64,000 nt of DNA, taken from positions 114,694 to 178,693 of the forward strand of contig NW_003314393.1 in the NCBI RefSeq assembly GCF_000143415.4. The letters are read 5' to 3'. Made by a program: the position numbers and the translations under genes. Each line of letters opens with the position of its first letter. Within the stretch, counting starts at the first letter, position 1. This document shows, piece by piece, positions 1 to 64,000 of this stretch. Under the pieces are notes generated by a model. The model did no database searches and was not told the origin of the DNA. It worked only from the letters and a program-made list of their open reading frames with translations. The DNA comes from Selaginella moellendorffii. Lineage: Eukaryota; Plantae; Lycopodiophyta.

Positions 1-12690: not shown

Positions 12691-13391
12691 GACATCTAGC
12701 AGGGTTACAATCAACGGAACCATGGGACAATCCTTCAAACTTGAAAGATCAGTCCGCCAAAGATGCCTCCTTGCCCCCTACCTGTTCCTGTTCATCGCAG
12801 ACGGCCTGGCTTACTACCTTACCCAACCAAAGGGCCCAAAAGGCACTCTGCACTTCAGGACATGAACGAAGCCTCAAAGGAGGACCTCCTATCCTCAGCC
12901 TTTGCAGACGACACAAGCCTGATCGTGGAGGGATCATTGGAGAACCTTTCAAACGTCAAAAGGGACCTGGACTTCTTCAATGAGGCCATGGGATCAAAAA
13001 TAAACTGGCACAAATCAGTAGGACTATGGCTCCCCCCTGGCAGTCCTCCAACATGGGGCACGCAGCTGGGCTTCAAATGGCTGGACACAGAGGAGACCAC
13101 CTGCTACCTCGGTTTCCAAGTCGGATGCCAATATGATCCAGAACCTCAGAACCAAAAAGCAGTTACAAAACTAAGGGATCAACTCAAGTTCTGGGCGAGC
13201 AGAAAACTATCATTCTCAACATGCTACGTGGTGGCAAACAGCATCCTGCTTGGAGCGATTTGGTTCCTAGCAGCATGCTGGAACATGGACAGGCGAACGA
13301 TCCAGGAAATTCGAACCTATGTCTGGAAAGGCTCCTCCTGCGTCTCACGTGGTGGAGCAAAGGTCAACTAGCGGTCAGTAACACTTCCGAA
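12691..13391 (+). mobile_element. LINE reverse-transcriptase C-terminal fragment
   Basis: FADD, KINWHKS, YLGF motifs; interrupted at 13392 by an LTR. Confidence 0.9.
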
Positions 13392-14548
13392 TGTAGCGCA
13401 CGTGGTTTTGACCCTTTATCCTATGGTGATTTACCATAGGATAACACCACGAAGCGGAACCTAAACCCTCTTTGTGCCACGTGACATATGCCACGTGTCA
13501 CATGCCACGTGTCCATGCCACGTGTCCATGCCACGTGTCTACAGGAACCCGAGGTTCAGGGCCTTGGGCCACTGAACGAAGGAACAGTGCAAAACTCCCA
13601 AGCGTGAAGCCAAAGAGTGATGGAACCGAACCACGGAGCAACTCCCAAGCATAAAGCCCAAGGAGCGAAGGGACAGGAGCCCGGAGCGACTTGGAACAGT
13701 CCTAGAGTAATCAGCATCCCAATGCTAGGACCAGCACGCAAAACGGAGCCAAACGGAGTCTGACGCTATTTCGGCATACCGGTGGCCTAACGCGAGGATA
13801 TGGGTACTCCACCAACTAGCATGGAATGGAACTTGGGCTTAGACCCAAGCCGGATGCAGAACAAGGATAGGCACGCAAGCGGGAGCTAGACTATGCCTCA
13901 GGTTGGTCGGCCATACCCGACCTACCCACTATCCCTACTATACATTTGGAACCCCCCACAGCCCCCCCCCCTTTGAGGAACACACGCTTTGGGCTTTCAC
14001 CCCAAGCCTCCCTTAGTATCAGGAGTTAGTCTCTGGGACAAGCTCGAAACTTACTAAATATGGAATGTCCTTAGATTGCGAATTTGGACACGGGACGAAC
14101 ACCATTGTGTTCAGGCCGATCTCTACATTTCGTAGATATGCCAAATGAGCTAATCTAGACACTTTCCATAAATAGCATTTGGGACCGAAATGAGACCAAC
14201 ACAAAGGGTATGATAGCGAAGGTGTTTGGCAGACACGGTAAGCTATCATCTAGCGATATTGAGGGACCAAGCTCAATATCGCGGGGGTTCCCTACACTAG
14301 CAAGTGCAAGTCAAGGAATGAGTTTCTCTAACCAGGTCAAGTATGCTTGACAAATAGCACGTAGGAATTCCGTCCTTATGCCCATCTGGTCAAGTGCACA
14401 CGCGAAGACCAGTTTCTCAACTAGCTTAGGCGGAGACTGATAACGGGCCCAGCAATACTGACCTTCTGCCATCGTGGCAGTAAGGTAAGAGTGTCCGTAA
14501 GGACTAGCTGACAGGTAACTTTCGATACCCAAAGTCACATGCGCGACA
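13392..14548 (-). mobile_element. 3' LTR of a Gypsy-type element (family A), 1157 bp
   Basis: TG...CA ends; polypurine tract AGGGGGGAGAG at 14549-14560 on the minus strand; homologous to 60921-62814. Confidence 0.85.
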
Positions 14549-16764
14549 CTCTCCCCCCCTAGGGAAGATCGACGTCCTCGTCGATGCACACTCGAGTCTA
14601 GAATACCGCCAAGGAAACAACTCCAGAAAAAGTTCACGGTACTCACACTATGTGAGAAATGCACCAACTTAAATGAGTTAGGAGGCAACCTCTTTGTCTA
14701 ACGCGGATGCGCTACCAGCTCAGACACCTTCCGGCCGTCGCCGACAAGGAAATGACCAACAGAGTCAGCCACCCTTGCTGCTCTGGTTGTCATCCAGCTT
14801 ACAAAAGTGTGATATGCCCTGCCCGCAGAGACATAGAGAGAGGAGCCAGGGGCCCCAACCCTCCTAAGCAAAAACTACTGTAAATAGGCAGTTAGAGTTG
14901 TTTACACGGTCACGCCCTTTTAACGGAAGAAGGAACATCGACAGAGAGGCGGGTTATGTGACCAGTCGACAGTAGCTACCCCATGACTAGAGATTTCAAC
15001 ATGCACACGAAGTGCCGAAGCCAGTCTGCCTATTACTGACCCAAACTCAAAGATCAATAGATGGACAATATCAAAGTTATAAACAATGATATCTTAGAGT
15101 CTTAAGTATCAGTGAATATACCTTAGATTAGAACACAAAAGTATTCCAAGTAAGTTATCATCCCATAAACTAATAGTAGAGTATAGAAACCACCAAGATC
15201 ACAATAGATGGAAAACATAGGATTCACCATCCAACAAAATTCAATAGTCAATGTATCATCAAGAAAACTCAATGATAAATCTTAACTACTGAAGATGGTA
15301 GATAGTATGCCAAACAACTTACCAAAGATAACTCCAAGAACACAAAGCATCATTAACTGACAAGCACAAGGCTCGCGAATGTATCACCAATAGGAAATAA
15401 CATCCAAATCTATCAGAACTAACTCGAACAATAATCAACAGAATATAATGAATGTGGTAAGACCAACAACCATTCATTTATGTCAACTATCGCAGAAGAT
15501 AATCTGAATAGATCCCGGTCAACAATATCAAGGAACTCGAGTTGCTCAAGCAAGTGTCAGCAACATCCTACTAATGTCTCAAACCCAAGAGACCAATCTA
15601 GAGCAAACCACAAAGAACATGTGGTATTGCGAAAAGCCAAAAGTCATCAAAGAGAACAACTAACTACCATAAAAGGTCATCAATCATCCCATCAATAAGG
15701 AGATGCAGAATCATCGTCAAAGAAGGAATCCACCATCCTGAAGAATGGCAAATCATTCGATATTAACAATAATCAAGCAAATCCTTTTGACAAGGATAAT
15801 CAACTATCCTAGATGATAGTTAATCATCACCAATGATTGCTAGATGCAAAAGCCAACTTCAATAGTGAAGCTAATGAACTAAAATGCCTTCCCCAACAAC
15901 TTCTAACAAATGGAACAATGAGCATAAAACTCAAATAACCAAAAGCTCGAAGAAGTTTATAGCCAAGTCATGCCTAGCAATGATCACAAGTCTTGCATTG
16001 AACTAACTTCAATGCTAAAGAAGAAATCATGGTGTAACCCACAATATCCTCCTCAACACATCCATAAGCTAGACTTCATAATGCCAAAGCTAATGAAGAG
16101 CATATCTACATCAATCCAAAAGCTAAGCATAACGAAGCTAAACTCAACAAGTGATCACCAAATGATCCTCCATGAATCCATCTATAGCAAGACGTAACTC
16201 ACTTCATAACAAGCACAAAAAGAATCATCAATGATTGATATATCCTAATGTAAACCCAACAAGGGACCAACATCTTCAATATCAATCACTAACTTTTCCA
16301 CTTGTGGAGTTAGCATAGTCCTCGACTAAATCACTTTTCAAGGAAAAGCCAAAGCTTATCCTCTACTAAACAATCTTGTCTGGACACAACTAACTCAAAC
16401 TTGCCACTTAGTTCGTTTGAACATCAACACAGTTGCTAACTAGCAAATGTATGAATGCCAACAACATAAAGCTACAACCAAATCATCAACACTATCTGCA
16501 TCGAGACTAATAAAACTCAATATTAATCGAGAGAGAGATATCTCATTTCACTCGAATCTCAATAACAACAATGTCAATGTTAAGGCATCACTTTACTGCC
16601 ATCAACACCAGAACAAAGCTAGAAGAAAGCATGAGTGAATCACCACCCAAAACTCTCTAGCAACTAAGCTAACCAAAGTCAAAGATACTATACTTAGTAT
16701 CCAAGACCAATCTTTCAACATTACTCAGGTACAGATAACACTTCCTCAAGGAGTGATTCACCCT
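14549..16764 (-). mobile_element. Non-coding or degenerate internal region of the family A LTR element
   Basis: Adjoins the PPT; strand-skewed composition, no recognisable ORF. Confidence 0.55.
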
Positions 16765-17926
16765 GAGCGACTTGGAACAGTCCTAGAGTAACCAGCATCC
16801 CAATGCCAGGACCAGCACGCAAAACGGAGCCAAATGGAGTCTGATGTTATTTCGGCATACCGGTGGCCTAACACGAGGATATGGGTACTCCACCAACTAG
16901 CATGGAATGGAACTTGGGCTTAGACCCAAGCCGGACGCAGAACAAGGATAGGCACGCAAGCGGGAGCTAGACTATGCCTCAAGTTGGTCGGCCATGCCCG
17001 ACCTACCCACTATCCCTACTATACATTTAGAACCCCCCACGGGCCCCCCCCCCCTCCCTGAGGAACACACGCTTTGGGCTTTCACCCCAAGCCTCCCTTA
17101 GTATCAGGAGTTAGTCTCTGCGACAAGCTCAAAACTTACTAAATATGGAATGTCCTTACATTGCGAATTTGGACATGGGACGAACACTGTTGTGTTCAAG
17201 ACAATCTCTACATTCCGTAGATATGCCAAATGTGCAAATCTAGACACTTTCCATAAATAGCATTTGGGACCGAATTGAGACTAACACAAAGGGCATGATA
17301 GCGAGGGTGTTTGGCAAACACGGTAGCGATATTGAGGGACTAATCTCAATACGCAAGGGTTCTTGTCAAGCCAGTGCAAGACAGAGCAAAAGAGAACTAA
17401 AAAGCCGGGCCAAGTATGCTTGGCTGAATAGACACTTAGGAATTCCGTCCTTATGCTCATCCGGCCAAGTACAGATGCAAAGTTCAGTTTACTAACACTT
17501 GAACAAGAGGGACCAGCAATACCGAGGGTCCAGCAATACCGGGTCCAGCAATACCGACCTCCTGCCATCGTGGCAGTAAGGTAAGAGTGTTTGTCAGGTA
17601 ACTTTCGATACCCGATTCGTGACAACTTGGAAATATAGATTAAATCAAAATTGGAAAGATGAAAAAATGTTGGTTCAAGATGAGCCAATGTTTTTCTTGT
17701 GTTTGAGAAGTCGTAAGCTCAACTCATAAGTTCAAAATCTACCTAAGCTAGATCCTAGGAGGAGATGAGAGTAGTGACTTGAAGGGGAGTTTACAAGCCA
17801 CTCACTATGTTACTAAATTTGGTGCAAACAGAGAGTCACTTGCAATTGATATCAAGGGATCTTTGACTGACTAAGCAATCACCTTCTTCTTTCCTTTTGC
17901 TCGGGTGGTTGTAGTTTGTTGCTGTT
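16765..17926 (-). repeat. Inverted segmental copy of 60619-62537 (partial LTR A + MULE arm fragment + flank)
   Basis: Same LTR/MULE junction (CCAAGT|TGTCACGAAT) and the same ~300-bp flank in both places. Confidence 0.85.
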
Positions 17927-20900
17927 TCCCCCCCCTCTTTCCCCAAGGAAAAAAAGCAAAAGCAAGAAGAGGGCCACGCCTGATTGGAGGAACGGACACC
18001 TGAAGCACTGGAAAGGGACAGAAGCACCCGAGAAGCAAAACAAGTGCCAATCGCTCCAAGTCCAGGCCCTTAGAACAAGGCAACTTCCAACCAGTCCAAT
18101 GCGGCGCCCACCCTATCCGATGTCACAGTCCCAGTTCCGGGGGAGATCCAAGTCGAAGCCAATGAGATCCTTATGGAGCTACAACAACACCAAGTCCTAG
18201 AAGCCAAGACACTCGTTCTTGCGATCTTTGAAGGAGGCAAACCTGACCGGGAGTTAGCCAGGCAGTGGTTGGACAAATGCTTCCAAGAGGTAGGAGTTGC
18301 TTTTCGGGGTCGACAGGTCACATTCCTCGGCCACAATTGCTATAGCATCGAAGTCTGCACCGAGACGAACCACCACACACTCATCACCACACAACGAATC
18401 ACGCAGCCAACCTACAAGTGCTTCTTCTACCGCTACCCGCCGGGCTTCTCACCAAGCCAAAAGGAGACGATCCATAGGCCGACGATGGAACTGGACCTCA
18501 TCATCGACGACCTCTCCAAAACCAACAACACCCCGGTGTTTCTGGCCATGATGGTTGAAGGGTTTGCACAGTACTTGGGGAAAAAGGCCACTCGGGAGGA
18601 ATCAGGCGGACAGCTCATATATGTCCTGTTCACAGGTAAAGCTATCCCCTACAAGATTCGGATGCTTGGCAAGGTGTACCTGGTCCACATCGTGGAGTCT
18701 CGCACAACACCCACAACCACACCAGCACCATCCGCACAAGTTGAGAGCTGCAAGTGCAAGCGAAGCCCGGCCACTCGGACCGTAACCTCAAAGAGACCAC
18801 CTGGGCGGGATTCAGTGCACCACACTGGATGCGCACAGGGATGGAGAGCTTCGCCCAATCGCTCCTCAGGATGGGGTGCTGCTCCATCAGCTCAACGGTT
18901 GCCCTCTCCAACCCAGCCTCACATGGAACGGTCACCGGAAGTGAACACCCAACCCCACGCCAAAGAATCCACCTCCAGGTCCTCTCAACGCCTGCAGGTC
19001 CGTCTCTGGATGCATGTCAGCACCTCACAACCAAGGCAGTACCTGGCGGTGTGGCGTTCACCCACAGGGTACACTCTCCCATCCTTCCATATGGCACGGA
19101 ATCAGCTCCCGGACCAGGGCCTTCATGCTTTCCTTCAGGCCTCTAAAATCATCAACGACATCCCGTACCGAGTGGAAGTGGACAAGTGCACTATAGTGGG
19201 CAGCAACATGGACCTGTATGCAGCCCTCCTCACCAAAAGCGGCGTCATCCCCACGAGAGGAGGGAGAGATCGCGAATTCTCGTGGGTGGAATGCCCACGC
19301 TTCACATGGCGAGAACGTCAACGCAGAGGCATACAACGTCGTTTGGACCGCTTCTACCTCACCATGGATCTGTGCATGCAAGGGGGGAAGTTGGACATTG
19401 ACAACACTTACACAGACTTCTCGGACCACCATCTGATCAGACTCACACTTCCCTTTCAAAGATCGAGAGGTCCAAGGAAGCCAGGTACCATACCCAAGAA
19501 GTTCTTTGAGGAGCAAGCCAACAATAATCGGGCACACGAGCAATGGAAAAAACACAAAGGGAACCTACACTCCTTCACCCTTCAAATCGCTCAAGAGGCT
19601 CGAGCCAAGATCCAAAAAGATAGGAGAGGCGACACCATGATCCAGCCCAACCAGACGGCCCACAACCGCGACCGAATCAATGCTTTCTACGGATTAACCA
19701 TCTCGGAACACAGGATGCGTAAATTCTAGACAGCCTTTTTAGCAGCCAAACACGCATGCCTTGAACGACTAAACCTGCAAGAAGATCAGCGCCATCGTTG
19801 GTGGAAGGTGGATGAATCGATCGTATTCACCCTACCCAACACGGCATCCTTGATATGAGCAGAGCTAAACCGATTAGAGTGATTCAAATAGAGAAAAAAA
19901 CTGCCAACGTTGATCCATTGATCCCAGAAAAACAATACGCTTGCCTCTACTGGTTCCGCCAACAAACCCTGGATGAACTCAAGTGGGATCCTGCAGAGTG
20001 GCATTGGAGGGGAACCACGTGCAAGGACTTCTTCCAGTACGAGACCAAGCTAGGCCGCAAACTGATCAAGGTGCCGACTCAATCCTCCCTCATCCGGAAA
20101 GCAAAGGCCCAACAGATCCATTCCAGGAACCACTCACACTGCATCAACAAGATCTGGAAGGGGCGCTGGAAAGCTAAGAACCGCTACTTCATGTGGCTAG
20201 CCCAACAAGAACGTCTCCCCTCTCTGGTCGCCATACATCTTCCGAACACAGCCTGCAAGACCTGTGGCGCCACAGAAACACAGCGACACATCTTATGGGA
20301 ATGTCCGACAGCACAGGAAGTATGGGAAGGTGCAGCAGCGGTATTCAAACGAACGTCAACCGGAGGAGCTGCAATCACATATGAATCAGCACTCTGGGGT
20401 AGCTTCATCCAAGGAAAAACAAAGAATCCTGATGCATGGAAGTGGAGACACATAGGGTTTAGGGTTTAGGGTTTAGACCAGACCTCCAACATGGGGCACA
20501 GAGCTGGGTTTCAAATGGCTGAACACGGAGGAGACCACCCGCTACCTTGGCTTCCAAGTCGGACGCCAGTATGATCAAGAACCTCAGAACCAAAAAGTAG
20601 TTACAAAACTAAGGGATCAACTCAAGTTCTAGGCGAGCAGAAAACTATCATTCTCAGCACGCTGTGTGGTGGCTAACAGCATCCTGCTTGGAGCGATATG
20701 GTTCCTGGCAGCATGCTTGGTTTGGTCCAGATTGATCGTCTCACTCACGGCCCGCCTAGACACGCTGATCAAAGGAGGCGTGGAAGGGAAGATAGCGAAG
20801 GAGAAGGAGCAGCACAGGAAGTATGGGAAGGTGCAGCAGCGGTACTCAAACGAACAACAACCGGAGGAGCGGCAATCACATACGAATCAGCACTCTGGGG

Positions 20901-23900
20901 TAGCGTCATCCAGGGAAAAACAAAGAATCCTGATGCATGGAAGTGGAGACACAACGAGGCCCCACACTTTGATCAACTCAACCAAACTCGGACACACATT
21001 AAGCATCTCTACCAGGAGCTCTTTGACGCGCTTCGGGGATGTACACTAGCAGAGATATGGAAGGCTCGCTGTGCCAGGCTGTTCGAAGACACGGACCCCT
21101 CGGCTCAAGCAACTATCTCAAAGGTTTGGTCCAGATTGATCGTCTCACTCGCGGCCCACCTGGACACGCTGATCAAACGAGGTGTGGAAGGGAAGATAGC
21201 GAAGGAGAAGGAGCTGTGGCCGTTTTTTAGAGAAAGAAGCAAGGCTGGAGAAGAAGAATGGTTGTGGAAGCTACCATTATGGATTTGGCAGCACATGTTC
21301 AGGAACAACAGTATGTGTAGCTCTCCGAGTCGACAGAGTTCCACACCAGGAACTTTGGAAGTTTGGAGATCAGACATCACGGGCTCGAGTGCCAATTCTA
21401 CTTTGTCCCCCTCGTCCCACCCCCCCTAAAAATCTTGAAGTGCTCTTTCACAGTTTCAAGCATGTCGAAATCGGAATCTATGGTTTATAGAGGATAAAAT
21501 AAAAAACCCCATTGACAAAGTCAGCCATTTTTGTGGATCCACCATGATCAAGGCACTCAGAGCAACGCCATTTGATGTATGGGATGTTTCGAGGGGCACG
21601 GCTCGTGTCAGAAGCTGCATCAGGCTAGCTTGTTGGAGTGCAGAAACGTAGCTTCAACCCGGATCCGAAAGGAGCAGCTCGCCTTTGGTCGTGATTCCAA
21701 ATGGATAGCGCCAAGGGTACGGCTACACTGGTATGAGGCTGTGGGACTGGTGTGGTGGCACTACACTTGCACGGCCTGATGGGAGGCTGGAAACAGCAAT
21801 CCCAGTTGGAGGGGATCAGTCACACAGCAGCGAGGAGAGGACTTCCAGGCAGCAGCAGCATCACCATTACCAGAGACGGCACACTCCTCCTCAGTTCACC
21901 GCACTGTGGGATCCAGGACAGTACATCTCCAGGGGCTTCTTATATCTCTGGAAAACTGTAGGTGTCATACAGATAGAGATCAAGCAAGGGCGGTGTACCT
22001 TCACTGATCTCACGATCGACTCAAGTCCTTCACATCAGTAGATGCAACCACATGGGAGAGATGAGGCTGGGGACCATGGATAAGGCGCGAAGTTCACCAC
22101 CAGTACGGATAGGGAGCACGCGTTTGCGGAGTGAGTGGCACGGCTTTGGGCAGCACAGAACCGGACACTAGTTCCTTGATCTGATCTGCACAGAACCGAA
22201 CCGAACTCTAGTTCCAGGGATCCTCCCTTCATCACAACCCCACCATATGCTCTTTGCCAGTTTCGAGCATGTCGAAACTGGACCTCTATGGTTTTCAAGA
22301 GGATAAATATGAAAAGCCCCATTGACAAAGGCGGACTAGATTCCGATTGATTGATCGTCTCACTCGCGGCCCGCCTGGACATGCTGATCAAATGAGGCAT
22401 GGAAGGGAAGATAGCGAAGGAGAAGGAGTTGTGGCCATTTTTTAGAGGAAGAAGCGAGGCTGGAGAAGAAGAATGGACGTGGAAGCCACCATTATGGATT
22501 TGGCAGCACATGTTCAGGAACGAAGGCACGTGTACCTCCCCGAGTCGACAGAGTTCCACACCAGGAACTTCGGAAGTTTTGAGATTGGACATCACAGGCT
22601 CGAGTATCAGTTCTACTTTGTCCCCCTCGTCCCACCCCCCCTAAAAATCTTGAAGAGCTCTTTCCCGGTTTCGAGCATGTCGAAATCGGACTCTATCTAT
22701 GCCCTGGCATCCCGCTCCACCTCATGAGCACACTTCTTCCGAATTCTGCAGCGCCGTCTTCCAACTGGAATTGATGATTGGATCCTGGCTGGTGACTTCA
22801 ATTTCGTGGACCACGAGGAGGACAAAAGGGGAGGCATAATCCAGGACAGACGTACACGTGCGGAACGCCTTGCATGGAACTCGTTCCTCCTAGAAATTGC
22901 CACCTGTGACGCCTACGAGATCCCAGGGTTTGTAACACATGAACCGCGCTTCACATGGCAAGAACGTCAACACAGAGGCATACAATGTCGTCTGGACCGC
23001 TTCTACGTCACCATGGACCTGTGCATGCAAGGAGGGAAGTTGGACATCGACAACACCTACACAGACTTCTCAGACCACCATCCGATTAGACTCACACTTC
23101 CCTTTCGAATATCGAGAGGTCCAAGAAAGCCAGTTGCCATACCCAAGAAGTTCTTTGAGGAACAGACCAACAATAACTAGGCACACGAGCAATGGGAAAA
23201 ACACAAGGGGAACCTACACTCCACCCTTCGAATCGCACAAGAGGCTCAAGCCAAGATCCAGAAAGATAAGAGAGGTGTCTTTAACACAGTCCAAAAGGTT
23301 CGGAGAATCCTGACCTCGATCAACACCAACCTTCGCAGCAATCTGGATGACCCATGGCTACAAGCACAAAAAATCCAGGTTAAGTGCCAACTGGAAAGGA
23401 TAGAGGCCGACAAAATGGAAGCCTTCCTAAAAGCAGGACACATTAGATGGCACGCAAGTGAGCTTGCGCTGAATAGGGAGTTCTATCGATCCATAAGATC
23501 CAAAGTGGTTTCCCCGCCAATGTTCGGACTGAAGGATGAACAAGGGCATCTGCACACAAAGATTGATGACATGCACAACATGGCAGAACACTACTACTCT
23601 CAGTTTTTCAAGGAGGAACCATGGGATGAGGTCAGACAAGACAAACTTGAGCAAGTGCTAGAGCATATACCAACCAAGTACACCCCAGCAATGAACATTA
23701 GACTAACAAGACTTTTCACGCTGCGTGAACTAAAGGACGCCCTGGATGACCTCAAGGACGACAAGATGCCAGGGGAGGATGGCATGCCACCAGCCTTCTA
23801 CAAACAAAACTGGGAATGGATCAGACCAGAAGTTCTCAAGATGTGGCAAGAAACCATGCGAGCTGGGAAGTGGCCAGAAGGAGCTATGGATGGGATCATA

Positions 23901-24850
23901 GCACTAATACCAAAAAAAGGAGATATGTCCCACCTCAAGAACTGGAGGCCCATTTCTATGCTCAACACCAGGTACAAAATTGTAGCAAAAGTCTTGGCAT
24001 CACGTCTCAAGCCTCTGCTCCCAGAAATGATTAAGGAGACACAGAACAGATTTGTGGAGGGCAGACAAATCGTGGACAACCTCCTAACAGTCCTTCTGGT
24101 GCAAGTACACACCAAAGACACGGTGGAGTAGATCGCAATCATTCTCTTGGACTTCGAAAAAGCTTATGACCGGGAGGATTGGAAAGTTCTCCAGGCCATA
24201 ATGATCAAGCAAGGAGTTGCTCAGCAGTTCGTGGAATGGACAGCATACCACTTGGCATCAAGCAGGGTTACAATCAACGGAACTATGGGACAGTCCTTCA
24301 AACTTGAAAGATTGGTCCGCCAAGGATGCCCCCTCGCACCAGGAAAACTGTTTTTTGCTTTCGACAAACACGCTCCTGAACACTCCCTCCTTCGCCACTT
24401 TCGCTGGATCTGCTCCGGGTCCCCCTACTTCAAGCTCGCTCCACCCAACAGTCGGTCTAAACGGATCCATTTGGGTAGTGAAGGGATCGTCTCAGGACCT
24501 CCAGGGCCGATAGGAATGATGGCCGCACAGCCCACAATCCTCTTCGCACCACTGCAAGGTTAAAAAAGAGGCCCCCGGTGGGGAAACAGCGAAAGTTCCC
24601 CTCTGCTCCCCCCACCTCAAGAACAAAAACGAAAACGTGCCAAGCCGGATTAGGGGAAGGAAGCTCGAAGCACTGAAAAGGGATAGATGCACATGAGAAG
24701 CAAACTGAGCGTGTACCGCCACGTACTCTCCACTTCCCGGACATGAGCGCCCTCAGCAAGCACATCCAGAGGAGCCGGAGTAAAGAACGTCCCTTGGACC
24801 AGCGGCGAACATGCCTGCTTTCCTCTTTGAGCACCCCCTCATCTCAACAC
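17927..24850 (+). mobile_element. Shuffled mosaic of L1-clade LINE fragments (ORF1, APE endonuclease, RT, zf-RVT, 3'UTRs)
   Basis: AGDFN, RLDRFY and SDH endonuclease motifs; PGEDG, NWRPIS, DFEKAYD and RQGCPL RT motifs; repeated 3' ends; all on the + strand but out of order. Confidence 0.9.
20453..20476 (+). repeat. Interstitial telomeric repeat (TTTAGGG) x~3.4
   Basis: TAGGGTTTAGGGTTTAGGGTTTAG between two non-contiguous LINE fragments. Confidence 0.9.
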
Positions 24851-25029
24851 CATGGCTGCAAAATGTGGACGTTGCCAGTGAGATGGTGTATGCCTTCAAA
24901 ACGTTTGGTAAGGGGAGCGCTTTGAAAGTAGTTCAAATTGATGGTAGTGGCCATTGTGTACCCATTGAAAGCCCATTGCTGCTTGTTCAAGCTCTACACA
25001 GTTTTATGCTTGGAGTTGGATTGAATTGA
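24851..25029 (+). pseudogene. C-terminal fragment of an alpha/beta-hydrolase gene
   Basis: VVQIDGSGHCVPIESPLLLVQALHSF matches the catalytic-His terminal motif; followed by a stop and AT-rich UTR-like DNA; no 5' part recognised. Confidence 0.6.
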
Positions 25030-25855
25030 GTATTGCAATGCTATTTATGCCAAAGAAGTGGCAAGAACTTTCATTATGATAGTCTTCTTTTCATACTTCT
25101 GTAGAAAAAAGTTAGAATAAATTGAAACTAAAAGTTAATGACATTTCAAATGGTCTGGTTTCAAATGTATAGTAGGGATAGTGATTCATTTGTTTTGCAT
25201 CTGATTTGGCTAATTTCTATACCATATTAACTAGTGGAGTATTTATATTTTTGTATTAAGTGCTGAAATAATGCCAAACTATGTTTGGCTCTGTTTTACA
25301 TATTAATCTTGGTGTTTGGGATGCATTTCAATGAGTATTATCTAGTGTATACACAAAGAACCAAGTGGGTACACATTTGGTTATTATAACTTCACATATG
25401 TATGGTTGGCAAGTATCATTTTGTATCACCTTGTTAAGCATGTCTATATTCAGTTGAAGTTTAATCCTAAATTTCATACTATTAGAATTTTGTGTTAGGC
25501 CAACATTATGTTAAAATTATGTTAAACTATATTTGGCTTTGTTTTATGTACATGCCCTACACCCTAAACTCCAAACCTTAAACCCTACACTCACAAGTTT
25601 AGTCTATACATTAGTTTGGGCTGTACACTTAGGAATATTTTTATTGGAAATGGTCACTTCAAATCTGGCATAGATGGCAACATTGAGTAATTAGAGGTTA
25701 TTTTTTGTATACTTAATAATGATATAGTATTTAACTTAAAAAATAATTATAAGTGGTATTATTATAAATAAAATATGAAGAGGCATAGTATAATCTAGGG
25801 AGATTAGATCTTTGTCTTTTAGCACTGGATCTTAATATTGATAAAGAAAAGGCCC

Positions 25856-26204
25856 TGTAATAAAGTGATCACCCCTTTAGCCAATTGGCTTAGGGTGTAA
25901 GTGATAGAATTCTAACATTGGTATTGGAGTAGTTCCATTTTCGTGACTGACAAATAAAGTAAGAATATTCTAAAGGGATATTTAACATGGTGGATATAAA
26001 GGGAGAACCATGGTTTAGTAGACCCTAAACAAAGGACAATGATGACCAAAGGGTAGCCTAGGTATGATTGTGGATGATCATTCCCTAGTGAGGGAAGGAT
26101 TGTTAGGCACCAAGTCAAAATAATATAATAGAAAAAAGGCTTTGCAATAAAGTAATCACTCTTTTAACCAATTGGCTTAGGGTGTAAGGGATAGAATCCT
26201 AGCA
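25856..26204 (+). mobile_element. TRIM-like miniature LTR element
   Basis: ~62-bp TG...CA direct repeats (25856-25917, 26142-26204), Met-type PBS TGGTATTGGAG, purine tract before the second repeat; no TSD seen. Confidence 0.5.
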
Positions 26205-26329
26205 TCTTCTAGACCAGTTTTTAAAGCTATGGATAAAGCATTTTGACAGTCTTGATCATTATAGCTGGAACTAAAAGAATTTAAGTACATGAAAGGTGAG
26301 GAGTTTCTATTTTCCTATAATGGGAATAT

Positions 26330-27530
26330 ATTTTTTAAATTTCCACTAGACAGTTTGTCAAGACAACCTTTTGCAGACAGTGTATGAGAATGATGGTCTA
26401 GCACAAAAAGTGTTGCTAAGGAACCAAAAGGCATGGGATGCTCACCAAAAAAGTGAGTTGCTTACAAAAGAGAAAACAGGTTATATGGAACATAGTGGAC
26501 TTATCGATTATAAACAGATAAGGGTGTATGTTCCACAAAAGGAACTAAGGAAGGTAGCCTTAAAAGAGTGTTATGATAGATCTTTTGCAAGACATGGTGG
26601 AGTTCTTAAGATAATGAGTTTATTTAAGAGAAAGTATCACTAACCAAACATGGCTAAAAACATCCAAGACTATGTAAAGATATATCCAACATATTAACAA
26701 ATCAAAGTCATGACTAAGGCTAGTGGGGGCTTGTTACAAAGCCCCTTAATTCCAGATTATCTATGGAAATGTTTTACAATAGACTTTATTATAAGACTCC
26801 CCCCAAGTAAGAGGTTTGATACAATATTTGTAATGGTAGATTGGTTTTCAAAGATGGCATATTTCAAATTCACCATGATGGAAATGGATGTGGAAAGTGT
26901 GGCAAATTTGTTCTTCGAACAAATGGTTCAAATGTGGGGAAGGCTAGAGGAAATTATCTTAGATCGAGATAAAACCTTCATTAGTAGGTTTTGAAGAACT
27001 CTCCTAGAATAATATTGCACCAAGTTGAAATTCAACATAATTTATCACTCATAGACAAGTATTAAGTATTGAGTTAAGTTTAATGGTAATGACACTTTTT
27101 GACAGACGGACAAACAGAAAAGGTAAATAAGCAACTAAAGCATTATTTACGATGCTATGTCTCTAGAGACCAAATTAATTGAATAAATCATTTAGGACTT
27201 GCAAAAATGTGTTATGACAACTCACCACATTCGAGTATTGGGGTGAGTCCATGGGAAGTCATCAATAAGTGAGCTATTAAAGGCCTTATAGAACTTGGTG
27301 TGGCTGAGTATTATAAAGAGTTACCTGTAATGGAAGCATTTATGGCAGAAAGACCCAATACTTGGAATCTATTGAGGGATTCTTTGGAACTGGCTCAACA
27401 AAAACAAATTAAATACACAAACTAGAAATGTCAAGATGTAGAGTTCCAATCTAGGGAGAAGGTGTGGTTGAACACCAAAAACCTAAAGTTATCAAGTGGA
27501 ATCAGTTGCAAGTTGACTCAAAGGTAAAAT
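26330..27530 (+). mobile_element. Degenerate Gypsy integrase fragment
   Basis: TIDFIIRLPPSKRFDTIFVMVDWFSKMAYF, IILDRD. Confidence 0.85.
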
Positions 27531-29155
27531 GCATATATTCTTGGAAATGAATTGACATTGTCTTTATCCTTGTCTTTGCACTCAGGTAGTAGTAGCATCA
27601 ACCTTCATTAGAATAAGACCATCTCCCATAGGAAATGGAGTTGAAGGACGTGTAGCGAAGGACATGGAGTGGAAGAGTGTAGTGCATGTGATCATGGGAT
27701 GAGATTTGGATATACTGTCACCTTGGATCCTTGGAACCTTGGGGGATAAATAGGGATAAAATAGCCACTAAGGGCTCTTTCATTAAGCAATTGCCCTTTT
27801 TCCAGTTGGCTTAAGGGGAGAGAGATAATGTGTGCTACAGTTGGTATTGGAGCAAATGGCACGGGTTTGATTCCCATTGATTAGTGGCTACTTAAAAGTA
27901 TAATATACCCTTGAGCAAGGTATATTCCTACCCCTAAATTTGAAATCGTACATATTGGGCATCCATACATACGTCCTTCCTCTTGTGTGGAGTATCCACG
28001 AACAAAGGTATCCACCATGGGACTGCGGTACGGGTGGATGACTAGTTGCCTCACATGGAATAGCTGGTCTACACAATGGAAGGATTGGTAGCTTGAGTGC
28101 AGAAATGGAAGTGCTGGTTCCCCTTGGCTCAGTAAGGGTTGTTAGTCAATAGTCAATGAGGACATTGACATTTTTGAAAGGGGGGTGAGTGTAACGCATG
28201 TGATCATGGGATGAGATTTGGATATACTGTCATCGTGGATCCTTAAACTCAGGAGATTACATTTGGTATCGGAGCGGTCTCGGGTCCGACTCTGTTGGTT
28301 GGCTAAGGGAATCACACCACATGTTGATTGACATCTGGCTGGTTCAGTTTGCTCCCGCTGGGCTCGACCCGAGGGGTAGGGTGTCAAGAGAGCGGGGCTC
28401 TTGGGAGAGTTGCGGCTCTCAGCTTTCGTTCACGAGGGCGTGAACTTGCAGGGAAGCGTGGTGGATTGTAAGCAACCAAAGAGAACGACTTGAGAGACGA
28501 TCCGTTGGGGTTCAGATATAGAGAGAAAGGGCCCATGAATAAGAGTGCACCCCCTATTCCAATTAGTTAAGGGTCTTGGGATATTTGGGGTTAAGCGTTC
28601 TTGGGTGTGAATAGTACTGGCAAACCTGTTAAGGTGCCGAGGTGAGATCACTAGGTGATCTTGTGGCTAAATAAGGACAAGGTCCTTGTTTAGGTTAAGG
28701 AATAAGGTTCCTAGTTCAAAGTGTGATTTGAACTATTGATGATGGTGTGGCTTGGTCAAGGTGACCAAGTGGGAAAAGCACCTTAGGGAAATGAGCTATG
28801 TCATTGCGATGGCATAGTGTGTCCAAGGAAAGTAGTCTCTAGAGAGACCCATGGGAGGGTCACAAAGTTGGGCCTTGGATAGAGCCCACCGCAGAAGATG
28901 CTAAAGAGACTTATTAGGGGTGAACACCCTAGTCTTGGTAGAGCAGAGCCTTTGCTATGGAATCAAAAGAATACCTCAAGGAGGGAGGTAAAGATTCGAT
29001 GTTGCTTGGTGCAACAATCAACGGATAGGAGCAAAAGATGAGTGGCCAAGATAGGGCCGTGGAATCCCTTGGAAGGAATCCAAGTGACAAAGTTAGGCGT
29101 GGAACACTAATGTGTTGGACGCTAACAAATTGCGGGAAAGGAAGTGTGTTTCCAA

Positions 29156-30585
29156 GAGCCCGGGTAGGTTTTGAGCTCATGAGCTCACGAGCTGAGCTCA
29201 TGAGCTGAGCTCACGGCTTCTCAAACACAAGAAAAACATTGGTTCGTCCCGAACCAACATCTTTCCATTCTTCAAATTTTGATTTAATCTATATTTCCAA
29301 GTAAATTCGACTAATAAAATACAAATATAAATATAGATCCGAACACTAAAAGCAATCTAAAAACACTTCTCAAGCTCCGCAACTGTAAGGCTTGCCTGGT
29401 GGATGTGATGGTCGATCTTAGGATCTTGGTTTAGTTCCTGCATAAAAATGTAATAGATGTGCTTGCAGGCTAAATATACCTTTCCCCTGTTCTCCCGCTG
29501 TGTAAAATCTGGACAGGTACAGGATGGATTTTCGCAGATTTTAACAGTGTAGCTCGTACCCTTTGATGACTCAGTCACAATAATAAACTCCTTAGCCATA
29601 GCACTGATGTAGTTTGTCTTTGTGATTGTGCACTTTAGCTCTTTTGCCAACTTGATCTTCTCTTGTGCACCTTTCGAAATGGAAGACCTGTATTGTATAG
29701 CCTTCCCATTCCTAGCTGGTCGTGTATGCCGGTCTAGTGTTGATATTGGTGGCATAGCAGTACTAATAGCAACATTTGAGGAAGTCTTTAGCTTGAAACC
29801 TGCTCTCTCCAGACTTTCAATCTCTTCTTTCAAAAGATTGCATCTTCGCTCAACTGGCCACTCCTCTGGCACAGAATCTGGCTTCAAATCTTGTTGGAGT
29901 TATTTTGTCCGCCAAAGGGGATTGTGCTTGATGCTACAGCAGGATTTGGATCAATGGTGCAGGCAGCAAAAGAGACAGGCCGAGCGGTTTTTGCACTTGA
30001 GAAGGAGGGTGCCTTTGAGGACATTCTTAGGAGATTTTGCGACAGGTGATGTTAGTGCTTGAAATAATCTATAATATTTATTCTCAAATGTTTCTATTTT
30101 ATTAGGTCTACACTTATCACATACAGTGTTTCAGTCCACACGCTTGATCTTGATGATATGGATGATCATATGGACCAAAGTCAATTCCACTTACCTATTT
30201 ATGCTGAACGTATGGCACAACATTACATACAACACGAGCCTATAGTGAAGGAGCATTCCACTATACCCATTTCTACTTTTCTGGATATGGAAGCAGAAGA
30301 AGATTGAATATATTCTGATTTTAATATAAATTATATTGTTTAATATATTATTTTCTTTTTTTGTAGACTAAAAGATTAGTTCATGTCGAACCAATAATCT
30401 ACATGAGCTTATGGAATACCTTAAACACCTAGATTTTATGTTAAAAATTCTTGGTTCAGGACGAACTAAGGTAGTGCCATTAAACTTTCGCTAGTTAGGG
30501 GATTGTATTGACTTCCGTTGACTTTCGTTGACTTTCATTGACTTGAGCTCAGCTCGTGAGCTCAGCTCAAAAACTACCCAGCCCC
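29156..30585 (-). mobile_element. Non-autonomous Mutator-like element (MULE) carrying a SWIM zinc-finger ORF fragment
   Basis: 9-bp TSD TGTTTCCAA (29147-29155, 30586-30594); imperfect G-starting TIRs rich in GAGCTC. Confidence 0.8.
29357..29887 (-). pseudogene. SWIM zinc-finger domain ORF fragment
   Basis: YTVKICENPSCTCPDF...ACKHIYYI (CxC-xn-CxH). Confidence 0.8.
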
Positions 30586-31584
30586 TGTTTCCAAGGATGG
30601 ATTCTGAATTGCTCCGATTTGGCGAAAGTGGAAGCTCCAAGGGAGGGAACAGTAAGGTAGCCAAATGATAGAGCCATGGACAGCCCTAACACAAAGTATG
30701 ATGAATGGAACTTAGTGCCCAAAGTGGCACGAAATAGAAGGGAGGATGATGGTGCCCTCAGGTAACGAACTTCCTAGGATGGGGAAGTGGAGTTGCACAA
30801 TCTGTGCAATGCAAGGTGTTGGAGACACCTAGGAAATGGACTTCCAAAAGTCAAAAGAGTAAAAGTTCCAAGGTGCAAACGTTCAATAGATGGAAATTGA
30901 GACTACTCGAGAAGGAGTAGTGGGATTGACTTAGAGAAGGGTCTCTATGAGGTTTAGCGAGAACTAAACCAATAAAAGGAGAGAACCACTATATGTGGTC
31001 CAATCAGTCTCTAAGTTGAAGAGTACCCAGGTGGCTCGCGTAAGGCCACGGTGTTCCGAAATGTTGTCCCAAAGGCCCAGACTGTAGAAAGGAAGAGGAG
31101 CAGTCCTCTGGGGTAGTGACCAAGGACACAGTCGTGTAGTGAGAAGCTCTATTTCGTTAAAGTGGGAATTGTCATTATCCCACTTGTAAAATAAGGTTTC
31201 CAAACCTTTATATAGTATATAAATATAACAAAATTCAACTGCATTGAGGCACATGCCATTTTATTTTAAACAAGGAAATGTCTACTCAATCACTTCTCCT
31301 CCCCCTGCCATTGCTTCACCTCTCTCTTCTCCTTGTCATCGTCGTCCAATTTCTTTCCATCCTTTTATATTGGCTTAGTTGCTCCGAGTCTAGGTGGAGC
31401 CCAAGTCCCCATTCAATCTTTACTTTCCCCTTATTAATAAAACAACTTCGTAGACTTCCAATAACATGCTGTAACACTTCTAGTATAATGCAAATCCTCT
31501 CAAAGAATTGTCTTTTAATATTAATACAATGGCATGGAACCCCATGCCATAATAAGTTACATTTTTAAATAAATACATGCCATC

Positions 31585-34500
31585 TCAAACTGTTATTTTT
31601 TGCCTCCAACGCCTATACAATAATCTTGGAATTTCATCACTCTCCACACTATCAGGATTTAAACCCAATAGTAATGCCATCTCTTCTCTAATACGTCCAC
31701 GCTCATGTTCAGTGGTCGAAGAACCCATCCGGTTGAGCAGATTATGGAGATGCGGATAGTGCTTGGCTAGACAATATACATGCCATAAATGATGACTGGT
31801 GTCTATTCGATCAAATGGCTTCTGATATACCGTTCCATCTGCCATTTGGTTGATTTCTGCAGCCACCTCCTGGACTGGCCGGTTCTCTATCACCATCGCT
31901 TCAAGCCGTTTTGCAAGGTCCCCCAGAACATACGGTTTCTTCTCCCTAGTTTCCATACTGCAAGAGATGGGGTGCACTGCATATGTGTGTGTGTTCGCTG
32001 CAGTTTTAATCGGCGAGTCATCGATGATGAGGATTTCACTTGACCTAGCAGTCCGGTTCATCACTACAGCCTCTGGCTTGACGAAGATGGGCTTGCTACC
32101 CCTCACATGGACCATAGTCAAGCAATCCTCCTGCGTTAGGAGAAAGTCAAATGGTAATATTACTCGCGTCTGATCGTGCATCATCTGTAGCAACGTTAAT
32201 GCATTGTGGCGCATCATGGATGTCCAAACTCCCAATTGCAAATTGAACCCGACCCTCTGTTTTTAAGTGTCGCATGGTCATTATTAGATCCCGCAGTTTC
32301 TCCCGTGTGATTAATGTGAATCTGTCTCTTTTGACCAGCTTGCGACCGCAGGCTTTGGAGGGTGCAGTGACATTCGAGGACGAGCCACGCTCATGGGAGA
32401 AAAGGACACCGTTTAGATCAAAAACAATACAGTACTTTCGCCGTGACTCTGAAATGAAATGCGTCAGCATAAAAAATGGTACAAATCAATTTTACCATCT
32501 ACAATATTAGCGAATGGTGCTCCCGATGGTCGTTCAGAGGGTTTTGGTCGAGGAAACGTGAAGGGCGGAAATACTCTCCTCTGCAATGTGGGGTCAATCG
32601 CATCCGATGGCGTGTGGGCACATGCCATTTTAGCTGTAGACTCTGGTACAACTGGCTCAACAGTGGCATGGGGTGGTTCCGATGGCGTGTGATCACACGC
32701 CATTTCAGCTGGTGCCTCCGTTGGCAAAGTGGACATGACCGAACAGGCAGTAGGGGCGGTGTAGGGAGGTTCCAACGGCGCGTAGTCAGACGATTGGGCA
32801 CACGTTGAGTCCGTTGGAAATGAGGATACGACCGGCTTGGCGGCTGGGGCGGCCTCATGCGGGTCCAATGGCGCCTGGTCACCGTCAGTTGGATACGTAG
32901 ACAAGATTGACTCAGTGGTATGGGCAGCATCAAGTGGAGCGTGGTCAGCTTGCTTGGCGTTGATATGGATAGTAGCCTCCACCAACTCTGATGACTCTTG
33001 CAGGCAAGTAGAGTCCACTGGCGGATCCATATGCATGTCCAAATATCTCCCTTCGATTGAGATGGTATCCTCCCTACTGGCTACTAAAAACAAACTCATT
33101 AGCACATTGAATCGACTATACTGTATTTACCATCAACTGCTATTGAGGAACTAAGACCGATATCACTTGGGCGCACTGTTGATTCTGAAGGATTGGACAT
33201 ACGTTTCGACCCTTGCTTGGTAATATCCTTCCTCGACACTAAAGGCTAGAGTTTGTATCTTAATTCAACTGAATAATCTCTACTTACCATTTCTTCTGCG
33301 ACCTACATAGACAATGTTAGAAATGGTAAAAGGTTAGGAATGGATGTACTATTATTTACCTGATGGTTTGTCTTGTATGACCTTCCTCCGCTGCTCTTTG
33401 GCCACCTCAGGCTAGCCATCGTCGTCATCATCGTCGTCGTCGTTATTGTGATCGTCACCATTATGAAGACCATCCAAGTCCTCTTCATCCTCCTCTTCTT
33501 TGTCCTCCTCTTCGTCCTTCTGCTCTTCCTGCTCATTATCTTTCTCTAGCTCCTCATCCCCCTCCTGCATTTCTTCCATAGGCTGCTCAGGCTGGATGGC
33601 TTGTTTTTCCAGGACCATCTTGGGAAAATCATCTGGCCAAGTCTCCATCTCAAAATACAAGACATCCATAGCCTGTTTTAGTGCCTGACCTAGGACCGTA
33701 TCCTCACCCGACTGTCTTAACATGGTTTTTGCACGTTCTTGCACCCTTCGAAGACGACGAGATGAGAAAAACGTGGCCCTAACTTGAAAAACATCCCTCA
33801 TCTATTGTACCTCTCCATTGAGATTGGGGAAGGGGAGTCCGCCATAAGAATCTGAGTCAGGAGCTGGTGACTGGCTCCTTTCACTCAGCCCTTGATCTGC
33901 AATGAATGGCATGAGCACACACGCCATAACCGCGAGGCATTACCTATCATCTTTTCGTTGCCCTTCTTCCTTTTCGAATCAAACGCCTCTGATCCCGACG
34001 ACTGTCCAACGTGCTTTCGCTTTTTATGACCACTGTCAGTTTGAGCTTGGCTGGTGCTTGCCTGTTTTGCCTTTGAAGAAGTGTCTCCTGCAAGGAATGG
34101 CATGAGAACACACGCCATTGCAAATATAATTTGTACCTCCTTTTTTCCTATTGCTTGTCTGTTTGTCCTTCTTCGACGCGCCACCAGTGCGCTTTTCAAT
34201 CCTCGTGTCTGAATATTCACAACAATCTATAATCAAAATGGCGTGAGGCCTCACGTGACCTTACCTTGTGCAGGTTGTGAGCTCGGCCTAACATCAGTAG
34301 CTGTTAACGCTGTTTCAGCATCTGGGGGTGGCCACGCTCCTGCATACAGAGCTTGTGAGATAACATTTAAACTTAAAGTGCGTATTCACCAGGTTCGCAG
34401 AGAAGATACTGTTTTTCTTTGGCAACTGTAATTATATGCTCCATTGAAGTCACCTCTTCAATGGAGTTTGTCACCGCAACACACGGGACACCCTTGAGTA

Positions 34501-36303
34501 GTGCGGCTCAAAAGAATAGTCCGCCGCAGTTGTACTCGACAACGCATTTGCCCTTGGAGTCACCCGCTATTGCGTTGAAGACCCAGCTGAGCATTTCCCA
34601 TGCTGCACTTGGAGCTTTCTTTGGATTCGAAAGCTCCATAGCCGTCTTCAGTTCCTCAGGCACGGGTAAATTGACCTCCCTCAGATCAGTTCGATCGGCA
34701 ACTCCCCGTCATGGTACCTCCTCAGCACATCTACCCATTTGTCAAAAACAACTTTTGTCGCGAGTAGAATGTTATGAATGCTGAGTGTGTCATTGACCCC
34801 CAGTGTTTTCGAGAGAAGACTCGAGAATTCCTACAATGGAAATGGCGTGAGGCCACATGCTATGCCATATACAACGAGGCTTACCTGCCAGGCGCTAGTT
34901 GCTAGTGCACGTCCTTGTCCTGGTTTTTGTGGCTTCTTCAGTTGAACCCAGAGCTTCCGTGTTCGTGCCAATGTCTCGTGCAGACCCGATTTGTAGCACG
35001 TTTCTTGCTTGACATTCTGCGCGTGGGAGATGGATATGATAGATCGGAGGGGCGAGTTGCCTTTTATCAGGCGGACAACTCTTGTCTTGAAGACTTTCTT
35101 CACCTCCTCGCCCACCATAATATCCAGAACTATCTCTTGCATCGCCAAGCTAGAATGCTGCCCGGAGACGGCATAGAACCGGATGTTCTGATCGTCCAAC
35201 ACCTTCCTATTGATCAAGTTTGGAAACCTCGTCTCGCCCTTCATTGTTTGGTAGTAGGGGATCACGTCTGCGATGTCGGGTGTTACTGGACTTGCCAGCA
35301 TCTTCTGCTTCAGTTTCTCCACCCACTCATCAGATACTAGCCTGTGGTTGTATTTGCTTTGGATGTCGATACGGCTCACGTCGATTGTATATACTTTGTT
35401 GGAATAGTAACAAGTACTATTATCTGCGACGATTTTTGCTGCCTCTTCTTGCTCTTTCTGCCCACTACACCCACTTTTTGGTGGCTGTAGTGTTCGAACC
35501 CGAGGCAATGGCATCACCGAGTAGCTTCTTTTTTGGAGCAGCAGAGTCGGACGTCGGCTTGAGCTTGACCACCCTTTTCTGCTTCGGGGTAGTTTCCAGA
35601 TCGACCCCCTTCCCCTTCGCTTCGCGAACTGGAAGCACTCTCAACGGCTCAATGTTGGAATATAGTTTTTGAACATCGCCGTAAGTGAGGTCCGTGGATT
35701 CCATGTGATCTTCATAGACCCGCAGCGTCTTTGAAATTGTGGGCCTCCTGGACAACCTCTCCCTAGCTCCCTCTAGGAATTCCTCATAGCCACTGCCCCC
35801 CTTCGGGAAGCCGCTAGGATGTGCAAGGTGGATCTTGAAGGCGGACGCTGTCTCTACCACAAGTGCCAGTCCATATTCTTGCATGGAACTGCATGGAGTG
35901 TCTGTCACTTGGATGAGGATCCCCATGCATTCTTTTCTCCCACCATCTGTGTTGTACAGCATCAGATCCTCGCCTTCCATCCCGAAAGTCCAACTGGTGA
36001 GCTCCTCCCCCTTCTCTGCATCCACATTGACAGTGGCTGGAAGAAGAACGCAATTCCTCGCCTGTTCAGAAATGCACAACAATTAGAGCTGACAGATGAA
36101 AAGCTAGCAGCTGGAAATAACGTGAGGCCACACGCCATTCACCACTGCATCAGATGTCTTGAGGCTGCATCCTAAGATGGCGTGAGGCTACACGCCATCT
36201 GTAACCGAACTGCACTCGAGAGCCCAATCGGTGCATGCCAATGTTGCTACTGAATGGCATGTGGCCTCATGCCATTTTCTACTTGGCCTAAAAGACTTAC
36301 CAT
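31585..36303 (-). pseudogene. Multi-exon transposon cargo gene: ParB/Srx-like domain, possible methyltransferase-like remnant, acidic region, FCP1/NIF HAD-phosphatase domain; disrupted
   Basis: ATG|GTAAGT at 36303-36301; GT-AG introns 36062-36300, 34831-34884, 34209-34264, 34088-34136, 33897-33943, 32449-32495; motifs YNHRLVSDEWVEKL...AVSGQHS...SHAQN and IVFDLNGVL...VWTS...IIDDSP; several stops and frameshifts. Confidence 0.7.
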
Positions 36304-36370
36304 TTGAAGCTGAATGGAAGCCGTGACAATCGAGGCCGGACTCGCTGGCGAATGTGCACTGTGTGTGCAA

Positions 36371-36407
36371 CGGATCGTAGCAGCAAGGCTACTCTGCCAC
36401 TTACAGT
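36371..36407 (-). other. 37-nt fragment of the 28S rRNA 3' end inside the transposon
   Basis: CGGATCGTAGCAGCAAGGCTACTCTGCCACTTACAGT, 35/37 identical to 10753-10789. Confidence 0.85.
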
Positions 36408-36509
36408 TGGAGAGTGGTGCTGAAATCTCCCGGGACGCCAAGTTGGCTGCGTGTGGGTGGCGGAGTGGGTGGCGGAGTTGGCAGCGAAGTTACAAACTGG
36501 GTGTGTCTT

Positions 36510-36690
36510 GAAGTGGACGCCGATGCACACGAGCGCGATGCGAGCGCGAGTGTGATGCAAGCGCGAGTGGACGCCGATGCACACGAGAAACCTGTAGAGA
36601 AGTGAGCGTGATCGCGAGTGGGAGCGCGATGCGAGCGGGAGCGCGAGTGTGATGCGAGCGCGAGCGCGAGTGTGCGAGCGCGAGTACAAA
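36510..36690. repeat. CpG-rich GCGAGCGCGAGTG low-complexity repeat upstream of the cargo gene
   Basis: Visible repeats; a similar GCGAGCGGC-type array lies upstream of the transposase (38700-38850). Confidence 0.7.
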
Positions 36691-39213
36691 GCAAAATGCA
36701 AACCTAACCTCACACACGCGAAATGTCACAACGGTTGGTAATCCCGCCACGTCATCATTCCTCGGACTTGGGCGCCACCATTAATTTCTGGATTGCCGCG
36801 CGCATGCAAGCACGCAAAATCCAAAAGAAATCCGCAACGTCATCATTCCTCGGACTGCATGCACGCGAAATCCAAAAGAAAGATCATGATTGGGATATCA
36901 TTTAATACCCTCGCTATATTTATACCATGCATGATTGGATATTCCAAAGCATCTTGTATTTCCAAAAATGGCAGATGTTCAGCTAAATAAAGAAATTCTA
37001 TCTGTTTCTATTTTTCTCTCAAATCAATTTTATAGCGTGTGGGCTCATGCAATTTTGAACCAAAGAAACCCAAAAAACGTTGGACCCAAAATATTTTGAA
37101 AAAACCCAAAAAACCCTAAACATTTTAAACCCAAAAATCCAGGCGTCCTGTGGCGTTATTCCTTGAATGGCGTGTGGGCACATGCCATTTTCAGGGCCAA
37201 ATGCTGAATGGAGAAAAATTCCCTTTCAATGCAAATGCTGCAAGAGGCAGATGCCGAGCACAAAGGACTGTAACTACCTCACATGACACAGATAAACTTT
37301 TCTCTATTTGGCAAAGATAAACTTTATAGCGTGTGGGCTCATGCAATTTTGAACCCAAAAAATGCACCAAAAAGTTCTCGGCGTCATCTGGCGTTATCTC
37401 TTGAATGGCGTGGGGCCGCATGCCATTTTCAGGGGCACATAGGAGTATATTCCTAGGATATTCTGACACGCGCGAGATTTTTTTGAGTTTTCTGGAGATC
37501 CAACCGTTAGATCGCAACTAGATTTTACAGAATGGTATACAATGTCTTTCTTGATGACCTTGCAAAGAAGCATCTCGATCGGACACCACATGAGACCACA
37601 CGAGCCTTACAATGTTTCAGGGGCATTTGCCATAGATCCGACCGTTATTTTGCTCCAAGATTTTACAGTTTGGTGTGCATTGACCTTTCCATCGACACTG
37701 CAAAGGGACATCACAATCAGATGCGGGATCACAAGAAACTAACTTCACTAACTCTGGTTTCACCAAGATCTACGTAAGGAGTTATGAAATGAAAGGACCC
37801 TCTCTATTGAAATGTGTTTATGGTCCTAGGGGCATTGTGACATATCAAAGGATTTTGCATCAAGTTCTGTATTTGCATGTTTATCAAGCAACTGAATTGC
37901 TAAACCCTAAACCCTAAACATGTGGCAAATGCTGCGTGAAGAAAGATGCCCTTTCTGGGCAAATGCTGTAAGAGACAGATGCCGAGCAGATGTATCTTAG
38001 GCTAGCGAAGGGGACAAACGAAAGCTAGCTATAAACATGACGGGATGTAAATAGATTACTAGACTGGTCCTGCGAAAATCAAAAACCATAATTGAAAACA
38101 TTGAAAATGCAAAAAGAAAAGTTTATAATATTTTTGAATTTTAACCAACCAAAGGAATGTAACTAGGGCATGTGTTTGTAAGTTTAAAAATGCCTCAACC
38201 ACTTAAATTCCCAAGTAAATAAAGCTATTTCTATTTTTGGTACAGGTAAACTTTATAGCGTGTGGGCTCATGCAATTTTGAACCCAAAAATGCACCAAAA
38301 AATGCTCGACTAGCATTATTCTTTGAATGGCGTGTGGCCTTATATTGCCATAAATGGACGTACACACAGAGCATAATTATTCCTTTACACGGCGAATAAT
38401 CTTGGCGCGGATCGCTGACATGGCATGGCAAAGTTCAAATCACTGACATGGCACAGCTGGATCAAGGCAAGGACATGATGTGACAAAGTTCAACCTCCGA
38501 CAGCAAAGTCTAGAAGCTACTCAGTTTGAAATTTGACAGAGGAGTCATAAGATCTGGTTTGTCAGAGGATTTGATGTGACATTCAAGCGTGTGTTATTTT
38601 TGAATTCTCGAACTCATTCCTAGGTCTATCATTTTTGTGCGCCGTGTTCTTGGTTCCGCTGAGCGCAGTGAGCACTGCTTGTGTAAGCGGCGTTGTGGGC
38701 TGTGGTTTATGCGTCTACGAGCGGTTGCGGCATTGCGAGCGCCATTGCGAGCGGCAGTTTATGCGAGTGGCAGTTTGTGCGAGCGGCGCTATGAGCAGTT
38801 GCGGTGTTGCGAGTGGCGCTACAAGTAGTTGCGGTGTTGCAAGCGGCACTGTCTTTGGTGTGGCTACCGCTTCCTCTTGATATTCGGCACTTGTGCTTCC
38901 TGGTATGTTCACCATGGAATGGCTTAGGACCACATTTAGAAATGGCATGAGGCCACATGCCATCTTGGGCCCTTGCAATTTCATGGCTAGCGTATTGTCA
39001 TGTATGTTTTTACTTGCCTGCAGCTGTGTGTATATCAAGATGGCATGAGGGCTCATGCCAATTTTGTGAATGCAAAATTTCACGTGGGTGTCAATAGCAT
39101 GTTTGAATAATGGCATGTGGCCTCATGCTATTGAGGTTGTTTGGTATGTTATGATTTAGGCCATTCTCCAATCATTTTTTGTATGGTCTTAACTTCTTTT
39201 CTGCACTTTCAGA

Positions 39214-42200
39214 ATGGCCTTCAGGGTTGGGGAAAAGGTTTACATTTTGAATGGTGGGAAGAGAGTTGCAAAAGGGACCCTTGTGTCTATGGATCGGAAC
39301 TTTGTTATACACTGTCAAAGGCTTGGGGAAGGCAATGCTGCTGTATCAGTAGAGACTGTCTTCGATGGGAATGTGGTCGCTATTGAACGAGGAGAGATGG
39401 TCGTCGGGGTAAATGTTGTTGTTGCCTTGAAAAATCTTCAGAAGAAAGCAGATGTTGGGGACAGCGCAAGTGCGACGCATGTTCCCTCCGTGGATCTTAA
39501 GAACCGCGCTACATGGATTCAGGCGAAGGTGTTTCTAAACAACCCCGAGGGGGAGGTGGTAGCTGAGGGCTTAGCCACAGTTGTCGATCCAAGAGATGTG
39601 GTTGCTAATCAAGAATTGGGTTGAGATGATATTGAAGTTGTGATTTTAGAGGTTGTTAACACAGAAGAAAACAGTCTGACTATTGGAAGCATTGTGCGGT
39701 GGAAATTGAGGCACTTAGTGTTTGAGAATGTGAAGGATTCACAATCAAACACCACTACAACTGATGACAGAACATCTCTTCATGGGAAAAGAAAGTACAC
39801 CTTCCTAAAGCGCAGCCAAAGGGATCTGAGCAACGAACCGAAAAGGCAGAAAATGGCGATGGAGGTTCGAATGGTCTCGACAGTTGCTTGTTGCAAGAGG
39901 AGGTGCTGTCAACATGCTGATTGGGATGCTATTGAAGAGGAGAGAGCAAGATACAAGACATTGTCCTGGAAGGCAGCTCGCAATTTTGTGTATGAGGCAT
40001 TACGGTCATCTGTTGATGCTTCAGAACATCAGGTGGGGGGCATGGTCTTCCAGAGGGGTTTGGTCTGTATGAAGGCATGGAGAATCATTTATGGAGTCCC
40101 TCGAACCACATTCTACAGAATCAAAACTGAGTTCGAGGAACAAAGGGTTCAACAGGCAGTCCATGGGAACGACGGTACGCACAAAACCAGGGGTCATGTT
40201 GTATATGGAGGGGCAATGTTCAAGAGGTTTGTCGAGACATGTAGCGAGCAGCAACCACATAAAACCCGCCTCTTGGAAGATGGAACACGAGACACCCAAC
40301 GAGTTCTCCCTTCCATGTATACCAAGGGGGCCATATTGGAAGATGTGAATCGGGAACTCCAGAGTAATGGCTACAGGAAGCTGAGCCAATCTAGATTTAG
40401 TAGATTGTGGAGCAACAGGTTCAGGGATGTGAGTATAAGAAAGTACTCCAGCTTTTCAAAGTGTGACGAGTGCACTGCTATCAAAATGGCTTTGTCGAAG
40501 AATTCTTGCAGCGCTGAAGAGCGAGAGATGTTGGTTAGAAGGCGGCTCGACCACAACATCGAGCAGAGAAGCTGCAGGACTGCATATTATCATAACAGGA
40601 TTCTCTCCATGGAGAGACCTGACTGTTACCTCTGCATCATCCACGACAAAATGGACCAAAAAAAGACGTGCTTACCTCGACTCAATCCTGCCCCCAAGGC
40701 AATCTCTTTATCCATGCAGCTGCCTGTGTCTCTGTTTGGCATAATCGCTCATGGGCATGGTGCCCAGAACTATGGGAACTTCTTTGTACCTCTATGGGGT
40801 GGCGGGGGTGCAAACATGATGATTGCGTCCCTAGCAAAACACTTAAGGTCTCTGCAAAGTGCGCAGACTGAGCTGAACGGCCAACCCTTGCATAAGGCCC
40901 TTGTCGATCGAACCCCATACAGGGTTCAGCTGGAGAAGGAGCAAAGGCTTGCAGTATCGCATGGGGCCCCATGCCATCCCAGTGAATATGTTGGCCGTCA
41001 GATTGTAGGGTTATCACGTGAGGCCTCATGCCATTCCAACGAGGCTGGTCGCCCGGTGAATGCACAGCCTCATCCAAACGAAGCAGAATCTCAAGGAAGT
41101 TCTTGCGGCCAATGTGGCCTTCCACCCCATCTTCTGCTCCAAACAGACAATGCTGGCAGTGAGAACAAAAACATGTACGTCTTCGCGTACTTGGCGATGC
41201 TTGTTGCCAAAGGCATATTTGAAACGGTTACACTTGGCTTTCTCATGGTTGGGCACACTCATGAAGACATCGATGCCATGTTCAGTCACCTGGCAGAGTC
41301 CCTCCGGCGATCCAATGTCCTCACCCTCCCACAACTCTATGATGAATTCCAAAATTGCATCAAAGGCACTGTTGAAGCTGCACTTTTGACAGAGGTTCCA
41401 GACTTTAAGGGGTTTGTAAGAGGCTACATCAGGGACGGATCCGAAACGCTGATTGGCCACTCCAAGCCTCTTTAGTTTCATTTCAGCATGTGTGACGGTG
41501 CTCCAGTGATGAGGTACAAGATGAGAGAATGGGACACAGTGTGGCTGCCAGTGGACGGCATTGAACTCTTCAAGAAAGATCCCATATCTGGGAAACCTAT
41601 GATTCCTCAAGGTTCCCCACGGCCAATGCACCCGGATGGACTCAAAGACCAGGAAAGTATAGTGGCCGGGATTAGACAGCATATTGCCTTCTGGAAGAGG
41701 GGGTTGGTGTTTGGTGGAGAATCCTATTTTCAGAGGTGCAAGCCTTTGCACGAATACTGGGAGAAGATTATAACTGCTATCCAAAATGGGCCGGTTGTAT
41801 ATGAAGAATTGGAAGAGTCCTTTTGGCCAGAACCCAGAGCACCAGATAGTAGCGGAACAATGTCCTCTGGAAATGTAGTGACAGATAACGATGTTGAGGA
41901 TCACTATTGTGGGCCGAGGAACAAGAAGCCGGATTTAGCATTCAATCCAGTACAGGTCTGCAAAGGAATGGTCATGCTTGTCAGACCCAGTAATAAAAAA
42001 CAAATGATATGGGTGGGGCGTTGCATCACTGATGCAGAGGAAGACGCGGAAACTAACTCCTTCAATGTAACTGTGGAGTGGTTCAAGCCAAGTTCCGGAT
42101 ATACGAAGGATTGCCTAGAAAAGAGATGGGTGCTGAATCCAAGGGATCCCAGCATGAGCATATCGGTGGATAATGTTGTGCATGGTTGGATGCGGAAGCA

Positions 42201-42355
42201 GAGTGCCACCATCACCTTGCCAGACCATGCAAGAGATGCAGCAAGAGCATTCATAACCCGGGTTCAAGGTGAGATTCATGAATATTCCTTTACTAAGTTT
42301 CTAATGTATTTTATTTCAAGGTGAACAATCCGAATCTGAATCAGAGGAGGCGTGA
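39214..42355 (+). pseudogene. Sola-like transposase (~1030 aa) with two premature stops; tandem N-terminal Tnp1/En-Spm-like domains
   Basis: ORFs 39214, 39640 and 41488 share one frame; HDKMDQ, QTDNAGSENKN and GFLMVGHTHEDIDAMFS catalytic motifs; 5'UTR intron 38903-39212; terminal intron 42269-42320. Confidence 0.8.
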
Positions 42356-43669
42356 TGGCATGTGGCCTGAGATGATGTGACATATGCATTTACCAATCAC
42401 ACGTGCATAAATCTAATAATATGGCGTGTGGCCCATATTAATGGCACATAAACCCATATTGTGGGCTTACGTGCTTTATGTACCATCATTCCCTTGCAGC
42501 ATATATGTTGGTTTCCTTTTATAACACAACGAACTCCATATTTTAGGGTGAAGAGCGTTCTCATGGCAAGCACAAAATCTGTAAGTGAGGCAGAAAAGGA
42601 GACGGAGAAGGAGATAGGTGAAGATGTAGAATATATAAGTCTTCCAAACTCCCCGTACTATACTCCAGGTGATCATTTTTCTGAACAAACGGCAACATTA
42701 ACAACTATCGAGAACGCCCCAGTAACGTCAGAGACAACAATCCAAAGCAAAACAACTGACCCGGAGAAGGATGATAGTACCGCTGAGAGTACCAAAAAGG
42801 AGGTGTCCACTAGCGCTTAGGCTTATAATGGCGTGTGCCCTCATGCCATTTACTTGATCACCAAATACCTTTTTCCCTTTGCACTAGTATATCTTAATAC
42901 CGGTCTGAGAAATAGAATGGCATGTGCCCTCAGGCCTTTTACTAAATCACCTTTGAAAGAAATGCAAGCCTCTATGTCGTAAAAAAAAGGTACTAGAGAA
43001 ATTCCTTAATAATATGAATGTTATTTAGTTTCATGAAAATACACTAAGGGTGGTCAAATGAGTTAAATGACTTCTCCAGACTAGCAATGCCTCTTGCTAC
43101 ACCTTCACAATTAGATTCGTTAGAAAAAGATAACATTGAATAATATCTAAATGTTCTCACCATTAAGTTATATGTCTGGCTAATAGGAATGACGTTTATC
43201 TTGGAAAGCTCACCACACGCTCAATGAACAAACAAATAGTATGTGCGCGCATGCCATCGCTCTTCTTTAGCTTCAGATTCGGCTTGTTCACCTTGACAAT
43301 GAGATTTATTATACAACCAGATGGACTCAGTCTGGACATAAAGTCACCGCGCTAGTCACCATGCCCCAGATATGTCTAGCCCCTGGACAAAAAACATATA
43401 ATTTCACGTCATTTTCAAATACTTGAAAATTTGTACCTAGTCCCATTTTACTAAATAAATCCCACTTTAACGAAATAGAGCATTGAGGAAGTCCCAGAGG
43501 ACCGTGGGACTTAGTGGTCGGGCCTGTGGGCCTCGATCCAGTGGCAGTGTTGGCAAACCCGGCCAGGGGCAGAAAGGGACTTAGTGGAGACTGACAGAGG
43601 GATATTGGGGACCCTTGCCGGTGGGCATCCTAAGGATGCTAAGGAGTGGATCTGAGATGACCACTCACG

Positions 43670-44699
43670 GAGGGATTGCAGCAGACTGGAACCATCCAGG
43701 AATATGTGAATGGGTTCATGGCAAAGAGGATACTTGTCACGGACATGGGGGATATGGATGCGTTCCATGCCTTTATATCAGGTTTGCAAACCTGGGCTCG
43801 CGGTGAGGTGATGCGCTGGAACCCGACCAACTACAAGGAAGTATTGGATGCGGCCATCAAGGTGCATTTCAACGATAACCTGCGAAAGGGGAACACGACG
43901 GGGTCGGGATCCACGTTTAGCAAAGGCCAAACCAAGGGGAACGTATAGCAGGGGGAAATTCAAGAAGAGTTTCTCTAAGAATGAGTCCTCGGGGTTCCGG
44001 AAAGGCAAATCCGGTGGCCAGCGATCGAGTACATGGGGGAGTCAAGAAAAAAAAGACAAACCCACAGATAAGAAGGTCAAGTCATATAGTAGCGTGGAAA
44101 ACAACGTATGCTACAACTGCGGTGAAGAGGGACACTTTTCGAGGGAATGTCCCTACCCGAAGAAGACCAGAGCCAATATGGCCATCAAGTCGGGTGAAGT
44201 CCAAACTGAGGTATGTGATCTAGTCCCTAACTCAAAGTTACTCATTACATGAGCAACTTTGGTAGAGAGTCATTCGCGACATCTACTAGCCCTCCGAGGG
44301 AAGCTCGGAGGTAGCTTTGTTAAGATCCTTATTGACACGGGTGCTTTGGATAATTTTGTGGCTGCAGACATAGTCCGGCAAGCCGGACTAACGGTGCAGC
44401 GGCTAGGCGAACCAAAGACTATAGAGTTTGTTCAAGGTAGCCAAAGCACCAATGAGGTACTTCGACAAGCGAGAGTCGAAGTAGGGACATGGAAAGTAGA
44501 CATGGATTTTACCGTGTTGGACATAGCGGGATTTGACGTGATCTTCGGAATGGATTGGTTCAATCGGTTTGTGGTAGCCCTACATGGACAAGGTAGGAAC
44601 CTTGTGGTATTGGCGAATGCCCAAGGAAGAAGATCTAGGGTGGAGGTCCAAGAACCAGTTTTGAAGGGACTCTCCAGTTGGGCTTCCAAACCGACTTGA
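43670..44699 (+). mobile_element. Gypsy gag (CCHC knuckle) and aspartic protease fragment
   Basis: CYNCGEEGHFSREC; ILIDTGA; FDVIFGMDW. Confidence 0.9.
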
Positions 44700-45014
44700 G
44701 GTTGAGACTGGGACCGAGGGGCCTTGGGTGGGAGTGAGCATGGACTTGGCTGGTGCCGGAGGGGCCATCCAAGGAAGTGCTCAAGAGCAGCTCCCACTCC
44801 CGAAAGGGAAACCGATTGCATCCCAGACGAAGGTATCCACCGTGGGACTGCGGTACGGGTGGATGACTAGTTACCTCACATGGAATAGCTGGTCTACACA
44901 ATGGAAGGATTGGTAGATTGAGTGCGGAAATGGGGGTGCTGGTTCCCCTTGGCTCAGTAGGGGTTGCTAGTCAATGGTCAATGAGGACATTGACATCTCT
45001 AAAGGGGGGGTCAG

Positions 45015-46345
45015 TGTAGCGCATCTGGGATCTTCGCTCCAGGACTTAGGACTTGCTAGCCCCGAGAATGGCATCCATGCCACTCAACATTTACACTTGG
45101 TCCAAGTGCTCCACATGTCCGATCCCATGATCGACACTCAAAGGTACCACCGACATGGCAGCCTGTTACGCTAAGGCCCTGCCCAATCACCTTTGCCACA
45201 CTGGTAGTCCAATACCACTTGCATCACAGTCTTGGCTCTCCAAGACTAGGCAAACCATCCATGAGTGGTCATCTCAGATCCACTCCTTAGCATCCTTAGG
45301 ATGCCCACCGACAAGGGGACTAGCCTTCCCCAATATCCCTCTGTCAGTCCCCACTAAGTCCCTTTCTGCCCTTGGCCGTGTTTGCCAACACTGCCACTGG
45401 ATCGAGGCCCACAGGCCCAACCACTAAGTCCCACGGTCCCCTGGGACTTCCTCACCACATGACTGTGTCCTTGGTCAGTACCCCCGAGGACTGCTCCTCT
45501 TCCTTTCCATAGTCTGGGCCTTTGGGACCACATTTCGGAACACCGTGGCCTTACGCGAGCCACCTGGGTACTCTCCCCGCCTTCCGCCCTTGGGTGCTCT
45601 AGCCATGGGCTTAGAGCAAGGTTCCGTTGAGCCACGCCTGGTATCCAAGTAGGTAGTGCCACCCACACTTGGACTGGGAGCATCGGCCAGTCGATCTCCC
45701 GGGGGAACTAGAGCCGGCTCTCGAACACTTCACTAAGCTACCCCGCTTGTCGGTCCGTATTCACTCTAGTCTTGGACTTCCCAGTGGTCAGCTCATCACC
45801 CAACACTGGGTCTGGCCTTCCTGGGCCAAACTGGCCTTTTCTGGCCAAACTGGCTCCACTGGGCTCCAACCCCCACACTCTCCCTACTATACTTTTGGAA
45901 CCCCCCGCAGCGCCCCCCCCCCCCTGGGGGACGATCGCTTTGGGCTTTCACCCAACTGCCTGTATTAGTATTCGGACTTGGACTCGGACTCGGACTCGGA
46001 CTCGGACTTGGTCTCGGTCCCGGATTCAGACTCGGACTCGGTCTCGGTCTCGGTCTCGGTCCTAGAGTCGGTCTTGGACTCGATCTTCGACTTGGTCCCA
46101 TCCGATGAACTCTTTGTCATTTTGGTCATGCTTTCCTTTAGCCTACGACACCTCGGCGAGTTGGTTCCTTACATCTTGGATCACAGTCTTGGCTCTCCAA
46201 GACTAGGCAATCCCTCCGTGAGTGGTCATCTTAGATCCACTCCTTAGCATCCTTAGGATGCCCACCGGCAAGGGGAATAGCCTTCCCCAATATCCCTCTA
46301 TCAGTCTCCACTAAGTCCTTTTTTGCCCCTGGCCGGGTTTGCCAA
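45015..46345. mobile_element. LTR-like repeat (family B) including a (GACTCG)n array at 45970-46090
   Basis: Follows a PPT and TG; homologous to 48343-49420 and, inverted, to 31020-31143 plus 43484-43678. Confidence 0.6.
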
Positions 46346-47659
46346 TAGGTACTAGGTTTTCCAGACCTTTAACTTATTAACTACGACCCCGGGGGCATCC
46401 CCCACACTTGGCGGTGCGCCCAAGCCAGCCCTTCCGGCCAAGGGTCCATAGCAACTGAGACTGGGTATCCCCATCTCATTCACCACGTCCTTGGTGCCAC
46501 TGGCACCAAAGTGTTCAAGTTAGATATGCTGAGCCACACTAATCAATCTAAGGTATCCACCGTGGGACTGCGGTATGGGTGGATGACTAGTTGCCTCACA
46601 TGGAATAGCTGGTCTACACAATGGAAGGATTGGTAGCTTGAGTGCAGAAATGGAGGTGCTGGTTCCCCTTGGCTCAGTAAGGGTTGTTAGTCAATAGTCA
46701 ATGAGGACATTGACATCTCTGAAAGGGGGGTGAGTGTAACGCATGTGATCATGGGATGAGATTTGGATATACTGTCATTGTGGATCCTTGGAACCTTGGG
46801 GGATAAATGGGGATAAAATAGCCACTAAGAGCTCTCACATCAAGAAATTGCCCCTTTTCCAGTTGGCTTAAGGGGAGAGAGATAAGGTGCGCTACAAAGA
46901 GGCAACATTTCAAAATATTGTGCCAAGTGAAGAGCATCATTAAGGGTGGCTAAAGCAAGTGCATGCACAAGTTTTACAAGATCTTGACAAGGTGTTAGTC
47001 ATAACAATCCCAACTTAATCCTCTTTGACATATTAGGCTTCTCATAAAGTAAGAGGCTTTGGAAATGAATGTTAAATTGCATCATGGACTCAAACAACCC
47101 TTGATAAAGACAATGCAATTGTTAAAAGGCATCATTACAATTGTTGACATATCTAAATGTGCATTTAAAGACTTTTGGAGAATGCTCCAATCCTCACGAG
47201 TGGTTGTGCTCAAACCATTGTACCATTGTAGTACTATCTCTTAGAAATATATGGGAAATTCATGCAAATGCCGAGCATCATCTCAAGAATGATATATAAT
47301 AATCACTGTGAAGTGATTGAACCAATAGTACACATCATCCTTAGGATTTCTACGGAAGAACTCCAACTAAACTTGAGGATTGGCAGCAAAAGCAGAAAGA
47401 GCTGTACCACACACTATGAATGCTGCTATCAAATGAGTCTAATTGTTCAATTATAACCATATAATATTGAGCAATTGCACCAATTGCTGCTGCAAAGTCA
47501 AAGGAGGAGGAGGCTGCTGGTATGCTATGAAAATGAATGAAAAGAAAAAAAACAAAAGAGAAAAAATTGAAAAAGCTATAAGAAAAGAGAGATTTAAACA
47601 ATGTAAAAGCTAGATTTAAAGGAGAATCCCAAATCCAAGTGCTCCTCAACTCCACTAAT

Positions 47660-48045
47660 ATGAGTGCATGGAATATGGAAAGAAAATATAGAAATATGCA
47701 TATCAATTAGCCCAAAAACCTTAGCTTATATATATGAGTAAGAGATTCGAATTGAAACCAATCTAATGGCTACCAAAATCCCACTATGTTAATATTAGTA
47801 TATAGTATTATAGCCGTACACTTGAACCTCATAAAATATAATAAAATTATAAACATATAATCTGTGAGTGTATGGAATATGGAAAGAGAATATAGAAATA
47901 TATATATTAATTAGCCCAAAAACCCTAGCTTATATACAAGAGTAAGTTATCCAGATTGAAACCAATCTGACAGCTACTAGAATCCTACTACGCTAATATT
48001 AGTATCATAGCCATACACATGGACCTCACAAATCTAAATATAAAA
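47660..48045. repeat. ~200-bp AT-rich tandem duplication
   Basis: TGAGTG(C/T)ATGGAATATGGAAAGA...CCCAAAAACC occurs at ~47661 and ~47865. Confidence 0.75.
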
Positions 48046-48342
48046 TTATTTCAAAAAGGAAATTAAAAGAAAAGACATATAATTTACATATTTAAAAGCT
48101 GGGATTTATATTAATTTTAAGATGGATTCTGTAAAAAAACTCTTGAAGAATAAAAATGATTTTAAAAATTATTTTTACTTATAAAAAAACTAATATTTCT
48201 GGATATCCTCAAGTATTTCTTGTTTCAAATGTATATATCACAAAAAATTTCTCTAAATAGTAGGAAGTAAATTACTTTCCAATATTAATATTAATATATA
48301 GTTCACAAGAGTAGCAACATCTCCTAATCCAAATGTAGGGTA

Positions 48343-49420
48343 TGCTAGCCCCAAGAATCGCCACTCAACATTTGCACTTGGTCCAAGTGCTCCACGTGTC
48401 CAATCCCATGATTAACACTCAAAGATACCACCAACATATTAACCTATTACACTAAGGCCATACCTATTCACCTTCGCCACACTGATGGTCCAACACGACC
48501 TACATCATAGTCCTGTCTCTAAAAAATTGGGCCATCCATCCATGAATGGTCATCTTAGATCCACTCCTTAGCATCCTAAGTATGCCCGTAGACATAGGGA
48601 ACAACTTTCCCTAATATCCCTTTTTCAGTCCCCATTAAGTCCCTTTTTGTCCATGGCTATATTTGCCAACACTGCCACTAGGTCACGGCACACCGACCCG
48701 ACCACTAAATCCCATTGTCTTTTGGGACTTCCTCACCATGTGACCGTATCCTTGGTCACTACACTAGAGGATTGCCCTTTTTCCTTTCCATAGTCTAGGA
48801 CTTTGGGATAACATTTCGAAACACTGTGGCACTATACAAGCCTCATGGGTACTCTCTCTACCTTCTGCCTTTGGGTGCTCTAGCCATGGGGCTAGAGTGA
48901 GGTTCCATTGACCCACGCTAGGTATCTAATGCCACCCATGCTTGGACTGGGAGCATCGACCATTCAATCTCCTGGAGGAACTAAAGCCAGCTCTTAAACA
49001 TTTCACTAAGCTAGCCCACTTGTCTGTCCATATTCATTCTATCTTTGGACTCCTCAGTGGATATATCATCACCCAGCACATGCGTATAGCGTTCCTGGGT
49101 CACACTAGCCTTTGCGCCCCCCGCCCCCTTTCCCCCAAGGGGACAACAGTTTATATTAATATTTTGACTCAGACTTGGTCTCAATCTCAGTTTTGGTTCC
49201 ATCTCGGACTCCATCCTATACTCCATTTTGGGTCCATCTAGGACTTCATCTTGGGTCCATCTTGGACTCCATTTTGGGTCCATCTTGGACTCCATTTCGG
49301 GTCCATCTCGAACTCTATCTCTGACTCCATTTCAGGTCCATTTCAAACTCCATCTCAGACTCTATTTCGGGTCCATCTCGGACTTCATTTCAAATCCATC
49401 TTAAACTCCATTTCGGGTCC
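48343..49420. mobile_element. Older copy of LTR-like family B ending in an 11/12-bp tandem array (CCATCTCGGACT)
   Basis: Collinear with 45055-45990; array at ~49190-49420 runs into the gap. Confidence 0.65.
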
Positions 49421-49931
49421 NNNNNNNNNNNNNNNNNNNNNNNNNNNNNNNNNNNNNNNNNNNNNNNNNNNNNNNNNNNNNNNNNNNNNNNNNNNNNNNN
49501 NNNNNNNNNNNNNNNNNNNNNNNNNNNNNNNNNNNNNNNNNNNNNNNNNNNNNNNNNNNNNNNNNNNNNNNNNNNNNNNNNNNNNNNNNNNNNNNNNNNN
49601 NNNNNNNNNNNNNNNNNNNNNNNNNNNNNNNNNNNNNNNNNNNNNNNNNNNNNNNNNNNNNNNNNNNNNNNNNNNNNNNNNNNNNNNNNNNNNNNNNNNN
49701 NNNNNNNNNNNNNNNNNNNNNNNNNNNNNNNNNNNNNNNNNNNNNNNNNNNNNNNNNNNNNNNNNNNNNNNNNNNNNNNNNNNNNNNNNNNNNNNNNNNN
49801 NNNNNNNNNNNNNNNNNNNNNNNNNNNNNNNNNNNNNNNNNNNNNNNNNNNNNNNNNNNNNNNNNNNNNNNNNNNNNNNNNNNNNNNNNNNNNNNNNNNN
49901 NNNNNNNNNNNNNNNNNNNNNNNNNNNNNNN
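49421..49931. other. Assembly gap
   Basis: Run of N. Confidence 0.99.
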
Positions 49932-50341
49932 ATTGGTCTCTTGTATCCCTTTTCTAGAGATCACTTATTGCTTGCTTCATGCTTGTACCTTGAGCACTTC
50001 ATTGGGAGTCAACTCCCACTCTCGACTGTCCAAGTTAGCACTTTTAGTCCAAACATGTTACTCTTGTTTGGCTTCCACTACCAATATAGCAATATAACAA
50101 TATACCCTTGAGCCTCACTTTGACTGATGTTGACCACATGGTCAAAACTAGAACCTAACAATTCTTACCCCCCAACAAAGTTCATGTCCCAAAGATGAGT
50201 TTTACCGGTGATCATCCTTTCTGGGAAACCCTGCTCAAGCTCCTAGTCCATCTTCCATAGCTATATATATTAAGGAGGCATTACTTCATATGGACCAGTA
50301 TATCGATGGGAAAGTTTGTCACTCTTCCCTATTCATAAAGG

Positions 50342-53300
50342 TGTTGGGGGAAAGAGGGGTGCCTCCCCCAACGCTCGCTCAAACACGAGATGTGCTTTAA
50401 TGCTCTTTGCAAAAATGCCCCCCCTTGCTCTTGTGGGGCAAGGGTTTTATACAAGGAAGATGGGGAATATTCTGAGGACCAAAATAATCCCTCTCTTTCT
50501 CTCACTCTCTTGGTGGCCACGCCCTAACATGCGACCACGGTGGATCGCACTGGCTCCAGACACGTGAGAACCCTCTGAAGAGTGTAGAGTGTACCTCTGC
50601 TACTGATGCCAAGTGTTGGTAGCTGCATGAAATAGTAGAAACTCTAGAAAACAAAGTGGAAAAGAAAGAAAAGAGGTAGGTGTGAAATTTGGAGATAGGG
50701 AGGAAAACCTGGTGGGAAACCCTGTAGTTAAACTGGACCCTAAAGTTAAAGAAAAGTGTAGAAAAAGTATGAAAATAGGAGGAAAATAGAGGAAAAAGAG
50801 TGAGCATCCAAAGAATTTAACCCGTACCTGGATTTTGGCTCAAGAAAGTGTAATATGCAAATGTAGCCTTTTGATGACTTCCAGCATTTCTCGTGTTTGA
50901 GTGAGCATCGGGGGAGGCTCCCCTCCTTCCCCCAATAAATGGTGAACCCGATGTGAACGCGTAGGACTTTCTGAAGCGTCATTTCTCTCTTTTTCTTTTG
51001 GCTGCAGAATTTGGGAAGGAATTCCTAGTTTGTCTTGTTTTGGTTTTGTTTGATCTTGGGCGTGTTGGATAGGTCTGGAGCTCCTCTTTCCAGCAAGGTA
51101 TGGCGCTCATCAAGCCGTGCAGTATTTGAAGAGATACAATGTTTCTTGGCTCGGTTTGAGGAACAGTTTAGGGTTTTCACTTTCTTGCCTAGATCCTCAG
51201 CCCAATTTCTCAGAGTAGTGCACTTAGGCTTGTAAATCTAGCCTAGATCTACGAGTAGGGGTGATTCTTGGCACTAGATTTGGCCAAATTGGCGGCATAC
51301 AAAAGGATTTTCTTCTCCGGCTAGACTGGGTCATTTTTGTGGCAAGAATTCGTGCTCCTCCGGGCTTTGTTTTGGATGCCGTTTGTTTCTAGAGGTGCTC
51401 ATGGTCCTAGGCTTTCCGAAAATACCAACAGCGCCTTATTATCAATCTACATCAGTGATATGCACATGTTTTTCCACAATATTAGCATTCTGGGCGACCT
51501 CTTTTTGGATTTTGGGGAATATTGAGGTGGCTTCTTCCCAAATTCCTACAATAGAGGGTAGACAGGGCTAAGCCTTTTCCAACAAGCCCACCAACAGTCA
51601 AAATGGAGAAGGATCAAGACCAAAGGACTCATTTTTCTCTTTTGGGTTAAACTTTGTTAGGGGTTCCTTGGGAAGGAAGTAATCTTCAAGGAATAGATAG
51701 CCGTAGGAATAAGAACAAGAGGAGCAGGAACAAGAGTTGGCGTAGGAACAGGGACAGTAGGAACAAGCACAGGGATAGGAGTTGGTGTTAGAGCAGGCGC
51801 AAGAGTAGGAGTGAGAGCGGGGGGGGTTACCAGTTACAGGTTACAGGTCCTTAGTTACCGGTTACTGGTTATTCTAGCGGCTACTCTAGCGGCTATTTCG
51901 ACAGTTACCCTACGGGTCAATGGTTACATGTGCTTGAGGCCTACATCTCCTTCCATTTTGACCTTTATTTCTCTTTATCATAAGCATTTTGGGCAACTTT
52001 GAGCAACTTAAGCACTAGCCTACAGTCTTCTTGCTTTTGTCAACCCAGTTGCCTTGACCGGGCATTTGCAATGTTCAGGGTATTTGATGCTAGTACAAAC
52101 TAGACGTATGACAAACTGGCACCCTTTTACCATACCTCGAGGCCCTAAGGTACGAAGTAACCTTTCTAACATCCAAAGGCAGCTTAGGTACGACACTACA
52201 CCTTCTCGAGCCGAGTCCTCTTCATCCTCGGCAAATTCCAGTGACTTAGATCTACGAGCTATGGCGCAGCCACCTTTAACTCGACCTCAGCTCCATGTTC
52301 TGCAGAAGGGGAGTGATCTGCCGACCTTCTTAGGTGTTAGAACAATTTCTTTAACATCGCATATCAATTGCTTTGATTACTACTACACCACAAACATGAT
52401 TGTCAATGATGATCATATGTGCTGCGACTTCTTGCAATCTCTTGAAGGCAAAGCAACAATTTGGGTAGATTTTCTCCTCCTAGAGGACCGGATAGACTTC
52501 CAGACACTACTTGCTTCTTTCAGAGAACGCTTCGTTGAAGAAAAACCCACAAATCAGCTACTTGTCGACCTCTTTTCGTTTCGGCAGGGTGCTCACAAGT
52601 CTATTCCTGACTACATCACATGGTTTCGAGCTTACTGGAAGTAGTGTTGGGATCGCAGGGTAGTCCAAGATGAGCAACAGGGGATCACGGCATTCACAGC
52701 AGGTCTGCGTGGGAACTTGCAATGGAAACTTCTTAAGAAGACGTTTAGGTCTTGCCACGAGGCATTTTCATTTGCCACAAAGATGGAAAGAGAACTTCTT
52801 GTCAACCTAGAGATTACTAGAGTTGATTTCGACCAAGCCATCACCCCATCAGAGTCACCTTGTGCAACTGTTCGCCTATCCACAACAAAGCTCATCGCTA
52901 TTGAGCATACACCTCCGGCTATTGAGACCTTTGCCAACAAGATGCAGCAGCTGAAGGAGATCATTCTTCAGCAACAATCACACCGTGACAAACTACTCCA
53001 GGAGCTGATGGAGTCCAGGAAAGAGGCCCGCTACAACTTGGGAACGCAAATCTAAATCTCATTGGTGCACTCACTGTGAGACGAACACACACAACACACA
53101 GTGCTGCTTCAAGCTTCACCCAAAGCTTCGGCCTTCATCTTCTCAACATGTCCAACAACATCCCTTTGTTGATAATTCCACATCATCTCGGGGTCCAGAG
53201 ACGTATCAGAAGCAGTTGGAGTGACAAGCAATCGAGGCAGCCCCTTCGTCAAGCAAAGGCAAGGCACCAGCCTCATTGGTCAACACAATTTTGGTAGCCA

Positions 53301-56300
53301 AGGAACTCTATAGGCAACAGCAGCAAACTGCAGCCACTCAAGCCCAAGCGAAGAAGAAGGCACCCGCTCAGCCTGCCACAGATCCCCTGGTGCCGGTTGA
53401 GAGAGAATCTCTATCGGCACCAGATCCAGTGACACAGTGTCACTACTCTCTTCTCCTCCTGAGATCTCACCAACAACTATTCCTGTTCTAGAGCCGGTTC
53501 TTCAACAACTAGTTGACACTCTCGTCACCTTTTTGCTTCAAGACATGTTGTGTCTTATCCCGGGATTCGGCTAGCATTTAGAGGAGTTTGCACGGTCAAG
53601 AACAAAAGAGAGCACTCTCAAAAGGACTCCTCAAGAGGTGCACATTGTTGACATGACAAGACATGGTGGAGATCCTGCTCCATTCTTCTTCCCAGTGTAG
53701 ATTGGTACTTCCTCTTGTAGGATGGATGCTTTGGTTGACTCCGGTTCGGGATGCAACATTATCTCTCTTGAAGCTGCCCTTTTATCACAGTTACAAATCA
53801 TTGAAAGCTCCTCCATCGTGCTCAAAACCTTCACCAACCACACTATTCCTCCAGTGGGCATTTGCTATGGTGTCAAGGTCTCTGTGTAAGGTGTTATTTC
53901 TGAGGTGGATTTCCTCGTGGTTGACTACCAACATCTTGGAACATCCTCTTTGAAGGACTTTATCGTCCTTGGCCGCTCATGGCAAGTCACAGCCCATTGC
54001 ACTATTGACAGCGAACAAGGCAAGATAGAAATTAGTGATGGAACCCATAGCACCACCTTTCTCAACAACCACGGCAGAGCTCTTTCTCAGCAAGCCAAAC
54101 AGGATCAAAATAAGATGGCCTCCACACCATACTTTCCTCCTGAGCTCACAAAGGTTTTTCCTGAGTTGGCAATGGAATCGACCATCTATATGACTGATGC
54201 TTTCTCATGCAAAGCAATTGACATGGTTAGAGGTGACTCAGATAGCCCAAGACATCTCTCAACTTCACTCTCTTTATTTGAGAGTAAGGCCGAGCCCCTC
54301 GTCATGCCCTCTTTATTTGATGGCGGGGCTTATAGGGTACGGGCTCCCATATCCAGCTTTTCGAAGTGTTTCTCGATAAGGGAAGGGCTTCTTGACTTGT
54401 TTCTTGCATGGGACCGACTCTCTCTTATGGAGCTAGATGACACAGTCACTCCAAACTAGGCTCATCTTTCACAAGACACAGCTAAACTCAATTCTCCTCA
54501 GCAACTACCTGAGGTGTCACACAACCAGTATCTTCCTACTAAAATCGTTGTAGCTGATGACTCGAAGCGTATTTTGTCATGATGTTTCTTGAAGATGGAG
54601 GATGACATCCAGACACAGAACTGGCAGAAAGAATCAAGCCAATCAGACATGCTGCATGCGAGTTATAGCTCTTTGAGTTCACAATTTCCTACTGTGGAGC
54701 TCCTGGTATAGGTCCAAATGTATTGCACTGAAAATTCAATACCAGACTTGGACTAGACTTCAGTGGAGGATCTTCCTTCACTTGCAGAGTACTTAGTATA
54801 GTCCTTGCATTGGACATCAAGCGCTTAGAGCATCAGAAGCAAAGAGAACAACAGACAAAGACTCTGGATCCAATAGTAACGTTTTTGCATGACTTGCTAG
54901 AGACAGTCTTGCCAGATGTGGTGTCCCTAGCATCTTTATTTGAAGAAGAGGACACTCCTATGATTACAGCTTATTTTGACGGTGCTTTTTGCCCCACAAA
55001 CCAGGTTGCCGGCATTGGAGATTGGATGATTGATTATGCGGAGAACAAAGTAGCCGACCTCTCTATCACTTTACCAGCAACATCAGCTAATGAAGCAGAG
55101 TACTTGGCGGCTATGAGAGCCATGAAGTTAGCCACAGATCTCAAGTTTAGGCAAGTCACTTTCGTTGGAGATGCACAACTCATCATATGCCAAATTACTG
55201 GAGAATACCAAGTCCGCAAAGAGAACCTGAAAGAGCTATGGCAGCGGGTGGTCAACCTACAGGATGAGTTCTCTTAGGTGACTTTTCAAAGTGTCCCTCG
55301 TGAAGAAAACTTTTGGGCAGACAGGTTATCACATCAAGCAATCACCATGATGCAAGAGGCAAAAGGCACTCCCTGCTCTTTGGTTTCCAAGGTCAGGGAG
55401 GAATCCAAAATAGATGAGCCCCCTGAGCCCAAGGTTTCTCCAGAATCCAAGGTTCATGCCATTTTCTTAGGTGATGACAAGGACCCGATCTTTATTGCCA
55501 CATTGCTTGCTTCAACGAACGCAGCAAAGCTCTTGGATCTCCTTCACTATTTCAAGGACGTGTTCCCTTGGGACTACAGCCAGCTTCCAGGAGTTCCCAT
55601 GGACACGATCATGCACAGTATTATGCTTTCAGAGTCAGCCAAACCAGTCCGTCAAAAGTTGCGGCATTTCAGCCCGGCAGCTCACTCTGAGATGAAGTTG
55701 GAGATTGAGTGATTTCTGGCAGCCGGCTTTATTTACCCTTTGGAGAGCTCAAAGTGGGTGGCAAATCTCGTCCCTGCATGCAAGGCAAATGGAAAACTCC
55801 ACCTCTACGTTGACTTTCGAGACTTGAACAAGGTAACTGCGAAAGATCACTTTCCGACTCCATTTATCAATGCGATTGTGGATGAGATGATTGGACACTG
55901 GTACTACTCTTTCATGGATGGCTTTTCAGGGTACAACCAGATCTTCATTCATTCGGATCATCGAGATCTTACAGCCTTCCGGACACCTTGGGGCGTCTTC
56001 ACTTTCAACATCCTCCCATTTGGCTTGTGTAATGCCAGAGCTACTTTTCAGCGCTTTATGACCCACGCCTTTCACAACTTGATTAGAGGCACCTTGAGGG
56101 TGTATATGGATGATCTGTGCACGACCTCTTACTCCTTTGAGGATCACCTTGTGCATTTGGAATACATCTTCACTCGCTGCCGACAAGACAGGTTTTCATT
56201 GAACCCGGCAAAGTGTAAATTTGGGGTGACTAAAGGGTGGTTACTAGGCTTTGATGTCTTGCAGGATGGGATCAAGCCCCAGGTAGCTAAGGCGCAAGAG

Positions 56301-59300
56301 ATTCTGGATCGGAACCCACCAACCAACTTGAAGCAGCTTCGTAGCTTCCTCGGGCAAATGGGTTTCTTTTGCCATTTCCTCCACAACTATGCTGCACATA
56401 CACGGCCTCTGATAGCTCTGCTACAACACAATGTTCCATTTGTCTAGGGTGAGTCCTAGCAACAAGCCTTTGAATCACTGAAGCAGTCACTCCACACAGC
56501 CCCGGTACTCCAACCACTAGAGCGTCAACTTCCTTTCGATATTTACATCACAACGGGCACAGAGGCTTTTGGAGTATGCCTTTGCTAATGTTCACAGCCT
56601 GGGAAGCCACCACATGCAACATACTATGCCTCACAATCGTTCAAGGAGACTGAGAAGAAGTACGTGGATGCGGAATAAGAAGTAGTGGTTGTTGTTTACA
56701 CCTTAGAGCAATTTCATCACTTTCTCGCTGGAGCCCGTATCCATTTCCACATCTATTTTAATGTGCTGATCTTTCTTTTACAATGACCAGTTCACAGTCT
56801 TGATACTTTATCTTGGATTGTGACCATCCAAGAGTTCCAGCCAACTTTTCACATGCGGCGGAAGCATGTGATGGATCCGAGTGAGTTCTTGGTTGCTGAA
56901 GCTACTTCCTTTGTGGTCCCAACAGCATTACAGGACATTGCGGTGTACCTAGATTTAGGTTAGTTCCCAGTAGACTCCTCACCCATGTAACAAAAGGCAT
57001 TGGAGATCCGAGCATGGGGGTTTTGCCTTCTCGATAGACACCTTTACAAGAGGACTTCTCAGGAAGTTTAGTTGCGGTGTGTGGGGGAACACGAGGTCCT
57101 TGAGCTCCTTCATGCTTTCCACTCTTGTGCGGGGCATTTCTCGGGACGGGTCACAGCACAGCTCCTCTTGTGCCATGGCTAATTTTGGCCTCGAATTCAC
57201 CAGAACAACTTGGCCTATGCAAAGGCATGTGAGCAATGCCAACGGTTCAACCCCTAGAGCCATGTTCCACATCTTCCTTTCCAGCTCATCACTTCTCTGG
57301 GTCCCTTTTTCCAGTGGGGACTTGACTTCGTTGGCCCGATCAACCCACTGAGCTCAAAAGGACAGCATACATCATCATGGCAATGGACTATTTCACAAAA
57401 TGGGTTGAAGCCACCCCTCTACGACAGGCAGATCAATAGTCTACAACAAAGTTTGTCTACAAGTACATCATTTGCCAATTAGGAGTTCCTGCTGTTTTGA
57501 TTTCCGATTGCGGCAGCAGCTTCCTTAGACAACTGATGCAACATCTTCTCTAGCAGCTGCAAGTCAAGCACGTGAAGAGCAGCAGCTATTATCTTGAGTG
57601 CAATGGCTAGGCAAAGTCTAGCAACAAGATATTGAAAATAGTCATCTCAAAGCTTGTGGAGGATCACCCAAGGCACTGGCACAAGCACTTGGTTATGGCA
57701 TTGTGGGCCTTTCAGACGTCCTTCAAGACATCCATCTCCGCAACCCGATTCTCCCTTGTCTATGGGACAGAGGCTATGCTTCCAGTGGAGATCCAGGTGC
57801 CATCACTCTCACTTTCACTTCAATACGCAACAGCGATGCAACTTAGCGATGAGGACAAGCTTCATGCATGTGACTTGGAGGTTCTTGCCTTGGAAGAACA
57901 GTGATGATCCACATCAGAACATCTACTTTGAGGCAAGCTAAAGATCAAGTCAGTCATTGATCACCAGCGTTCTGCTGAACCATTTGAGGATGGCGATCTT
58001 GTTCTACTCAAGGAGTTTACACTGCCTTTGAAGTTCTCCCCTCGCTGGACCGGCCCCTACTTTGTCTAGTGACACATCGGAGGTGGAGCATAGGTGCTAG
58101 TTAATGCTGATGGACATGAGCTCCCACACGCTCACAACCACTCTCATCTCAAACGCTTCATCCGGTGAGGCGTTCCTCTTCTCTTCTTTTTCTTTTCTCC
58201 CTTTCTTTCACTTTACTTTCATGGCTCTTTTTCTTACTTTCAGGGGGTGTTTCTCCATTGGACCATGGCCCATGCCTTGGATTTTGTGCTCAGGCTACAT
58301 TGCCGTTTGTATGGATGTTCCTCGCTTGGCTCAGTCTATGTTCCAGGTTCTTTGGCCCTTCCCTTACCATTACTACACCCCACACATTCCCCTCACTCAT
58401 TCCATATCATCCACACTTATAGTTCCATCACCAATCGCTTCTAGTCTGGTTTCCTACACTTATCTCTAGATGCCCGTCTTGCATCTTTCATTCTTTCACC
58501 ATCATTCACATCTCCATTTGAGGTCATATTTACACCATACCACGGACACACATACATGCACCAACAGCAAAAGACACCACCTCATTTGGACTTGCCGTTT
58601 CTGAGATATCCTTACGACCATTTGCCGACGACGCACTAGCTTTTTGGAGCGACTTTCTTCCAACTGGGTGAACCTGGTCATTCAAGGCACCTAGGTGGAC
58701 CTTTAGGCGAGGCCATAGAAGCCAAAGCCACTTTCTTCTACTCCAACACTTAGTGGACACATGTCACCTCTCTTTACCGGCAACCCAGCGACTACACCAT
58801 TCTTTTTAGCTGCTGACTTCTTCAGTCCGACACATCAGACTAGCCAACCTTCTCAAAGTGCCACCCCATCTCAGTGCTCCACCATATCACTCCACCATAT
58901 CGGTGCTGGAGCAGGCGCAGGAGTATGAGCGAGAGCATGTGGTTACCAGTTACAAGTTATAGGTCCCCAGTTATTGGTTACTGGTTACCAGTTACCAGTT
59001 ACCGGCTACTCTGAGTAGTCAGCGCTTACTCTACAGGCTAATAGTTATCAATGGCCACCTTTTCAGAGTCCCACCACCATCTCGGCACTCCATCATATCA
59101 CTCCATCTTTCATCATTTCCTCACTTACCACCCTTGGGCAACGCATCCCCTCTTCTACCTCTCTTTCTTTCTCAATTTCGGCCTATCCTTGGAGCATACT
59201 GGAAGTCATCAAGAGGCTGCATTTGCATATTACACTTTCCTGAGCCGAAATCCAGATACAGGTTAAGTTCTTTGGGTGCTCACTCTTTTTCCTCTATTTT

Positions 59301-59743
59301 CCTCCTCTTTTCACACTTTTTCTACACTTTTTTTCAACTTTAGGGTTCAGTTTGACTACAGGGTTTCCCACTGGGTTTTCCTCCTTGTCTCCAAACTTCA
59401 CACCTACCTCTTTTCTTTCTTTTCCACTTTGTTTTCTAGAGTTTCTACTATTTCACGTAGCTACCAGCACCCTAAACCCATCAGTAGCAGAGGTACACTC
59501 TACACTCTTCAGAGGGTTCTCACGCGTCTGGAGTGAGCACAATCCACCGTGGTCGCATGTTAGGGCGTGGCCACCGAGAGAGTGAAAGAGAGAGGGAATA
59601 TTCTGGTCCTCAGAATATTCCCAATCTTCTTTGTATAAAACCCTTGCCCCACAAGGGCAAGGGGGGGCATTTTGGAAAGGGCGTTCGAAGCATTTCTCGT
59701 GTTTAAGCGAGCCTTGGGGGAAACACCCCTCCTTCCCCCAACA
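50342..59743 (+). mobile_element. Tat-lineage (TatI-like) Ty3/Gypsy retrotransposon, gag-PR-aRH-RT-RH-INT, with inverted ~540-bp terminal repeats; decayed
   Basis: Gag ~52260-53055, LVDSGS protease ~53730, extra RNase H (YFDGA...NEAEY...GDAQL...WADRL) ~54960-55330, RT (VYMDD) 55740-56250, integrase ~57050-57800; ends TGTTGGGGG...CCCCCAACA; flanks AAAGG/AAAGC. Confidence 0.85.
50940..50956 (+). promoter_or_regulatory. Primer-binding site, probably tRNA-Trp
   Basis: TGGTGAACCCGATGTGA, one mismatch from the complement of the plant tRNA-Trp 3' end (TCACGTCGGGTTCACCA, recalled). Confidence 0.7.
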
Positions 59744-60789
59744 AAAGCAGTAAGGTGTTCCGCCGCTCACTTGATGGAAAGATCACTCGCACAAAGATGA
59801 GATCACCCACCTTATATTCTCTGAATTAATGATGCTCATTAGCAAACTTCTCCACTCTATCCTGAGCTGCCTACAAATTCCATTTGCACACCACCAGAAT
59901 CTCATCAAGTTCTGTGGCCAAATTACTCGCCTCAGAATCAAGCTTATCTTGAATTTCCTTACTCAAATCCAATCCCAACTCCACCACTGTTTAGGGATGC
60001 CTTCCAAACATGGAAAAGTAAGGACTTAGCTTGGTTCCACTGTATTGGCTATTATTGTAAGCAAATTGCACCAATGGAAGATAAAGAACTCACTATCCTG
60101 GCCTTTGACCAATGCTACAATGTAACATATCCTCCACCACCTGATTCACACATTCAGTTTGCCCATCCGTTTAAGGATGATCTCCACTTGAGAGTTTCAA
60201 AGTCACTTGCATAGCCTTTGTAAAGCTCTTCCAAAATCCACTGGTGAACTTTGAAACTCGATCACTAATAATGTCCTTCGGGAAACCAAAATCAAGAAAA
60301 AACCTTCTCCAAATAAACCGCAGCCAAGTTTGAAGCGGTGATAGTCTTCTAAAGAGCCAACAACGGCATATACTTCGTCAACCAATCCACTATGACCCAT
60401 CCTTTAGTCTCCCTAGACCATGCTATGCCACTTCTTGAGGTTCCTTACCACCCAACCACCCCCGAGCTACCTCCAAAGCTCCACTATGCTGCCGTTCCAC
60501 TATGAGCCCTAGGGTAGGTTAAGTCCTAATATGCCTTAATATACCTTTCAGCCTCCCTTTGACCAATGTTGACCATATGGTCAAAGCCTTATATTGGTTG
60601 CCAAGGACATTTACAGACAACAGCAACAAACTACAACCACCCGAGCAAAAGGAAAGAAGAAGGTGATCGCTTAGTCAATCAAAGATCCCTTGATATCAAT
60701 TGCAAGTGACTCTCTGTTTGCACCAAATTTAGTAACATAGTGAGTGGCTTGTAAACTCCCCTTCAAGTCACTACTCTCATCTCCTCCTA

Positions 60790-60920
60790 GGATCTAGCTT
60801 AGGTAGATTTTGAACTTATGAGTTGAGCTTACGACTTCTCAAACACAAAAAAAACATTGGCTCATCTTGAACCAACATTTTTTCATCTTTCCAATTTTGA
60901 TTTAATCTATATTTCCAAGT
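60790..60920 (+). mobile_element. MULE left-arm fragment interrupted by LTR A
   Basis: Matches ~29160-29302 (CTTCTCAAACACAA...GATTTAATCTATATTTCCAAGT). Confidence 0.75.
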
Positions 60921-62814
60921 TGTCACGAATGTGACTTCGGGTATCAAAAGTTACCTATCGGTTAGTCCTTACAAACACTCTTACCTTACTGCCACGATGG
61001 CAGGAGGTCGGTATTGCTAGACCCTTTATCAGTCCCTCTTGTTCAAGTGTTAGTAAACTGAACTTTGCATCTATACTTGGCCGGATGAGCATAAGGATGG
61101 AATTCCTAAGTGTTTATTCAGCCAAACATACTTGGCCCGGCTTTTTAGTTCTCTTTTGCTTTATCTTGCACTAGCTTGACAAGAACCCTTGCGTATTGAG
61201 ATTAGTCCCTCAATATCGCTACATGATAGCTTACCGTGTCTACCAAACACCCTCGCTATCATGCCCTTTGTGTTAGTCTCAATTCGGTCCCAAATGCTAT
61301 TTATGGAAAGTGTCTAGATTTGCACATTTGGCATATCTACGGAATGTAGAGATTGTCTTGAACACAACGGTGTTCGTCCCATGTCCAAATTCGCAATCTA
61401 AGGACATTCCATATTTAGTAAGTTTTGAGCTTGTCGCAAAGACTAACTCTTGATACTAAGGGAGGCTTGGGGTGAAAGCCCAAAGCATGTGTTCCTCAAG
61501 GGGGGGGGGGGGGGGGGGGCTGTGGGGGGTTCCAAATGTATAGTAGGGATAGTGGGTAGGTCGGGCATGGCCGACCAACCTGAGGCATAGTCTAGCTTCC
61601 GCTTGCGTGCCTGTCCTTGTTCTACGTCCGGCTTGGGTCTAAGCCCAAGTTCCATTCCATGCTAGCTGAGCTTTTGAGCTTGTCGCGAATGTGACTTCGG
61701 GTATCGAAAGTTACCTGTCGGCTAGTCCTTACGGACACTCTTACCTTACTGCCACGATGGCAGGAGGTCGGTATTGCTGGACCCTTTATCAGTCCCTCTT
61801 GTTCAAGTGTTAGTAAACTGAACTTTGCATCTATACTTGGCCGGATGAGCATAAGGACGGAATTCCTAAGTGTTTATTCANNNNNNNNNNNNNNNNNNNN
61901 NNNNNNNNNNNNNNNNNNNNNNNNNNNNNNNNNNNNNNNNNNNNNNNNNNNNNNNNNNNNNNNNNNNNNNNNNNNNNNNNNNNNNNNNNNNNNNNNNNNN
62001 NNNNNNNNNNNNNNNNNNNNNNNNNNNNNNNNNNNNNNNNNNNNNNNNNNNNNNNNNNNNNNNNNNNNNNNNNNNNNNNNNNNNNNNNNNNNNNNNNNNN
62101 NNNNNNNNNNNNNNNNNNNNNNNNNNNNNNNNNNNNNNNNNNNNNNNNNNNNNNNNNNNNNNNNNNNNNNNNNNNNNNNNNNNNNNNNNNNNNNNNNNNN
62201 NNNNNNNNNNNNNNNNNNNNNNNNNNNNNNNNNNNNNNNNNNNTCAAAGGGGGGGGGGGCTGTGGGGGGTTCCAAATGTATAGTAGGGATAGTGGGTAGG
62301 TCAGGCATGGCCGACCAACCTGAGGCATAGTCTAGCTTCCGCTTGCGTACCTGTCCTTGTTCTACGTCCGGCTTGGGTCTAAGCCCAAGTTCCATTCCAT
62401 GCTAGCTGGTGGAGTACCCATGCTCTCGCATTAGGCCACCGGTATGCCGAAATAGCACCAGACTCCATTTGGCTCCGTTTTGCGTGTTAGTCTTGGCATT
62501 GGGATGCTGGTTGCTCTAAGACTGTTCCAAGTCGCTCTGGGCTCTTGTTCCTTCGCTCCTTGGGCTGTATGCTCAGGAGTTGCTCTGTGGTTCGGTTCTG
62601 TCACTCCTTGGCTCCATGCTTGGGAGTTTGGCACCGTTCCTTCGTTCAGTGGCCCAAGGCCCTGAACCATAGGTTCCACACCACTGTCCTGTGGACACGT
62701 GGCATGGACACATGGCATGTGTCACGTGGCATAAAGAGGGTTTAGGTTCCGCTTCGTGGTGTTATCCTATGGTAAATCACCATAGGATAAAGGGTCAAAA
62801 CCACGTGCCCTACA
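60921..62814 (+). mobile_element. 5' LTR of a family A element (partly duplicated around a gap), followed by a PBS and non-coding internal region to the window end
   Basis: TGTCACG...CTACA; PBS TGGTATCAGAG (tRNA-iMet) at 62817-62827. Confidence 0.85.
61881..62243. other. Assembly gap
   Basis: Run of N. Confidence 0.99.
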
Positions 62815-64000
62815 TTTGGTATCAGAGAATGAGTCTTAGCGAGTACTATACAATGAGATTGGGCAACTAGTCTTGTTGCATACGCAGAGATGAAAACGAT
62901 GATCCGAGTGGGTACACACTTGGGTGTAAAGGCTTCGCAATTGTTCCTTGGGTATGGTTTTTGTTACCTTTTTGTACCTTATGATGTGAGCTTGAGCTTG
63001 AGCTCACAAGAGGGATTAAGTTGTTCCAATTTGCACGAGTTTGCGCTTAGGCTCGTGAGTGCATTAGCAACTCGAGGATATGCTTTGAGTTGGCAGGATT
63101 AATGTTAGCCTATCGGTGGTTCCATGAGTTGTTCCAGTAGTTCTATGAGTTTTTCCATGTACCATAGGTGAAAGTAAATTTTCCCTGGGTTTGCTATGAG
63201 TGGTAAATAAGCTGGTTCGTAGCTATTTAGCACGGCACTAGTGGATCCTTCCTAGGCATGATTACAAGTGGATCAATCAAGACTGTAGGGATGAGTCTAT
63301 TGATTCAAGTAATTGTTGCTGTGCTCTCTCATAAACTTTTCTTGGATTGGACTGAAGGCAGTGTGAAAGCAAACTTGAGGTGTAATCAAAGATTAGACCG
63401 AAAAGAGAGTCATCAGGGACGAAGGATCAAACACGTAAATCATTCTCTCTTCTTGGAGAGATGATTTGCAACGAGGTGTTAACTCATTGCTTGTGTTCAT
63501 GGTATGTAATCAAGAGTCCCTATCTTGATGCATCTTGGAGATGATGGTCTTACAAATGGTCAGTTATGGGGTGGATAGCAGTAAAGCGCTAAACCATTTT
63601 GTCTAGGCTTGTTATTGAAGACTTGGGTTGCAATGCTCAATTCTTTTCCAGGGAACTTTGCTATTGCTCCTTGAGTAGCTTGGTGTTGGACTAGTTTTGA
63701 GTTTAGTTGGAAAGAGAGTGGCATGAGTTTGCCCGTGTTGTGAACAAAAGTTAGTGGTGTTGGGTGTTGTAAGTCTCTATCGGTGGAGTGTGGCATTTAT
63801 GTTGCATTTTGTCGAATTGAGTTGACACTTGATACTCACCTAAACCTTTGAAGTAATGACATTAGCATTGCTCATGTGTTGCTTGATTGATGATCAAGAC
63901 ATTGTGATTTCCATATCATATCCATGTGATAATGAGCAATGTGTTTACGAAGTTGCTTGGTTAGACAATGATTAACCCCAAAGTGGTTGGTGGTGAAGCT

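Follow-up and report, generated by a model that had tools for sequence, protein, structure and literature searches.

The window analyzed here is a 64,000-nucleotide stretch of the Selaginella moellendorffii genome (NCBI RefSeq assembly GCF_000143415.4, contig NW_003314393.1, positions 114,694 to 178,693 of the forward strand), and all positions given below are those of the window. A retroelement bounded by LTRs occupies positions 50342 to 59743, and the element and both of its flanks lie inside one N-free stretch (49932-61880), the nearest runs of N being at 49421-49931 and 61881-62243. It adjoins, and probably sits within, an older retroelement, of which an integrase remnant lies at 59793-60377. 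Elsewhere in the window, an unrelated ORF matches Selaginella moellendorffii proteins only, at 72-94% identity. A BLAST search detected no second copy of the LTR or of the whole element in the 64-kb window. The coding interior could be observed directly: it is one colinear plus-strand Ty3/gypsy element, which is interrupted by multiple stop codons in frame and by one or more frameshifts, and the following remnants were recognized in it.

52012 to 52641, plus strand: gag (capsid) remnant, matching Pfam Retrotrans_gag with E=5e-7.
53890 to 54456, plus strand: probable end of the protease region, placed by an 'LGRSW'-type motif and by position only, with no Pfam match.
54942 to 55412, plus strand: additional archaeal-type RNase H, detected by Pfam RVT_3 (E=2e-10) and tblastn, with one stop codon inside.
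55443 to 56849, plus strand: RT followed by the native RNase H/tether, matching RVT_1 (E=2e-24, 55713-56444) and RT_RNaseH_2 (56460-56585), with in-frame stops, and colinear by tblastn with the polyproteins of relatives.
56931 to 58159, plus strand: DDE integrase remnant, detected by tblastn/tblastx to relatives, with a frameshift near 57362.

The integrase pieces of the window itself were too decayed and gave no Pfam match, and the residues of the relatives that match 56931-58159 carry Pfam Integrase_H2C2 and rve. A Pfam search of the stop-free pieces of at least 40 aa detected no tyrosine recombinase domain. The original prediction had described the locus as an integrase-type Gypsy element, and this description is borne out by the presence of a DDE integrase homologue and by the search in which no tyrosine recombinase was found. 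The additional RNase H is located upstream of the RT in the same frame, with stop codons alone between them. We considered this position as a possible second rearrangement and rejected the idea, because it matches the published Tat 'structure #2', in which an additional RNase H lies upstream of the RT and which is known from clubmosses and gymnosperms (PMC10508981). Judged by its sequence, the element is a decayed Ty3/gypsy Tat element of structure #2, with the order gag, PR, aRH, RT, RH, INT. Because this domain layout is normal for Tat structure #2 of clubmosses, the rest of the element can be regarded as not rearranged. Besides the domain order and the clubmoss host, the copy shares with the published structure #2 elements the TG...CA LTRs and a PBS located 2-3 nt after the LTR, but it differs from them in that its left LTR is inverted (PMC10508981).

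The terminal regions consist of three pieces of LTR sequence.

50342 to 50883, minus strand: inverted complete LTR, with its U5 end facing outward to the left and U3 nucleotide 1 at 50883; full-length match to 59200-59743.
50884 to 50937, plus strand: direct 55-bp U5 stub, corresponding to LTR positions of about 490-544; the A at 50883 can be assigned to either side of the junction.
59200 to 59743, plus strand: normally oriented 3' LTR (TG...CA); its TATA box is at 59634-59639 and is followed downstream by three small hairpins.

A Ty3/gypsy Tat element is expected to have two direct LTRs, whereas the copy examined has an inverted left LTR and only 55 bp in direct orientation, a departure that applies to this copy and not necessarily to its family. 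BLAST aligned the 544 bp of 59200-59743 end to end with the reverse complement of 50342-50883 (547 columns, 89.4% identity, E=0), and a global alignment of the LTR pair had 490 matching positions, 38 transitions and 11 transversions, as well as 8 gap columns (K2P 0.098). The right LTR begins with TG (TGGAAG at 59200) and finishes with CA, and the outer ends of the element read TGTTGG... on the left and ...CCAACA on the right. As read directly from the sequence, the element terminates on each side in the same LTR end (U5), exact to the CA, and the similarity stops there, with unrelated DNA beyond. Inverted terminal repeats had been claimed from the first inspection of this DNA, and the geometry obtained with a repeat finder and BLAST agreed with that claim to within 1 bp. 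The repeat finder also returned inverted arms of 53 bp at 50344-50396 and 50883-50935. At the inner junction, U3 nucleotide 1 abuts U5 position 490, with microhomology of at most 1-5 nt. The stub, which copies LTR positions of about 490-544, is 86-87% identical to both other copies of the U5 tail, and the three copies are mutually equidistant, with 7 differences in 55 positions for every pair and private changes on every branch. This equidistance is consistent with a single origin of the three U5 copies, and so is the K2P of 0.098 for the LTR pair. The TATA box in the right LTR has an inverted counterpart at 50446-50451 on the minus strand, and both point outward.

Between the LTR sequences and the coding region, and again ahead of the 3' LTR, the following noncoding features were located.

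50940 to 50958, plus strand: PBS, TGG-initiated, 19 nt, with a 2-nt spacer (AA) after the end of the stub.
51784 to 51926, plus strand: leader block rich in GGTTAC, repeated directly at 58902-59047 with 72-82% identity.
58902 to 59047, plus strand: the GGTTAC-rich block again, now within the 3' untranslated region, as a repeat of 51784-51926.

The direct stub of about 55 bp that had been predicted before the PBS was present at 50883/4-50937 and is followed by AA and then the PBS. Apart from one C-to-T change, the PBS (50940-50958) would pair with the 3' end of plant tRNA-Trp. The position and spacing of stub, spacer, and PBS are the same as those in relatives with direct LTRs. ARAGORN detected no tRNA gene in the window, and a search of 49900-60500 gave no Rfam match. 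At the other end of the interior, the 3' LTR had been predicted to lack both a PPT and a TG start, and only half of this prediction stood. No purine-rich tract lies directly before 59200, so that there is no conventional PPT, while a TG start is present at 59200. The absence of a conventional PPT before the 3' LTR was counted against the reading of the locus as an aberrant cDNA, which is set out below.

The sequences directly outside the two termini were compared as candidate TSDs.

50337 to 50341, no strand assigned: left candidate TSD AAAGG, 4/5 match to the right flank.
59744 to 59748, no strand assigned: right candidate TSD AAAGC, 4/5 match to the left flank.

These two pentamers had been proposed to be a 5-bp TSD with one mismatch, which we regard as probable. 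The near-match itself was observed directly; it is imperfect and short, and random 5-mers of the window reach at least 4/5 in 1.7% of cases. Given a decay of approximately 9-10%, one mismatch in 5 bp is expected approximately 40% of the time. The inverted LTR taken by itself is without a TSD of its own, being flanked by AAAGG on the left and GCATT on the right.

These data bear on the possibility of an assembly artefact, in which the 5' LTR was flipped by a mis-join in a repeat or by chimerism of a read or clone. The assembly is a gapped draft, with N runs 410 bp to the left and 2.1 kb to the right of the element, and repeats are error-prone in assembly. However, no gap interrupts the stretch (49932-61880) that holds the element, its junctions, and its flanks, and an assembler would find no misleading overlap at the junction. 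Furthermore, the inverted LTR is a distinct sequence, approximately 9-10% different from the right LTR and 13% different from the stub, and is not a duplicated read, and its outer end coincides exactly with the LTR terminus and is accompanied by the near-TSD. An artefact is thus very unlikely.

Inverted terminal repeats are a feature of DIRS elements (e.g. DIRS-1 of Dictyostelium), which have a tyrosine recombinase and no DDE integrase (PMC3950715, PMC7192593). Like DIRS elements, the Selaginella element has inverted terminal repeats and, internally, a segment that complements a repeat terminus, but the internal complementary region of DIRS covers both termini, whereas the Selaginella element has one 55-bp segment near the left repeat. 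The Selaginella element is also set apart from them by the remnant of a DDE integrase, by its tRNA-type PBS, and by a probable 5-bp TSD. DIRS elements are not known to make a TSD. Membership in DIRS was rejected, because the stop-free pieces of at least 40 aa contain no tyrosine recombinase domain and a DDE integrase homologue and a near-TSD are present.

We also considered a family-wide architecture, namely a Tat sub-family that replicates with inverted terminal repeats, two U5-type ends, and a DDE integrase. For comparison, relatives were sought in other collections. The best RT relatives in the protein collection (word search, proteins of 134-427 aa) had 47-49% identity, a profile scan of the metagenome returned distant relatives only (41-48% RT identity), and a degenerate U5 motif gave 0 exact matches in the metagenome contigs. 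The relatives with enough flank (L042, L069, L074, and L076) have ordinary direct LTRs. In L069, L074, and L076, 2-3 nt separate the ACA at the end of the LTR from a TGG-initiated PBS; a purine-rich tract precedes the 3' LTR in L069 and L076, and L069 has a perfect 5-bp TSD, CTGAT. In favor of a family-wide architecture, the 55-bp internal segment complements the outer end of the left repeat and is in this respect reminiscent of the internal complementary region of DIRS. However, the left TATA points out and the stub is promoterless, so that no R-to-R (terminally redundant) genomic RNA could be made from such an element. In addition, the search for a tyrosine recombinase was negative, the DDE integrase region has its homologues in normal Tat elements, and direct LTRs with a PBS characterize the relatives with enough flank (with a 5-bp TSD in L069), while the 64 kb hold no second copy. 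On this evidence, a family-wide architecture is highly improbable, and a family replicating in inverted-LTR form is implausible.

Rearrangement of a normal copy after its integration, either by a staggered-break inversion or by a backwards nested insertion with subsequent deletion, is a further alternative. In the inversion version, a blunt break at the flank/LTR boundary would be combined with a 55-nt staggered break over LTR positions 490-544, the fill-in of which would duplicate 55 bp; such an inversion yields the exact order observed and retains the original TSD. In the nested version, an element of the same family would have been inserted backwards at LTR position 489/490 and later deleted to a single LTR. 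The 53-bp inverted arms (50344-50396 and 50883-50935) and the location of the element next to, and probably inside, an older retroelement both favor a rearrangement. In plant genomes, moreover, elements of the same family often nest in one another and illegitimate deletions are frequent, which also favors a rearrangement. However, a break or deletion end must hit the outer LTR boundary with 1-bp precision, a roughly 1-in-hundreds event for which there is no mechanistic reason, and the sequences on either side of the inverted LTR (AAAGG versus GCATT) do not form a TSD. The nested version further predicts a PBS complement to the left of 50342, which is absent there, and it turns the 4/5 match of the flanks into a coincidence (1.7%). 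We therefore consider a rearrangement after integration unlikely. Two simpler routes were rejected: a two-break inversion cannot generate the extra inverted 55 bp, and recombination between inverted LTRs of two elements leaves the LTR orientation unchanged.

The locus is probably a one-off product of aberrant reverse transcription that was inserted by integrase through two U5 ends, a reading that concerns the one copy examined. Two readings had been offered at the outset; a one-off aberrant cDNA is the one we favor, while a family with two U5-type ends is disfavored by the outward TATA boxes, the promoterless stub, and the direct LTRs of the distant relatives. An accident at the stage of reverse transcription is suggested by the nucleotide-exact ends at sites defined by replication, because random chromosomal breaks would not give such ends. 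Plus-strand DNA synthesis starts at U3 nucleotide 1, the very nucleotide at which the inverted LTR meets the stub. The short and imperfect match of the flanks weighs against this reading, and so do two results for the other side of the junction. The transcription start, predicted approximately 30 nt past the TATA (near LTR position 465-470), does not fall at the junction (position 490), and no pause-inducing hairpin abutting LTR position 490 was found. The possibility that the junction represents the RNA 5' end was rejected, because a TATA box 55 nt upstream is too distant for this.

For the formation of this aberrant cDNA, we infer a strand switch during minus-strand synthesis. The minus strand would have run only approximately 55 nt beyond the PBS into U5 and then stalled, and it would have been continued, exactly from U3 nucleotide 1, by an opposite-sense full LTR of the plus-strand-strong-stop type. 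The route may have started with an LTR-length minus-sense strand made on plus-strand strong-stop DNA, the 5' end of which would be the normal tRNA-primed U5 end and the 3' end of which would be U3 nucleotide 1. This LTR-length strand would then have switched end-to-end onto the main minus strand stalled 55 nt past the PBS, and mutual extension of the two strands would have generated a blunt duplex that terminates in U5 at both ends. The predicted linear cDNA is rc(U5-R-U3) + 55-nt U5 + PBS + gag-pol + U3-R-U5, which would present the U5 terminus (...CA) at both ends. Integrase may have processed and joined these two like ends, giving the 5-bp target duplication AAAGG, the right copy of which would since have mutated to AAAGC. 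Because both LTR promoters face outward, the inserted copy could not have produced a genomic RNA and was dead on arrival, after which it decayed in place.

The closest published case that could be documented is a Moloney MLV provirus with inverted LTRs, which reportedly used two U3 sequences for its integration (Colicelli & Goff, J Virol 1988, as cited in PMC5778647). This provirus resembles the Selaginella element in that a retroelement with a DDE integrase entered the genome as one unit with inverted LTRs, its aberrant cDNA having offered like LTR ends twice. It differs in that its ends are U3-U3 and it is a laboratory isolate, whereas the Selaginella element is a U5-U5 insertion and an old fossil in a plant genome; moreover, in the Selaginella copy, the inverted LTR takes the place of the 5' LTR, with a 55-bp U5 stub remaining. 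Beyond DIRS and this 1988 reference, no natural U5-U5 or inverted-LTR retrotransposon insertions were found in the literature searched, which was an incomplete selection.

Taken together, the element most likely represents a rare replication accident and not a new class of mobile element. It is conceivable, though quite unlikely, that inverted-LTR insertions are unusually frequent in Selaginella, where PPT-less Tat-like elements might combine error-prone plus-strand priming with backward strong-stop strands and an integrase that accepts U5-U5 or U3-U3 pairs; in that case, the copy would exemplify a quirk of replication peculiar to the lineage and would not be an isolated accident. If the locus is an aberrant cDNA inserted by its two U5 ends, as we favor, it would be a full-length natural fossil of a retrotransposon integrase carrying out concerted U5-U5 integration in vivo, and it would mean that reverse transcription can attach a whole LTR backwards exactly at the start site of the plus strand. 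Such dead-end products would then contribute long inverted repeats to plant genomes.

The right side of the Tat copy, the decayed Ty3/gypsy retrotransposon at window positions 50342-59743, is immediately adjoined by the remains of a different and older Ty3/gypsy-like element, of which the following segment was recognized.

59793-60377, minus strand: decayed integrase core (tblastn, E = 4e-8; weak Pfam rve match, E = 9e-4)

When the left flank of the Tat copy was searched for this older element, no corresponding match was found. The older retroelement was probably the landing site of the Tat copy. Farther out on the left, about 0.9 kb from the Tat copy, a tandem array of at least eight overlapping 23-bp units (49187-49420) adjoins a gap of 511 Ns (49421-49931). 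On the right, a 201-bp direct repeat (60920-61120 and 61680-61880), whose copies are 96% identical and spaced 760 bp apart, extends to the edge of the second N gap. Elsewhere in the window, a 518-aa ORF (18173-19729) encodes a product with 72-94% identity to Selaginella endonuclease/exonuclease (LINE-like) proteins.

Within the Tat copy, no polypurine tract was present ahead of the 3' LTR in window positions 59130-59199, which instead contain a pyrimidine-rich run ending about 25 nt upstream of the LTR. Also present in the element are two direct copies, with 72-82% identity, of a roughly 145-bp block rich in GGTTAC.

51784-51926: first copy, in the leader, about 850 bp past the PBS
58902-59047: second copy, about 150-300 bp upstream of the 3' LTR

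Long inverted repeats were also found to flank the reverse transcriptase (RT) in the metagenome contigs of two distant relatives, L015 and L052.

L015, 1-2927 and 12041-14966: inverted repeat, 99.97% identity, at both contig ends
L052, 2992-4009 and 12644-13661: inverted repeat, 96% identity, reaching a contig end

Because of its near-perfect identity and its location at both contig ends, the L015 repeat is probably an assembly artefact. The L052 repeat may represent either nesting or an inverted-LTR form like that of the window element.

The position of the extra RNase H domain also differs among the relatives. In the metagenome contigs of three of the closer relatives, which share 46-48% RT identity with the window element, the integrase is followed by an extra segment resembling RNase H.

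L007, 5683-6102: extra RNase H-like segment
L009, 9785-10162: extra RNase H-like segment
L011, 7883-8254: extra RNase H-like segment

In L013, L019, and others, the segment is located between the native RNase H and the integrase, and in the window element the extra RNase H lies upstream of the RT. The extra RNase H domain has been relocated repeatedly within the clade comprising the window element and its relatives.
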